From assembly GCA_937948815.1 (NCBI GenBank), contig CALFAM010000308.1:5817-69816 (forward strand): a stretch of 64,000 bases of DNA, written 5' to 3'. The DNA is from an uncultured bacterium. Lineage in GTDB: Bacteria; Acidobacteriota; Thermoanaerobaculia; Multivoradales; J023. Below are positions 1-64,000 of this stretch, piece by piece. The notes under the pieces are model-generated. The model saw only the letters and a program-made list of their open reading frames with translations, was not told the origin of the DNA and did no database searches. Position 1 is the stretch's first letter, and each line of letters starts with the position of its first letter. The position numbers and the translations under genes are program-made.

Positions 1-117
1 CGCACCCGGGGCTTCGATGAAGTCGCCTCGTTCGAGATCCCCGACAACATCACCATGGCGGGCAACCGTTTGGCCATCTTCACCACGCCATGGAACCGGC
101 ACCCGATCGCTCCCTAG
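1..117 (+). CDS. 3' end of a gene truncated by the window edge (…RTRGFDEVASFEIPDNITMAGNRLAIFTTPWNRHPIAP*), function unknown
   Basis: Frame +1 is open from base 1 to TAG at 115-117 with GC3-rich codons; convergent with yidD. Confidence 0.5.
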   Translation, partial: RTRGFDEVASFEIPDNITMAGNRLAIFTTPWNRHPIAP

Positions 118-165
118 CGATTTCGGGCTTTCAGCCCCTTTGTCTGTCCGATCGCGCCGACCGGC

Positions 166-510
166 TCAGGGTGGGTCATGGGTGTCGGCAGGGGTCCACG
201 GGCCGCAGCGCAGCACCCGCGTACCGGCCTTGAAGCTGCCGACCAGGGCACCATGCTTGCGGATCACGCCTTCGGCGTAGTGACTACAGGTGGGGTGAAA
301 GCGGCAGGTCGTGCCCGTGCGGGCAAAGGCTTTCGAGAGTGTCGCCTGGTAGGCATCGATCGCCAGCAACGCCGCCCGGGCAGACCACTGGTCCTCCGGG
401 GCGCGACAGAGATCGATCGTCAGAATGAGGAGCAAGGCCAAGACGACGCCGGCGAAGCGGCGCCGGGTACGCGCCGGGAAGGCACGCCCCGAACCGCTTT
501 CGCCGTCCAT
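166..510 (-). CDS. yidD: Membrane protein insertion efficiency factor YidD
   Basis: CRFHPTCSHY…G…RVLRCGPW motif typical of YidD; additional N-terminal hydrophobic helix. Confidence 0.85.
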   Translation of the reverse strand: MDGESGSGRAFPARTRRRFAGVVLALLLILTIDLCRAPEDQWSARAALLAIDAYQATLSKAFARTGTTCRFHPTCSHYAEGVIRKHGALVGSFKAGTRVLRCGPWTPADTHDPP

Positions 511-548
511 CGCTTCTAGACCTTGTCCACTTCGCGACGTGCCCGCTC

Positions 549-992
549 TTAGAACTTGTCGACCAGATCGGTCACCACGGGGAGGCGAAGCCTCTCACCG
601 CCCACGGCTTTCACGATCGCGAAGACGTGAACAGCGAGGATGCCGACCGAAAGGATGAGTGGCCCGAAGCAGCCACCGATCGCCGCCACACAGCCCGTGG
701 GGTCGACCCAGCCGAACATCACGGTGAATGCGATGAAAGCGATCCAGATCGCAAACGACGCCAGCATGAGGATCAAGCCATGCTTGGCATGCCACTGGAC
801 GTCCGCATCGTCCTTTTCGACCAGAAGCGGAATCAGGGCGAGCAGGCCCAGGTACGAGAGAACCAGCATCAGGGTGCGGTTGCTCGACCCACCCGCGCCC
901 GATGAAGGGGGTGGCGGGGTCGATGGTGGTGGCGGTGGTGGTGGTGCCGGCGGCTCTTGAGGCGGCGGCGGAACGTTTGATTCTTGGCTCAT
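549..992 (-). CDS. DUF4870-like small membrane protein with Pro-rich N-terminus
   Basis: Poly-Pro N-terminus, LSYLGLLALIPLL…VQWHAKHGL, three TM segments, terminal RLPVV; ATG at 992 with upstream GAGAGG. Confidence 0.7.
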   Translation of the reverse strand: MSQESNVPPPPQEPPAPPPPPPPSTPPPPSSGAGGSSNRTLMLVLSYLGLLALIPLLVEKDDADVQWHAKHGLILMLASFAIWIAFIAFTVMFGWVDPTGCVAAIGGCFGPLILSVGILAVHVFAIVKAVGGERLRLPVVTDLVDKF

Positions 993-1186
993 GAAGAGGC
1001 CTCTCCAATTCGGTTGGCAACGACACCCAGGCAAGAGAATGGCTGAGAGTGTACCCACATCGAAGGCTAGGTGCCAGTAGCGCTACGTCGCAGCGCCACT
1101 CGGCGACGCTACCCGAGGAGCGCCCATCTTCATGGGGTTTGGGGCCACGTCGCCGCGCTGGTGGGTGGCACGGACGCCAGCGTCGG

Positions 1187-1939
1187 TCAGGGCAATCCCG
1201 GCGGCAGGATCTGCAACGGATCCGTGACCGCGAGAGGGGTCGGTGACCAGAAGGGCTCACCATAGGCTGCGCCGATCATCTGCCCGAAGTGCTGTGCGCG
1301 ACCGACCACGGACGCGGCGAACTCGGCGCTGGCGACCTTGGTCATCGGCTCGGATCGGCCTTTCGCGTCGGCGTTGTGGAACTGGCTCCGGTAGCACGCG
1401 AGCGCGGCCATTTTCTTGGGCCACGCAGCCGTCACGTCGATCACCAGACGTGGCTCGAAGGCATGGTGCTGCATGTAGGAGAGCACGAGCCGTGGGCGAT
1501 GGGGTGTGCCGCGGCCGCGGCGCGCCAGCCCCGCATAGAAGCAGGCATCGACCACCAGACGGTGGGCACGCCCGTGATCAGGGTGCCGGTCAGAAGGCGG
1601 AGGCGCCAGCACCAGACTCGGCCGATGGCGGCGCAGCACGTCGATCAGCGCGTCTTCCTGATCGCGGCCGGTGCGCAGCCCGCCGTCGCCACAGTCGAGA
1701 TAGATCGGATCCGGCGCGCCGAGCGCATGGGCGGCTGCCCGCGCTTCTGCGGCACGCTCTTCGGCTGTTCCGCGGGTGCCGAGCTCACCGCGCGTCAGGT
1801 GGACGATTCCGACCCGGTAGCCGCGCTCCACGCAGCTCGCAACGGTTGCGCCCGCAGAAAGCTCGACATCGTCCGGATGCGCGCCGATGGCCAGCACGTC
1901 CAGGTGGTCTTCCGCGCTCAAGACGGCTTCCTCGCTCAC
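1187..1939 (-). CDS. bshB1: Bacillithiol biosynthesis deacetylase BshB1 (PIG-L/LmbE family)
   Basis: AHPDDVEL, LTRGELGTRG and DRHPDH motifs; 4-nt overlap with bshC. Confidence 0.88.
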   Translation of the reverse strand: MSEEAVLSAEDHLDVLAIGAHPDDVELSAGATVASCVERGYRVGIVHLTRGELGTRGTAEERAAEARAAAHALGAPDPIYLDCGDGGLRTGRDQEDALIDVLRRHRPSLVLAPPPSDRHPDHGRAHRLVVDACFYAGLARRGRGTPHRPRLVLSYMQHHAFEPRLVIDVTAAWPKKMAALACYRSQFHNADAKGRSEPMTKVASAEFAASVVGRAQHFGQMIGAAYGEPFWSPTPLAVTDPLQILPPGLP

Positions 1940-3540
1940 AGGCGCACGACCTGGACGGTACGCGGATCGAGCTCGAGCTGGTCCAGATACGCCTCGCCCA
2001 AGGCCTCGCCATGACGAACCATGAAGTGGGCCACGGCAAGTGTGCGTTCCTGTGCCCGGCCCCCCGGCCAGCAGGATGCACGAATCGACTCCAGGCGCTT
2101 GTGCCAGACCGCATGGCGACGCGCCAGTGCAGCAGCGACCTTGCCGGTCAGCTGCTCGAGAGAGCGGTCGATCTGGGATGCCGTCTTGGTGCGCGGCCCC
2201 TCGAGGGTCGGGTCGATCTGCCGGATCGGTTCCTCGAGGCCAGCGAGAATCTCGGCGATCTTCGCGCGTGCCGGTGTCACCACATCGCCGCCCAGCCGGT
2301 CTGCGATGATCCGGGCGGTGTCAGCCGACTCCAGATCCTTCCACGACAGCCCGAGCTCCGAGAGCTGATCCTCCTGCCGCTTCTCGAGGACCAGCGTCTG
2401 GGGACGCAGCGTGGTCCATGGCGCCGGTATACCGAGCACACGGTACGCAGCCGATGCCTGGGCCATGTAGGCCATCTCAGCCGGGCCGAGAACCTGAAGC
2501 GTCGTACCGAGAACCGCATCCTGCATGGCTGGTCGCGCCAGCACACCCGGCGAGACGACCGCGGGATTCTCTTCGATGGTCTCCAACAGGATCGACACTG
2601 GTTCGGGCGCGTGATCCGCGCCGCGCAGCGTCCAATGGTCCTCGCCGTGCCACAGAATTCGGCGGCGCTCGGTGCCGCGCAAGAGAAAGAGCGGGCTGGC
2701 CCCTGGCTGCGGCGTGACCTGCAGTGGAAGATCGCGATCGCGCACGGCAGCATGGGCTGCTTCCTGGGCCGCGAGCATGGCGTGCCGCTGCTCGACCAGG
2801 GCAGTCAGGTAGGGCCGCTGTGCCTTCTTGAGCTCGGGATCCGTGGCATCGAGCATCAACGGGGCACGCTTGCCGAGCGCCGCCACCATCAGCCGGAAGA
2901 AAGCCTCTCCGAAACGTGCATCCGGGCGATACCACCGTGCGAGCTGTTGCCAGCGCGTCGCCCCGAGGTCGCCCCCGTAGAGCTCGCGTGCCTGATCGAG
3001 GCTGTCGAGAAGCGGTGCGCCAAAGGCCCGCATGCCGACGGGCATCAGGGGCGACGGATCCTCTCCGAGGCCGAACGCCACCGGACCCGCCTTGCCGAGC
3101 AAGGTGGTGCGGCTGGTCTCCTGAAAATCATGGTCCTCATTGGCGACCCAGAAGAGCGCCAGGGCTGGCACGCCGGACGCTTCGAGCGTTTCTGCCCAGC
3201 GAACCGCCGCCGCCATCTTGGCGAAGGACAGAAGCGGGCCGCCAAACAGACCCGGCTGCTGGCCGGTAACCACGATCCGGGTGGTCGGGTCGGCGAGCTT
3301 GTCGGCCAGACGGTGCGCTTCCGGGTGCCCATAGGCAGCATTCGCGGTCGCCAGCGATGCCGCCAGCGCGCTGCGGTCGACCGTCGTTGCAGGCCCCTCG
3401 GGAAGCTCCCCAGGTGGCAAGAAGCGGAGGGGCTCGAGAAGGTCTCGATGCTCGCCGGCAAGCAGGGCAGACGAGAGTACCGGCAGCGACGCGGCTACGG
3501 TGCCTGCCGTCGGGTTCGCGTCAGCTCTTGTGTCCGACAA
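1936..3540 (-). CDS. bshC: Bacillithiol biosynthesis cysteine-adding enzyme BshC (start uncertain, TTG 3540 chosen)
   Basis: VVTGQQPGLFGGPL, FWVANEDHDFQE, SPGVLARP, GPAEMAY and C-terminal QER motifs. Confidence 0.9.
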   Translation of the reverse strand: MSDTRADANPTAGTVAASLPVLSSALLAGEHRDLLEPLRFLPPGELPEGPATTVDRSALAASLATANAAYGHPEAHRLADKLADPTTRIVVTGQQPGLFGGPLLSFAKMAAAVRWAETLEASGVPALALFWVANEDHDFQETSRTTLLGKAGPVAFGLGEDPSPLMPVGMRAFGAPLLDSLDQARELYGGDLGATRWQQLARWYRPDARFGEAFFRLMVAALGKRAPLMLDATDPELKKAQRPYLTALVEQRHAMLAAQEAAHAAVRDRDLPLQVTPQPGASPLFLLRGTERRRILWHGEDHWTLRGADHAPEPVSILLETIEENPAVVSPGVLARPAMQDAVLGTTLQVLGPAEMAYMAQASAAYRVLGIPAPWTTLRPQTLVLEKRQEDQLSELGLSWKDLESADTARIIADRLGGDVVTPARAKIAEILAGLEEPIRQIDPTLEGPRTKTASQIDRSLEQLTGKVAAALARRHAVWHKRLESIRASCWPGGRAQERTLAVAHFMVRHGEALGEAYLDQLELDPRTVQVVRL

Positions 3541-4288
3541 TGATGAGTCGTTCGCTGGTGTCACGCTGGTAAGGCTCCCCGGCGAAGTCGCCGTAGACCG
3601 CATCGGTTTCGAGACCAGCCCAACGCAGGCCGATCGTCACCTCGTCTTCGCTGTAGGCACGCACACTCTCGAGATAGGTTCGCGTGCCGCCAGCTTGATC
3701 CTGCAACCGCATGCGCTTGTTGATGCGCCGGCTCGATTCGTCGTACCAGCGCTCGATCGCAACCTCGCGGCCGGCAATGGTCTGGGTCTCGCGGGCCCGC
3801 AGGTTGGCCAACGCGCGATCGCGATTGAGGAAGTCGATCAGGAACCGCCCGCCGTCGGTCAGCACCCGCGCAATCTCCTCGAGGACCTGGAAATTCTCCC
3901 GCTCACGCTCGAAATAGCCGAAGGAGGTGAAGAAATTCAGGACCCAGTCGAAGGTCTCCGCGGCAAACGGCAGATGGCGCATATCGCCCTCGGCCGAAGG
4001 AACACGCGGCGGATGGTCCAACAAGATCAAGGACAGATCGATTCCAACCGCCGGATAGCCGCGGCGGCGCAGCTCCGCCGTGTGGCGCCCGGCGCCACAC
4101 GCAAGGTCCAAGACCCGCCGCGGACGCCCGTGGCCACCGTCCGGGTCTGGCGCACCGGCCGTGATGGGCGAACCGGGCACCGTCAGGTGCCGGGTCACAA
4201 AGTCGATGTGGCGCTCGGCCTCTGCTGCGTCACGATGCGCATAGAGCTCGAGGTAGTCGTTTCCGAACCATTCGCGGTACCAAGCCAT
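3521..4288 (-). CDS. Class I SAM-dependent methyltransferase, candidate bacillithiol N-methyltransferase (NmbA-like)
   Basis: VLDLACGAGRH motif I, GDMRHLPF, FTSFGYF; first gene of the bshC-bshB1 operon. Confidence 0.8.
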   Translation of the reverse strand: MAWYREWFGNDYLELYAHRDAAEAERHIDFVTRHLTVPGSPITAGAPDPDGGHGRPRRVLDLACGAGRHTAELRRRGYPAVGIDLSLILLDHPPRVPSAEGDMRHLPFAAETFDWVLNFFTSFGYFERERENFQVLEEIARVLTDGGRFLIDFLNRDRALANLRARETQTIAGREVAIERWYDESSRRINKRMRLQDQAGGTRTYLESVRAYSEDEVTIGLRWAGLETDAVYGDFAGEPYQRDTSERLIIVGHKS

Positions 4289-4497
4289 GGTGGCGGGATC
4301 TTAGCCTGCCTGGGCGTCCAGCGATATCGGGCTTGCGAGCGACATGGACGTCCTCCTAGGGAGACAGATCGGCCGTATCGCGCCAGAAAAGGCCTGGTAC
4401 CGCTCTTGCAATCGACCTGCAACAACTCAACAGCGATCCGGCCCGCAAGAGCCATGCCCCAGAACCGACCCTTGGATGGCAACGGTACGATGAAGCC

Positions 4498-6318
4498 ATG
4501 ATCTCCCTTCCGCGGACGCGCTTCCCCCTGTGGACCGACTTGCACACACCGACCCAGCAAGGGCGAGGCGAGCACCTCGACGCCTTTGCGACGCTTGCCG
4601 TGGGTGGGTTGCTCAGCGCCTTACTCGCGCTCGGCGCGCCCAGTCACGCCCAGACACCACGCAACGACGAGACCTTCGACGACAACGTCATGGTCTTGGA
4701 GGTCGAAGTGCCTGTTCGGGTCTTGCGCGCCGGCGTACCGGTGCCGGGCCTGAGTGCAGAGGACTTCGTGCTGCTCGACCGCGGTCAGCAGCAGACGATC
4801 ACCGGCTTCGAGGTCCAGGACATCCGCGAAGAGCGCTTGGCCATGGTCGAAACCGGGCGTCCGACATCCGACGTCGCGCCCCAGATCGCGCCTGGTGCCA
4901 CGAACGTCTCGCGCGCCAGCCGGCGCAACCAGCTCGTGATCTTCGACCTCAACCAGCTCGGATCGCGCGCGTTCCTGCGCGCCCGCCCGCGACTCGATGC
5001 GTGGCTCTCTCGCCCCTTCGCACCCGTCGATCGCGTGGCCTTCGCCTTGTTCGGAAGCGCCGACGGTCGCACCCCCCGGGACAAGAGTGTGCGCCTTCTG
5101 ACGCCGTTCACGGCGGACCGCGCGCAGCTACGCCACGCGCTCGACGTGGTCGCCAGCGTTTACCAGCTCAAACCGCAGAAGACCGAGCAAGCGCTCGCCG
5201 CGCTCCGCACCTATGCTTCACGCACAGAGTCCAAAGCCGAGATGCGCGCGACCATTCGCGAGCTGGGCCTGCCGGTCGCGCTTTCCTTGCTCGGCACCCC
5301 ACACGGAGAGTCGAGCTCCCTCGGACGACTGGGTGATCAGCGTTTCACCAAGGGGCTGGCGGAGCGCGAATCGTTCCGCGCCGTGCAGGACGGGCGCGGC
5401 ATCTTTGGCGACGCCGACTTCGTGATCTCCTCGGGCTCTCCCGAGAGCCGCTTGCGATGGCTGGCCCTGGCCATGGCGGAAGTGGTGACATTGTTGGCCG
5501 ATCTCGAAGGCCAGAACCACATCGTCTTGATGAGCGAGCCCGGCTATCCGACCGTCGAGGACAGCAACACGACCGAACGGCTCGAGCCCATGCACAACGC
5601 CTTTCGGCGCAGCGGCTGGACATTCCACGCCATCGATGCGAGCGGCGTCGGCTTCCGCGGGGATACGCTCTTCTACATGGCGAACGAAACCGGTGGCGAG
5701 TTGCTCGAGAATCAGCTCGAGATCGATGGCGCGCTCGATCGGCTATCGGCGCGGACCGACGTGACGTACCGCCTGACTTTCCAGCCCACGGATCTCGGGG
5801 ACCCCGGCTCGTACCACCGGCTCAAGGTTCGCCTGGCGCAAGGAGACGGGCCACGGGTGACGGTCCAGCACCGGCAGGGCTACTATGCACCGCGCCCGGA
5901 TGGCGAGATCGTCCGAGAAGAGGACTGGTTTTCGCTCGAAGCACTCCTTCTCGAGGGCCGCCTGCTCAACGAAGACGTCATCCGCATCGACGCGGAAGCA
6001 ACGCCCCAGGATGGCAAGACCGCGCTCGCCATTGAGGTCGACACCGCCCGGTTGCTCGCCGGGCATCGCGATCGCGCGACCCTCGAGCTCACCGTGCTGG
6101 CCGTGAACCGATCCGGTGAGATCGCTGCCCGGCACGAACGCACGATCGTGGATGCCGAGGCTGGCGAGCCAATCCGCGAGACCGTCCGGCTGGCGCTGGG
6201 CGCTGAGCGCTACCGCGTGCGAATCCTGGTTCGCGGCGACGCCACTGGCGCCCTCGCGCTCGCCTCGAAAGATCTCGACCTGAGCTCCAAGGGCGGCAAG
6301 CGACGGAGGGGTACGTGA
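4498..6318 (+). CDS. Exported VWA-domain protein, acidobacterial VWFA-related type
   Basis: Signal-like hydrophobic segment; VEVPVRV…PVPGLSAEDFVLLDRG; MANETGG; Y.L.F.P…YHRLKVRL…HRQGYYAP. Confidence 0.8.
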   Translation: MISLPRTRFPLWTDLHTPTQQGRGEHLDAFATLAVGGLLSALLALGAPSHAQTPRNDETFDDNVMVLEVEVPVRVLRAGVPVPGLSAEDFVLLDRGQQQTITGFEVQDIREERLAMVETGRPTSDVAPQIAPGATNVSRASRRNQLVIFDLNQLGSRAFLRARPRLDAWLSRPFAPVDRVAFALFGSADGRTPRDKSVRLLTPFTADRAQLRHALDVVASVYQLKPQKTEQALAALRTYASRTESKAEMRATIRELGLPVALSLLGTPHGESSSLGRLGDQRFTKGLAERESFRAVQDGRGIFGDADFVISSGSPESRLRWLALAMAEVVTLLADLEGQNHIVLMSEPGYPTVEDSNTTERLEPMHNAFRRSGWTFHAIDASGVGFRGDTLFYMANETGGELLENQLEIDGALDRLSARTDVTYRLTFQPTDLGDPGSYHRLKVRLAQGDGPRVTVQHRQGYYAPRPDGEIVREEDWFSLEALLLEGRLLNEDVIRIDAEATPQDGKTALAIEVDTARLLAGHRDRATLELTVLAVNRSGEIAARHERTIVDAEAGEPIRETVRLALGAERYRVRILVRGDATGALALASKDLDLSSKGGKRRRGT

Positions 6319-8147
6319 GCCGCCGGGAAGCACCACTGGATCCGTCGGTCCGTCGCAGGCTGGCCACCTGGGGCCTGACCATCGCGGTGGGCGTCGGCCA
6401 GCTGACCGCCACCGCTGCTACCAGCCAGCAGGGAAACAAGACCTTTCGCGACGCGGTCGAGGTGACCGAGGTACCGGTGGCGGTTTGGGTGTTCAAGAAA
6501 GGTGCCCCGGTACGTGACCTGAGCGTGGAGGACTTTCTTCTCTTCGATCGGGGCAAGCCGCAAGAAATTCTCAGCTGCGAACGTATCGAGCGCATCGAAG
6601 GTGCCGGTGCTCTGGAGGGCGACACGACGGCTGTGGCGCTCAGCACCGAGATCGCGGACACAGCCGTCGATCCGGCGGCTGCAACGCAGCGTTCGGGCAT
6701 CGAGCTGAGTGGCGGCGAGCCCATCATGGATGCGTCGGCCCGGCGCAACTTTCTCGTGCTCTTCGACCTCCACCGGCTCGGCGGCAACCTGGCGATCCAG
6801 GCCGTCGAGAGTATGCGGGCGCAGCTTGCCCAGCCGCTGCCGGCGGGTGACCGCTGGGGGGTGGCGGTCCACGGCGTGTCGGTTCGGGGCGATCGCAACA
6901 TGAGCGCGCGCCTGCTGCTCGGCTTCACCAATGACCGTGACCGGTTGGGCAGGGCGTTCGACGCCGTCGATGCCCTGATCGAGAACCGCCCGCTGCGAAC
7001 GGCGGCGATTCTCAACGATCTCTCGGGTGGCGTGGCCGGCGCCTTGCGCGGCAGCCGATCGTCCGAAGCCTTCGACGGCGTCAGCCGGTCCGCCGCCCTG
7101 ACCTTGCTGGCGACCGGTGCCAGGCGTGGCGCCCAGACGGGCCGATTCGACGTTGGCGTACCCCTCGGTTGGCTCGGTGTCGAAGCACCTGACGGCTTCG
7201 ATCGTGACGCCGAGGAAGGGTGGTTCGGCAAGAGCTCCCGCTTGAAGGTCTCGGCCGGATCGAGCGCCAGCCTCCTGCGCTGGTTCGCGCTTTCCATGGC
7301 CGACCTGGTCACCTTCCTGCGTGACGTACCCGGTGAGAACCATCTGCTCCTGCTGTCTCCAGGCGGCTATGGGCAGCTCCAGGACAGCTTCACCACCGCA
7401 CGCATGAAGCCCATGCTGGCCGCGTTTCGGCGTACTGGCTGGACCTTCCAGGCCATCGACGTGACCGGGCGAGGCTTCCGCGCGAACGACATGTTCTACA
7501 TGGCCAACGAGACCGGCGGCACCCTGGTGGAAAATGTGCGCAGCGTCGAGGAGAGCTTCGCCCGCATCCGTGAGCAAACGAGTGTCACCTATTTGCTCAG
7601 CTTCCGGCCGTCGAAGATCAAGGCAGACGGTGCCTTTCACAAACTCGAGGTCAAGCTGCGCGACAAGTCGTTGGCCGACCGGATTCGGCATCGCGCGGGC
7701 TATTTCGCGCCTTCGCCAGCGGGTGAGGGCGATGCGCTCGAAGCACGCATGCGCATGATGGAGGCGGTCCTCGGGGAGGAAGAGTGGCGCGAGATCGAGG
7801 TCGAGGTCGGTGTTTCACCGGCCACGCGACGCGGTGACGCCTGGGTCGTCCCGGTCGCCGTCGCGGTCGACAGCCCAACACTGCTCGAAGGCCATGAACG
7901 GGCCGAGCTCGAGGTCAAGATCGAAGGCTATGCCCTCGACGCCGGTGGTGGCGTCACCGACCTCTTCGTCGACGACGCCACCATCGACTTGGCGGCGGTC
8001 GGCTGGCTGGCTGGCAATCGCCTGCGCCTGGCGCGTGAGCTCACATTGCCATCCGGCACCTACCGACTGCGGCTCTGGGTCGAGAATGCGACGACCGGCC
8101 GATCGTCGCTGACGACGACGACCATCTCGGTATCCGACGGCCTCTGA
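6315..8147 (+). CDS. Exported VWA-domain protein, paralog of the upstream gene
   Basis: Same motif series (PVRDLSVEDFLLFDRG, FYMANETGG, FHKLEVKL…HRAGYFAP); GTGA overlap with the upstream stop. Confidence 0.8.
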   Translation: MSRREAPLDPSVRRRLATWGLTIAVGVGQLTATAATSQQGNKTFRDAVEVTEVPVAVWVFKKGAPVRDLSVEDFLLFDRGKPQEILSCERIERIEGAGALEGDTTAVALSTEIADTAVDPAAATQRSGIELSGGEPIMDASARRNFLVLFDLHRLGGNLAIQAVESMRAQLAQPLPAGDRWGVAVHGVSVRGDRNMSARLLLGFTNDRDRLGRAFDAVDALIENRPLRTAAILNDLSGGVAGALRGSRSSEAFDGVSRSAALTLLATGARRGAQTGRFDVGVPLGWLGVEAPDGFDRDAEEGWFGKSSRLKVSAGSSASLLRWFALSMADLVTFLRDVPGENHLLLLSPGGYGQLQDSFTTARMKPMLAAFRRTGWTFQAIDVTGRGFRANDMFYMANETGGTLVENVRSVEESFARIREQTSVTYLLSFRPSKIKADGAFHKLEVKLRDKSLADRIRHRAGYFAPSPAGEGDALEARMRMMEAVLGEEEWREIEVEVGVSPATRRGDAWVVPVAVAVDSPTLLEGHERAELEVKIEGYALDAGGGVTDLFVDDATIDLAAVGWLAGNRLRLARELTLPSGTYRLRLWVENATTGRSSLTTTTISVSDGL

Positions 8148-8205
8148 GCCCACCCTTCTCGCGATGCCCGCGAGCCGAGTCCGTGTGCCGACGCGCCGCG
8201 TTTCG

Positions 8206-8211
8206 TAGAAT
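8206..8211 (+). promoter_or_regulatory. -10 box TAGAAT 6 nt before the dusB GTG (leaderless-type promoter)
   Basis: TAGAAT-ggctgc-GTG, no SD. Confidence 0.6.
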
Positions 8212-8217
8212 GGCTGC

Positions 8218-9249
8218 GTGATGCGCGTCTCTCCCCTTCAGATCGGCTCGCTCTCCATCGATCCGCCCTTGATCCTGGCGCCGATGGCGGGTGTCACCGA
8301 TCGCGACTTTCGGCTGATCGTTCGCCGTATCGGCGGTGTCGGTCTGGTCACCATGGAGTTCATCTCCTCGAAGGGGCTGGTCGAACAGGACAAGCGCGTC
8401 CTGCGACTGCTCCATTTCGTCGAAGAAGAACGCCCTCTGTCGATCCAGATCTACGGCTCTGATCCAGCGACCATGGCGGAAGCCGCGCGCACCGTCGAGG
8501 CGATCGGCGCGGACGTCTGCGACATCAACATGGGCTGCCCGGCGAACAAGATCCTGAAAGGCTGCGCGGGTGCCGGCCTGATGAACGATCTGCCGCTGGC
8601 CGAGGCGATCATCCGCGAGGTCCGTGCAGCCATTCGCATTCCGCTCACCGTCAAGTTCCGACTCGGCCTCCGCGATGGGCGCCACAACTACCTCGAGCTG
8701 GGGCGAATCTGCCAAAACGAAGGCGTCGACGCGGTCGCGATGCATGCCCGCACCGCCAAGCAGATGTACCGCGGGGAAGCGACCTGGGAGCACGTCGGCC
8801 GCCTCAAGGAGGCACTGAGCATCCCGGTACTCGGCAACGGCGACGTGCGCACCGCGGACGATGCGCTCCGCATGCTGCGCGAAACTGGCTGCGACGGCGT
8901 GCTCGTCGGCCGCGGCGCGACGCGCAATCCGTGGGTCTTCCGCGAAATCGCCGCCGCGCTCTCCGAAGGGCGCGTTCAGCCGCCGAGCCTGGCCGATCGC
9001 CGCGATTTGATCGTCGAGCACTTTCGCGCCGTGATCGCGCGCGACGACGACAAGCTCGCGCTGCACAAGGCGCGGACCTTCACCCATTGGTACAGCCATG
9101 GCCTGCCTGGCGGCCTGGCGCTCCGTCGTCAGCTCGGCACCGCGACGTCCGCGGAGATGATCGTCGAGGCGGTCCGGGCCCACTTTGCCGGATTGGAAGC
9201 ATCACCAGCCTCGCCTTCCTCGCTCGAGAGCGACGAAGCTGCGGCATGA
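8218..9249 (+). CDS. dusB: tRNA-dihydrouridine synthase DusB
   Basis: LAPMAGVTD, DINMGCP, HART and GNGDV motifs. Confidence 0.92.
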   Translation: MMRVSPLQIGSLSIDPPLILAPMAGVTDRDFRLIVRRIGGVGLVTMEFISSKGLVEQDKRVLRLLHFVEEERPLSIQIYGSDPATMAEAARTVEAIGADVCDINMGCPANKILKGCAGAGLMNDLPLAEAIIREVRAAIRIPLTVKFRLGLRDGRHNYLELGRICQNEGVDAVAMHARTAKQMYRGEATWEHVGRLKEALSIPVLGNGDVRTADDALRMLRETGCDGVLVGRGATRNPWVFREIAAALSEGRVQPPSLADRRDLIVEHFRAVIARDDDKLALHKARTFTHWYSHGLPGGLALRRQLGTATSAEMIVEAVRAHFAGLEASPASPSSLESDEAAA

Positions 9250-9262
9250 GCAGAGAGGTGGC

Positions 9263-9766
9263 ATGAGCAAACCCAAGCCAAACGACCGTGTCACGGTCCG
9301 TGAGCAAGGGGGAACCCGGACCTACGATGTTTCTCTCGACGTGTCGCCATCCGATGGCCTGGTGCGTCTGGACGCCTTGGCGGAAGCATGGGGGGCGCAA
9401 TGGCGGCCAGAGGGCACGGGGGGCGGCCACCTGACGCTGCCGGTTCGGGCTGGTGTCCGCCGCGGGATGGTCGCCGGCACGGTCTCGGTCCACGAGGCCC
9501 ACGGTGGCAGCCGCCTCCAATTCGATGTCGAAGAAGCCTTCTACCGGGTTCAATACGCCGCCTTCTTTCTTCTGACACTCGGCGCCTTTGGCGGCCTGAC
9601 GACCGTGGTGGCGCCCTTCAAACCAGCCATTCTGCCCATCGTCCCGATCGGCCTCATGCTGGCGGTCGCTTCCTGGTTCCTGATCGTGGCGCGCCTGACC
9701 AATAGTGGCGCCGAGGAGTTCTTCGGCGAGCTTGCCACGGTCGAAGACCGCGTCGAGACGGAATAG
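9263..9766 (+). CDS. Hypothetical membrane protein (two C-terminal TM helices)
   Basis: ATG 9263 with GAGGTG SD; GC3-rich codons; hydrophobic C-terminal half. Confidence 0.6.
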   Translation: MSKPKPNDRVTVREQGGTRTYDVSLDVSPSDGLVRLDALAEAWGAQWRPEGTGGGHLTLPVRAGVRRGMVAGTVSVHEAHGGSRLQFDVEEAFYRVQYAAFFLLTLGAFGGLTTVVAPFKPAILPIVPIGLMLAVASWFLIVARLTNSGAEEFFGELATVEDRVETE

Positions 9767-9906
9767 ACCGGCTCTCGATATCGTTGTAGTCTTCAGCGCC
9801 CCTGTTCAGCCGTTTGCACGCGCTTACGCGCACCCTCGGCAGCGCAGGAGGCACCGCAGGCTCGCAGCCTGCGTACCGAGCTCGCTCGGGGGTTCTTTGG
9901 CAACTT

Positions 9907-10250
9907 GGGGGCGTACTGGTTTCGACGGGGAACACAGTGAACGCAAGATGGCGTGCCGGTCCAACCGTACCTGGAAAAACACAACTGCCAACGATAACGT
10001 TGCACTCGCGGCTTAAGCCGTGACGTCTTGGCGGGAAACCTGACTCGCGGTTTCCTGCCGAGGCGTAACAATGAGCGAGTCTACAGCTGAAGTGGGTCCC
10101 ACGCTTCTGCTGGAATCAAACGGGACTGGCGTCTGTGCCGGCTGCCTTTGGCCTAAGCACAGTGGCGAGACAAAGAATCGAAGGCTACGCACGTAGAGGT
10201 CTCGCGATCACGTTTCTCGGACGTGGGTTCGACTCCCACCGCCTCCACCA
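9907..10250 (+). ncRNA. ssrA: tmRNA, tag peptide (A)ANDNVALAA at 9987-10016
   Basis: 5' GGGGGCG…GGTTTCGAC; 3' T-arm GTGGGTTCGACTCCCAC and acceptor end CGCCTCCACCA with G-U Ala identity pair; resume codon GCC and LAA* tag. Confidence 0.97.
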
Positions 10251-10411
10251 CCCAATCTTTCATTCGACAATCGAAGACTTCGCAACCGCAGGCGCGCTGC
10301 CGGCGGTCGGATCCGCCTTGCGCGAACCGACCTGTCGATGCCGGCCACGGGTTTCGGCCGTGAGCGAGGCGAGCGCAGCCACGACGACCGAGCCAGCCGG
10401 CAGATCGCGAC

Positions 10412-11479
10412 TCAGGAGCCTTCGGCCGCCGCGGCAAAGGCGCTGGCGATCGACTGCTCGAACGGGGCTTCGAGGACACCCATCTCGGTGATGAGACCGG
10501 CGATCAGCTCAGCAGGCGTGACATCGAAAGCGATGTTGGTCGCCAGCGTGCCCGCGGGCGCGACCCGGGTGCCGAAGACCTCGGTGACCTCCACGTCTTC
10601 GCGTTCTTCGATCGGGATGTCGGCACCGGTCGGCGTGTCCCGATCGATCGTCGACAGGGGCGCAGCCACGTAGAAGGGAACGTTGTGGCGAGCGGCGAGC
10701 ACTGCCACGGTGTAGGTGCCGATCTTGTTCGCAGCATCCCCGTTGCGGGCGATGCGGTCCGCGCCGACGACCACACGATCGACGAGACCACGGGCCATCA
10801 GCGCGCCGACGCTCGAATCGGTCACCAGGCGGTAGGGAATGTCCAACCGCTCGAGCTCCCAGGCGGTCAGCCTGGCGCCCTGCAACAAGGGCCGCGTCTC
10901 GTCGACCCAGACATGCGCGATTCGCCCGTCGCGATGGCCGGCGGTGATCACGCCCACAGCGGTGCCGTAGCCCGCGGTCGCCAGACCACCCGCATTGCAG
11001 TGGGTCAGAACGCGATCTCCCTCCGCGAAACGTTCCCGGCCATGCGCCCCCATGCGTTTGTTGGTCTCGATGTCACCCTCGTGGAGGCCATGTGCCCACG
11101 TAAGCAGGGCTTCGCGTACCGCCGCCGGTCCCTCGGAGCGGTGGGCTTCGAAGACACCTCGGCCCCGTGCCAATGCCCAGGTGAGATTGACCGCGGTCGG
11201 CCGGGTCGACGCGAGCAGGGCCTCGACCTCGTCGAAGCGCCCTTGAAGGTCGGATGGGTCTTTCACCCCAGTGAGGCCGACGACGAGGCCATAGCCCGCG
11301 GCCACGCCGATCGCCGGCGCGCCACGCACCGACAGCCGTCGAATGGCATCGGCGACGAGCTCGGGCGTGTCGCAGCGCAGCCACGTCTCTTCGCGCGGAA
11401 GCACGGTCTGGTCGAGCAGGTATAGCGTGTCGTCGCGCCAGGCGATCGGTGAAAACACATCATCGTGGACTTGGCTCAT
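10412..11479 (-). CDS. mtnA: S-methyl-5-thioribose-1-phosphate isomerase
   Basis: VRGAPAIG, RPTAVNL, LTHCNAGGLAT, DETRPLLQGARLT, NKIGTY; ATG 11479. Confidence 0.95.
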   Translation of the reverse strand: MSQVHDDVFSPIAWRDDTLYLLDQTVLPREETWLRCDTPELVADAIRRLSVRGAPAIGVAAGYGLVVGLTGVKDPSDLQGRFDEVEALLASTRPTAVNLTWALARGRGVFEAHRSEGPAAVREALLTWAHGLHEGDIETNKRMGAHGRERFAEGDRVLTHCNAGGLATAGYGTAVGVITAGHRDGRIAHVWVDETRPLLQGARLTAWELERLDIPYRLVTDSSVGALMARGLVDRVVVGADRIARNGDAANKIGTYTVAVLAARHNVPFYVAAPLSTIDRDTPTGADIPIEEREDVEVTEVFGTRVAPAGTLATNIAFDVTPAELIAGLITEMGVLEAPFEQSIASAFAAAAEGS

Positions 11480-11550
11480 GGCGCCGGATTGTATCCCGCA
11501 CAACCCTCTCCGTTTGCCCTCCGACGCTGTGCCGGCTACGCTTGGCGGGC

Positions 11551-12564
11551 ATGCACACGGTTCTCGAACGCATTTATGCACGCGCCCGAGCGGTTGGCGC
11601 CAACGTGGTTCTTCCGGAGGGCGACGATCCGCGCGTGTTGCGTGCGGTGGCGGCAGCCGAGGATCGCGGCATTGCCGAGCCCTGGGTGATCGGTGATTCA
11701 CAGACGATCGAGGCCAAGGCCCGAGCAGCGGGCATCCGCGCGCCGAAGCGCATCCTCGATCCGAAGGCTGACCCATCCCTGGACGACTGGACCGACGAGC
11801 TCGCACGCGCGCTCGATGCACGGAAGATCCCTCACCGCAGCCCTCAGGCCCTTCGCGACTGGGTCGAAGACCGTATTGTCTACGGCAACCTCTTGGTTCG
11901 ACACGGTCGCGCCGATGCGGCGGTCATGGGGGCCGTCGCCACCACCACCGAGACGCTCCGGGCAGCGTTGAGGGTGGTGGGAGTCGACCCGCGATTCGGC
12001 ATCGTCACCTCGTGCTTCTTGATGTTGCCTCCCGAGGCACCACCGATGGTCTATGCCGACTGTGGCGTCATTCCCGAGCCCAGCGCCGAGCAGCTCGCCG
12101 AGATCGCAGTCCAGGCAGCCAGCGCCTACCGACTCCTGGTGGATGACGAGCCGCGGGTGGCCTTGCTCGCGTTCTCGACCAAGGGAAGCGCCGCGCACCC
12201 GAGCCTCGACCGCATTCGGGCCGCGGTCGACTTGCTGCGGGAAAAGCAGGAAGCGGGTACGGTGGACTTTGCCTTCGATGGCGAGCTGCAGGCCGACGCC
12301 GCCCTGGTTGCCTCGGTGGGTGGGCGCAAGGCGCCCGACAGCTCAGTGGCGGGTCGCGCGAACGTACTAATCTTCCCCGATCTCAATTCCGGTAATATCG
12401 CTTACAAGCTCACCGAACGTTTGGCGCATGCGCGCGCGATCGGTCCACTTCTGAGGGGTCTCGAGCGACCAGTACACGACCTTTCGAGAGGGTGCTCCTG
12501 GTCAGATGTGTTGGACACGATCGCAATCGCCTCGCTCGAGGCAGGGGAACGGAGGCACGAATGA
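11551..12564 (+). CDS. pta: Phosphate acetyltransferase (short, catalytic-domain-only type)
   Basis: VVLPEGDDPRV, FSTKGSA, DGELQADAAL, IFPDLNSGNIAYK, DLSRG. Confidence 0.85.
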   Translation: MHTVLERIYARARAVGANVVLPEGDDPRVLRAVAAAEDRGIAEPWVIGDSQTIEAKARAAGIRAPKRILDPKADPSLDDWTDELARALDARKIPHRSPQALRDWVEDRIVYGNLLVRHGRADAAVMGAVATTTETLRAALRVVGVDPRFGIVTSCFLMLPPEAPPMVYADCGVIPEPSAEQLAEIAVQAASAYRLLVDDEPRVALLAFSTKGSAAHPSLDRIRAAVDLLREKQEAGTVDFAFDGELQADAALVASVGGRKAPDSSVAGRANVLIFPDLNSGNIAYKLTERLAHARAIGPLLRGLERPVHDLSRGCSWSDVLDTIAIASLEAGERRHE

Positions 12565-13853
12565 AGGTCTTGGTCGTCGGATCGGGCGGTCGCGAGCACG
12601 CGATCTGCTGGAAGCTGCGCCAGAGTCCGCTGATCAAAGAGCTCTACTGCGCACCTGGCAATCCGGGAATTGCCGAGGTGGCCGATCGGGTTCCGATCGC
12701 GGCTGACGAGATCCACAAGCTCGCGGACTTCGCGAGCGAGCTCGGCATCGATCTCACGGTCGTCGGTCCCGAGCTGCCGTTGGTGCTCGGAATCGCCGAC
12801 GAATTCACCTCGCGCGGCCTCGCCGTCTTCGGGCCAAACAAGCAGGCGGCCGAGCTCGAAGGCAGCAAGGTCTTCGCCAAGGAGTTCATGCGGCGGCACA
12901 GCATCCCGACTGCGGATTTCGAAGTCGCCCACGACGCGAGCGAAGCGCGCCGGTTGGCCAAGCGCTTCGGCTTTCCAGTGGTTCTCAAGGCCGACGGTCT
13001 CGCCGCTGGCAAGGGCGTGCGGGTCGTACACGACGAGCAGGCATTCGAGGATGCGCTGCAGGCATTCTTCGACGAGCGGCGCTTTGGCGCTGCCGCGGAT
13101 CGCTTGGTGATCGAAGCCTGCCTGGTCGGCGAAGAGATTTCCCTGATGGCGCTCTGTGACGGTACGCGCCTCCTGCCACTGGCCGCGGCCAAAGACTACA
13201 AGCGTCTTCTCGACCAAGACGACGGGCCGAATACTGGCGGCATGGGTGCGCACAGCCCGGCGGGCGTGCTGCCGACGGGCGTCGGACTCGAGATCATCGA
13301 GCAGGTACTCACCCCGACCGTTCGCGGTCTGGCGGCAGAGAATCGGAACTTCATCGGCGTTCTCTATGCCGGCCTCATGCTCACGGAGGACGGCCCACGC
13401 GTCCTCGAGTTCAATGTGCGCTTGGGGGATCCGGAAGCCCAACCGCTGCTCATGCGCCTCTCGGACGACTTGCTGCCCGTGCTGGCTCAGGGTGCGGCAG
13501 GCCGATTCGAAGTCCAGCGCCTGAACTTCGCCAAGAATGCCGCTGCGTGCGTGGTGTTGGCTTCTCGGGGCTATCCCGAAAAGCCAGCCAAGGGCGAGGC
13601 GATCACGGGAATCGAAAGCGCAGCAGCGAACGAAGACGTCGCGGTGTTCCATGCTGGTACGGGCATGGCCGACGACAACGTGGTGGCCACGGGCGGGCGC
13701 GTGCTCGACGTCTGCGCCACCGGGCCCAACCTGCGTGAGGCGCTGCGGCGCGCGTATAGCGCCGCAGCCGAGATTTCCTGGCCAAGCAAGATCCTCCGCC
13801 GCGACATTGGACGTCGCGTGCTCAATCGCGGCGAAAGCGGCTCATCGTCTTGA
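12561..13853 (+). CDS. purD: Phosphoribosylamine-glycine ligase
   Basis: MKVLVVGSGGREHA, KADGLAAGKGV, GPNTGGMGA, EFNVRLGDPE. Confidence 0.96.
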   Translation: MKVLVVGSGGREHAICWKLRQSPLIKELYCAPGNPGIAEVADRVPIAADEIHKLADFASELGIDLTVVGPELPLVLGIADEFTSRGLAVFGPNKQAAELEGSKVFAKEFMRRHSIPTADFEVAHDASEARRLAKRFGFPVVLKADGLAAGKGVRVVHDEQAFEDALQAFFDERRFGAAADRLVIEACLVGEEISLMALCDGTRLLPLAAAKDYKRLLDQDDGPNTGGMGAHSPAGVLPTGVGLEIIEQVLTPTVRGLAAENRNFIGVLYAGLMLTEDGPRVLEFNVRLGDPEAQPLLMRLSDDLLPVLAQGAAGRFEVQRLNFAKNAAACVVLASRGYPEKPAKGEAITGIESAAANEDVAVFHAGTGMADDNVVATGGRVLDVCATGPNLREALRRAYSAAAEISWPSKILRRDIGRRVLNRGESGSSS

Positions 13854-13870
13854 GTGGCTGCGCACGAGGT

Positions 13871-13900
13871 TTGACACCTTCGTTGGCGCTTTGCCATGAT
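13871..13900 (+). promoter_or_regulatory. Sigma70-type promoter for ricT-hfq (TTGACA-18-CATGAT with extended TG)
   Basis: TTGACA 13871-13876, TGcCATGAT ending 13900, SD GGAAGG 13905-13910. Confidence 0.6.
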
Positions 13901-13920
13901 GACCGGAAGGAATACAACGA

Positions 13921-14667
13921 GTGAGTGGCTGTGCTGGATGCAGTTTCAAAGGAATGTCGACCGCCGTCGAAGACACCTTCGTCGGGGTTCGCTTCGGTGA
14001 TGAGACCAATCTGACCCTCTGCCGCACGGGCGGTACCATCTTCGCGTGCGACGAGCGGGTGGTCGTGGACCTCGACCGCGGACCCGCCATGGGCGTGGTC
14101 GAGCGCTCGCCAATGCCGGTCTTCAAGCCGTGCCAAAAAAAGTCCGCACGTCGCATCCTCCGTCAGGCAACCTCGAAGGACACGAGTGCCTACGAGCGCC
14201 AGCGGAAGAATGAATTCCTGGCAAAACGCTACTGCCGAGACCGCGCCAAGGCGCTGAACCTCGAAATGAAAGTGTCTCGGGTCCACTTCTCGCTCGATGC
14301 ACGCTACGCCAGTATCTACTTCACCGCGAGTGGCCGCGTCGACTTCAGGCGTCTGGTCCGGGAGCTGGCCCATCGCTTCTCGGCACGGGTCAAGATGGTG
14401 CAGGTCGGAGCCCGGGACGAAGCCGCCTTGCTGGGCGGAATCGGTGTCTGTGGCCGAACGCTCTGCTGCTCGACCTGGCTCAAGGATTTCCGGCCGATCT
14501 CGATTCAGATGGCCAAGCGCCAGAACCTGAGTCTCAACCCTTCGAAGATTTCTGGCCAGTGCGGTCGATTGCTTTGCTGCCTGGCCTATGAAGACGACCA
14601 CTACAAGCAAGCCAAGAGCGCACGCGGTCGCAAACAACGCAATGCGCGCCCGGAGGCCGCTTCGTGA
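13921..14667 (+). CDS. ricT: PSP1-domain protein, RicT/YaaT-like Fe-S regulatory subunit
   Basis: [45 protein letters not shown]. Confidence 0.85.
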
Positions 14668-15032
14668 GCAATCGGAAGTTGATCCGGCCGGATCCCGAAA
14701 TGAAGAACGGTGCCAGCCGAAGCGCCCGCCGCAAGCAGGTTCCTCCCGAGCAGACCAATGCCGAGGAGTTCTACTACCTCAAGCAGATGGCGGCCAAGAC
14801 GCCGATGGTCATCACCCTGGTCAACGACGAGGAATTGACCGGCTGGATCGAGTGGTACGACAAGAGCGCCATCAAATTCAACCGGCATGGCGAACCAAAC
14901 CTGCTCATCCCCAAGCACAACATTCGCTACATGTACAAGGAAGAGGAGCGCAAGCGCTCCCGCCGGCGCCCGAAGCGGACGGCACGCGCCAAAGCCGAGA
15001 CCGCCGAAGACGACAGCGAGGACGAGACCTAG
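14664..15032 (+). CDS. hfq: Hfq/Sm-like RNA chaperone, divergent
   Basis: Sm-fold pattern [20 protein letters not shown]…[10 protein letters not shown]; basic extensions on both sides; GTGA overlap with ricT. Confidence 0.7.
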
Positions 15033-15050
15033 CGTTTGGGCGCGCGGTTG

Positions 15051-15767
15051 CTACACGCCGCGTGCGTTCGGATCCCACACCAGCTTGTGAAGCTGAATCT
15101 GCAGCCGCACAGGTAGGCGGTCGCGCAGCAGCCATTCGGCAAGCTCCAGGCGGTCGAGCTGACCGTGGACCGGCGAGAAGTGGACCGGGAAACGCTCGGC
15201 AAGACCGTGCTCCCTGACCATCTCGCGGGCGAAGCAGTAGTCGGCCTCGTCCGCGAGGACCATCTTGACCTCGTCGCCCTCTCGCAAGTGGCCGAGGTTC
15301 GGCCAGTGGTTGTTGTCGACCTCGCCGCTCCCCGGACACTTGACGTCCAGGATGACATGGACCCGTGGGTCGACCTTCGAGATGTCGACGCCGCCACCTG
15401 TTTCGAGCAAGACACGGTAGCCGGCATCCGCCAGCGCGACCATCAAGGGTCGCACGCCTGGCTGGAGCAGGGGTTCCCCGCCGGTGAGCTCGACCAGCGG
15501 ACAGTCGAATGCAGCGACCGCGTCCAGGATGGCCGCTCTCGACATCCACTGCCCTTCGTGAAACGCGTACTCGGTGTCACACCACGTGCAGCGCATCTGG
15601 CATCCGGTCAGCCGGACCAGCACGCAGCGGAGCCCTGCGAACGTGGACTCGCCTTGGATGGAGCAGAAGATCTCGTTGACCCGCAGGCGCTCCGCGGGCG
15701 GCAACCGCAGTGCCGGGGTTACGGCACGGCGGGCCGAGCCCGGGCGAGACTGGGTCGTCTGCACCAT
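15051..15767 (-). CDS. queE: 7-carboxy-7-deazaguanine synthase (radical SAM)
   Basis: EIFCSIQGE, RLTGCQMRCTWCDT, TGGEPLLQ, QLHK; adjacent to queD. Confidence 0.92.
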   Translation of the reverse strand: MVQTTQSRPGSARRAVTPALRLPPAERLRVNEIFCSIQGESTFAGLRCVLVRLTGCQMRCTWCDTEYAFHEGQWMSRAAILDAVAAFDCPLVELTGGEPLLQPGVRPLMVALADAGYRVLLETGGGVDISKVDPRVHVILDVKCPGSGEVDNNHWPNLGHLREGDEVKMVLADEADYCFAREMVREHGLAERFPVHFSPVHGQLDRLELAEWLLRDRLPVRLQIQLHKLVWDPNARGV

Positions 15768-15770
15768 GAT

Positions 15771-16145
15771 TCAGCTCGCTTCGAACATCGCGCAGGAGCG
15801 CTCGTTCTCCCAAACTTCGACCTTGTCGATGCGCACTCGCGGCGTGTCGAGCTTTGCGACCAGGCCACGAAAGATCTGCTCCGAGAGCAGCTCTGCTGTG
15901 GGAAGAAGCGTGTCGAATGGTGGAATCTCGTTGATCACCTGGTGGTCGAAGCGGTCGACGACCGAGCCGATCAGCTTCTTGAGATCCGCGAAGTCGATGA
16001 CCATTCCGAGCTCGTCGAGCTCGTCGGCCCGAAGAAAGACCCGTACGCGGTAGTTGTGGCCATGCAGGCGTCGGCATGGGCCCGGGTGCCCTTCGATGAA
16101 ATGAGCGGCTGCGAAAGTCACTTCTTTGGAAATTGTGTATGGCAC
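15771..16145 (-). CDS. queD: 6-carboxytetrahydropterin synthase
   Basis: FAAAH, CRRLHGHNY, GMVIDF, FDH, PTAE, VWE. Confidence 0.92.
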   Translation of the reverse strand: MPYTISKEVTFAAAHFIEGHPGPCRRLHGHNYRVRVFLRADELDELGMVIDFADLKKLIGSVVDRFDHQVINEIPPFDTLLPTAELLSEQIFRGLVAKLDTPRVRIDKVEVWENERSCAMFEAS

Positions 16146-16371
16146 GGCTACAATCCTAGCGGTCGACGGTCGGTCATGCTCCGTTCGTTCAAAAGACGAA
16201 GGCGATCATGGTCGGATTTCGATCCCGGTACTCGCTGGAAGCGTCTCGCGAAAGCAACCGCCTGGACGCTCGGTTTTGCGCGGCAACGAGCCCCATTTCC
16301 GGGCCCCGGGAGAAATTTCGGTGCAATTCGAGGCCTTGCAGCAATCCAACTTTCCGGGTCAAACGAATACG

Positions 16372-16489
16372 TCGATGAAGAGTCTGCTGCCGGCCCCTTC
16401 CGGCCAGAAGGCGAGCCAGCTTAGCGCTCTTCACTCCCTCTCCTCCCCCCGTGCTGTCTCCCTCCACAGCACGGGGTTTTCTTTTATTT
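16372..16489 (+). ncRNA. Candidate intergenic small RNA with CU-rich (anti-SD-like) segments
   Basis: Plus-strand intrinsic terminator between two minus-strand genes; 5' stem TGAAGAG/CTCTTCA; CACTCCCTCTCCTCC linker; 5' end is a guess. Confidence 0.5.
16447..16489 (+). terminator. Rho-independent terminator
   Basis: 11-bp perfect stem CCCCGTGCTGT/ACAGCACGGGG, loop CTCCCTCC, followed by TTTTCTTTTATTT. Confidence 0.8.
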
Positions 16490-16545
16490 GGTGGAACGAG
16501 AGTTAGCGACTCCACACCGGCTCTACCGCCTGATTACCCTGAAGG

Positions 16546-19308
16546 CTAGCCTCGGAGCTGGCGAAGCACGTACTGCAGGATTCCGCCATGGCGGAAGTAC
16601 TGCACCTCCTGAGGCGTATCCAGGCGCACCCGTACGTCGAACGACTTGTCGCCGCCCTCGGATCGGGCGACAACCTTCAGCGTGCGGCCCGCTTCGAAGG
16701 TGCCGGTCAGCCCGCCGATGCCGACGATGTCGTAGGTCTCCTCGCCGGTCAGACCGAGGCTGACGGCATCATCCGCGGCATCGAACTCGAGCGGCAGGAT
16801 GCCCATCCCGATCAAGTTACTGCGGTGAATGCGCTCGTAGCTCTTGGCAATGACCGCGCGAACGCCGAGCAACATCGGACCCTTGGCCGCCCAGTCGCGC
16901 GACGAACCCGTGCCGTACTCACGACCCGCGATCACCACCAGCGGAACCTGGTCATCGCGATAGCGCATGGCGGCATCGTAGATCGACATCTGCTCACCGT
17001 CCGGGAGCAGACGTGTGTAGGCGCCTTCGACACCTGGCACCAGCTGATTGCGCAAGCGCACGTTGGCGAAGGTGCCACGCATCATGACCTCATGGTTGCC
17101 GCGCCGCGACCCGTAGGAGTTGAAGTCCTTGGGCGCGACACCGTGCTCGACCAAGTACTTGCCGGCCGCGCTGTCGAGCTTGATGGCGCCCGCGGGCGAG
17201 ATGTGGTCGGTGGTCACCGAGTCGCCGAGCAGGGCCAGCACCCGGGCTGCTTGGATGTCCTGCGGATCACTGGGTTCGACGGGCATGTCCGTGAAGTAGG
17301 GCGGCAGCTTGACGTAGGTCGAGTCGTCGTCCCAGGCAAACGTGGCGCCATCCGGCGTCGGCATGCTCTGCCAGGTCTCGTCACCCTCGTAGACATTCGC
17401 GTACTCGCCCTCGAACATCTCGGAGCGCAGCGCAGCGCGGACCGTGGTGTCGATCTCATCCTGCGTCGGCCAGACATCCTTGAGGAAGACGGGGTCGTCG
17501 TTCTTGCCGAAGCCAAGCGGCTCGTTCTTGAGATCGATACCGATACGGCCGGCCAAGGCGTAGGCAACGACGAGTGGCGGCGAGGCCAAGTAGTTGGCAC
17601 GCACGTCCGGGCTGATGCGCCCTTCGAAGTTGCGGTTCCCGGACAACACCGAGCAGGCGACGAGGTTGCCCTCGCGGACCGCCTTCGCGACCGGCTCGGG
17701 CAACGGCCCACTGTTGCCGATGCAGGTGGTGCACCCATAGCCGACCACATTGAAGTGCAGCTTCTCCAGATCGTCGAGGAGTCCGGCTTGCTCCAGGTAG
17801 CGCGTCACCACCTTCGAGCCCGGCGCCAGGCTGGTCTTGACCCACGGTTTGACGTCGAGCCCGCGCTCGATCGCATTTCGCGCCAGCAGGCCAGCCGCCA
17901 CCATGACCGAAGGGTTGGACGTGTTGGTGCAACTCGTGATCGCCGCGATCACCACGGCGCCGTGATCGAGATCGAAGGTCTCGTCGCCCATGGTCGCTGC
18001 CACGGCGCTCTGCGTCGCGGCTTCCGCCACGGCCGTGCCGCCACTCACCACCGGAAGGCCACCGCCGCTCGGCGCGGCCTTGCCACCACCGACCTTCAGG
18101 CCGTCGAGATCGTCGGCGAACGCCTGGTGGACACGCGACAGCGGAATCCGGTCCTGCGGCCGCTTGGGACCGGCCAGGCTGGGCTCCACCGTACCGAGCT
18201 CGAGCTCCAAGACGCTGGTGTAGCTCGCTTCCGGCGTATCGGGGGTATGGAAGAGACCCTGCTCCTTCATGTACGCCTCGACCAGCGCGACACGATCGGC
18301 GTCCCGGCCGGTGAAGCGCAGATAGTCGAGGCAGACGCTGTCGACCGGGAAGATGCCGCAGGTGGCGCCATACTCCGGCGCCATGTTGGCGATGGTCGCG
18401 CGGTCCGCCAGGGGCAGCTTGCTCAGGCCGGGGCCAAAGAACTCGACAAACTTGCCGACGACACCGTGTGCGCGCAGCATTTCGACCACCCGCAGCACTA
18501 GGTCGGTGGCGGTGGCGCCTTCGGGAAGCGCTCCGAGCAGCCGGAAGCCGACCACCTGGGGAATCAGCATCGAGATCGGCTGTCCGAGCATGGCGGCCTC
18601 GGCTTCGATGCCACCCACGCCCCAGCCGAGCACGCCCAGGCCGTTGATCATCGTGGTGTGAGAGTCGGTGCCCACCAGGGTATCCGGATAGGCGCTCAGT
18701 TGATCACCCGAGTGATCCGTCCAGACCGTCTGCGCCAGGTACTCCAGGTTGACCTGGTGCACGATGCCGGTGGCCGGGGGCACGACCTTGAAGTTCTCGA
18801 ATGCCTTCTGACCCCAACGCAAGAAGCCATAGCGTTCGCGGTTGCGCTCGAATTCGCGCTCGGCATTGATCATCAGCGCCGCGGCCGACCCGTATTCGTC
18901 CACCTGAACCGAGTGGTCGATGACCAGATGGACCGGCTGGTGTGGATTGATCGCGTCGGGGTCGCCGCCCATTTCGGCCATGGCGTCGCGCATGGCGGCG
19001 AGATCGACGACTGCGGGCACGCCGGTGAAGTCCTGAAGGATCACGCGTGCGGGCATGAACGCGATCTCGGTCGACGGCACGGCATCCGCCTGCCAACGGG
19101 CAACCGCCTCGATGTCGGCGGCGGGCACCGACTGGCCGTCCTCGCGACGCAAGAGGTTCTCGAGAAGGATGCGGGTGGAGAAGGGCAGTCGGCCGAGGTC
19201 ATAACCGCTGCGCTCGAGCGCAGGAAGGCTGGCGATTTGGTAGGTGTGGCCGCCAACGCTCAGGGTCTGGCGAGCACCAAAGCTATCTTTCATCGAATCA
19301 GAAGACAT
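16546..19308 (-). CDS. acnA: Aconitate hydratase AcnA
   Basis: [59 protein letters not shown]. Confidence 0.97.
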
Positions 19309-19517
19309 ATGAGACCTTTCTTACTCTGTCAGTCGCGTGGTTCGGGATCGCGATTCAGAGGCTTGTCGCTCGTTGCGGATTGGCCATCGCACGGGGCGGC
19401 CGGAGATCGACTCCCAGCATTCGTCCGCCAACAAGCCGAGCTGGACTTTACCGTACCGCACATCATATCCGCGGAGACCAGTGCGTGGCGTCGGCGCGGT
19501 GACGGTACAATCTGCCC

Positions 19518-20204
19518 ATGGACGAGAAGGAGCAGCCCGAGGGCGATGCACGGCCCGAGCACGATTCGGGAGAGGACACCGCCGATCTCGGATCGACAGA
19601 CTCGACAACGGGCGGCCTCGAGCCGCCCCTGCTGCTGCTCGCGATGCCGCAGGTGCTCGATCCCTTTTTCCACAAGAGTGTGGTTCTGTTGGTCCACCAG
19701 GAGGACAGCGGCAGCCTTGGCTTCATCGTCAATCGGCCGACCACCGCGTCCGTGAGCGAGGTGCTGAGTGGACTCGACCTCGCCTGGCAAGGCGACGGCG
19801 AACAGCTTGCCTATTTCGGCGGCCCGGTGGAACCGCAGCTCGGCACCGTGCTGTTCAGCGTCGACGAGGCTGGACCGCCGGTCGGCGACCCAGAAGAGGG
19901 CCCCACGGCCAGCGAAGTGCTGCCCGGCATCGCCATGAGTCAGCACATCGGCGACCTCGCGGGGCTCGCCGAGCAACCGCCGGATTCGCTGCGCCTGATC
20001 CTCGGCTACGCGGGATGGGGAGACGGCCAGCTCGAGCACGAGATCATGCGCAATGATTGGATGACCGCGCCAGCGTCGAGCGCGCTGCTCTTCGGCGACG
20101 ATCCCGAGACGATCTGGTCGCGGGCCTTCGCCTCGATCGGCATCGACCCCGACACGCTACCGACCTGGACCCAGCGCACCGACGATCCGAGTGAGGCGAA
20201 CTGA
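19518..20204 (+). CDS. YqgE/AlgH family protein
   Basis: LLLAMPQVLDPFFHKSVV, GFIVNRP, FGGPV, GYAGWGDGQLE.E…NDW. Confidence 0.88.
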   Translation: MDEKEQPEGDARPEHDSGEDTADLGSTDSTTGGLEPPLLLLAMPQVLDPFFHKSVVLLVHQEDSGSLGFIVNRPTTASVSEVLSGLDLAWQGDGEQLAYFGGPVEPQLGTVLFSVDEAGPPVGDPEEGPTASEVLPGIAMSQHIGDLAGLAEQPPDSLRLILGYAGWGDGQLEHEIMRNDWMTAPASSALLFGDDPETIWSRAFASIGIDPDTLPTWTQRTDDPSEAN

Positions 20205-20959
20205 TGTCCGCCCCGATCACGAGCCGCAAGACCGCTGTCGTCACCGGTGCCAGCTCCGGCATTGGCGCGTCGATCGCGCAGCAGCTCACGGCCGCGGGCT
20301 TCGAGGTCATCGCAGGCGCCCGCCGGCTCGATAAGCTGCGGGCGATCACCGAGCCGATCGGCGCCCGCGCCCACCAACTCGACGTCACCGACGTCGCGAG
20401 CGTCGAGGCCTTTGCCGCGCAGATCGAGGGCGCGCATCTGCTGGTCAACAACGCCGGCCTCGCCCTCGGCCTGGCGCCGGCCGCCGATCCGAATCTCGAC
20501 CACTGGCGCACCATGTTCGAGACCAACGTCATGGGCGTCTTGCACGTGACACGGGCGTTGCTGCCTCGCCTGGTCGCTTCCGGTGACGGGCACGTCGTCA
20601 ACATCGGCTCGATCGCCGGGCTGGCGACCTATCCGGGCGGGGCGGGCTATACGGCCTCCAAGCACGCGCTGCGCGCGCTCACCGAGACCCTGCGCCAAGA
20701 GCTTCTCGGGCAGCCGGTACGCGTCACCGACGTCGCACCCGGTCTGGTGGAGACTGAATTCTCGATCGTCCGCTTCGAGGGCGACAGCGAGCGGGCCAAG
20801 GGGGTCTACCAGGGCATGACACCGCTCTCAGCCAACGATGTCGCGGATTGTGTGGTGTGGGCCGCCACCCGACCATCACACGTCAACATCGACCGCATTC
20901 AAGTCATGCCGCGCGACCAGGCCGGCGCCACCCAGGTCCACCGCAGGAGCACGGGCTGA
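20204..20959 (+). CDS. Short-chain dehydrogenase/reductase, YdfG-like
   Basis: TGASSGIG, NNAGLA, YTASK, PGLVETEFS, RPSHVNI. Confidence 0.88.
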   Translation: MSAPITSRKTAVVTGASSGIGASIAQQLTAAGFEVIAGARRLDKLRAITEPIGARAHQLDVTDVASVEAFAAQIEGAHLLVNNAGLALGLAPAADPNLDHWRTMFETNVMGVLHVTRALLPRLVASGDGHVVNIGSIAGLATYPGGAGYTASKHALRALTETLRQELLGQPVRVTDVAPGLVETEFSIVRFEGDSERAKGVYQGMTPLSANDVADCVVWAATRPSHVNIDRIQVMPRDQAGATQVHRRSTG

Positions 20960-20960
20960 C

Positions 20961-21176
20961 ATGGATCCGAAGAAGCTCAAGCAGACGTTCGCCCACCTCG
21001 AAGATCTCGACGATCGCATGACCTACAGAATGCGCTTCTCGGACAGCTCGATGATCCGCCCGAGTGCCGAGCAGCTCAACGAGAAGATGCGGGATCTTGC
21101 CAGCTACACCGTGGAGCTCAAGGACGTGGTCCGCGAGCTGATCATCGCGATTGCCAGCGAGCCCAAGAAGGGCTGA
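20961..21176 (+). CDS. Small hypothetical helical protein (71 aa)
   Basis: ATG 1 nt after the SDR stop; typical codon usage; MDPKKLKQTFAHLEDLDDRM…. Confidence 0.6.
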   Translation: MDPKKLKQTFAHLEDLDDRMTYRMRFSDSSMIRPSAEQLNEKMRDLASYTVELKDVVRELIIAIASEPKKG

Positions 21177-21177
21177 G

Positions 21178-21693
21178 TCAGCCTGCGCCGCGCGAGCCCG
21201 GATTCGTAGCGCCCGATCCGGTTGAGCCGAATCCACCGGCGCCGCGCGCCGTCTCGTCGAGCGATTCTGCTTCGTGCCAGGTCGTCGCAGCCACCGGCGC
21301 GACGACGATCTGCGCGATGCGTGCGCCGCGCTCGATGGTGAAGGGCTGGTCGCCATGGTTGATCAGGATCACCCCGACTTCGCCACGGTAGTCGCTGTCG
21401 ATGGTGCCCGGGGCGTTGAGCACGGTGACGCCATGCTTGGCCGCCAGGCCACTGCGCGGTCGGACCTGTGCTTCCCAGCCCGCAGGCAGGGCGATCGCCA
21501 GGCCCGTGGGCACCACGGCGCGCGAACGCGGGGCGAGAATCAGAGGCTGGTCGACCGCGGCGCGCAGGTCACAGCCAGCGCTGCCCGCTGTCGCAGTGCT
21601 CGGCGCCGGTAGATCTCTTCCATGCGGCAAGCGCAGGAATCGAATGGAGGCAGGATTCACAGTCTCTCCAGGGTGGGGAATCGGAACCGACAA
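21178..21693 (-). CDS. dut: dUTP diphosphatase
   Basis: [38 protein letters not shown]. Confidence 0.95.
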
Positions 21694-22668
21694 TCAGTTG
21701 CGGCCCTGGCCGGGTGACGCACCGTTGCCTTGGTTGGCTTCGTTGATCCCTTGAACCGCGGCACCACCCGGGCCGCCTGCCGAGCCCGGCGTGGAGCCCC
21801 TCGGCCGGCCGGGAATGCTGCTCGCACCCTGTGCCCCACCGCCCTGTGGCTGGACGCCGGGCGGGAACGGTCGACCGATGCGGCCGGCGTTGACCGGGAG
21901 CTGCTGCTGCTGACCACCGGCTAGGTCCGCTCGCTGGGGGTCGCCCCCTTGGCCCTGCGGACCGCCTCGGCGCGGACCGCCGCCCAACAGATCGTAGGTG
22001 AACTTCCAGTCGGAGATGCTGTTGGAGTCGAACCAGGTCTTGATCGAGTCCTCATCCGTCGGACTGTAGACCCCACTGATCGGCCCGGAGGCCACCTGGG
22101 TCAAGCCGTCGTCATCCGCTCCCGACAGCACGATGACCGGCTCATCCCCTGGCTGTCCAGGTGGGCGGTTCGGATCGTCCTCATCGTCTTGAGACAGCCC
22201 ATTGTTCCGGTTCGGGTTGTTCTGGCCACGGCGGCCGGTGCCGGTGCCTTGGAAGATCAGTGCCCAGCGGCCGTCTTCGCGCATCGGATTGGTCCAGAGC
22301 TGACGGATGTGGCGCGGCTCGACCTCGAGCAACTCCTCGAGGCGTACCGGCAGGCGTTGAAAGCGCTTGTTGAACTGGTGGATGGCTTCCGCGTACTGCA
22401 AGCCGCGAAAGATCAACTCTTCCTCGCGCTCGCGCTGAATCTGCACACTCCAGCGTGGCAGCGCCGCGGCCAGCGCGATGTTCATGACCGTCAGCATCAC
22501 GGTCACAATGACCAGGTTGTAGCCCGCCTCCCCATGATGCCCATCCTCCGCATGAGAGTCAGCCTTCTCGTGCGGGACGGCCCTGTCAGCGCCTGCGTTC
22601 GGGAGCTCGGCCTCAGGCCCGGGTCGGGTGTCGCTGTGCTGCGTATTCACGGCGTACCGTTTCACCAC
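21694..22668 (-). CDS. Minor pseudopilin-like protein (no Glu5, GspK-like) with low-complexity tail
   Basis: AG|YNLVIVTVMLTVM hydrophobic helix, QREREEELIFRG, P..LEEL; start uncertain. Confidence 0.7.
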   Translation of the reverse strand: MVKRYAVNTQHSDTRPGPEAELPNAGADRAVPHEKADSHAEDGHHGEAGYNLVIVTVMLTVMNIALAAALPRWSVQIQREREEELIFRGLQYAEAIHQFNKRFQRLPVRLEELLEVEPRHIRQLWTNPMREDGRWALIFQGTGTGRRGQNNPNRNNGLSQDDEDDPNRPPGQPGDEPVIVLSGADDDGLTQVASGPISGVYSPTDEDSIKTWFDSNSISDWKFTYDLLGGGPRRGGPQGQGGDPQRADLAGGQQQQLPVNAGRIGRPFPPGVQPQGGGAQGASSIPGRPRGSTPGSAGGPGGAAVQGINEANQGNGASPGQGRN

Positions 22669-23111
22669 TCCGCGTAGGCGCTGCCGTCGAGAGCCAGGTC
22701 CTCGGAGAGCGAGAAGACGTCGATAATGCCGGGGGCGCCGCCCTCGGGAAGGTCCGTCTCCGCCGGCTCGAACTCATCGTCGAAGGTGTCGTATTCGACG
22801 CCCCACTCGCGCTTCTTGGTGATGGTGTCCAATGGAATATCGCGCAGGTATTCTTCTTCGACCAACGCTTCGAGGGATTCGGGGTAGTAGCCCTTGTCCC
22901 CGTTGTATTGGTCGAGGACCTGGCGGAGCGTGTGGAGGTTGTTCTTGAGCACGGATTCGTTGGCCCGCTTGGGTACCTGCACGAGGTTGGGCAAGGCCAT
23001 GCTCGCCAGGATGCCCAGGATGGCCATCACGATGATCAGCTCGATCAACGTAAAACCGGCCTGGCGCCGAGCGGTTCTGCCGCGCATCGTCTGCTGCTGG
23101 ATCGTTGCCAT
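22662..23111 (-). CDS. Pseudopilin, GspG-like
   Basis: AG|FTLIELIIVMAILGIL N-methylation motif; YPESLEALV. Confidence 0.85.
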   Translation of the reverse strand: MATIQQQTMRGRTARRQAGFTLIELIIVMAILGILASMALPNLVQVPKRANESVLKNNLHTLRQVLDQYNGDKGYYPESLEALVEEEYLRDIPLDTITKKREWGVEYDTFDDEFEPAETDLPEGGAPGIIDVFSLSEDLALDGSAYAEW

Positions 23112-23131
23112 GCCGAGCCTCCTTTCGGCCA

Positions 23132-23650
23132 CTACCATTCGCTGTAGGGGATGCCGTTCAGTCCCGTCCCGACGGAAAGCGAATAGACGTCGAAGACGTT
23201 TTCACCCCCCCAGGACGTAGCGTCCCAATCGTCGTTGAAGCTGCGGAGGCCCCATTCGGCTTCGCCGGTCATCGGATCGATCGGAACCCGGCGCAAAAAC
23301 TTCTTCTGCATGTCGATCTGGCCGACCAGCTCGACCCCTTCGACCAAGATCTCGAGCTCGGCCGGATAGCCTTCTGTGCCGAGATCGACGGGCAGCAAGC
23401 CCGCGTCGCTGTAGCGCTTGTACTCGTCGATGGCATTGCGCATCGAACGCAGCATGCGCCGCAGCTCGGCTTCCTTCTGGCGCTTGATCGTGAACTTGGC
23501 GAGCGGAAAGCTCGCCGACGCCAGGCTGGTCACCAGCAGCGCGGCGACAACCATCTCCACCAAGCTGTAGCCGCTCGTGCGGCGCTGGGCACGAGCGTGG
23601 CGGCGTGGTTTGCTGTCTGGTGCTCGACGCTTCATCGCTGGGCCTTTCAT
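23132..23650 (-). CDS. Pseudopilin (prepilin-type N-terminal cleavage motif)
   Basis: SG|YSLVEMVV; GYPAELEILV; FLRRVPIDPMTG. Confidence 0.82.
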   Translation of the reverse strand: MKGPAMKRRAPDSKPRRHARAQRRTSGYSLVEMVVAALLVTSLASASFPLAKFTIKRQKEAELRRMLRSMRNAIDEYKRYSDAGLLPVDLGTEGYPAELEILVEGVELVGQIDMQKKFLRRVPIDPMTGEAEWGLRSFNDDWDATSWGGENVFDVYSLSVGTGLNGIPYSEW

Positions 23651-23707
23651 CGCTGGGCCTTGGCTCGCGGCCGTCGTGCGGGCGCCCGTGCGACCGCGAC
23701 GACCGCA

Positions 23708-25624
23708 TCAACCGCCGTTCTCTTCCAGGCCTCCGGTGGGCGCCAGCTCGACGCCCTGGTTGACCGGATCTTCCTCCGGCGGCGTATCGTCTTCGTCGTC
23801 CTCGTTGTCGACGTCGTTGGCGTCTTGCAGGCCGCGTGGCAGGGAGCGTAGGCGCTCACGTAGACGCTGCTCGACGTCCCGCCTCGACTCGTTGTCGAAC
23901 GGACCGCGGACGTTGGACTCGACCCGCGGACTACCGCCGCGGAAGGAGATGTTGGCTTCGGTGCCGACCCAGATCGGCAGCAGGTCAGCCTCGGTGATGT
24001 TGGCGCGCCGGATGATGTGCGGCGTGAGCGTCAGCACGATGTCCGTACGCGTGTTCTGCCGGCGGTTGGACTTGAACAGCCGGCCGAGCACGGGAATGTC
24101 GGACAGGCCCGGAATGCCGCTCTCGCTGCTGGTTTCGTCATTGCGAATCAGGCCCGCGAGGAAGTTGGTCTCGCCATCCTGCAGCCGGATGTTGGACTCG
24201 ATCGTCCGCTGCCCGATGATCGGCTGGGACTGCCCACCCGGCGCATCGACGTTGCCCGAGATGGCCGAGACTTCGACCCGCAGCTGCAAGCTCACCTGGT
24301 TGTTGTGGTGCACCCGCGGCTCGATATCGATCTTGATGCCGACGTCCTGGTACTGGAACGAGGTGATCGGCACGATGTTGGTGCCCGCCACGTTCGACGT
24401 GTTGAAGGTCGTAGTCGGAATCGGCACCCGATCACCAATCGTCAGGGTCGCCTTCTCGCCTTCGGTGATGCGTAGCTTGGGCTGCGCCAGGAGCTGCGCA
24501 TCGGTGGCGGTCTTCAGGAAATCGAAGATGAAGTTCGGGATCGTCAAGACCCAGTTGTTGGCGTTCAGAAACTCGACGTCCGAGAGCCGCAGCGGCACGT
24601 CCTCGCCGCCCAGATCAAGGGATGAGGTGATCTGGTTCTGGCTGAGATTCAGACCGAGGTTGCTCAGCTTGTTGGTGTTGATCTCGAGCAGCTCGACATC
24701 GATCACGACCTCGGCCCGTGCCTTGTCGTTGGTCAGGATGATCTGCTCGGCGACCTTGACCTTGTCGGCCGTGTCGCGCAGCACGATCGCATTGAGCTGC
24801 TCGTTGGCCGCCACGTTCTTGGCGCTGATCAGACTGCGGATGATGGTCATCACGTCCTTCACCTCGGCGTTCGAGAGGAAGAACGTCTGGATCACCTGAT
24901 CCTCGTAGGTGCGCCGGTTCTGGGGCGTGTCGTCCGCGATGATGATCGTGTGCTCGTCGACGACCTTGTAGAAATGGCCGACAGGTCGCATCAGCGTTTC
25001 GATCGCACTCTCGGCGTCGACGTCGACCAGCTCGATGCCGATCTCCTGATCGCGCAGCTTGGGGTCGAAGAGCACATTGATGCCAAAAGCCTTACCCAAT
25101 GCGCGATAGATCTGCTTGACCGACTTGGGCTCGGGAAACAGCAGGTCGATCTCTTCCTTGGATCGCGGGTCGAGCACCGGAGGCTGAGGCCGCGCACCGC
25201 GCGTGCGCTCTTTCATTTCCTCGATCGAGCGCGTCGGCTCTTTCGACTCCTCAATAGCCCGCAAGTCATCGATCACCTTCTGCATCTCGGCAACCGCGTA
25301 CTGGTTCGACGGATCGAGCTCGATCGCCTGACGGAACTCGAACAGCGCCCGCTCCAGCACATTGGCGTCGTAGAAGCGCACGCCTTTCTTGAAGTGCTCT
25401 TGCGCCGATTGAATCTTGGCCCGCATCAGGCCTGCCCGATACGAGATGTTCTCCGGGTAGGCATCGACCGCTTCCAGGTAGTGGAGCACGGCGGCGTCCC
25501 AATCACCCTGAGCTTCGGCGAGCTGCGCGCGGCGCAGAACATGCTGACTGGCACAGCCTGCGATCAGCGCCACAGCAAGCGCGAACGTACCGGCGATCCG
25601 GCCGGTGGGACTCTTCATTGGCAT
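23708..25624 (-). CDS. gspD: Secretin (GspD/PilQ family) with lipobox and N-terminal TPR-like region
   Basis: IAGC lipobox; secretin core (LAQPKLR, YQDVGIKI, LQDGETNFLAGLI, GIPGLSDIPVLGRLF, TPHII). Confidence 0.9.
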   Translation of the reverse strand: MPMKSPTGRIAGTFALAVALIAGCASQHVLRRAQLAEAQGDWDAAVLHYLEAVDAYPENISYRAGLMRAKIQSAQEHFKKGVRFYDANVLERALFEFRQAIELDPSNQYAVAEMQKVIDDLRAIEESKEPTRSIEEMKERTRGARPQPPVLDPRSKEEIDLLFPEPKSVKQIYRALGKAFGINVLFDPKLRDQEIGIELVDVDAESAIETLMRPVGHFYKVVDEHTIIIADDTPQNRRTYEDQVIQTFFLSNAEVKDVMTIIRSLISAKNVAANEQLNAIVLRDTADKVKVAEQIILTNDKARAEVVIDVELLEINTNKLSNLGLNLSQNQITSSLDLGGEDVPLRLSDVEFLNANNWVLTIPNFIFDFLKTATDAQLLAQPKLRITEGEKATLTIGDRVPIPTTTFNTSNVAGTNIVPITSFQYQDVGIKIDIEPRVHHNNQVSLQLRVEVSAISGNVDAPGGQSQPIIGQRTIESNIRLQDGETNFLAGLIRNDETSSESGIPGLSDIPVLGRLFKSNRRQNTRTDIVLTLTPHIIRRANITEADLLPIWVGTEANISFRGGSPRVESNVRGPFDNESRRDVEQRLRERLRSLPRGLQDANDVDNEDDEDDTPPEEDPVNQGVELAPTGGLEENGG

Positions 25625-25632
25625 CCTCGCTC

Positions 25633-26178
25633 CTACTCCTCGATCTCGACCCGTCTCGGGGGTACGTCGGGAAATCCTACGAACCGAACGTCGATCGACT
25701 CGAAACCGATCCGGTCGACAATGAACTTCTCTTTGAACTCTTGGCCCAGCAGGGCATTGATCTCTGTCTCGCCATCCGTGATGGCCGCGATTCGGCGTGA
25801 CTCGGGGCCAAAGATGCCCAGCAGCTCGAAATCGATCGGCGGCGGTACCGGCTTGACCGGCGGCGGCGGCGGCGGCGCCACGTAGGGTGGCGGTGGTGGT
25901 GGCGGAACGTACGGCGGTGGCGGTGGCGGTGGTGGTACGTACGGGCCGAAGATGTTGCGACCCGGCGTGTAGCTGCTCGCCTGGCCCTCTAACGCCGCCA
26001 TCTGAAGGTCGACGACCTCGAGTGTCGTGACGTCGACGGCACCGCGCGCCGAGCCTCCCAGAATGGCACTATCGCCCGCCAGGCGTGCAAGCCACGGCCC
26101 GACGTACTGCCAAGAGGCGATCGGCGCCAGCACGGCGAGCGCGATCAGGAGGTTTCGGGTACGGCTATCGATCTTCAT
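25633..26178 (-). CDS. PilP/GspC-position protein with extensin-like poly-Pro repeats
   Basis: N-terminal TM, GRNIF, (YVPPPPPPP)n; position between PilO and the secretin. Confidence 0.65.
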   Translation of the reverse strand: MKIDSRTRNLLIALAVLAPIASWQYVGPWLARLAGDSAILGGSARGAVDVTTLEVVDLQMAALEGQASSYTPGRNIFGPYVPPPPPPPPYVPPPPPPPYVAPPPPPPVKPVPPPIDFELLGIFGPESRRIAAITDGETEINALLGQEFKEKFIVDRIGFESIDVRFVGFPDVPPRRVEIEE

Positions 26179-26939
26179 CAGATGGTCTCGTCTGCCGGCA
26201 CCTCGGCATCTTCGCCTGCCGCATCCTCATCCGCGTTCTCGGCACGGGCGACGCCCTCGGTATCGGCTACGGGGTCTACGGACGAGGTGGGTGAGGCGTC
26301 ACGGTCGGGCTCGGAGTTCGCAGCCGTCTGCTCCGCGGCACGCGCCGCGCGGGTCGCCTTGGCGAGCTCGTCGGTCACGAAGAGCGTGGCAGCCGAGAGC
26401 GAGACCGAGAGCCTCGGATTCGGCGAGCCCGTTTTGCCGGCTCGATTCAACGAGATGCTCCGGAGAATCATGAACTGATCCGAGAGCTCCAGCAAGTTGA
26501 TGAAGCGACGGAGCTGCTCATAGGTCCCTTCGACACCGAAGGTGATCCCCATCTCGCGCAGCTTCAGCTCCTCCAGCTCTTCGAGCGGGTAGGTGAACGC
26601 GGTTGGATTGAGCCCAGCCGCCGAGCCCAGGCTCTCGATCTCCTCGAGCGTCGCGGTCAGCCGCTGGTCGGCGGTCTGGAAATGGTCCAGATAGAGGGAG
26701 TGAATGTCGCCACGACCCGTGCGCACACGTGACAAGTAGTCTTCGATCTCCCGCCGCTGGGCGGAGAGCTTCCGCAGGTCTTCGTTGTCCGATTCGAACC
26801 GTGAGCGCAGCGCCTCGACTTTGCCAGCGTAGGCGACTTGGTAGAACGAGAAGACCAGCAGATTGACCACCAGCAACGCCAGTGGCAAGCCCCAGGTGAG
26901 GGGACGATTGCGCAGGGTCCGTAGCCAGGGCTGGTTCAC
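26178..26939 (-). CDS. pilO: PilO/GspM-like alignment protein
   Basis: TM + coiled coil + VEGTYEQLRRFINLLE motif. Confidence 0.75.
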   Translation of the reverse strand: MNQPWLRTLRNRPLTWGLPLALLVVNLLVFSFYQVAYAGKVEALRSRFESDNEDLRKLSAQRREIEDYLSRVRTGRGDIHSLYLDHFQTADQRLTATLEEIESLGSAAGLNPTAFTYPLEELEELKLREMGITFGVEGTYEQLRRFINLLELSDQFMILRSISLNRAGKTGSPNPRLSVSLSAATLFVTDELAKATRAARAAEQTAANSEPDRDASPTSSVDPVADTEGVARAENADEDAAGEDAEVPADETI

Positions 26940-28324
26940 CGGCGACCTCCTCCGATCCGGGCGCTCGACGAAGCCGGCGCGCTGGGTGGCACCGGCTCGA
27001 GATCTTCGGGGCCGATGGATTCCGGGGTGGGGTCGGGCCGTGCCGGCTCCGATGAGGGCGGAGTGTTACTCGGCCTCGTGGGTTGGGTCGTTGGTGGTCT
27101 CGTCGAGGGGCGGGTGGCCGAGGGTTGTGTTCCCGCCCCCGGCGTGGCCGGAGACTGGGTGCCCGCTGGCCCCGCCTGCGGCGCTCCCGGTGATTGGGCG
27201 ACCGGCGTCGCGGTCGGAGCGATCGTCGCGGCAGGAATGATCGGCACGCCACGCGCTCCGCTGTTCGGTGTCCGCTGCGTGCCCGCCGTGCGCTCGTCCG
27301 CCGGCGTATCTCGGCCGCTTTCCCGCGTTCGCAGCGTGCCGCGCTCACGGTCGCGCCGGCTGCGCTCTTCACTCGCTCGCACCTGCTCTTCGCGAAGCTC
27401 GCGCGCATTTTGCTGGCTGGGTTGGCGCACACGCGCGCGCGGCACCCCGCCGGTGGGCGGCGGCACGACACTGCTGCCGACCATGGTGCGAAGGTCCTCT
27501 GGTGGAGGCACTGCACCCGGCGCGACCACGGTGTCCGGCTGCACCTGGTTGGCGGCGAGGCCCTCGCCGCCGCTCCCAACAACGTTGTCTTCCGGATCCT
27601 CTTGCGCAACCAACTCGCCTTCGGCCCCGGCCAGCGCCTCACCGTCGTGATCCGCGACCTGCTGCTGGCCCTCGCCACTGGACTCCATCAGTGCCTGCGC
27701 AGCGCCGACCAGGAACAAGACATCGAGGTTGAACTCATGCTCGCCGGTATTGCTGATCGCCTGGTTTCGAAGGTTCGGGCTACGAAACACGGGGTCCGCG
27801 AACAGGCGGTCGACGAAGGAGCGGAGCGCGGCGCTGTCGCGTGCCTGGCCGCGCAGGGCCAGCTCGACACCTTCCGGCTCGCGTGCCGCTCGCCGTGCAC
27901 GCGTGCGCCGGCTCGAACGCCGGCCGGAGGACGCGCTCTGATCGGCCTTCGCGCGGCGCGGCTGAACCGCCGCGAGCCACACCTGATCCGGGAGGACGTT
28001 CTCCAGCCGATCGAAGAGCAAGCTCCACGGAAACGCCCGATCCGTAATCAGGGTGTTGAGGGTCTCGACCTCTTGATTCTGCTCTTCGAGCGAGAGCGCG
28101 GCGACCGCCTGGCCGAGCCGACCGATCTCTTCGGTCTCGAAGGCGATTTGATCCCGCACTTCGGAAAGCTGGCCGGTCGTCGTCGCAAAGCCGGTGAGGT
28201 GGTCCCAGAACAGCCACAGGTTCAACGCCGTGAACAAGCCGCCAGCCAGCCAGAGCACGCCCGAGATCCGCCGGATCGGCCGACGGTTCTCGAAGGGGCG
28301 GTTGGCGAGATTGAGAATCTTCAT
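26936..28324 (-). CDS. pilN: PilN-like protein with long disordered C-terminal extension
   Basis: LNLANRPF, TM, coiled coil, FPWSLLFDRLENVLPDQV; ATG 28324. Confidence 0.75.
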   Translation of the reverse strand: MKILNLANRPFENRRPIRRISGVLWLAGGLFTALNLWLFWDHLTGFATTTGQLSEVRDQIAFETEEIGRLGQAVAALSLEEQNQEVETLNTLITDRAFPWSLLFDRLENVLPDQVWLAAVQPRRAKADQSASSGRRSSRRTRARRAAREPEGVELALRGQARDSAALRSFVDRLFADPVFRSPNLRNQAISNTGEHEFNLDVLFLVGAAQALMESSGEGQQQVADHDGEALAGAEGELVAQEDPEDNVVGSGGEGLAANQVQPDTVVAPGAVPPPEDLRTMVGSSVVPPPTGGVPRARVRQPSQQNARELREEQVRASEERSRRDRERGTLRTRESGRDTPADERTAGTQRTPNSGARGVPIIPAATIAPTATPVAQSPGAPQAGPAGTQSPATPGAGTQPSATRPSTRPPTTQPTRPSNTPPSSEPARPDPTPESIGPEDLEPVPPSAPASSSARIGGGRR

Positions 28325-29275
28325 CAGACGACCTCGGCAGCGGCGCAGCCGACCATGACAGCGGTTTCCTGCCACGAGAGATCAGCACGGGCGGAGGCCA
28401 GAGGTATGTGACTTGCCCCCATCCATTCGATAGAGCCCTGCAGCTCGGCCTCGAGCCACGAAGCCCATGACGTCGCCTCTTGGTCCGGCGCGACGGCCAG
28501 GACGACACCTGCGAGTGGCGTGTTCGGCAGGTGATCACGCAAAAAGCTCTGGGTCAGCCGCAAATCGCGGCGGACGACCTGAGCATGCGCGGACGGTGGC
28601 ATGTCTGCCAACGTCTTGTGTCGGTAGAGAAAGGGCTCGTTGCGATGCAGGAACGCGATCGAGTACGACTGCTCTTCGACCATCACGAGACCGATGAGGT
28701 GGTCGGGATCGGCACGAGAGTCGAGCCCCGCAAGCGCTGCCATGGTGGCGTTGGTCACCTGACCAAGCTGAACACCGGCAGCCGAAAAGGCGCTTTCCAG
28801 CTGCTCCAACAAGAGCTCGATGGCGAAGCCGAGCAGAATCCTGCAAGGCTCTTCCTGCGCTGCGAGCGGCGCAACCTCGTCTGACGCGACACGCAGGTCG
28901 TCGACACGAAAGGGCACCAGGCGCTTGAGCTTCCAGCGGACCATCTCGCTGCGCTGCGCGGTCTTGACGGGCAGCTCTTCGATTTCGGTAAACAACGTTC
29001 GCAGCCAAGCGTCCGGCAGCACGAGACCGGCGGCACGGGGGGCTGGGTCGATCTGCGCGACGAACGTGCCGACGATCTCGGAGAAGGCGGCAACATCGCG
29101 TACGGGACCACCGAGCGGGCCGTCGGCGAAGACGCCCGCTGGGAGCTCGACCATCTGGTAGCTGTCGAACGAGAGCCCCTTCGCCGTCCGCGTGAAGCCG
29201 CCGTAGCGCAAGTGGCGCGCGTCGATGGCAAACACGTGAGGTGGCGCGGGCTGTGGCTCGAGGCCCAGGAGTCGC

Positions 29276-30946
<1,671 letters not shown>

Positions 30947-30956
30947 GGGTAGGTCC

Positions 30957-32171
30957 TCAGCCTCCGACCTTGGACAGCACGCTGAACATCGGCAGGTAGA
31001 TCGACACCAGGATGACCGCGATGATCACGCCCATGACGATCATCATGATCGGTTCGACCAGCGACAATAGACGCTGGGTGCGCACCTCGACCTTCTCGTC
31101 GAAGTGATCCGCGACACTCTGAAGCATCTCGTCGAGCGCGCCCGTCGCCTCACCGACCTTGATCATGTCGATCGCCATCGGCGGCACGATCTCGGTCTTC
31201 TCCAATGCGTCGTGAAAGGCACCGCCTTCACGGACGTCGTCGGCCGCCGGTGTGATGCGCTTGCGTACGAATTGGTTCGCCACGGCTTCGCCGGCGGTCT
31301 CGAGCGCTTGCAGCAACGGGATGCCGCCGGCCAGCAAGGTCGCCAGCGAGCGGCAAAACTCGGCCAGCGAGAACTGCAGGAAGATACCGCCGAGGAGCGG
31401 TATCTTCAACTTCCAGCCATCGACCAGGGTGCGGCCCGAATCGGTCTGCATCCAGCGCTTCCAGCCGAATACGAAACCAATGACGCCGAGCACGAACCAC
31501 AAGAAGTTGTCGCGCATGAAGAAGGAGATCGACAAGATCACCTGGGTAAGCGCGGGCAGCTCGGCACCGAGATCTTCGTAAAAGACGGAGAAGCGCGGCA
31601 CCACCACGACCGCCATCACGGTCATCATCGCCAGGGACAGCAAGACGAGCACGATCGGATAGATCAATGCCGAAACGATGCGTTTGCGGGTCGAGAGCAC
31701 CAGCCGCTGGAAGCGGATGAACCGGCGCAGCACCTGCTCCAGCTCGCCGCTTCGCTCGCCCGCCTTGAGGGTAGCGGAGTAGAGCGGCGGAAACAGGTCA
31801 CCGAAGCTGGCGAACGCTTCCGATAGCTCGTAGCCGGAGCGCACCTTGTCTCGGATCTCGGTGAGCAACGAGCGGAAGTTCTCGTCTTCCATGCGCTCGA
31901 GCTTGAGATCGAGGCTCTGCATCAGGGGTAGGCCAGCGCGCAACAAGGCGGCCAGCTCCTGATTGAAGGCGAGGAAGTCTTCCGACTTGAGCTTGTGATG
32001 CTTTGCGCCGCTTCGCTTGAAGCTCGGGAGGCCCAGCCCGCGAGGCTTGATCTCGAAGATATGGAAGCCTTGACGCTCGAGCTCTCGGCGCAAGACGCCG
32101 ACATCCCGACCATCCTCGATCTGGGTCAGAATGCGACCATCCGGGGTGCCGAGGCGGCAAACGAACTGCAT
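30957..32171 (-). CDS. gspF: GspF/PilC inner-membrane platform protein
   Basis: LLRAGLPL, AGERSGELE, ALIYP, GEATGAL, LVEP…IYLPMF. Confidence 0.92.
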   Translation of the reverse strand: MQFVCRLGTPDGRILTQIEDGRDVGVLRRELERQGFHIFEIKPRGLGLPSFKRSGAKHHKLKSEDFLAFNQELAALLRAGLPLMQSLDLKLERMEDENFRSLLTEIRDKVRSGYELSEAFASFGDLFPPLYSATLKAGERSGELEQVLRRFIRFQRLVLSTRKRIVSALIYPIVLVLLSLAMMTVMAVVVVPRFSVFYEDLGAELPALTQVILSISFFMRDNFLWFVLGVIGFVFGWKRWMQTDSGRTLVDGWKLKIPLLGGIFLQFSLAEFCRSLATLLAGGIPLLQALETAGEAVANQFVRKRITPAADDVREGGAFHDALEKTEIVPPMAIDMIKVGEATGALDEMLQSVADHFDEKVEVRTQRLLSLVEPIMMIVMGVIIAVILVSIYLPMFSVLSKVGG

Positions 32172-32204
32172 GGACCTGAAACCCTCGCAGGCGCAAGGAG
32201 GAGG

Positions 32205-32981
32205 CTACTGAGCCTCCTCCGGTCGGAAGGTGATGATCACCGCCAGCGCCTGTGCGCCGGCCTTGTCCTGCGGAAGCATCAGTGTGAACTGCTTGTCGCG
32301 CCACAGGTTGAGATCGGTCTTGAACAGCTCACGGGGCGTCGGCTGGCGCGACTTGTTGGTCGAACGCGCGGAAACCGGCGGCTTCTGGACCATGCGAAAC
32401 TCGTTGAGCTTGAGCATCTCCTGAAACATGGCGCCCGGCCGGAAGCTGACCCCGTACCGGGAGCCGATCGCATAGCTGACATCCTCGCCTTCGCGGGCAC
32501 CGACCACAGCCTGCGCCAACAGCTCGTAGCTCTCCCAGCGCAGGTGATCGCGCAGCCTGCGCACCACCGCCTCGGGCGCCTGCTCGGCACCAGGCTGGTT
32601 GCTGGCACGAATCAGGTGAATGTCGAACCGGAGCCCTCGAGGTGGATGGTCGAACGAGCTGAGTGCCGCCTCGATCCGCTTCAGCACGGCACTGTGGTCG
32701 CGCATCACCAGTGTGTTGCCGCCAGGCTGGAGCTCGACGGTTCCCATGGGCGACAGCATGTCGCGCACCAGGGCGACGGCGTCGGCGGCAGGCTGATGCT
32801 CGAAGGTGTAGCCGAGCACCTTGGGGCCGACCACCTTGCCAGCACCCGGGCCCGCGTTTTGGGCGAGCAGGGGCGCGCTGCCGAACAGGCCGGCCAGCAA
32901 CAGGACCATCAGCAACCCGGCTGACACGGTGCGGTAGGACGAAAGGAGCGCTCCGGTTCGGGAGCGCTCACTCGGAAGCAT
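32205..32981 (-). CDS. Exported stand-alone secretin-N (NolW-like) domain protein
   Basis: Signal peptide; YTFEHQPAADAVALVRDMLSPMG…NTLVMRD…IEAALSSFDHPPR pattern, without a secretin barrel. Confidence 0.6.
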   Translation of the reverse strand: MLPSERSRTGALLSSYRTVSAGLLMVLLLAGLFGSAPLLAQNAGPGAGKVVGPKVLGYTFEHQPAADAVALVRDMLSPMGTVELQPGGNTLVMRDHSAVLKRIEAALSSFDHPPRGLRFDIHLIRASNQPGAEQAPEAVVRRLRDHLRWESYELLAQAVVGAREGEDVSYAIGSRYGVSFRPGAMFQEMLKLNEFRMVQKPPVSARSTNKSRQPTPRELFKTDLNLWRDKQFTLMLPQDKAGAQALAVIITFRPEEAQ

Positions 32982-33000
32982 GGTCACGAGACTGCGAGGG

Positions 33001-33621
33001 CTACACATCGAGATAGGAAGCCTCCTGTGAGCTGGGGACGAGGACGACCAGGTCGAGATCGTCGCCGGCCATCTGAATGACCTCGAAACCTTCGACATTC
33101 TCGACCAGCGGGCCCCGCTCGAGCCGCGCGGGCTCCAGGGCCGCGGCGCGAAACGCCGGGTGAGCACTGATCGTGGACTCGGGAAGTCGAGACACCCGCG
33201 CCTCCGGGGTGACGGCAGCGACGGCTGGCGGAGTCACGGCCACGGGCTGTTCGCGGAGGGTACGCACACCAAGGCTACCGCCGACCACGACGGCAGCGAC
33301 CGCCGCCGCGCGCAGCAAATGACTGTTGGCTGGCCAGCGGAAACCGTTCAGGACGGACCGCTCGGCCACCGGCTCGGGCGCGCGACCAATCGCGATCGTC
33401 TCGCCACTGACCGCACGGCTGCGACGCATGGTCGCGACCGCTTGCTTCATCGACTGGATGTCAGCGGCGCTCACCGTCACTTCCGGAAGGCGCGCAAAGG
33501 CGACGGACGGGTCGATTCGAACGGCCGACGGATAGCAAGAGGGGCATTCCGCTGCGTGGATCCGCATCGCTTCGGTCAGGTCGCGGGCGCTGTCGACGTG
33601 TTCCCAGCTCGGACAACTCAT
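33001..33621 (-). CDS. Zinc-binding anti-sigma factor (ZAS) with TM helix
   Basis: HAAECPSC (HxxxCxxC); single TM; ATGA overlap with the ECF sigma stop. Confidence 0.75.
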   Translation of the reverse strand: MSCPSWEHVDSARDLTEAMRIHAAECPSCYPSAVRIDPSVAFARLPEVTVSAADIQSMKQAVATMRRSRAVSGETIAIGRAPEPVAERSVLNGFRWPANSHLLRAAAVAAVVVGGSLGVRTLREQPVAVTPPAVAAVTPEARVSRLPESTISAHPAFRAAALEPARLERGPLVENVEGFEVIQMAGDDLDLVVLVPSSQEASYLDV

Positions 33622-34277
33622 GCGGCTCCCCCGGCGTGGTCGATTTTGGACCGCTGCGGCGCATACTCGGGGTAACGCTCCGCCACGGCCGCGCGAAGAA
33701 TCTTGCGGGCATTGAACAAGTGGTTGCGCACTGTCGACTCGCGACAGCCGACCATCTCCGCGACCTCTTTCGAGGATCGCCCTTCGACCTCCCGCAGCAA
33801 GAACACCATGCGCTGTTTCTCCGTGAGGTCAGCAGCGAGCTCTTGGAAAATCGCCAGCACTTCGCTTTCTTCGAGGCTGGCCAGGTCCGAGTCGGCGTTG
33901 CCGGCCGCGATATCGCGCAGATGGAGGCGCACCGGGTCGGCGAGGCGCTCGCGGCTGCGGCGTGAACGAAGGTGGTCGATCGAAAGATTCGAGCAGATTC
34001 GGTAGACCCAGGTGTTCGGGCTCCAGCGGTCGTCGAAGCGGGCGCGGTGTTCCCAGATCCGAAAGAACGTCACCTGGACGATGTCGCGGGCCTCTTCGAG
34101 ATCACCGACCACTCGGTAGGCAAGCTGGATCAGCGGGCCCGTCTTTCGCTCGATCAGAGCGTCGAGCGCGGCCTCGTCATCCTGGTCGCGAATGGCCCAG
34201 AGCAGCTCTCGGTCCGATTGCTCGGCGAGGGTCTCACGGTGCCGCGAAGCGGAGTAGGCGAGCGTCGGCCGGCTCAT
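33618..34277 (-). CDS. ECF RNA polymerase sigma factor (alternative start at 34511)
   Basis: EARDIVQVTF, WVYRICSNLSIDHLR, LTEKQRMVFLLREVEG…EVAEMVGC…TVRNHLFNAR. Confidence 0.9.
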   Translation of the reverse strand: MSRPTLAYSASRHRETLAEQSDRELLWAIRDQDDEAALDALIERKTGPLIQLAYRVVGDLEEARDIVQVTFFRIWEHRARFDDRWSPNTWVYRICSNLSIDHLRSRRSRERLADPVRLHLRDIAAGNADSDLASLEESEVLAIFQELAADLTEKQRMVFLLREVEGRSSKEVAEMVGCRESTVRNHLFNARKILRAAVAERYPEYAPQRSKIDHAGGAA

Positions 34278-34686
34278 GTCAGGCTCCTCGTCGGCAGACT
34301 CCCCGTCGACCCCGGCCGCGTCGAGCGCGGCAGGATCGACACTATCTGGCACGTTGCTGTCCGGCGCAGTGGCGTCCGGCGCATGGCGGGCAGGCGCGTC
34401 ACGGGCCCGGGCATCGGTGCCGAGCCCATCTTCGTGCTCGCCGGCAACGGTCTCGCTGCCAATGGGCTCAGATGTCGGGAGGTCTTGGTCATGATCATCG
34501 AATCGCGACATGATGGGTGCGCGTTCTCGAAGTCGTACGGTCGAAGGGCTCCGTACGTCTAGGCTCCGAGATCTCGTTGGTGAAGCTGGTCTCGCCCCTG
34601 CGAACCCCGCACGACCCGTCGACCGGGACGGCAACCGCTTTCCGTAAGGTTCGCCCGAACGGCTGATCAGTATACTTCGCGGCCCC

Positions 34687-35997
34687 ATGAGGATCCTCTA
34701 CCAGCTCGCCATGGGTCTTGCGCTCCTCGTCGTCGCGCCTTTTTCGCTCGCGCGCCGGGGGGCCCACTACCTGCCGACCCTCCGCCAGCGCCTGGGTGGT
34801 TATGCCGCCGTGGCGTTGCCTGGCGAGGGGGCGTTGTGGATTCACGCCGTCTCGGTCGGCGAGGTGGCCGTGGCCGCGGCTTTGGCACGAGCACTTCCGC
34901 CAGACCTACCGCTGGTGATCACGACCGTGACTCCGACCGGGCAGGATCGAGCACGGGCCGCCTTCGCGGACCGGAATGCATCGATCGCCTATTTGCCTTT
35001 CGACCTCGGCTTTGCCGTTCGCCGCTTCTTCCGGCGCTTCGAGCCCGCCGCACTCATTTTGGTCGAGGGAGACTACTGGCCCCTGATCTTGAGCACGTGC
35101 CGGCGGCGCCGAATCCCGGTCTCGGTCGTCAACGGACGCGTCGGCACCACCAGCTTCGGCCGCTGGCGCAGCCTGCGCCACTTCGGGCTGGGCAGCGCCT
35201 GGGCGCGCATTCATCGAGCGGTCAGGCTGTTCGGCGTGCAGACCGCCGGCGACCGAGAGCGCCTGGTCGCACTCGGCGCAGCAGCTGAGCGCGTGACCGT
35301 CACCGGCAACCTGAAGTTCGAATCGCCCGAACCGACGATCGACCCAGCCCTCGAGGCGCGCATTCGGGAGCTGGCGCACGGGCGACCGATCTTGGTTGCC
35401 GGTTCGACGATGCAGGGCGAAGACGAGCCGGTGCTCGAAGCTTTCATTACCGCCGGTGGCGGGGACCGGGCGCTGCTCGTGCTGGTGCCACGCCACCCGG
35501 AGCGCTGGGACAGCGTCGCCTCGCTGGTGAGCCGGCGGGGACTGCGCCTCGTACGCCGGAGCGATGGGGCGCCTCCATCCGCCGATCTGGCTGCTCCGGT
35601 CGACGTGCTGCTGCTCGACTCGGTGGGCGAGCTCGCCGGCGTCTACCGGCTCGCGGCCGCGGCTTTCGTCGGTGGCACGCTGGCCGAGACCGGCGGCCAC
35701 AATCCCCTCGAACCGGCGCGTTTTTCCGTGCCCGTGCTCGTGGGCCCTTCGATGTTCAACTTTCGCGAGATGGCGGTCGCGTTCGACACGGCCGGCGCCT
35801 GGCGCCGCGTCGCCAATGCGCAGGAGTTGGGCACGGCCTGGCGTGACCTGCTCGACCAGCCGGCTGAAGCGGCGGCGATGGGGCAGCACGGACGGAGCCT
35901 GATCGAGGCCCACCGAGGGGCCCTCGCCCGAACGAGCGAAATGCTGGCGCCGATGCTCGGCTCGTTGCCGGGCACCGCAACCCAGGAGGCGCCATGA
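34687..35997 (+). CDS. waaA: 3-deoxy-D-manno-octulosonic acid transferase
   Basis: WIHAVSVGE, TTVTPTG, YLPFD, TGNLKF, LVPRHPER, GGHNPLEPA, GPSMFNF. Confidence 0.95.
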   Translation: MRILYQLAMGLALLVVAPFSLARRGAHYLPTLRQRLGGYAAVALPGEGALWIHAVSVGEVAVAAALARALPPDLPLVITTVTPTGQDRARAAFADRNASIAYLPFDLGFAVRRFFRRFEPAALILVEGDYWPLILSTCRRRRIPVSVVNGRVGTTSFGRWRSLRHFGLGSAWARIHRAVRLFGVQTAGDRERLVALGAAAERVTVTGNLKFESPEPTIDPALEARIRELAHGRPILVAGSTMQGEDEPVLEAFITAGGGDRALLVLVPRHPERWDSVASLVSRRGLRLVRRSDGAPPSADLAAPVDVLLLDSVGELAGVYRLAAAAFVGGTLAETGGHNPLEPARFSVPVLVGPSMFNFREMAVAFDTAGAWRRVANAQELGTAWRDLLDQPAEAAAMGQHGRSLIEAHRGALARTSEMLAPMLGSLPGTATQEAP

Positions 35998-37091
35998 GTG
36001 AGATCGCCGTGACCCTGGACCCGCCGCGTCCTTCGCGATCGCCCTGGCAAGGGCTCTATCGCGCAGCGCATCGCTGGCGGCGACAGCGCGCGGCTGCGCG
36101 CGCCAAACGCCTGCCGCGTCCCGTGATCAGCATCGGCAACCTGCATTTGGGTGGTTCCGGGAAAACACCGTTGACCGCGGCAGTTGCTTCGCATCTCCTG
36201 CGCCGTGGTCTCCAGGTCGCCATCCTTTCTCGCGGCTATGGCCGGTCTGAGAGCGGCGTGCGGGTGGTGAGCCAGGGTGATGGCCCCTTGCTCGGGCCCT
36301 CCCTTGCCGGCGACGAGCCCGTGTTGCTCGCTGGCTTGGTCCCTGGGGCTGCCGTGGTGGTTGGCGCCGACCGCCACCAGGCCGGCAAGCACGCCCTGCT
36401 CCGGCTCGACCACTCCCCGGACCTCTTTCTGCTCGACGACGGCTTCTCCCACGTCAAGCTTCACCGCGACATCGACATCCTCGCCTTTCCGGTCAGCGAT
36501 CCATTCGGCGGCGGCCGCTTGCTGCCGAGTGGCAGGCTGCGCGAACCGCTCGAGTCCGCACGTTGGGCCGACGCAGCGGTGCTTACCGGCGTGCCGGAAA
36601 ACACGATCGACCTCACCCTGGGTGATCAGCTCGCCCAGGGCCTCCGCGCCTACGGCTTCAGCGGACCAGGCTTTCAGTGCGCGGCCCACACTGGACCGGC
36701 GAGCCGAGTCGATGGCACCTTGATCGCGTCGGGCAGCAAAGTCGTGCTGGTCTCGGCGATCGCGCGCCCCGATGGCTTCGAGGCGTCCGCCCTCGCAGCG
36801 GGGTTCCAGATCGCCTCTCATCTGCGCTTCCGGGACCACCATGCCTATCCCGACGCCACGCTCCAGATGATTCGGACCGCTTTCCGCACTGCCGCGGCCG
36901 ATCTGGTGCTGGTCACCGGCAAGGATCGCGTCAAGCTCCAAGGACGTCTCGACTTGCCACTGGCCGAGCTCCCTGTTCGATCCGAGCCCGAAGCCGGCTT
37001 CTTTTCCTGGCTCGATGGAAAAATCGATCATCTGGTCCAGCGGCCTGCTTGCGCGCCGGACGGTGAGCCCTTCAGCGAAGCGAGATCGTGA
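35994..37091 (+). CDS. lpxK: Tetraacyldisaccharide 4'-kinase
   Basis: VISIGNLHLGGSGKTP, ILSRGYG, GDEP, LDDGFSH, LLPSGRLREP, FRDHH. Confidence 0.93.
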   Translation: MSEIAVTLDPPRPSRSPWQGLYRAAHRWRRQRAAARAKRLPRPVISIGNLHLGGSGKTPLTAAVASHLLRRGLQVAILSRGYGRSESGVRVVSQGDGPLLGPSLAGDEPVLLAGLVPGAAVVVGADRHQAGKHALLRLDHSPDLFLLDDGFSHVKLHRDIDILAFPVSDPFGGGRLLPSGRLREPLESARWADAAVLTGVPENTIDLTLGDQLAQGLRAYGFSGPGFQCAAHTGPASRVDGTLIASGSKVVLVSAIARPDGFEASALAAGFQIASHLRFRDHHAYPDATLQMIRTAFRTAAADLVLVTGKDRVKLQGRLDLPLAELPVRSEPEAGFFSWLDGKIDHLVQRPACAPDGEPFSEARS

Positions 37092-37612
37092 CCTTTCTCC
37101 GCGCACGCTGGCTAAAGCTGGTCCAGGCGCTACGCCCTGGCGCTCGCGCGGGTCGCGGCGAGGACATCGCCCTGTGCCGTGCCATCGAGCAGCACGGCTG
37201 GGAACACGTGCACCGAGCCGACACCCGCGAGCGGGGAACCGTGCTCCTGATCGCGAGCGGCAATCGCGGCCTTGCCTTGCGCGCCGCGGAGCTCTGGTTG
37301 GCACCGGCCGATGTCGCGAAAGTCGACCACCTCGCTCCGGATGATCCGACTCGCGAAGCCCTGGTCGACGCCCTGACAGCGACCTTGGGTGAGGGCAAGC
37401 GCGTCGTCGTGACCGCTCGCACGACGCGATTGGCGACCGCGCTGACCGCCGAGCTCGCCCGCGATATCGGCTGTTCGGTTATCCCGGTTGTCGCCCGCGC
37501 CGCCGGCAAAGCTTCGACGCTGACCCTCGGCGCGCCGATCACGGCGGCACCCGACGAAGGCCATGCCGCCCTCGAAGTCCGCCTCAGATCTCACTTCGAT
37601 TCTTCGCCCTGA
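37088..37612 (+). CDS. Short, degenerate lipid A late acyltransferase (LpxL/HtrB)-like protein
   Basis: GWEHV…RGTVLLIASGN and LARDIGCSVIPV resemble LpxL blocks, but the catalytic His is absent; coupled to lpxK by GTGA. Confidence 0.45.
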   Translation: MTFLRARWLKLVQALRPGARAGRGEDIALCRAIEQHGWEHVHRADTRERGTVLLIASGNRGLALRAAELWLAPADVAKVDHLAPDDPTREALVDALTATLGEGKRVVVTARTTRLATALTAELARDIGCSVIPVVARAAGKASTLTLGAPITAAPDEGHAALEVRLRSHFDSSP

Positions 37613-37672
37613 TCACGCAACACCCACAGCCCGTGTGGCGCGCCCGACCCGGGTGATTGCGGAAGCAGAACG

Positions 37673-38182
37673 CTAGCCGACCTCGAAGAGGGCTTCGCCC
37701 CCGTCGACGGCCTGGCCTTCTTCGACCAGCACCTTCTCGATCGTGCCGTCGGCTTCAGCCTCGATCTCGTTTTCCATTTTCAGGGCTTCGAGCACGGCCA
37801 AGCTCTCACCGCGGGCGACGACCTGGCCTTCTTCGACCAGCACTTTCTTGACCACGCCCGGCATGTAGGCAGTGACGACCTTCTTCTTTGCGCCTTGGGC
37901 ACCGTGCGCCTGCTCGGCGAGGTAGGCAAGGGGGTCCATCACCGTGACCTCGCGCAGGCCGCGATAGGTCGAGACGCGGTAGCGGTCGTCCGCCAGCGGG
38001 TGGGCCGCGACTTCGTACTGCTTGCCGTCGACGATCAGGCTGCGCAGCACGCCTTTGTGCGTGGCATCGACCTCGTAGGACCGCTCGCCGACGGTGACCC
38101 GCCAGCCTCCAGAGTGGGCCTCGACTGTTGCTTCTTCCGTCCGCTCACCGCCATCGGAGCGGGTGCTCACCACCAGCTTCAT
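37673..38182 (-). CDS. Biotin carboxyl carrier protein (acyl-CoA carboxylase)
   Basis: AYMPG…VLEALKMENEI biotinyl domain; coupled to biotin carboxylase. Confidence 0.88.
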   Translation of the reverse strand: MKLVVSTRSDGGERTEEATVEAHSGGWRVTVGERSYEVDATHKGVLRSLIVDGKQYEVAAHPLADDRYRVSTYRGLREVTVMDPLAYLAEQAHGAQGAKKKVVTAYMPGVVKKVLVEEGQVVARGESLAVLEALKMENEIEAEADGTIEKVLVEEGQAVDGGEALFEVG

Positions 38183-39759
38183 GCGTTGCTCCCTGCCACG
38201 GATTCCCGGCGTGAGGCTTGCCGCCAGGCCGCTCGCGGACCCTGCGCGGCACCTGCGTTCGACACGGAGGTCGCGCTGTTCTGGCGTTCGACATGCGCGA
38301 CGATTGCCGCCACCAGCGGGAGGTCGCCATCCGAGTCATCCGCCGGTCGCCCCCAGGTGCCGTCACCGAGCTTGCGGTCGAGCATGCCGATGTCGAGCGC
38401 GCCGCTGCGAAAATCATCGTCCGCGAGAATCTGCTGAAACAGCGGGGTAGAGGTCTGGATGCCCTCGATCCGCAGCTCGACCAACGCCCGCTCGAGGCGG
38501 CGGATGGCGCACGCGCGGTCCGCGCCCCAGACGATCAGCTTGGCGATCATCGGGTCATAGTGGATGGTGATTTCACTGCCTTCGAAGGCCCCGCAATCGC
38601 AGCGCACGCCCGGACCATCAGGCCATCGGAGTGCCGAAATGCGGCCCGGCGAAGGCGCGAAGCCACGAAAGGGATCCTCGGCGTAGAGGCGTACCTCGAT
38701 GGCATGGCCGTTCGGCTCGGCAGTGCCATCGTTCCAGCTCGGTGGCAGGATGTCGGCCAGGTGCTCACCCATCGCCACCCGAAGTTGGGCGCTGACCAAG
38801 TCGACCCCGGTCACCATCTCGGTCACGGGGTGCTCGACCTGTAGCCGTGTATTCATCTCGAGAAAGAAGAACTCGCCACGCTTGTCGAGCAAAAATTCGA
38901 CGGTTCCAGCGTTGGTGTAGCCCACGGCTTCGGCCGCGCGGACCGCCGCGTCACCCATTTTGCGCCGCAGCTCCGGATCGACCACCGGCGAAGGCGCTTC
39001 TTCGAGCACTTTCTGATGGCGGCGCTGGAGCGAGCACTCGCGCTCGCCGAGCGATACGACCCGGCCATGTTGATCGCCGAGGACCTGGATCTCGACGTGG
39101 CGCGGCTCCACCACGTAACGCTCGACGTAGACCGCACCGTCTCCAAAACTCGCCTGGGCCTCCGAACGTGCGGCGCGGAAGGCGCTGGCAAGATCGCCTG
39201 GGTCGTCGACCCGGCGCATGCCCTTGCCACCACCACCGGCGGATGCCTTGATCATCACCGGGAATCCGATGCGTTCGGCTTCGGCGGCGGCGGCGGCTTC
39301 GTCGGCAACCGGATCCTGGCCACCCGGAACCACCGGAACCCCCGAGCGGATCATCAAGCGACGGCTTTCGATCTTCGAGCCCATGGCGGCAATGGCCGAC
39401 GGGGGCGGTCCGATGAACGCAATGCCCCGTGCCGCGCAGGTCTCGGCGAAGGCGCTGTTCTCGGACAGGAAGCCATAGCCCGGATGGACGGCATCGGCAC
39501 CGATCTCGACCGCCAGATCAGCGATCGCGTCAGCACGGAGGTAGGACTCGGCGGACGATGCCGGGCCAATCCGGTAGGCCTCGTCGGCCAGGTGCACGGC
39601 CAGCGCGTCGCGGTCGGCGTCGGAGTACACCACCGCGGCGGCGATTCCGTGCTCGCGAAGGCCTCGAATGATGCGCACAGCGATCTCGCCCCGGTTGGCG
39701 ACCAGCACTTTGCGGAACGAGCGGACCGAAGGTTGATCAGGATCGCGGGAGGTGCTCAT
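38179..39759 (-). CDS. accC: Biotin carboxylase subunit of acetyl/propionyl-CoA carboxylase
   Basis: KVLVANRGEIA, HPGYGFLSEN, GGGGKGMR, ERECSLQRRHQK, EMNTRLQVEH, YDPMIAKL; ATG 39759. Confidence 0.92.
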   Translation of the reverse strand: MSTSRDPDQPSVRSFRKVLVANRGEIAVRIIRGLREHGIAAAVVYSDADRDALAVHLADEAYRIGPASSAESYLRADAIADLAVEIGADAVHPGYGFLSENSAFAETCAARGIAFIGPPPSAIAAMGSKIESRRLMIRSGVPVVPGGQDPVADEAAAAAEAERIGFPVMIKASAGGGGKGMRRVDDPGDLASAFRAARSEAQASFGDGAVYVERYVVEPRHVEIQVLGDQHGRVVSLGERECSLQRRHQKVLEEAPSPVVDPELRRKMGDAAVRAAEAVGYTNAGTVEFLLDKRGEFFFLEMNTRLQVEHPVTEMVTGVDLVSAQLRVAMGEHLADILPPSWNDGTAEPNGHAIEVRLYAEDPFRGFAPSPGRISALRWPDGPGVRCDCGAFEGSEITIHYDPMIAKLIVWGADRACAIRRLERALVELRIEGIQTSTPLFQQILADDDFRSGALDIGMLDRKLGDGTWGRPADDSDGDLPLVAAIVAHVERQNSATSVSNAGAAQGPRAAWRQASRRESVAGSNA

Positions 39760-40064
39760 AGCGGCCGGATGATATCCCACCGTGGCACTCGCCTGGCCGG
39801 ATTCGCGGCGCGATGCACGCGGCCTCTCGGCGCGGTGCCGACGACTATGATGCGCCCACACGGTGCGACCCAGAACGCCCGCTTGGCCGGTACCGTGCGT
39901 TGCGAGCAACGGGTACACTCCCCACCGCGGGCACCGGCGCCGGCAGAGCGTTCCAGCCCTCGCCATGGTGGACGCTCCGAGCCCACCGCCTCGACGATCT
40001 TGTCCGCGCGCGACATCTTGGCGACCTACCCATAGACCCGTACCCAACCACCGTGAGCCCAGGC

Positions 40065-41366
40065 ATGACCCGCCGAAACCTTGGCAGAACCGACCGCGTG
40101 CTGCTTTTGCTGCTCCTCGCGCTCCACATTCTCCCGTTCGCATCGCGGCCGGCTCTGATCGGCGGCGACGAGGTGCACTATGCGCTGATGGCGAGCTCCA
40201 TGGGTATCGACGGCGACCTCTCGCTCGAAGCAGACTACGAGCGGGTGGCGGCGGGCTCGCCGGCAGCAGGCCGCAAGCATGCCGGGCAGGAGCTCGACCG
40301 GCACCTGATCGAGGTCGGCGACCGGAAGGTCTTCGCCCATCCTCTGGGCCTGCCGGCGGCCGCGGCACCCTGGATCCACATCCAGCATCGGATCGCCCCG
40401 GGTGCCGCACCGGATCTACTCCTCGCACTCCTGAGCCTCAGCGTTACCGGGCTGGCCCTGGTCGCCGCCTACCGAACCCTCGGCGGGATCTCCGGCGCCC
40501 GGCCCGGGACGGCTTTGGCCACCGTTCTTCTGATCTACTTCTCGACTCCGCTGTGGTTCTACAGCCGGACCTTCTTCACCGAGCCGTTCCTGGGTTCGAT
40601 GGCCGTGCTTGCCGGTTGCGCCCTGGTGACCGGTCGCTGGCGAACCGCGTCGTTCCTGCTCGGCGCGCTTTTCCTGCTCAAGGAAACCGCCGTCTTGCTG
40701 ATCCTTCCGCTGCTCGCGTTCACCTTGCATCGCTTCGGATTCCGGCGTGCGGCGTGTCTGTCGATCGGTCCGGTCGTCGCCTTTGCTCTGTTCTGCGCCA
40801 AGAACGCCTACGTATACGGAACACCCTTGACCACCTTCCAGCCGTTCCGGTCCGGATCGTTGCTGGACGGCCTCGTGGGTCTCGCCATCGACCCGAGCAA
40901 CGGTGTCCTCTTTTTCGCGCCGACGCTTCTCGTCGCCAGCCTCGGCTGGATTCGCGGTGCACCGCGGGATGCCGGCCTCACGCTCGCGCTTCGCTACGCG
41001 CTCTTGGCGGTCGTCGCTTGGGTGACGATGACGGCACTATGGGTGGACTGGACGGGTGGCTCCTCCTACGGCCCCCGCTTGCTGGTCCCGATCATGCCCC
41101 TCTTCGGGCTGCCCCTCTTCTCGCTCCTGCAATCGGCCACACCCGGAATGCGGCGGCTGGTCTTCGGCGCCGGGGTCGCCGGCTTTCTGGTCAGCTTCTG
41201 CGCGGCGATCGATCCCTTCCACGCTTTCTGGTCGACTCCGGTGCACACGATCGTGATCGAGCACCCGCTCGGACTGTTGCTCGGGCTGATCACCATCGGC
41301 TTCGTCTGCCGACGCCTGCAGACTAGGATCCATGCGCAGCCTGGCGCCGTACAGGTAGAACGTTGA
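40065..41366 (+). CDS. Polytopic GT-C-fold-like membrane glycosyltransferase
   Basis: GDEVHY…S…DGDL loop after TM1, STPLWFYS…FTE, W.GG.SYGPR.L.P; about 10 TM segments; start uncertain. Confidence 0.6.
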   Translation: MTRRNLGRTDRVLLLLLLALHILPFASRPALIGGDEVHYALMASSMGIDGDLSLEADYERVAAGSPAAGRKHAGQELDRHLIEVGDRKVFAHPLGLPAAAAPWIHIQHRIAPGAAPDLLLALLSLSVTGLALVAAYRTLGGISGARPGTALATVLLIYFSTPLWFYSRTFFTEPFLGSMAVLAGCALVTGRWRTASFLLGALFLLKETAVLLILPLLAFTLHRFGFRRAACLSIGPVVAFALFCAKNAYVYGTPLTTFQPFRSGSLLDGLVGLAIDPSNGVLFFAPTLLVASLGWIRGAPRDAGLTLALRYALLAVVAWVTMTALWVDWTGGSSYGPRLLVPIMPLFGLPLFSLLQSATPGMRRLVFGAGVAGFLVSFCAAIDPFHAFWSTPVHTIVIEHPLGLLLGLITIGFVCRRLQTRIHAQPGAVQVER

Positions 41367-41406
41367 GGGTGCCCAACGCCCTCCCCATCTCCGAGGAGAC
41401 CGAGCC

Positions 41407-42837
41407 GTGGCATGCGACCCGCTCCGTTCGTCCAACGTCCGCTCGCTTCGCTCGACCGTGCTGGCCTGTGGCCTCGCGCTCACGCTGGCAGCGGGTCTCG
41501 TGGCTGACGACATGTCGATCAAAGTAGACGAGCCTTTCCCCAATCTCGTGCTCCGCACCCTGGACGGCGAGCTGAAGACGATCAGCGACTTTCGCGGTAC
41601 GAAAGTCGTCCTGCACGTCTTCGCCTCCTGGTGAGCGGGCTGTCGAGTACACGTGCCCGGGTGGCACGACGCGACAGCAGCCTTGCAGCGCGCCGGAAAG
41701 GTGCAGATGGTCGGCATCATTCAGGAGCAGAATCCCGATCGCTGCCGGCTATTCATGCAGTGGCAGCAGATGGACTGGCCGATCCTGGTCGACACCTTCG
41801 ACCTGCTCGAGGTGAGCGTGGTGCCCCTGACCTACGCCATCGACGAGCACGGCATCGTGCGCCGCGCAGGCCTGCGCCTCGGGGACGCCGAGTCCATTGA
41901 GGAGACCTTCCTCGACAAGACCTGGCCGGCACCGGGCCAAGACGGTGAAGCGCCAGCGGGCGACCTGACAGTGGCCACCCGCCAGCTGCGGGCCCTTGCC
42001 GCCCAGGCGACCTCGGGAGCCCCCGACGACATCGGCCAGGCGCTCGATGCCTATGAGCGCCTGGTGCGCGATCAGCCCGACAATGGCTGGGCGCACTTCC
42101 GTCTGGCCGCGGCCTACCGCCTGCGCTACGACTCGACCGGCCGGCAACCCGAGGACTTTCAGCGCGCGGTCGACCACTGGCCACGAGCCCTCGAGATCGA
42201 CCCCAACAACGACATCTGGCGCCGCCGCATCCAGCAATACGGCCCGCGGCTGACCAAGCCCTATCCGTTCTACGACTGGATTCCGGCGGCACGGGAAGAG
42301 ATCCTCGCGCGCGGCGAAACGCCTGTGTCGCTCACCGCCGAGCCCACCGGCGCCGAGATCGCCAGCCCCAGCCGCGACTTCGACGCCGCCGTCAGCACGG
42401 TCGCGTCACCAGATCCCGAAGGACGCGTCTATCGCGACCGGGCCGAAGGCGACACCCGAGCCCTGATTCAGGCCGAGATCACCACCGTGCCGAACGTCGT
42501 CGCCCCCGGCGCCGCCACCCGCGCCCACCTGGTATTTCGCCCCAACGAAGGCCGGCTCGCGCACTGGAACAACGAGACCGAGCCGCTCCGCGTGTGGGTC
42601 GAGCCTCCGCCTGGCTGGCATCTCGACCACCAGCTCCTCACGACGCCCAACCACGAGCAGCCGACCAGCAACGAGACCCGGAGCCTCGAGCTCGAGATCA
42701 AGGTGCCGGAGCAGGCCGTCAGCGGGCCGGTCGACGTTCCGGCCTACGCCCTCTACTACGTCTGCGAAGACGAGAACGGCACCTGCCTCTACCGGCGCCA
42801 AGACCTCACCATTCGCGTCGACGTCCGCGGGCCCTAG
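41407..42837 (+). CDS. Selenoprotein (Sec76, UxxC): exported TlpA/AhpC-TSA-type redoxin + TPR-like + DsbD-N-like domain, 476 aa
   Basis: ORFs 41407-41634 and 41653-42837 are in the same frame, separated only by TGA 41632-41634, giving HVFASW-U-AGC; SECIS-like hairpin follows; SD GAGGAG 41393-41398. Confidence 0.85.
41639..41678 (+). promoter_or_regulatory. Bacterial SECIS-like element
   Basis: Lower stem GCTGTCG/CGACAGC, upper stem CGTGCC/GGCACG, apical loop CGGGT starting 23 nt after the UGA. Confidence 0.75.
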
Positions 42838-43016
42838 ACCGGCCTCACGGCGGACGTTGCACCCGCGTTCCGTCCGTTGTCCACAAAGCACCGAGATCCG
42901 CACGGTGGCATCCAAGCTCTCGACAGCGGCTTTTACCCGAGCATCGAAGCGCATACTTCGACCGTGAGCGAAGTGGTCTCCTCTCCCGAGCCCTAGGGTT
43001 GGTGCCAGGCACCATC

Positions 43017-44096
43017 ATGACCCTCGCTCCGGGAGAGCCGAACATGCTTTGCACCGCCATTCCGCGATTTCGCCATTCCAGAACGCGACTGTTTCTCGCC
43101 CTTGCGTACGTGTGCGCGAGCGGCGGGCCCTTGCTGGCGAGTCAGGGATCGCTGCCGGTCCGCACCCATCCGGTCGACGTTCGCGACGGCCTGCGGGTCG
43201 CTCTGCATCGGTACCAGCCGGCAGAGAAGTCGATCCGCGCATCGCTTCCGGCCGTGCTCTTTCTCCATGGCTCGACGTTCCCGACCAAGCTCTCTGCGGG
43301 CTACGTGTTTCCAGATGGAAGCTCGTGGATGGAGCACTTCTCAGACGCCGGCTTCGATGTATGGGGCCTCGACTTTCTTGGCTACGGAGACTCAGACCGC
43401 GACCCAACGATGGTCGGCGAACGACGAGACGGCAAACCGATCGGCCGGGTACCGGACGCGGTGATGCAAGCTACGGCGGCCGTCGCGGCCATGCGCGCCG
43501 CGGGGGTCCGTCGCGTTGCCGTCGTCGCGCATTCCTGGGGCACGATGGTCGCCGGCAGGCTGGTACAGGACCATCCTGACCTCGTCGAGCGCCTGGTTCT
43601 CTTCGGCGCGATCTCGCCACGAAGCGAACCCTCCGCGCCCCGCGCCGCCATCGCCTTCCAGGAGGTCACGGTCGCGCAGCAGCTCGCGCGCTTTGCCGGC
43701 CAGGTTCCCGAGGGGGAGGCGGGCGTCCTCGTCGAACCGCGGCTGGAAACCTGGGGCTCTCGGTATCTCGCGACCGACCCAACGAGCCCAGAACGCGAGC
43801 CTCCGGCAGTACGTGTCCCCTACGGCCCGGTGGTCGACACGCTGGAAGCTTGGGCCGGACGACTCCCGTACGAACCGAAGAAGATCCGGGTGCCGATACT
43901 ATTAATTCGGGGCGAATGGGATCTGGTTACGACCGCAGCCGACGCGGCGTGGCTGTTCGATGCTCTGGTGGCCGTACCCGAGAAACGGAGCGTCGTGATC
44001 GGTCACGGCACCCACCTCCTGCACCTCGAGCGAAGTCGTTTTCAGCTCTATGACGAGGTCGCCGCCTTTCTCGCCGCCGACTCCAGCGAGCGGTAG
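43017..44096 (+). CDS. Alpha/beta-fold hydrolase, probably exported (alternative start 43044)
   Basis: LFLHG, DFLGYGDS, nucleophile AHSWG, RGEWD, GTHLLHLE. Confidence 0.85.
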   Translation: MTLAPGEPNMLCTAIPRFRHSRTRLFLALAYVCASGGPLLASQGSLPVRTHPVDVRDGLRVALHRYQPAEKSIRASLPAVLFLHGSTFPTKLSAGYVFPDGSSWMEHFSDAGFDVWGLDFLGYGDSDRDPTMVGERRDGKPIGRVPDAVMQATAAVAAMRAAGVRRVAVVAHSWGTMVAGRLVQDHPDLVERLVLFGAISPRSEPSAPRAAIAFQEVTVAQQLARFAGQVPEGEAGVLVEPRLETWGSRYLATDPTSPEREPPAVRVPYGPVVDTLEAWAGRLPYEPKKIRVPILLIRGEWDLVTTAADAAWLFDALVAVPEKRSVVIGHGTHLLHLERSRFQLYDEVAAFLAADSSER

Positions 44097-44175
44097 ACGC
44101 TGAAGCAGAAGCTGGCGACGTCGGCATCCTTGGCGGGTCGACCGCCCGTCCCGATGAGAGCGTCCCGATTACCCT

Positions 44176-46796
<2,621 letters not shown>

Positions 46797-46800
<4 letters not shown>

Positions 46801-47411
46801 CGTCTCGCGGGGGCCCAGGATGACGATTCGTCGTACCCGCGAAGCTGGCTGCAGAGCCAGGCGCGTGCCATGCGCCAGCGCCGCGTCACCGTGGCGCTCG
46901 AGATGCCCAGCACGAGCGCGATTTCCTCCCGGTCGAGACCACCGAAATAGCGCAGCTCGACGATCCGCGCCTGCTGCGGGTTGCGCTCGGCCAGCCGGCG
47001 CAGGGCCTGGTCGAGGGCGAGGAGATCGGGATGGCGCCTGTCTGGCTCCGCGGCGGCTTCATGGAGGGGCAGATCTTCGCTGCCGCTGCCGCGCTTCGAC
47101 GCCAGGTGCTTGCGCGCGTGGTCGATCAAGACCTGTCGCATGAGCCGGGCACATAGGGCAAAAAAGTGCGCCCGGTCATTCCACGAGATCTTCTCCATGT
47201 CCGCCATGCGGAGAAAAGCCTCGTTCACCAACGCCGCCGAAGCAAGGGTGTGCTGCGCGCGCTCCCCGCGCAAGATATTGGCGCCGAGCGCGCGCAAATG
47301 ACCGTAGACCAACGGCATGAGGGCATCGAGCGCGCGCCCGTCGCCGTGGCCCCAGGCGGCGAGCAAAGCCGTGATCGACGGCTGATCGGCCTGCGTGGCC
47401 TCCTCGGTCAC
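46797..47411 (-). CDS. ECF sigma factor, TIGR02999/ECF43-like (kinase-associated)
   Basis: ITALL.AW..GD..AL..LMPLVY..LR, ALVNEAFLR, RAHFFA…MRQVLIDHAR, VELRYFGGL, W..ARAWL. Confidence 0.9.
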
Positions 47412-47689
47412 CCGGGCTGCTCGACACAGACTCCGTTGCTGACCACGCAGCAGAAGCGGCCGCTCGGCACGAGCAAGCCCCCCTGGTAGCGATCACACCA
47501 TTCGACACAGGTGTGCCCGCTACCACTCTGCGTGGCACATGCGGCGTCGTGGCGCGCTGCGTCCGGCGTCCGGACGTATTCACCTCCGGCGTGCTCTGGC
47601 GTCATGTTGGCCTCGGAGCTTCCAGGTGTGAGAAAGAACGCGCCGGCGACCAGCGCGACGACGATGAAAACCCCCAAGAGTCGATGCAT
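47408..47689 (-). CDS. Small secreted six-cysteine peptide (93 aa)
   Basis: Sec signal ending SEA; C-X9-C-X3-C-X14-CC-X6-C; purine-rich SD; GTGA overlap with the ECF start. Confidence 0.7.
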   Translation of the reverse strand: MHRLLGVFIVVALVAGAFFLTPGSSEANMTPEHAGGEYVRTPDAARHDAACATQSGSGHTCVEWCDRYQGGLLVPSGRFCCVVSNGVCVEQPG

Positions 47690-47744
47690 GACGACCTCTC
47701 CTTCATCGGTTCACGATACGGCTTTTGCGATCGGTGGCCCGGCG

Positions 47745-47774
47745 GCTGATCGAGGTCTCAGCGCCTCGATCAGC
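47745..47774. repeat. 11-bp inverted repeat (hairpin) between the two small secreted genes
   Basis: GCTGATCGAGG-8nt-CCTCGATCAGC; no U-tract. Confidence 0.6.
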
Positions 47775-47835
47775 GATACCGCCAAGCCGATCATTGCTGG
47801 ACGAAACGTTTCCGAGCATCCCCCCAACCGGACGA

Positions 47836-48189
47836 TCAGTATAGTGGCAAGCCGCAGCTCACCCAGCGCGAGGCACTGCCCGAGCTGCCGCTGGGCGAGG
47901 TCACCGTGACGGTGAGCAGGCCACCCGAGCCGCCACCCGAGCAGTAGACGAACCGGATCGGGCCGTTCGCCGAACCACCATTGCCAAAGATCAGGTTGCC
48001 TGTGGTGGTCCAGGAGTAGGAATTGCCGCCGCCGAATGGAGAGGCGAAGCAGATCGCACCACTCGGTTCGGGCTCGCAACTCATGGAGACGCTCAGACCA
48101 CCAGCCGCAGCCGAGTCCTGAGCCGGAACGAGAGAAAGCGCGCAAACAGCGGCGAGGGCGAGGGCAGGGACCAACAAACGTTTGAGCAT
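47836..48189 (-). CDS. Small secreted Gly/Ser-rich beta-sandwich (Ig/PKD-like) protein, 4 Cys in the mature part
   Basis: Signal MLKRLLVPALALAAV…AAA; YSW and LTVTVT.PSG patterns; SD GGGAG. Confidence 0.7.
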   Translation of the reverse strand: MLKRLLVPALALAAVCALSLVPAQDSAAAGGLSVSMSCEPEPSGAICFASPFGGGNSYSWTTTGNLIFGNGGSANGPIRFVYCSGGGSGGLLTVTVTSPSGSSGSASRWVSCGLPLY

Positions 48190-48345
48190 GGGTCGGGCTC
48201 CCGGGCGGATACACCGGACACGTCAGTGTGCCCCGGTTCCACCTCCGCCCTTTCCCTGCGAAGAAAGCGCGACCCGTGGATCAATTTTCTTCGTCCGATG
48301 TGCGCACCCCGGGGTGCCGCACGATCGGACGACGCATTGGGTCAT

Positions 48346-48379
48346 ACGCTACTTCGGGTCAGACGCTACTTCGGGTCAG
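48346..48379. repeat. Perfect 17-bp tandem duplication overlapping the ychF stop codon
   Basis: ACGCTACTTCGGGTCAG at 48346-48362 and 48363-48379. Confidence 0.85.
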
Positions 48380-49446
48380 ACGTTGAAGCGGAAGTTGGTG
48401 ACGTCGCCGTCTTTCATCACGTACTCCTTGCCTTCGAGACGCAGCAGCGCCTCCTCGCGGCACTTGGCCAGAGTGCCGAGACGCAAGAGGTCATCCCAGG
48501 CCACGACCTCGGCGCGGATGAAACCGCGCTTGATGTCGGAGTGGATGGCACCGGCGGCGTCACGGGCAATGGTGCCGTTCTTGATCGTCCAGGCACGCAC
48601 CTCGTCCTCGCCGACGGTGAAGAAGGCGATCAGGCCGAGCAGCTCGTAGCTGGCCCGCAAGACCCGGTCGAGGCTCGGGGTTTCGAGCCCGAGATCGTCG
48701 AGGAACTCTCGCTGCTCGGCGTCGTCGAGCTGGGCAATCTCGTGCTCGATCGGCGCGCTCACCACCACGGTCTCGCGATTGTTCTGCTCTTCGATGCCCA
48801 GGTTCTCGAGCACCGGCGTGCCGAGATCACCGTCGCCAACGTTGACCACCACGAGCATCGGCTTCGCCGACAGCAGCTGGAAACCACGCAGGCGCTTTTC
48901 GGCGTCGGCGTCGAGCTCGATGGTCCGCAAGGGCTGTTCGTTCTCGAGCGCGGGCAGAATCACCTCGGAGAGCAGCTCACGCTCCCGCGTTTCCTCGGAA
49001 GACAGCCCCGCCTTCGCCTGCCGCGTCAAACGGTCCAGCCGACGCTCGACCAGCGCGTGGTCGGCGAAGACAAGCTCGAGGTCGATGGTCGCGATGTCGC
49101 GTCCGGGGTCGACCGAGCCCTCGGCATGCAGCAGCTCGTCATCCTCGAAAGCGCGCACGACGTGGACCAGGGCGTCGACGGTACGAAGCTGGCCGAGATC
49201 GAGGCTCTCGCTACCGCCCCCCTTCTCGATGCCCGGAATGTCGACGTACTCCACGGTCGCGGGGACGTAACGCTTGGGCTTGAACAGGTCACGAAGCCGG
49301 GCCAGTCGATCGTCCGGAACCTTGGCGACGGCGACGTGCGTCTTCTTCGAAGCACCGAACTTGTCGGTCGCCTCTTCTTGGGCCGTCAGCGTATTGAACA
49401 GGGTGGTCTTGCCTGACTTCGGCAGGCCGAGTATCCCGACTTGCAT
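48376..49446 (-). CDS. ychF: Redox-regulated ribosome-binding ATPase YchF
   Basis: GILGLPKSGKTTLFN, VDIPG, HVVRAF, FFTVG.DEVRAW, IHSD…GFIRAE, LEGKEY..KDGD. Confidence 0.94.
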   Translation of the reverse strand: MQVGILGLPKSGKTTLFNTLTAQEEATDKFGASKKTHVAVAKVPDDRLARLRDLFKPKRYVPATVEYVDIPGIEKGGGSESLDLGQLRTVDALVHVVRAFEDDELLHAEGSVDPGRDIATIDLELVFADHALVERRLDRLTRQAKAGLSSEETRERELLSEVILPALENEQPLRTIELDADAEKRLRGFQLLSAKPMLVVVNVGDGDLGTPVLENLGIEEQNNRETVVVSAPIEHEIAQLDDAEQREFLDDLGLETPSLDRVLRASYELLGLIAFFTVGEDEVRAWTIKNGTIARDAAGAIHSDIKRGFIRAEVVAWDDLLRLGTLAKCREEALLRLEGKEYVMKDGDVTNFRFNV

Positions 49447-49532
49447 AGGAGTGTCATCCTCCGGGCGCTTGGACACCCGCAGGGCCCAAGTGGGGGTTGT
49501 TCGCTCAGCGTTGTCCGCTCAGCGTTGTTCGC

Positions 49533-50909
49533 TCAGGAAGGGCGTCGTACGAGCTCGAGCCCGCGTACGAGCACCGTGGGTGCGCCAACCATGCCGCCAG
49601 CGGCCGGCAAGAAGGTCAGATCGCGCGCCGTGGCGAGGATACCGCGCAGCAGCGCGCGGATCGAGCCAACGAGCTCGGCACCGGTCACCGCGCCGGATGC
49701 ATGGCCACGATCGATCGAGAAGCCGCACACCGGGAGGGCAAAGCGGTCACCGCCAGGATTGATCCGCGCCTCGCCCTCGGCATCGAGCAGATAGTAGCCG
49801 CGTGAGAGGTCAGCAACCAGATCGGCGACACTGGTCTCTGGCGAGGGGGTCAGAAAGAAGTGCGTGGGTCCGGGTCGGGGCAGGTCTCGCCAGCTCGGAC
49901 GCTGGCTGCAACCCGAGGCCAGCCCTGGTTGCCGCGGCGTCTGCCACCAGGCGAGCAACGGCTGCTGGGCGACGCCCTCGGCGACCAGCCGGACACCGCG
50001 CGCGGTCACCCCTTCACCGTCGACCGGTGCCTCGACCAAGCCGCCGGGAAGTCGACCGTTGTCGATCAGGGTCAGGGGCTTCCCACCCAAACGCCCGTGC
50101 AGCTCACCGAGCGCTTGCCCGGCCGCACTCGGGCCGAGCCAGAGCGGCACCAGACCGGCGAGCAGGCGGGCCGCGACCGGCGGCGCCAGCAGGATCTCCC
50201 CCCGGTCGCGCACCGGCGTCTCGCCACGCTCGGCGACCAGCAAGCGGTCGGCCAGTCGTCGTGCGAGCGCCACGGGGTTGAGGAGCCGGGCCTCGCGGGC
50301 CAGGGCTTCCACATGAACCCGGGCCGCGAGCTTTTGCTTGCCTGCCTCGAGGCGCAGGATGGCGACGCGCTGGCGGGTCCGGGCAGCCATGCTCCGACTC
50401 GACAGGAGCTGTGCTTCACTCGCCCCGTCGTCCAGCACGGCGCGAATCAGGCGCGCTCCGGGAAGCTCGGTGTCGAGGGCACGACCAATGCCCCGGATCA
50501 GTGCGAGCGCGTCGTTCTCACCGACCAGTGGCGCATCGAGATCGGCCGGGGCAGTCCAGCGCGCCACGGGACGGGGAGACGGCAGGCGTAGCCCCTCGCC
50601 ATCCGCCTCGGGCCACGGCGCGTCCGGCCGCGGCGTACCCGTCGCGGCATAGAAGAAGGAACGCCGCGGGTCGCCGGCGCGTACCGCCCAGCCCTCTTCA
50701 CGGCGCACTGTGCTGATCAGGCGGGAGCCTTCGACCACGAAGGTACGCGATCGCCCGGTCTTGGCATAGACCTCGGCCTCGGGCCACCCGGCACCTTCGA
50801 GCACGGACAGCGTCTCGGCCAGGGCTTCGCCGCGCTTGTCGCCCCGCTGTCGGTCGCTCGGTGCCCGATCGTCGCGGGGCGGATCGCTGCGGAACGGGTC
50901 GTTCACCAC
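49533..50909 (-). CDS. TldE/PmbA-like protein (non-catalytic partner)
   Basis: TldD/PmbA fold motifs (AEVY, DGEG, GYYL), no HExxxH; adjacent to the TldD-like gene. Confidence 0.75.
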   Translation of the reverse strand: MVNDPFRSDPPRDDRAPSDRQRGDKRGEALAETLSVLEGAGWPEAEVYAKTGRSRTFVVEGSRLISTVRREEGWAVRAGDPRRSFFYAATGTPRPDAPWPEADGEGLRLPSPRPVARWTAPADLDAPLVGENDALALIRGIGRALDTELPGARLIRAVLDDGASEAQLLSSRSMAARTRQRVAILRLEAGKQKLAARVHVEALAREARLLNPVALARRLADRLLVAERGETPVRDRGEILLAPPVAARLLAGLVPLWLGPSAAGQALGELHGRLGGKPLTLIDNGRLPGGLVEAPVDGEGVTARGVRLVAEGVAQQPLLAWWQTPRQPGLASGCSQRPSWRDLPRPGPTHFFLTPSPETSVADLVADLSRGYYLLDAEGEARINPGGDRFALPVCGFSIDRGHASGAVTGAELVGSIRALLRGILATARDLTFLPAAGGMVGAPTVLVRGLELVRRPS

Positions 50910-50916
50910 CGCGCCC

Positions 50917-52230
50917 TCATGGTGCCGTCACCTGAAGCCCTTCGACGCGAATCGCCGGCACGGTTGCCCAGACCGGCATACGGACGCCTCCTTTGGCACA
51001 CCAACCCGCGCCCGCCGGACGGACTTCGCTGCCGATCGCCACCACCGCCGACAGCAGATCGCCAATGCGACCCCGCAGAACACACGGTCCCGTCGGCGTG
51101 CTGGCGACACGATTCTGGATCCGAAGCGCGTTCGGAAATCGAAGCTCGAAGGTGCCGGCGTGCGGATCGAGATGGCCGCGTGAAACCGATGGCAAGTACA
51201 GCCCGTCTTCGGCGTCAGCCAGGAGCTCTTCCTCGGTGTGCTCGCCGGCGACCAACTCGAGGTGGTGCGAACGGGGAACCGGAGCCTGATGTCGGCCACC
51301 ACGCCGGCCCGCACCCGCGGCCAAGCGCTCCGAGGTGGCTGCCCACGCTCGGTCGCACAACGGCTGCTCGACCGTACCGTCACGCACCAGCCAACGTCGC
51401 AGCACGGGCGTGCCTTCGTCGTCGACCGTGCGGCGCACGGGTTGAGGCGCGGCGGATGGATCGTCGATGACGCTCACGTGCTCGGCCCCGAGTCGCACGC
51501 CAACCGCGGCCTCGGGGTGCCCCCCCAAGGCCAGCGTGTCCGCTTCGAGCGCATGCGCCACGGCTTCGTGCAGCAGCACCGCGGCCGCCTCCGGTCCGAG
51601 CACGCAGGGGCCGGACCAGGGCTCCGGTGGCTCGGCTTCGCGGCTCCGCCAGGCTCGAACCAGGGCTCGCGCGACGTGGGTGGCCGCCGCGTCGTCGAGG
51701 GTGGTGAACAGCCCTCCCCAACGTCCGTGCGGCGTGCTTGCGGTGACGCTGTAGAAGGCTTCACGCTCGATCGGCGACGCGATTCGCGCGCCGACCACGA
51801 GCAGCGTTCGCCGATGGCGTTTGACGTCCAGGCCGACCGGCAGCGAAGCCTGGCGCTCCCGCACGGCCTGGCGCACGGCCGACGGAAAGCCCAAAACCTC
51901 GTCTGCCTCGGCAGGAGCGGGCGGCGCCAAGGAGAATCGTGGGTCTGGAAGCTCGGCCCGAGGTTGGGTGCGTGCCACGCGCCGCACCGCTTCCGTGAGC
52001 GCGCGGCCGTCGATGCGATCGGCCGTCGCCAACCACGACTGCTCACCTCGCTCCAGGCGGACCGCCAAACCCTCTTCGAAGCGCACGCGAAAGCCTGGCG
52101 CCTTGCCGTCCGCGGGCAATGCGACCTCCTCGATGCGCTCGAAGTAGGCATCGGCAGCGTCTTCGGGACGCGCCAACAGGCGTGCAATCGTTCGTGCCAC
52201 GCCAGCGGTATCGATGTCGTCAAACGCCAC
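50917..52230 (-). CDS. TldD-like metallopeptidase
   Basis: LLHEAVAHALEAD, DDEG, GWCAKGG; GTG 52230 with GGAG SD. Confidence 0.82.
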   Translation of the reverse strand: MAFDDIDTAGVARTIARLLARPEDAADAYFERIEEVALPADGKAPGFRVRFEEGLAVRLERGEQSWLATADRIDGRALTEAVRRVARTQPRAELPDPRFSLAPPAPAEADEVLGFPSAVRQAVRERQASLPVGLDVKRHRRTLLVVGARIASPIEREAFYSVTASTPHGRWGGLFTTLDDAAATHVARALVRAWRSREAEPPEPWSGPCVLGPEAAAVLLHEAVAHALEADTLALGGHPEAAVGVRLGAEHVSVIDDPSAAPQPVRRTVDDEGTPVLRRWLVRDGTVEQPLCDRAWAATSERLAAGAGRRGGRHQAPVPRSHHLELVAGEHTEEELLADAEDGLYLPSVSRGHLDPHAGTFELRFPNALRIQNRVASTPTGPCVLRGRIGDLLSAVVAIGSEVRPAGAGWCAKGGVRMPVWATVPAIRVEGLQVTAP

Positions 52231-52611
52231 GTTCGTCTCCCTGCGGCACCTTAGACCAAAGGCAGTTCGAGCGCCATCCCGTGCTAAATTCTCTCCCCGA
52301 GCCGGCTCGCCGGGATCCGCGAATACGAACCGCTGCTGGCGCGTAGTAGAGGTGGGGATTCGGACCATCGAGCTTGCTTGCGATTTCTTGCTTCTTGGCT
52401 CGATCAGCCATCCGTTCTTGACCGTCTTTTTTGTCCGGCACTTTCGGCCGTCTTTCTCGACGGTCATACGCAATCGCCGCTCTCTTGCGGCGTTCCCGGC
52501 TCGCCGGGGCTCCGCTCCGCGCGGAGCATGTTCGATCTACAGGCAATCTGTCGACGGCTGCTGTCGACCCCTGCTAACGACCTCTGATCACCCTTGCCGA
52601 GGAGGCTTGTG

Positions 52612-53508
52612 ATGAGTGCCACCGGCGCGCCCCCATCGGGCCCCAGCAAAATCACCCTTCCCGCGCTGCACGAGAAAGCGGCACGCAGCGAGCGGCTGGT
52701 CATGATGACCGCATACGACTATCCGTCAGCGCGGATCGTCGACGACAGTGATGTCGACATGATTTTGGTCGGAGACAGCCTGGCGATGGTCGTACTGGGC
52801 CATGAATCGACCCTGTCGGTGACCATGGACGAGATGCTCCATCACGCACGCGCCGTGGCGCGCGGCGCACGCCGCGCCTTGCTGATCGGCGACATGCCCT
52901 TCATGAGCTTCCAGACCGGCCCGGCAGACGCCCTGCGCAACGCCGGTCGTTTTCTCAAGGAAGCTGGCATGGACGCGGTCAAGCTCGAAGGGGGAAAGCC
53001 CGTGGTCGAGAGCGTCCGCGCGATCACCCGCGCCGGGATCCCCGTGGTCGGACATCTTGGTCTCACCCCGCAGCACATTCGCGCATTGGGCGGTTATCGC
53101 GTGCAGGGCCGCACGGCCGATGCGGCGCGCGCCCTCTACGAAGATGCGCTCGCGCTCCAAGACGCGGGCTGTTTCTGCATCGTGATCGAGGGCGTACCGG
53201 CTCGTCTTGCGGCCTTCGTGACCGAGCGACTCGAGATTCCGACCATCGGAATCGGCGCCGGGGTCGGTACCTCGGGCCAGGTGCTCGTCTTTCACGATCT
53301 GCTCGGCCTGTGGGAAGGCAAGTCACCGCGTTTCGTCAAGCGCTACGCCGATCTCGGCGATCGCGCCCGCGCAGCCATGGCCACGTACCGCGACGAGGTC
53401 GCTGCCGGCACCTTCCCGGCCGACGAGCACAGCTACGGTATGAGTGACACGGAGTGGGATGCCTTCCTCGCAGCGATCGAGCAAGCGCCCATCGCGATGG
53501 TGCCGTGA
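52612..53508 (+). CDS. panB: 3-methyl-2-oxobutanoate hydroxymethyltransferase
   Basis: TAYDY, LVGDSL, DMPF, VKLEGG, GHLGLTPQ, IGIGAG, GQVLV.HD; SD GAGGAGG. Confidence 0.96.
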   Translation: MSATGAPPSGPSKITLPALHEKAARSERLVMMTAYDYPSARIVDDSDVDMILVGDSLAMVVLGHESTLSVTMDEMLHHARAVARGARRALLIGDMPFMSFQTGPADALRNAGRFLKEAGMDAVKLEGGKPVVESVRAITRAGIPVVGHLGLTPQHIRALGGYRVQGRTADAARALYEDALALQDAGCFCIVIEGVPARLAAFVTERLEIPTIGIGAGVGTSGQVLVFHDLLGLWEGKSPRFVKRYADLGDRARAAMATYRDEVAAGTFPADEHSYGMSDTEWDAFLAAIEQAPIAMVP

Positions 53509-54692
53509 CGCTGTCGAAGGACCATCGGATCGCGGATCGCACGGGGCCGGTTTCCGGCATCCCGCGGATCGCGGTGTTCGGCACGGGCGCCCTTGGCAGT
53601 CTGCTGGCAGCCCGCATCGGCGCCGCGCAGGCCGGAGACGTGACGGTCTTGGGAACGTGGGCGGCCGCTCTCGAAGCCATCGCGCGCCGCGGCATCACCA
53701 TCGACGGAGAGAACGTCGACGAAGGAAGGGCAGGGAGCCACACGGGCAGCAGGCTCGTCGCCCGCGTACGCGCCTGTCACCGCGACACCCTTGCCAACCA
53801 CCCGGCCGAACGCGCTGCTGCCGAATCGGAAGCGGTAGGACCCTTCGATCTGGTGCTGGTCGTGGTCAAGAGCTGGCAGACGCCCGCCATTGCTCCGTTT
53901 GTGGCCCGTGCGGTCTCACAAAACGGCCTGGTCATCTCGCTGCAAAACGGCCTGGGCAACCGCGAAGTCCTGGCGCGCCACGTCGCGCCCGCTCAACTTG
54001 CCGCCGGCGTGACCGCGGTCGGCGCCCGCCTTCTGGCACCCGGGCGCGTCCGGCCTGGCGGCGATGGCGGCACCGTGCTGGCGCCGCCGGATGGTGCCGC
54101 CGCCAATCACAATGGCGACGACACCCACCTGCTGCGCGCCGCCCGCGTCTTTCGCGACGCGGGGCTCACCGTGCACACCACGGACGATCTCGCGCCTGCC
54201 GTGTGGAGCAAGCTGGCGGTCAACTGCGCGATCAATCCCTTGACCGCCCTCGCCCATGTGCCCAACGGCGTGCTGGTCGAGACGGCCGGCCGGCGCCGGC
54301 TGATGACCGCGATCGCGCGCGAGGTGGCGTCTGTGGCGTCCGCCCAGAGCATCGTCTTCGACCACGACCCTGCGAAACGCGCCCTGGACGTGGCGGCGGC
54401 GACCGCGACCAACCACAATTCGATGCTCCAGGACGTGCTGACGGGACGACGCACCGAGATCGATGCCTTGTCTGGCGCCGTCGTCGCGCGGGCCGAGGCA
54501 GTTGGGGTCGACGTGCCCCTCAACCGGGCGCTGGCTGAGCGTGTCAGCCAGCTCGACGACGATCGGGATCATCCGGCGCGGATGGCAGGCCGCTCAGACG
54601 GCGCAGAACCCCACCCGGATCTCGACACCCTGCGCGACCTCGAAGCGGTGGCCGAGCTGGCCAGCAGTGGCGTACCCCAGGCGGTGGCATGA
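53505..54692 (+). CDS. panE: 2-dehydropantoate 2-reductase
   Basis: IAVFGTGALG, LQNGLGN, WSKLAVNCAINPLTA, SMLQDV..GR.TEID. Confidence 0.9.
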   Translation: MTLSKDHRIADRTGPVSGIPRIAVFGTGALGSLLAARIGAAQAGDVTVLGTWAAALEAIARRGITIDGENVDEGRAGSHTGSRLVARVRACHRDTLANHPAERAAAESEAVGPFDLVLVVVKSWQTPAIAPFVARAVSQNGLVISLQNGLGNREVLARHVAPAQLAAGVTAVGARLLAPGRVRPGGDGGTVLAPPDGAAANHNGDDTHLLRAARVFRDAGLTVHTTDDLAPAVWSKLAVNCAINPLTALAHVPNGVLVETAGRRRLMTAIAREVASVASAQSIVFDHDPAKRALDVAAATATNHNSMLQDVLTGRRTEIDALSGAVVARAEAVGVDVPLNRALAERVSQLDDDRDHPARMAGRSDGAEPHPDLDTLRDLEAVAELASSGVPQAVA

Positions 54693-55564
54693 TGGCGGTG
54701 ATCGAGACCTTGGAGACGATCGCGGCGGTGCGCGCCTGGCGGGCTTCGGGAGGTTGGCGCACGGTGGGCCTGGTTCCGACCATGGGCTATCTGCACGAAG
54801 GCCACCTCGCCCTGGTCGCCGAAGCGCGCGCGACCTGCGAAAAGGTGGTGGCTTCGATTTTCGTCAACCCCGCGCAGTTTGACCGCGAAGAGGATCTCGC
54901 GGCTTATCCGGTCGATCTCGAGCAGGACAAGCGCCTGCTCGCCAAAGCCGGCTGCGACGCGCTGTTCCTGCCGACGCCCGCGACGATGTATCCCGAAGGC
55001 TTCGACACCTGGGTCGAGCCAGGAGCCGTCGCCGCCGAGCAGGAGGGCCGCCACCGCCCGGGGCACTTCCGCGGCGTCGCGACGGTCGTGCTCAAGCTAC
55101 TCAACATCGTGCAGCCGAGCCACGCCTTCTTCGGCCAGAAAGATGCGCAACAGCTGGCCGTGATCCGCGCCTTCGTACGCGACCTCGACGTGGCGACCGC
55201 GATCGTGCCCGTGGCGACTCAGCGCGAGGCTGACGGGCTGGCGCGCTCGAGCCGCAACGTGCGCTTGAGCCCGGCCGAGCGTCAGGCTGCGACGGTCCTG
55301 TACCGCGGCCTGCGGGCAGCGGAAGATGCTTTTCGATCTGGCGAGGGGCGCGCCGCGGCCCTTGCCCATGCCGTGCACGCGGTGCTCGATGCCGAGCCGC
55401 GCGCGCAAACTGAGTACGTCAGCGTCGCCGATCCCGACACCCTGCGCGAGCTCGACACCGTCGAGACCCGCGCGCTCGTTTCACTCGCCGTGTGGATCGG
55501 CAAGACACGCTTGATTGATAATCTGATTCTCGACGCGTCCGAACAGGCGCGTGATGGAGCCTAA
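54689..55564 (+). CDS. panC: Pantoate-beta-alanine ligase
   Basis: VPTMGYLHEGH, SIFVNP.QF, RPGHFRGV, FGQKDAQQ, READGLA.SSRN, RLIDN. Confidence 0.96.
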   Translation: MMAVIETLETIAAVRAWRASGGWRTVGLVPTMGYLHEGHLALVAEARATCEKVVASIFVNPAQFDREEDLAAYPVDLEQDKRLLAKAGCDALFLPTPATMYPEGFDTWVEPGAVAAEQEGRHRPGHFRGVATVVLKLLNIVQPSHAFFGQKDAQQLAVIRAFVRDLDVATAIVPVATQREADGLARSSRNVRLSPAERQAATVLYRGLRAAEDAFRSGEGRAAALAHAVHAVLDAEPRAQTEYVSVADPDTLRELDTVETRALVSLAVWIGKTRLIDNLILDASEQARDGA

Positions 55565-55566
55565 CG

Positions 55567-55974
55567 ATGCAACGAACCCTCCTTCACGGCAAGATTCACC
55601 GTGCCACGGTCACCGGAGCCGATGTCGACTACGTTGGCTCCATCTCGCTGGACCGCGACCTGATCGCCGCGGCCAACCTGCTCGAGTGGGAGCGGGTCCA
55701 GGTGGTCGATGTCGACAACGGCTCCCGGCTCGAGACCTACGTCATTCCGGCACCCGCCGGATCCGGGACCGTGCAGCTCAACGGCGCGGCCGCCCACTTG
55801 GTCAATGTCGGCGACAAGGTCATCATCATGAGCTACGCCACCATGGACCAGGCGGCGGCCATGGGCTGGGAGCCGACCGTGGTCCACGTCGATGCCGAGA
55901 ACCGCATCGCCGAGGTGACCCAAGGTGGTGAGGCAGGGCCGTTCAACGTGCCGCCACTCGCCGTCAACGCTTGA
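55567..55974 (+). CDS. panD: Aspartate 1-decarboxylase
   Basis: KIHRATVT, YVGSI cleavage site, NG.RLETY, LNGAAA. Confidence 0.95.
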   Translation: MQRTLLHGKIHRATVTGADVDYVGSISLDRDLIAAANLLEWERVQVVDVDNGSRLETYVIPAPAGSGTVQLNGAAAHLVNVGDKVIIMSYATMDQAAAMGWEPTVVHVDAENRIAEVTQGGEAGPFNVPPLAVNA

Positions 55975-56093
55975 GCCGCCCGCTTCGGGCAGCAGGCGTC
56001 CGAGCGACCCTGCGATAGGATTCCGCGCGACTCGAAAGCCCGTTTGCTTCAATCCGCCTCGGAGCGCCAGTCTCCGCTGGAGAAGGTCTGACC

Positions 56094-57704
56094 ATGAGCC
56101 AGAACGTTGCCTCAAGCCCAGCCACCGGTGCCGACGCCACCGAGCCTGACTCGGCCACCACTGTCGGGGAGCTCGAGCGGCGCCTCGAAGCCGCCCAACT
56201 TGGGGGTGGAGAAGCGCGGATCAAGCGCCAGCACGATGCCGGCAAGCTGACCGCGCGGGAGCGCATCGACCTGCTCCTCGACCCCGGCTCGTTCGTCGAG
56301 CTCGATGCCTTGGTGACCCACCGGTGCCAGGACTTCGGCATGAGCGCCCAGCAGATTCCTGGCGACGGCGTGGTCTCCGGGTACGGATCGGTCGACGGCC
56401 GGCTGGTCTATGTCTTCGCGCAAGACTTCACCGTATTCGGCGGCTCACTCTCCGAGACCAACGCCCAGAAGATCTGCAAGGTCATGGACCTGGCGGTGGA
56501 GAACGGCGCGCCCCTGATCGGCCTCAACGACTCGGGGGGCGCGCGGATCCAGGAGGGCGTGGCGTCGCTGGCGGGCTACACGGACATCTTCCTGCGCAAC
56601 ACCCTGGCGTCGGGCGTGATCCCACAGATCAGCGCGATCATGGGCCCGTGCGCGGGTGGCGCGGTCTACTCACCGGCCATCACCGACTTCATCTTCATGG
56701 TCGAGGGCACGAGCTACATGTTCGTCACCGGCCCGGACGTGATCAAGACGGTGACCCACGAAGAGGTGACCAAGGAAGCGCTGGGCGGCGCCAGCACCCA
56801 CAGCGCCACCAGCGGCGTCGCGCACTTCACCTGCCCGAACGACGCGGGCTGCCTGCTGAGCGTGCGCGAGCTGCTGTCCTACCTGCCCTCGAACAACCTC
56901 GACGATCCGCCGCTCGGCAACTCGGACGACGACCCCAACCGCGCCGACGAGAGCCTGAACGATCTGGTGCCGGCCGACCCGAACAAGCCCTACGACATCA
57001 AGAAGCTGATTCGGGGCGTGGTCGACGACGGCGGGTTTCTCGAAGTGCAGCCGGACTACGCGAAGAACATCGTGGTCGGCTTCGCTCGCCTGGCCAACCA
57101 GAGCGTCGGGATCGTTGCCAACCAACCCAACTACCTCGCGGGCGTGCTCGATATCAACGCTTCGCTCAAGGGCGCACGCTTCGTACGCTTCTGCGATGCC
57201 TTCAACATTCCGTTGATCACCTTCGAAGACGTGCCCGGCTTCCTGCCCGGCACCCAGCAGGAGCTCGGTGGCATCATCAAGCACGGCGCCAAGCTGCTCT
57301 TCGCATTCGCCGAAGCGACCGTCCCCAAGCTCACCGTGATCACCCGCAAGGCCTACGGCGGCGCCTACTGCGTGATGGCCTCGAAGCACCTCCGCACCGA
57401 TGCCAACTTCGCCTTTCCCACCGCCGAGATCGCGGTCATGGGCCCCGAAGGCGCCGTCAACGTCCTCTACCGGCGCGAGCTGGCGGCGGCCCAGGACGAC
57501 GACGAAATGGCGACGATCCGTGCCGAGAAGGTGGCGGCCTACCGCGCCCGCTTCTCGAATCCCTACATCGCGGCAGAGCGTGGCTTCGTGGACGCGATCA
57601 TCGAGCCCCAGCACACACGCAAGCACCTGATCCGCGCCCTGCGCCAGCTCGGATCCAAGCGTCAGAGCTCACCGCCCAAGAAGCACGGCAACATCCCGCT
57701 GTAG
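56094..57704 (+). CDS. pccB: Acyl-CoA (propionyl/methylmalonyl-CoA) carboxyltransferase beta subunit
   Basis: [63 protein letters not shown]. Confidence 0.9.
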
Positions 57705-57754
57705 CCGGGCAGACGTGCCGATCAGGAGGCCGAGCGGGTCACGCTCGGCGATCC

Positions 57755-57783
57755 TTGACAGGACCCAGCCGGTGGGACATGCT
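57755..57783 (+). promoter_or_regulatory. Sigma70-type promoter TTGACA-17-CATGCT for the small basic protein-rpiB-glyA-folC unit
   Basis: Exact -35 and 17-nt spacing; preceded by hairpin GCCGAGCG/CGCTCGGC (57729-57749). Confidence 0.6.
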
Positions 57784-57867
57784 GGCGCCCGTTTCGTCCG
57801 ATCGATTTCCCGCGCCCGAGCCACTTCCAACGACGATGGCCGTGTGGGCAACTCCGGAGACATCTGA

Positions 57868-58140
57868 ATGCGTGAGAAAGACCGCGAATTGCGGCGTCGC
57901 CGTAAGCGTCGTGTGGAACGTCTGAAGAAGCAGCGCCTCGAAGCCATTGCCGAGGGCAAGAAGTCGACCCGCACCACCAAGCGGGCCGCAGCCAAGAAGG
58001 CCGCCCCGAAGAAGGCCAAGGAAAAGGCTCCCGAGGCCGAGAAGCCGGCCGAAGACGCGCCAGCAGAAAGTGCGCCTGCCGACGCGGCGCCCACCGGCGA
58101 CGCGGCTGACAGCGACGCCGCAGACAGCGACGCCAGCTGA
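57868..58140 (+). CDS. Small protein with Arg/Lys-rich N-terminus and acidic Ala/Asp/Glu tail (DUF6800-like)
   Basis: MREKDRELRRRRKRR…AAKKAAPKK…DAADSDAS; GGAG SD; 6 nt before rpiB. Confidence 0.7.
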   Translation: MREKDRELRRRRKRRVERLKKQRLEAIAEGKKSTRTTKRAAAKKAAPKKAKEKAPEAEKPAEDAPAESAPADAAPTGDAADSDAADSDAS

Positions 58141-58146
58141 GGCGCC

Positions 58147-58608
58147 ATGAAGATCGCCGTCGGTGCCGACCACGCCGGCCTCCTGCTCAAGGAGCGGCTG
58201 GTCGTCTTGCTGCGTGAAGAAGGTCACGAGGTCGAAGACTTCGGCACGAACACGTCCGAGAGTGTCGACTATCCGGACTTCGCCCAGCGCGTTGCGCAGG
58301 CTGTGGCAGGCGATCGCGCCATGCTCGGCCTGCTCGTGTGCGGCACGGGTACGGGCATGGCGATCGCCGCCAACAAGCTCGACGGTGTGCGCGCGGCCGC
58401 GTGTACCAATACGTTCTGCGCCCGCATGGCGCGCGCGCACAACAACGCCAACATCCTGGCCTTGGGTGAGCGTGTGATCGGCGCCGGTGTGGCCGAGGAC
58501 GTGCTGCGTGCATTTCTCGAGACGCCGTTCGATGGCGGCCGACACGCGACCCGCGTGGCCAAGATCGACGCACTCGGCGCGGGCTCGAGCGTGCAACCGG
58601 CCCCGTAA
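58147..58608 (+). CDS. rpiB: Ribose-5-phosphate isomerase B
   Basis: IAVGADHAG, DYPD, CGTGTG, ANK..GVRAA, HNNANIL, GGRH..RV. Confidence 0.95.
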   Translation: MKIAVGADHAGLLLKERLVVLLREEGHEVEDFGTNTSESVDYPDFAQRVAQAVAGDRAMLGLLVCGTGTGMAIAANKLDGVRAAACTNTFCARMARAHNNANILALGERVIGAGVAEDVLRAFLETPFDGGRHATRVAKIDALGAGSSVQPAP

Positions 58609-58673
58609 TCTGAACCGCGACACCCAGGGCTGACACACGCCGCCAGCGCGCGTGTCCAGGAGACCCTCACCCG

Positions 58674-59927
58674 ATGCCCAGCTACGAAGCACTCAAGCAG
58701 GTCGATCCCGAAATCCACCAAGTCCTCGTCGACGAGCGGCAGCGACAGGATCGCGGGCTCGAGTTGATCGCCTCGGAGAACTTCGCCAGCACGGCGGTGC
58801 TCGAGGCTGCCGGCGGCGTGCTCACCAACAAGTACGCCGAGGGCTACCCGGGCCGCCGCTACTACGGCGGCTGCGAGCATGTCGACACGGCCGAGCGGCT
58901 GGCGCAGAAGCGGGCCAAGGCACTCTTTGGTGCCGAGCACGCCAACGTCCAACCGCACTCTGGGACGACGGCAAACATGGCGATCTACTTCGCCATGCTG
59001 CGCCCCGGCGACACGCTGATGGGCATGGATCTCGCGAGCGGTGGACACCTCACGCACGGCCACCCGCTGTCCTACAGCGGCCGCGACTTCGTGGTGGTGA
59101 GCTACGGCGTCGACCGCGAAACCGAGCGCATCGATTACGACCAGGTCGCCCAGCTGGCGAACGAGCACCGGCCGAAGCTGATCGTCTGTGGCGCTTCCGC
59201 TTACAGCCGGGTCATCGATTTCGCGCGCTTCCGCGCCATCGCTGACGAGGTTGGCGCCCTGTTGATGGCGGACATCGCGCACATTGCCGGCCTGGTCGCG
59301 GCCGGCGTCCACCCGTCACCCGTACCGCACTGCCACTTCGTCACCACGACCACGCACAAGACGCTGCGGGGTCCGCGGGGTGGGCTGATCCTGTGCACGG
59401 CCGAGCACCAGAAGGTGATCGACCGCGCGCTCTTCCCCGGGCTGCAGGGTGGTCCGCTGATGCATATCGTGGCAGCCAAGGCCGTTGCGTTCCACGAGGC
59501 CGCATCCGAGACGTTCCGCGCCGACCAGCACCAGACCGTGGCCAACGCACGCGCCCTGGCGGCCCGGCTCATCGAGCGCGGCCATCGCATCGTCTCCGGT
59601 GGCACCGACAACCACGTGTTCTTGCTCGACGTGGGTGCCGCGGACCTGACCGGCAAGATCGCGGAGAAGGCGCTGGAGCAGGCTGGGATCACGGTCAACA
59701 AGAATACGATCCCCTACGATCCCAAGCCGCCCTTGGTCGCTTCGGGCATTCGCCTGGGTACCCCAGCCCTGACCAGCCGCAAGATGAACGAGGCAGCCAT
59801 GGTCGACGTTGCCGATCTGATTGCCGACGCACTGGAAGCCGTCGACGACGCTCCGGCACTCGAAGCCGTCAAGCGTCGGGTCGAGGTGCTTTGCGACCGC
59901 TTCCCGCTCTATCGCGAGCTGGCCTGA
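58674..59927 (+). CDS. glyA: Serine hydroxymethyltransferase
   Basis: [41 protein letters not shown]. Confidence 0.97.
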
Positions 59928-59957
59928 CTCGTCACGGGGGCACCCCCTAGCCACGAC

Positions 59958-61394
59958 ATGACCCGCACGCCCGAGGCCGACTCTCACGATCCGGGAGGCG
60001 CGCCCTCGGGAGATGCCCCGTTGGAAGAGACGCTGGCGACGTGCTGGGCGCGCCTGCTCGCGCTGCCACGCTTTCCAAACGGCGACGGCCGCCAGCGCCT
60101 CCAGCGCTTGCTCGCTCCCCTCGCGGACCGCCCCGCCGGGCGCGATGCGATCAAGATCACAGGATCGAATGGCAAGGGCTCGACGGCAGCGATGACCGCG
60201 GCGATCCTTCGCGCTGCGGGCGTGTCGACCGGGCTGTTCACCTCACCGCACCTACGCGCACCGAACGAGCGCTTCGTGATCGATGGCGCGCCGATCGAGC
60301 CTGCGGCGTTCGTCCGGTCGGCGCAGTGGGTGCTCGGGCGAATCGAAGCTGACGGGCCCGAGCGGTCGGAAAGGCACGACCCGAAAGAGCACGTCGGCAT
60401 CTTCGAGGCCCTCACCGCCCTCGCCATCCATGCATTCGACGAAGCCGGCGTCGACGCCTGGATCCTCGAAGCCGGCATCGGTGGCCGCCTCGACCCGACC
60501 GGAGCGATTCCAGGCCAACTGAGCGCCATTGTCTCGGTCGACCTCGAGCACACCGAGCTCCTGGGGGCGACCGAAGCCGCCATCGCTCGCGACAAGGCCG
60601 ACCTCGCCGACGATCGCTCGACCCTGCTGCTCGGCGACCTCGGGCCAGCTCTCCGCGAGGAGGTTCGCCGCCACGTCGGCGCTCGCGGCGTGACGGTGCA
60701 TGGGGCACGGGGCGGGTGCACGGTGCGCGACGTTCGTCAGCGGGATAGCCGCACGTGGGTCGATTTCACGATGGGTGACCGGCAACTCGACGACGTGCAC
60801 CTCGGTTTCGATGGTGCTCACCAGGCACACAATGCAGCCCTGGCAGGTGCGCTCGCCGCCCGCTGGCTGGCGCGGCATCGTCCGACCCTCACAGTCGACC
60901 AGGTCGACGCGGCCATCCGGCACGGTCTGGCAGAAGACAGCCTGGCCGGGCGCTTCGAGCGCGTTCACCAAGATCCTGCTGTGTGGGTGGACGTCGCCCA
61001 CACACCGGCCGCGACACGTGCCCTCGCGACAGTCGTCCGCGCGCGCCAGGAAGAGCGACCGCTCCTGCTCGTCACTGGCGTCGCCGCGGGCCGCGACCCT
61101 CGAGCCCTCCTCGCACCCCTCGCACCCCTCGCCAGCCACATCATCGTCACCCGTGCCCACCATCGCGGCGGCGATCCCGCGCCCGTGGCCCGAGCCCTCG
61201 CCCAGCTCACATCCGAAGCGCGGCCACAGCCTCCGCTCGACACCCTTGCGCCGCTGCACACCGCGATCGAGATGGCGATGGTCGCGGCGAGACGCGAGGG
61301 CATGTACATCTTGGTCGCCGGTGGCTTTTTCCTCGCGGCCGAGACCATCGCGATCCTCGAAGGCCGTGATCCACGCGCCTGCGCCTTCTTCTGA
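59958..61394 (+). CDS. folC: Folylpolyglutamate synthase/dihydrofolate synthase family protein
   Basis: ITGSNGKGST, FTSPHL, EAGIGGRLD, LEHTELLG, GRFE, DVAH. Confidence 0.85.
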   Translation: MTRTPEADSHDPGGAPSGDAPLEETLATCWARLLALPRFPNGDGRQRLQRLLAPLADRPAGRDAIKITGSNGKGSTAAMTAAILRAAGVSTGLFTSPHLRAPNERFVIDGAPIEPAAFVRSAQWVLGRIEADGPERSERHDPKEHVGIFEALTALAIHAFDEAGVDAWILEAGIGGRLDPTGAIPGQLSAIVSVDLEHTELLGATEAAIARDKADLADDRSTLLLGDLGPALREEVRRHVGARGVTVHGARGGCTVRDVRQRDSRTWVDFTMGDRQLDDVHLGFDGAHQAHNAALAGALAARWLARHRPTLTVDQVDAAIRHGLAEDSLAGRFERVHQDPAVWVDVAHTPAATRALATVVRARQEERPLLLVTGVAAGRDPRALLAPLAPLASHIIVTRAHHRGGDPAPVARALAQLTSEARPQPPLDTLAPLHTAIEMAMVAARREGMYILVAGGFFLAAETIAILEGRDPRACAFF

Positions 61395-61616
61395 CGCGTC
61401 TTCAGAGACGCCAGCACAGATTCGGTCGCAGGATCTCCCACCTCGGGCTCGTCACGGGTGCGCGCTTTCCCCTGGACAACCGGTATCGGCATGGACGCGG
61501 CGTCGCGGACCGAGCGCGGCACACGGCCCGCGATCAGCTCGGTGAGCGCCTCGCCACGCTTGGGGGCGGCAGCGCGAGGCGTCTCTTTCCTGCGCCGAAC
61601 TTGCTATCGTCGATGA

Positions 61617-62594
61617 ATGCTGAATCCGAGCCTGAAGTGCACGATCTTGATCCTCTCCCTTTCATCCAGCATCGGCTGCTCGGGAACGACTGATGGCACG
61701 AGCCCGGAGTCCGATGAGCTCTCCGTGGCCGATGGCTCCGCAGCAATCACGGGTGCCGTGGACCGCTACCTCGGACAGCTGCCTCCAGGCCGCGAGCCGC
61801 AGATCTTTGCGCCGGGCCAGGCTTCCTTCCCGGACGTCCACGAGTTCGGGTCGGTCTTCTCTGCCGACGGCCTCGCGCTCTACTACGGTGTCCAGCTCCG
61901 CGACCGAGCGGAGATTCGCGGCATCTTCTTCGAGAATGGCCAGTGGCAGCCCCCGGTACCCGTGGTCTCCGACCCGCAGTTCGGCGCCAACGACCCCTTC
62001 CTGTCACCGAACGAAGACCGGCTCTACTTCATCTCGAACCGTCCGCTCGCGGATGGCGGACCGGCGAAGGACATCGACATCTGGTATCTCGAACGGCAAG
62101 CGGGCGGGTGGTCGCCTCCGATCAACGCCGGCCCAGCGATCAACTCCGAGCGCGACGAGTACTACATCTCGTTCACGGACGACGGCGCGCTTTACTTCGC
62201 GTCGAATGTCGCCGCCGGAGCCGAGCGTTCCCACGACTTCGACCTCTATGTCGCCCAACCGACCCCTGGAGGCTTCGCCGCGCCCGAGCGCCTGGCGGGG
62301 GAGATCAACACGCCAGGCTACGAGGCCGACGCTTTCGTCGCGCCTGATGGTCGCTACATCATCTTCTCCTCGTCCCGGAAAGACGGCTTCGGACGCGGCG
62401 ATCTCTACGTGAGCGTCCGGCGTGATGACGGAACCTGGAGCGAAGGTCGGCACCTGGACTCGCCGATCAACACCGAGGGGCACGAGCTCTGCCCGTTCGT
62501 GACCCGGGACGGACGCTACTTCTTCTACACCAGCAACCAAGATCTCTTCTGGGTCGATGCAGCCGTGCTCGAGCCCTTCCTCACAATGCCCTGA
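61617..62594 (+). CDS. Lipoprotein with PD40 (TolB/WD40-like) beta-propeller repeats
   Basis: SIGC lipobox; repeated SPN/APD..LYF.S.R…D.. and INT/INS units. Confidence 0.8.
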   Translation: MLNPSLKCTILILSLSSSIGCSGTTDGTSPESDELSVADGSAAITGAVDRYLGQLPPGREPQIFAPGQASFPDVHEFGSVFSADGLALYYGVQLRDRAEIRGIFFENGQWQPPVPVVSDPQFGANDPFLSPNEDRLYFISNRPLADGGPAKDIDIWYLERQAGGWSPPINAGPAINSERDEYYISFTDDGALYFASNVAAGAERSHDFDLYVAQPTPGGFAAPERLAGEINTPGYEADAFVAPDGRYIIFSSSRKDGFGRGDLYVSVRRDDGTWSEGRHLDSPINTEGHELCPFVTRDGRYFFYTSNQDLFWVDAAVLEPFLTMP

Positions 62595-62766
62595 ATGCCG
62601 ACTGCGGTGTCCGGTACCTGTTGCCGGTTCGCGCGCGCGCCGATCGATCGCTGCGATGAATCGAGGAGAAGCCTCTGCCCTCCGTGGAGGCATTGGTGGA
62701 ACGACCGGCAAGGCATCTGGAGGCCCCAGATAGCGGTATCGACTGGGAGCGTGCGCGGGCTTGTGC

Positions 62767-64000
62767 CTAGGCCGTGCGCATGAAGTGCCAGCGCAGCTCG
62801 CGGGGGAAGGCCTGGAAGACTTCGGGGTGGACCCGGTCGGCGAATTCGCGGAGGGCCTGAGCGATCTTCTGGCCGCGCGCGACGCGCTCGATGGCCTCGG
62901 CGGCGTCCCGGCCGGCGCGGCTGATGTACGTCTGCCAGATGGCCTGGCGGGGGGACATGGTCCCCAAGGTCACGTTGGGTATGCGGGCGGCACCACGCTT
63001 GAGGTGGGCGAGCTTGCGTTTGAGCGTTCGCTCGTCGGCCATGGGCTCACGCTGCCAGGGCGTGTAGGGCTTGGGGATCAAGACGTTCGTGCCCAGGTGG
63101 ATGTTGCCGACGATCCCGGTCTTCCGCCCTTCCTCGACCATGATGCGCTGACAATCCGCGGCCAGCTCGAGAATCGCCTCCACGTCCTCTTCCGTCTCTT
63201 GCGGCAAGCCGACGATGAAGTAGAGCTTGAGGCCGGTGAAACCGTGGCGAAAGATCAGCCGCACTTTTTCGAGCAGCACGGCATTCGGAATCGGCTTGTT
63301 CATGATGAAGCGCAGCCGATCGCTGCCGGTCTCGGGCGCCAGGGTGATCGAGCGTGCTCCTGACTCGTAGAGCGGAATCAGGGTCTCCTCTTTGACCGCG
63401 GGAATGCGGATCGACGACACCGAGGAGCGAAAACCCTGTTCGTTCGCGTAGTGCAGGATGCGCGCGATCTCCGGATGGTCGCCGACAGCCGTGGCCACGA
63501 AGCCGACCTGGTCGGTGATCGCGCGGACCTGCTCCATGCCTTCGAGAATGAAGTCGACCGGGTGCCAGCGGAACTTGCCCATGCCAAAGGTCGCCCAGCA
63601 GTATTTGCACTTCTCGGGGCAACCGCGGGACATCTCGATCAGCGCCTTGTTGGCGAACTCGGTGTGCGGGGTGACGATCGGGCTGACGGGCAGGTGCCCG
63701 GGTTTGCGCATCTGGTCGGCGCCGATCTCTCGCTTGTGCAGCTTCGGCAGCGCGTCGTCCGACTCGGGCTGATGGTGGGCGGGCACGAAGAATCCGGGCG
63801 TCTCGGCCAGACGCGCGATGACGGCATCGCGGTGCGGCTCTTCGGCGATCGCATCGAGCATGGCCGTGAGCAGGTTCTCGGCCGCGCCGAGGGCAAATAC
63901 GTCGACGAAGGCGGCCATCGGCAACGGGTTGATCGCCGCGCAAGAGCCGCCCATGATCACCACCGGATGCCAGGGCGTGCGCGCCTCGCGACGCGCGGGA
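62767..64000 (-). CDS. Radical SAM protein (B12-binding type), 5' end outside the window
   Basis: EMSRGCPEKCKYC (CxxxCxxC), ITLAPETGS, KLYFIVGLP.ET, PKPYTP. Confidence 0.85.
   Translation of the reverse strand, partial: PARREARTPWHPVVIMGGSCAAINPLPMAAFVDVFALGAAENLLTAMLDAIAEEPHRDAVIARLAETPGFFVPAHHQPESDDALPKLHKREIGADQMRKPGHLPVSPIVTPHTEFANKALIEMSRGCPEKCKYCWATFGMGKFRWHPVDFILEGMEQVRAITDQVGFVATAVGDHPEIARILHYANEQGFRSSVSSIRIPAVKEETLIPLYESGARSITLAPETGSDRLRFIMNKPIPNAVLLEKVRLIFRHGFTGLKLYFIVGLPQETEEDVEAILELAADCQRIMVEEGRKTGIVGNIHLGTNVLIPKPYTPWQREPMADERTLKRKLAHLKRGAARIPNVTLGTMSPRQAIWQTYISRAGRDAAEAIERVARGQKIAQALREFADRVHPEVFQAFPRELRWHFMRTA

Follow-up and report, generated by a model that had tools for sequence, protein, structure and literature searches.

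Introduction

The redoxins ResA, CcmG (DsbE), TlpA and StoA are Cys-based, single-domain proteins with defined clients (cytochrome c maturation, Cu-A/Sco). They carry a motif of the W-C-x-x-C type and are exported or membrane-anchored. The alpha domain of DsbD shuttles electrons between thioredoxin-fold partners. The C-terminal domains of DipZ (PDB 5cyy), a thioredoxin-like domain followed in one chain by a beta-sandwich, belong to a membrane protein. Where selenocysteine (Sec) is encoded in bacteria, the SECIS element sits just 3′ of the UGA.

Selenoproteins with a redoxin domain have been catalogued as “Prx-like thiol:disulfide oxidoreductases”, with PF00578 and a UxxC or UxxU motif; in the portions of the two reviews consulted, this is a domain-level class (PMC13188914, table 1; PMC9312934). 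A second group, curated in NCBIfam as NF041054 (WAxxUGC_long), has members of about 355 residues with the motif W-A-P-Y-U-G-C.

The window considered here, the whole 64,000-nucleotide stretch of DNA that was analysed, comes from an uncultured member of the Acidobacteriota. An earlier note, made from the letters alone, had proposed that two open reading frames (ORFs) in it are the halves of an exported selenoprotein with a redoxin, a TPR-like region and a DsbD-alpha-like domain. It is confirmed that positions 41407-42837 are one gene, for a hidden and exported-looking selenoprotein.

Reading frame and selenocysteine codon

The gene (41407..42837, on the forward strand, as are all features below) has 476 codons, with TGA 41632-41634 as Sec and a TAG stop at 42835-42837. 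By direct reading of the sequence, a Shine-Dalgarno-like GAGGAG (41393..41398) stands 8 nt upstream of its GTG start. The ORF list divides it into an upstream ORF of 75 codons (41407-41634) and a downstream ORF of 394 codons (41653-42837). Translation shows that they share a frame and that the TGA is their sole separator, as the earlier note had said. The read-through product of 476 residues contains KVVLHVFASW-U-AGC-RVHVPGWH, and the UGA falls, again as claimed, at the first Cys position of a W-C-x-x-C redoxin motif (ASW-U-AGC, U76-x-x-C79). The GTG at which the list begins the 394-residue ORF (41653..41655, Val83) lies within the hairpin described below and is a false start codon for gene callers; the public relatives start at MPGWH.

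One alternative is that the TGA is a true stop, and that the locus holds two separate genes, a pseudogene or an assembly error and no selenoprotein. The two ORFs from standard gene calling are what this would predict, and all public records examined are truncated. The comparison with relatives speaks against it. Full-length orthologues are present in 9 of 60 related genomes (9 of 23 within the same family). These share 49-56% identity with the source protein and have exactly one in-frame TGA each, at the identical alignment column (ASW-U-AGC) in all 10 sequences. The comparison was extended to the best 80 of 365 relatives, with members in Acidobacteriota, Gemmatimonadota, Planctomycetota and Verrucomicrobiota; TGA stands at the same column in 78 of these loci, the other two being unreadable. 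One of the 80 lies in a record that does not bear the label of a metagenome-assembled genome. The column thus holds TGA in 88 independent assemblies of four phyla, with no TGC, TGT or other stop. In the orthologue alignment coding conservation is seen on both flanks of the TGA and continues across it, and a 75-residue product would break off inside the redoxin active-site motif.

Assembly error, in the form of TGC or TGT in the reads, was one of the points that the earlier note had set against its own proposal. TGA is unchanged in all nine metagenome contigs that lie over the site (1, 5 and 3 contigs in three runs), and contigs of relatives from two other samples stack on exactly 41605-41676. 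The sequencing runs listed include none of RNA. A search of the genome for the Sec machinery, which the note had suggested, recovered all four components, every one above its curated cut-off: selA with 530 bits, selB with 359, selD with 358 and, with 67, a tRNA-Sec gene (selC) that ARAGORN calls SeC with anticodon tca. As a separate observation, the selD of this genome carries an in-frame TGA of its own.

Translation with U at codon 76 and a homologue search had also been proposed, and the Sec codon column proved constant. No Cys form occurs at it in the 78 readable loci (of the best 80 of 365 genome relatives) or among the best 150 of 810 cluster representatives. Sulfur appears at this position at the superfamily level, where ResA and TlpA have W-C-x-x-C in place of W-U-x-x-C; both models match across the Sec site.

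The SECIS-type hairpin

A conserved hairpin follows the UGA at 41652..41668, with a stem of 6 bp (CGTGCC/GGCACG) and the apical loop CGGGT (41658-41662). All 10 orthologues have it without change. Across four phyla, in a set of 83 distinct sequences, five pairs of the stem persist in 82-83 and the closing pair persists in 68; the changes seen in stem pairs are to G-U wobble, and the loop bases G28 and U31 are invariant (83/83). Conservation extends to silent positions immediately downstream of the TGA, where synonymous sites are frozen: in codons 82-87 the identical codon is used in all five invariant degenerate columns, compared with 4 of 107 elsewhere (p = 9.4e-7).

The earlier note had described a larger, two-tier hairpin (41639..41678) with the same loop. 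This is present in the minimum-energy fold of the window sequence, and only its upper tier, 41652-41668, is conserved. No more than 12-37 of the 83 sequences retain the pairs of the outer tier (41639-41645 with 41672-41678), except for two pairs made of near-invariant bases, so that on the sequences compared the outer tier is specific to the source sequence and a few relatives. The note had also placed the start of the hairpin 23 nt past the TGA. It is the loop that begins there; the foot of the two-tier hairpin lies 4 nt after the TGA. This UGA-to-loop distance, like the G in the apical loop, suits a bacterial SECIS element.

The support for the hairpin in these sequences is comparative, not energetic. 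Its folding energy is within chance (z = -1.36), with equally good folds in 20 of 200 shuffles, and this is a further point on the side of a true stop. Compensatory changes are not shown among the 83 sequences because the stem is too conserved, and a permissive search over 41400-41900 gave no Rfam match. The consensus fold computed by RNAalifold from 10 sequences differs from the hairpin, has no covariation term and was set aside; its pair 6-27 holds in 43 of 83 sequences.

Next to the main hairpin there may be a mini-helix of 3 bp (41641..41651; 41641-41643 with 41649-41651), which abuts it and uses the Cys79 codon. Within the region, covariation is strongest between columns 12 and 18 (CG 37, TA 20, CA 14, CT 7, CC 5), and all 20 cases of T12 have A18. 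This covariation is strong in the raw counts and only suggestive after a control for relatedness, which with a quick tree left 7 independent pairs, about 4.9 changing the same way and 0 the opposite way (median sign-test p = 0.06).

Taken together, the constant TGA, the frozen sites after it and the Sec genes make a true stop very improbable, and the gene is almost certainly, as far as sequence can tell, a genuine selenoprotein gene in which UGA is read as Sec. In the proposed mechanism the hairpin at 41652-41668, with its G/U-containing loop from 23 nt past the UGA, would recruit SelB and tRNA-Sec, which would read UGA 41632-41634 as selenocysteine in translation.

Distribution and public annotation

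About 186,000 species genomes yielded 365 relatives. At E <= 1e-30 there are 343 clusters, and the cluster representatives considered number 810. The family is widespread, in at least four phyla, with its putative SECIS almost unchanged. As the earlier note had expected of standard pipelines, the public gene calls are cut: 120 of 120 are truncated, as are about 149 of the best 150 of the 810 representatives, and those seen are “hypothetical” or “TPR repeat” proteins that lack the active site. Among longer proteins containing the N-terminal 75 residues, one match was found, of 155 residues, which is itself a fragment ending in HVFASW. P0238 (488 residues), considered as a full-length public member, is a frameshifted chimera. 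No curated NCBIfam model covers the family.

Since the public calls lack the active site, selenoproteome counts are too low in Acidobacteriota, Gemmatimonadota, Planctomycetota and Verrucomicrobiota. With a dedicated model, hundreds of records would be put right. The near-constancy of the SECIS-type hairpin across phyla would also make the family a clean natural data set on the requirements of SelB.

The redoxin domain

The N-terminus (41407..41505, residues 1-33) resembles a signal peptide, with a basic stretch, a hydrophobic stretch and then LVA/DD. This segment, noticed by inspection in the earlier note, has a comparable basic-then-hydrophobic counterpart in all 10 orthologues; in the structural model residues 1-31 have pLDDT below 50. 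Signal cleavage would leave an exported protein of about 440 residues. For the model of the whole protein, pLDDT is 90.5 and pTM 0.88.

The thioredoxin-fold redoxin domain (41524..41865, residues 40-153) contains U76-A-G-C79 and the invariant P140 in a VVPxT loop. Two Pfam models match it above their cut-offs: AhpC-TSA (PF00578; 44.1 bits, cut-off 26) and Redoxin (PF08534; 35.1 bits, cut-off 26.6). The best Foldseek matches are ResA, CcmG/DsbE and TlpA (target TM 0.70-0.82, rmsd 2.2-3.0 Å, 20-28% identity). In the model the active-site motif lies where a helix begins (residue 77), and P140 would be the cis-Pro of the fold. U76, C79, P140, C453 and C460 are all invariant (P140 in 122 sequences). 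The Sec would occupy the attacking position of the W-U-x-x-C motif in an extracytoplasmic redoxin of the ResA/CcmG/TlpA type.

The protein may instead be mainly a peroxidase-type antioxidant of the envelope, in which peroxide oxidises the Sec to a selenenic acid, Cys79 resolves it and the C-terminal dithiol only recycles the enzyme. AhpC/TSA is the best Pfam family, the reviews in the portions consulted class UxxC selenoproteins with PF00578 as “Prx-like”, and the review text seen states that Sec is favoured in peroxide-reducing enzymes. The structural neighbours ResA, CcmG, TlpA and StoA are, however, reductases and not peroxiredoxins, the first alkyl hydroperoxide reductase appears at Foldseek rank 48, and NCBIfam places the ResA, StoA and TlpA models above thiol peroxidase. 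The motif also differs, W-U-x-x-C here against a peroxiredoxin motif of the T-x-x-C/U type in the part of the review seen. A role mainly as a peroxidase is improbable; the protein is probably an extracytoplasmic reductase.

The helical region and C-terminal beta-sandwich

The middle part of the protein (41971..42309, residues 189-301) consists of six helices, which the model pairs with pLDDT 93-98. The best sequence match in Pfam is TPR_11, just under the cut-off (26.3 bits against 26.8, E = 6e-6), with weaker TPR matches beside it, and many homologues have precomputed matches to TPR_11, TPR_1 and TPR_2. These agree with the TPR-like character assigned to the region in the earlier note. The region ends in the motif IWRRRIQQYGPRLxKPYPFYDW (42214..42279, residues 270-291), whose columns are invariant or nearly so in 122 sequences. 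A related W..RRQ stretch is present in the true members of NF041054. This rigid TPR-like part would link the redoxin to the C-terminal Ig-like domain and serve as a scaffold, perhaps as a docking surface.

The C-terminal domain (42454..42834, residues ~350-476) is modelled as a beta-sandwich of 8 strands (pLDDT 85-98). It contains the sequence YYVCEDENGTC, as first described. Its two cysteines, Cys453 (TGC, 42763-42765) and Cys460 (TGC, 42784-42786), form a CX6C pair (42763..42786), and not the CX5C pair attributed to it through DsbD-alpha. They are invariant in 122 of 122 sequences and lie at the turn between the last two strands, which the model places at residues 440-454 and 459-473.

The likeness of this domain to DsbD-alpha was recovered by one type of search and missed by others. 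Profile-profile comparison (hhalign) with 22 true DsbD_N domains matched over 116 columns at 94.1% (P = 1.3e-7), placed the two Cys pairs on each other and still gave 84.1% without the Cys hairpin; the reversed template gave 0.2% and 30 shuffles at most 0.9%. The Pfam model suggested for comparison, DsbD_N (PF11412, cut-off 25 bits), does not match the gene at E <= 1 in a six-frame search of the genome, nor any of 10 family members at E <= 10. A sequence-profile search of the PDB with the domain gave only a chance match (FlaF, E = 0.27), and when the genome was searched reciprocally by HMM, the gene itself was the only match. In 5 of 10 members Pfam gives a weak match to NPCBM_assoc, another Ig-like family (E = 6e-4 at best), and there are matches to DUFs; Foldseek with both whole-protein models found matches to the redoxin domain only. 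On balance the domain is probably homologous to DsbD-alpha and would be a remote DsbD_N-like domain.

Possible function

As the most likely mechanism, the whole protein would work in the cell envelope as a two-centre thiol/selenol-disulfide reductase. In this scheme the DsbD-alpha-like dithiol and the Sec-Cys centre would exchange electrons inside the molecule, one of the two would be recharged by a membrane reductase of the DsbD/CcdA type encoded elsewhere in the genome, and the Sec centre would reduce oxidised substrates in the envelope, whether disulfides, sulfenic acids or peroxides. Because the chain lacks a membrane domain, its reducing power must come from elsewhere, and the description “self-contained” that the earlier note gave to the redox device is doubtful. 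No gene for a membrane partner lies nearby, and none of the neighbours in the window is conserved beside orthologues, neighbours being shared only within one genus. Two ordinary DsbD_N-bearing proteins at other loci of the genome could be the electron suppliers.

The intramolecular relay itself we infer tentatively, at slightly less than an even chance. Another account accepts a real exported Sec redoxin and denies the beta-sandwich a part in any relay. The Cys pair would then be a structural disulfide that staples the last hairpin, and the sandwich, like that of DipZ, would together with the TPR-like part bind a substrate or an envelope component. It is consistent with the unmatched Pfam DsbD_N model, the weak matches to the generic Ig-like NPCBM_assoc, a Cys spacing unlike that of true DsbD_N domains and the appearance of DipZ 5cyy, with its thioredoxin domain and beta-sandwich, at Foldseek rank 42. 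The profile-profile likeness to DsbD_N, which survives removal of the Cys motif, and the alignment of the Cys pair on that of DsbD_N speak against it. The invariance of the cysteines does not discriminate, because a structural disulfide predicts the same. We regard the purely structural role as rather unlikely. The fullest explanation, an exported Sec redoxin joined by a helical linker to a DsbD-alpha-like dithiol with which it exchanges electrons, is about evenly balanced between right and wrong.

If the relay is real, the protein would offer a compact system for asking why Sec persists where Cys usually suffices. Should Cys orthologues be truly lacking, unlike the case in nearly all known selenoproteins, this would imply a reaction in which sulfur cannot replace selenium. 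That the family is a selenium-obligate, soluble two-centre relay of the envelope, a Sec redoxin hard-wired to a DsbD-alpha-like domain without Cys orthologues, is a speculative proposal and rather improbable; if true, the protein would amount to the periplasmic half of DsbD in a portable version free of the membrane.

Comparison with known systems

Among described selenoproteins, the “Prx-like” class has the same Pfam domain and the same type of UxxC motif with Sec first, and the domain-plus-motif rule of the reviews, in the portions consulted, would place the protein there. The terms TPR and tetratricopeptide have no occurrence in the 2026 review as available, and the portion of its table 1 consulted has no such architecture (PMC13188914). 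The entries catalogued there as “Redoxin family protein” or “Thiol-disulfide isomerase-like protein” could be members of the present family, the classes being compared by description. A search of the literature found no description of a selenoprotein with a TPR, tetratricopeptide or DsbD architecture.

The best NCBIfam match is NF041054 (E = 3.9e-18), over residues 44-274, that is, the redoxin and the helical part. The score of 65.9 bits (61.4 on DNA) compares with a cut-off of 300 and with 480-498 bits for true members. NF041054 proteins are likewise selenoproteins with an active-site Sec, and the helical region with HFxLA...W..RRQ is common to both. They have one residue fewer between U and C, the motif here being (F/W)-A-S-W-U-A-G-C and not W-A-x-x-U-G-C. 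Their N-terminal domain is also different and lacks a signal-like segment, and they do not have the C-terminal beta-sandwich.

ResA, CcmG, TlpA and StoA, the nearest solved folds, differ in having Cys in place of the Sec and in lacking the two further domains that are fused to the redoxin here. The DipZ C-terminal domains align poorly (rmsd 20 Å over 466 columns, 13% identity) and have neither a Sec nor a helical linker. In its predicted structure the protein has, like DsbD alpha (PF11412), an Ig-like beta-sandwich whose terminal hairpin bears a Cys pair. The spacing of that pair is CX6C, in contrast to CX3C or CX4C in the true DsbD_N domains of this lineage. DsbD has a membrane beta domain in the polypeptide, which is missing here, and its order of alpha, membrane and gamma domains contrasts with that of redoxin, helical and alpha-like domains. 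The kind of protein, a UxxC thioredoxin-fold selenoprotein, is thus already known, and the architecture with helical and DsbD_N-like domains appears to be a variant of it. In this variant, the two kinds of domain that trade electrons in the DsbD pathway would sit in one soluble, exported chain, and selenium would occupy the reactive position.

The selenoprotein gene and its TGA codon

The gene at 41407-42837 (+) is a real selenoprotein gene. An ORF listing divides it into a frame of 75 codons with a GTG start (41407-41634, +) and a frame of 394 codons (41653-42837, +), and, as the earlier note had described, these lie in the same frame with the TGA at 41632-41634 as the sole separator. When TGA is read as selenocysteine (Sec, U), translation gives a 476-residue protein containing ...LHVFASW-U-AGC-RVHVPGWH.... 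A GAGGAG box is found 8 nt upstream of the GTG start. The N-terminus, which follows a plausible start codon, is basic and then hydrophobic in the gene and all nine of its full-length relatives.

These relatives came from a read-through search of 60 related genomes. Full-length orthologues, 49-56% identical, were present in 9 of the 60, amounting to 9 of the 23 genomes of the same family and none of the 37 from other families of the order. Each of the nine contains exactly one TGA, and it falls at the identical column, ASW-U-AGC, in all ten sequences. When one genome per species was scanned with the ORF that follows the TGA, 365 relatives came to light, and the 80 best of them belong to Acidobacteriota (Thermoanaerobaculia, Bryobacterales, Vicinamibacterales, Blastocatellia and others), Gemmatimonadota, Planctomycetota and Verrucomicrobiota. 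Either Cys or UGA had been expected at this site; the TGA recurs at this column in 78 of the best 80, the remaining two being a locus interrupted by the end of its contig and another whose frame is shifted there, and Cys occurs in none. The absence of Cys orthologues is notable against those parts of the selenoprotein literature considered here. Two sequences, locus L161 of a Gemmatimonadales genome and the protein record P0238, have a shifted frame near the Sec region, which is probably the result of indel errors in the assemblies; they are probably neither Cys forms nor true full-length calls.

If the TGA were itself an assembly error, reads should show TGC or TGT. Contigs from public sequencing runs on three samples of one study were aligned to the gene, and the TGA was unchanged throughout: in one contig of a run that covers 85% of the stretch and is possibly that of the source sample, and in five and three contigs from the two other samples. 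In these latter two samples, short contigs from related organisms match the gene over exactly 41605-41676; this segment, comprising the TGA and the hairpin, is the gene's most nucleotide-conserved part.

Selenocysteine decoding in the same genome

All four sel genes that had been sought were found in the genome of origin, which is 81.75% complete in 371 contigs. A cluster outside the window (contig C153, 46509-49361) contains selA (530 bits, - strand), the tRNA-Sec (67 bits, + strand; called by ARAGORN as SeC, anticodon tca) and selD (358 bits, + strand); selB (359 bits) is on contig C367. The selD gene carries one in-frame TGA (...TCG-U-AAKL...), which marks it as apparently a selenoprotein gene too. 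A second candidate redoxin selenoprotein, also outside the window (contig C180, 3607-4011, -), is an AhpC/TSA-like ORF with one in-frame TGA, ...VLVFFRGAW-U-PFC-RTQLGEL....

The hairpin downstream of the TGA

The two-tier hairpin proposed at 41639-41678, with loop CGGGT, is present in the window's minimum-energy fold, but its folding energy is unremarkable (z = -1.36; 20 of 200 shuffles were equally stable) and its outer stem is not conserved among 83 distinct sequences. What is conserved is the inner element. With the U of UGA (41632) as position 1, the stem 21-26/32-37, CGUGCC/GGCACG (41652-41657/41663-41668, +), and the loop 27-31 (41658-41662, +) are identical in all ten orthologues. Among invariant amino-acid columns with degenerate codons, 5 of 5 inside the hairpin keep one and the same codon throughout, versus 4 of 107 elsewhere (Fisher p = 9.4e-7). 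Of the 83 sequences, 68 keep the closing pair of the stem and 82-83 keep each of the other five pairs, with substitutions of the wobble type; no compensatory changes were seen, because the stem hardly varies. The loop is CGGGU in 70, GGUCU in 4, CGUGU in 3, AGGUU in 3, GGGCU in 2 and AGGCU in 1, with G28 and U31 retained in every variant. RNAalifold applied to the ten sequences preferred a different fold, and Rfam had no match for the element.

A second helix may be stacked on this hairpin. Columns 12 (the final base of the Cys79 codon) and 18 covary: the pair is C:G in 37 sequences, U:A in 20, and U12 is accompanied by A18 in 20 of 20 cases. This covariation suggests a helix of 3 bp, 10-12/18-20. 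A family tree requires no fewer than 12 changes at column 12, but supported branches leave just 7 independent pairs; in about 4.9 of these column 18 changes accordingly, and in none does it move in the opposite direction (median sign-test p = 0.06), which is suggestive, not settled.

Domains of the protein

The UxxC redoxin recognized earlier is matched by Pfam AhpC-TSA at residues 40-153 (44.1 bits); this family and Redoxin both exceed their cut-offs. A structure model from ten sequences was poor (pLDDT 65.5); that from a 122-sequence alignment reached pLDDT 90.5 and pTM 0.88. In the predicted structure a thioredoxin fold is followed by six helices (189-301), then an extended linker and finally a beta-sandwich of eight strands (354-473). 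The best PDB matches by Foldseek are ResA, CcmG/DsbE, TlpA, StoA and Etrx2 (target TM 0.70-0.82). The six helices agree with the TPR-like middle that had been claimed, for which TPR_11 is just at the cut-off (26.3 vs 26.8 bits). P140, C453 and C460 are invariant in the 122 sequences, in which the motif IWRRRIQQYGPRLxKPYPFYDW varies little or not at all. All ten full-length rows share U76 and C79; most of the other 112 rows begin downstream of both.

The C-terminal domain had been likened to DsbD-alpha, and conventional searches gave no such link. Residues 300-476 had no Pfam match in the whole-protein search. The PF11412 (DsbD_N) model detects genuine DsbD_N domains in 35 of the 41 genomes to which it was applied, yet never matches this gene, even at E <= 1 in its own genome, nor any of the ten family members at E <= 10; five of the ten weakly match NPCBM_assoc. 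A PDB profile search returned nothing meaningful, and an HMM of the domain found only the gene itself in its own genome. Profile-profile comparison did provide the link. When the 122-sequence profile was aligned by hhalign with one built from 22 true DsbD_N domains, the probability was 94.1% (P = 1.3e-7, 116 columns); AHWNNE was matched to GWHVNS, and the CX6C pair coincided with the Cys pair of DsbD_N. A reversed template gave 0.2% and 30 column-shuffled templates at most 0.9%. Removal of the Cys hairpin from both profiles left 84.1% (shuffles at most 0.4%), and the Cys hairpin alone gave 2.9%. From these profiles we conclude that the domain is probably a remote homologue of DsbD-alpha, outside the Pfam family as defined. 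The DsbD_N domains of related genomes (loci L048-L078) have two motif types, ...YQACDDxxCLPP (CX4C) and ...VCExxCIP (CX3C), and sit in open frames of 190 to 2004 residues; thus the alpha domain occurs in many architectures in this lineage.

Genomic neighbourhood and a possible redox relay

Neighbouring genes encode a biotin carboxylase, an alpha/beta hydrolase and a TPR-bearing Ser/Thr kinase, and there is also a membrane ORF to which Pfam assigns no family. The membrane ORF (39813-41363, +), just upstream of the gene, is long, very hydrophobic and multi-pass in appearance, has no Pfam family at E <= 1e-5, and is not conserved beside orthologues. The kinase (44179-46800, -; 874 residues; Pkinase 151.6 bits) carries a long array of TPRs in its C-terminal part (TPR_12 124.9 bits). 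None of the window's neighbours is conserved beside orthologues; common neighbours occur only within one genus.

In the DsbD pathway, electrons are handed between thioredoxin-fold partners by the alpha domain. Here three features are found together: a Sec codon accompanied by the signal and the machinery for decoding it, a redoxin of extracytoplasmic-type fold whose active site is complete, and, on the DsbD-alpha-like domain, a second Cys pair that is conserved. The Sec-Cys centre and the C-terminal Cys pair may exchange electrons intramolecularly, and the Sec centre would reduce oxidised envelope targets. A membrane DsbD/CcdA-type protein encoded elsewhere could recharge the selenoprotein; the genome has two proteins with DsbD_N domains. 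Such an internal relay is plausible but unproven.

Annotation and relation to known selenoproteins

The family is widespread and systematically mis-annotated. The prediction that standard pipelines would fragment the gene is borne out in a collection of 5.8 billion proteins, where the best 120 matches, all of 370-421 aa and covering 78-83% of the query, correspond to the part after the TGA and carry the names 'hypothetical protein' or 'TPR repeat protein'. A 50%-identity library gave 810 matches, 343 at E <= 1e-30, and almost all of the best 150 begin at the query's first residues. P0238, the one apparently full-length record, was rejected as a frameshift chimera. Across the family the false start is a GTG (Val83, 41653-41655) inside the conserved hairpin, so that public records begin MPGWH....

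No model in NCBIfam release 20.0 covers the family. The best match there, NF041054 (WAxxUGC_long), scores 65.9 bits against a cut-off of 300. True members (L042-L045, in genomes G030, G040, G058 and G049) score 480-498 bits, start MILT... and have one TGA each, in W-A-P-Y-U-G-C; they have the motif U-G-C and lack a signal-like segment and the C-terminal domain, in all of which the present selenoprotein differs. Selenoprotein reviews, in the portions considered, classify by domain plus motif (PMC13188914, 2026; PMC9312934; PMC12013277), and under that scheme, as set out there, this protein would be a 'Prx-like thiol:disulfide oxidoreductase (PF00578, UxxC)'. The terms TPR and tetratricopeptide do not occur in PMC13188914, and the portion of its table 1 consulted contains no architecture of this kind. 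Architecturally, the gene is a new variant among the well-known UxxC selenoproteins of thioredoxin fold.
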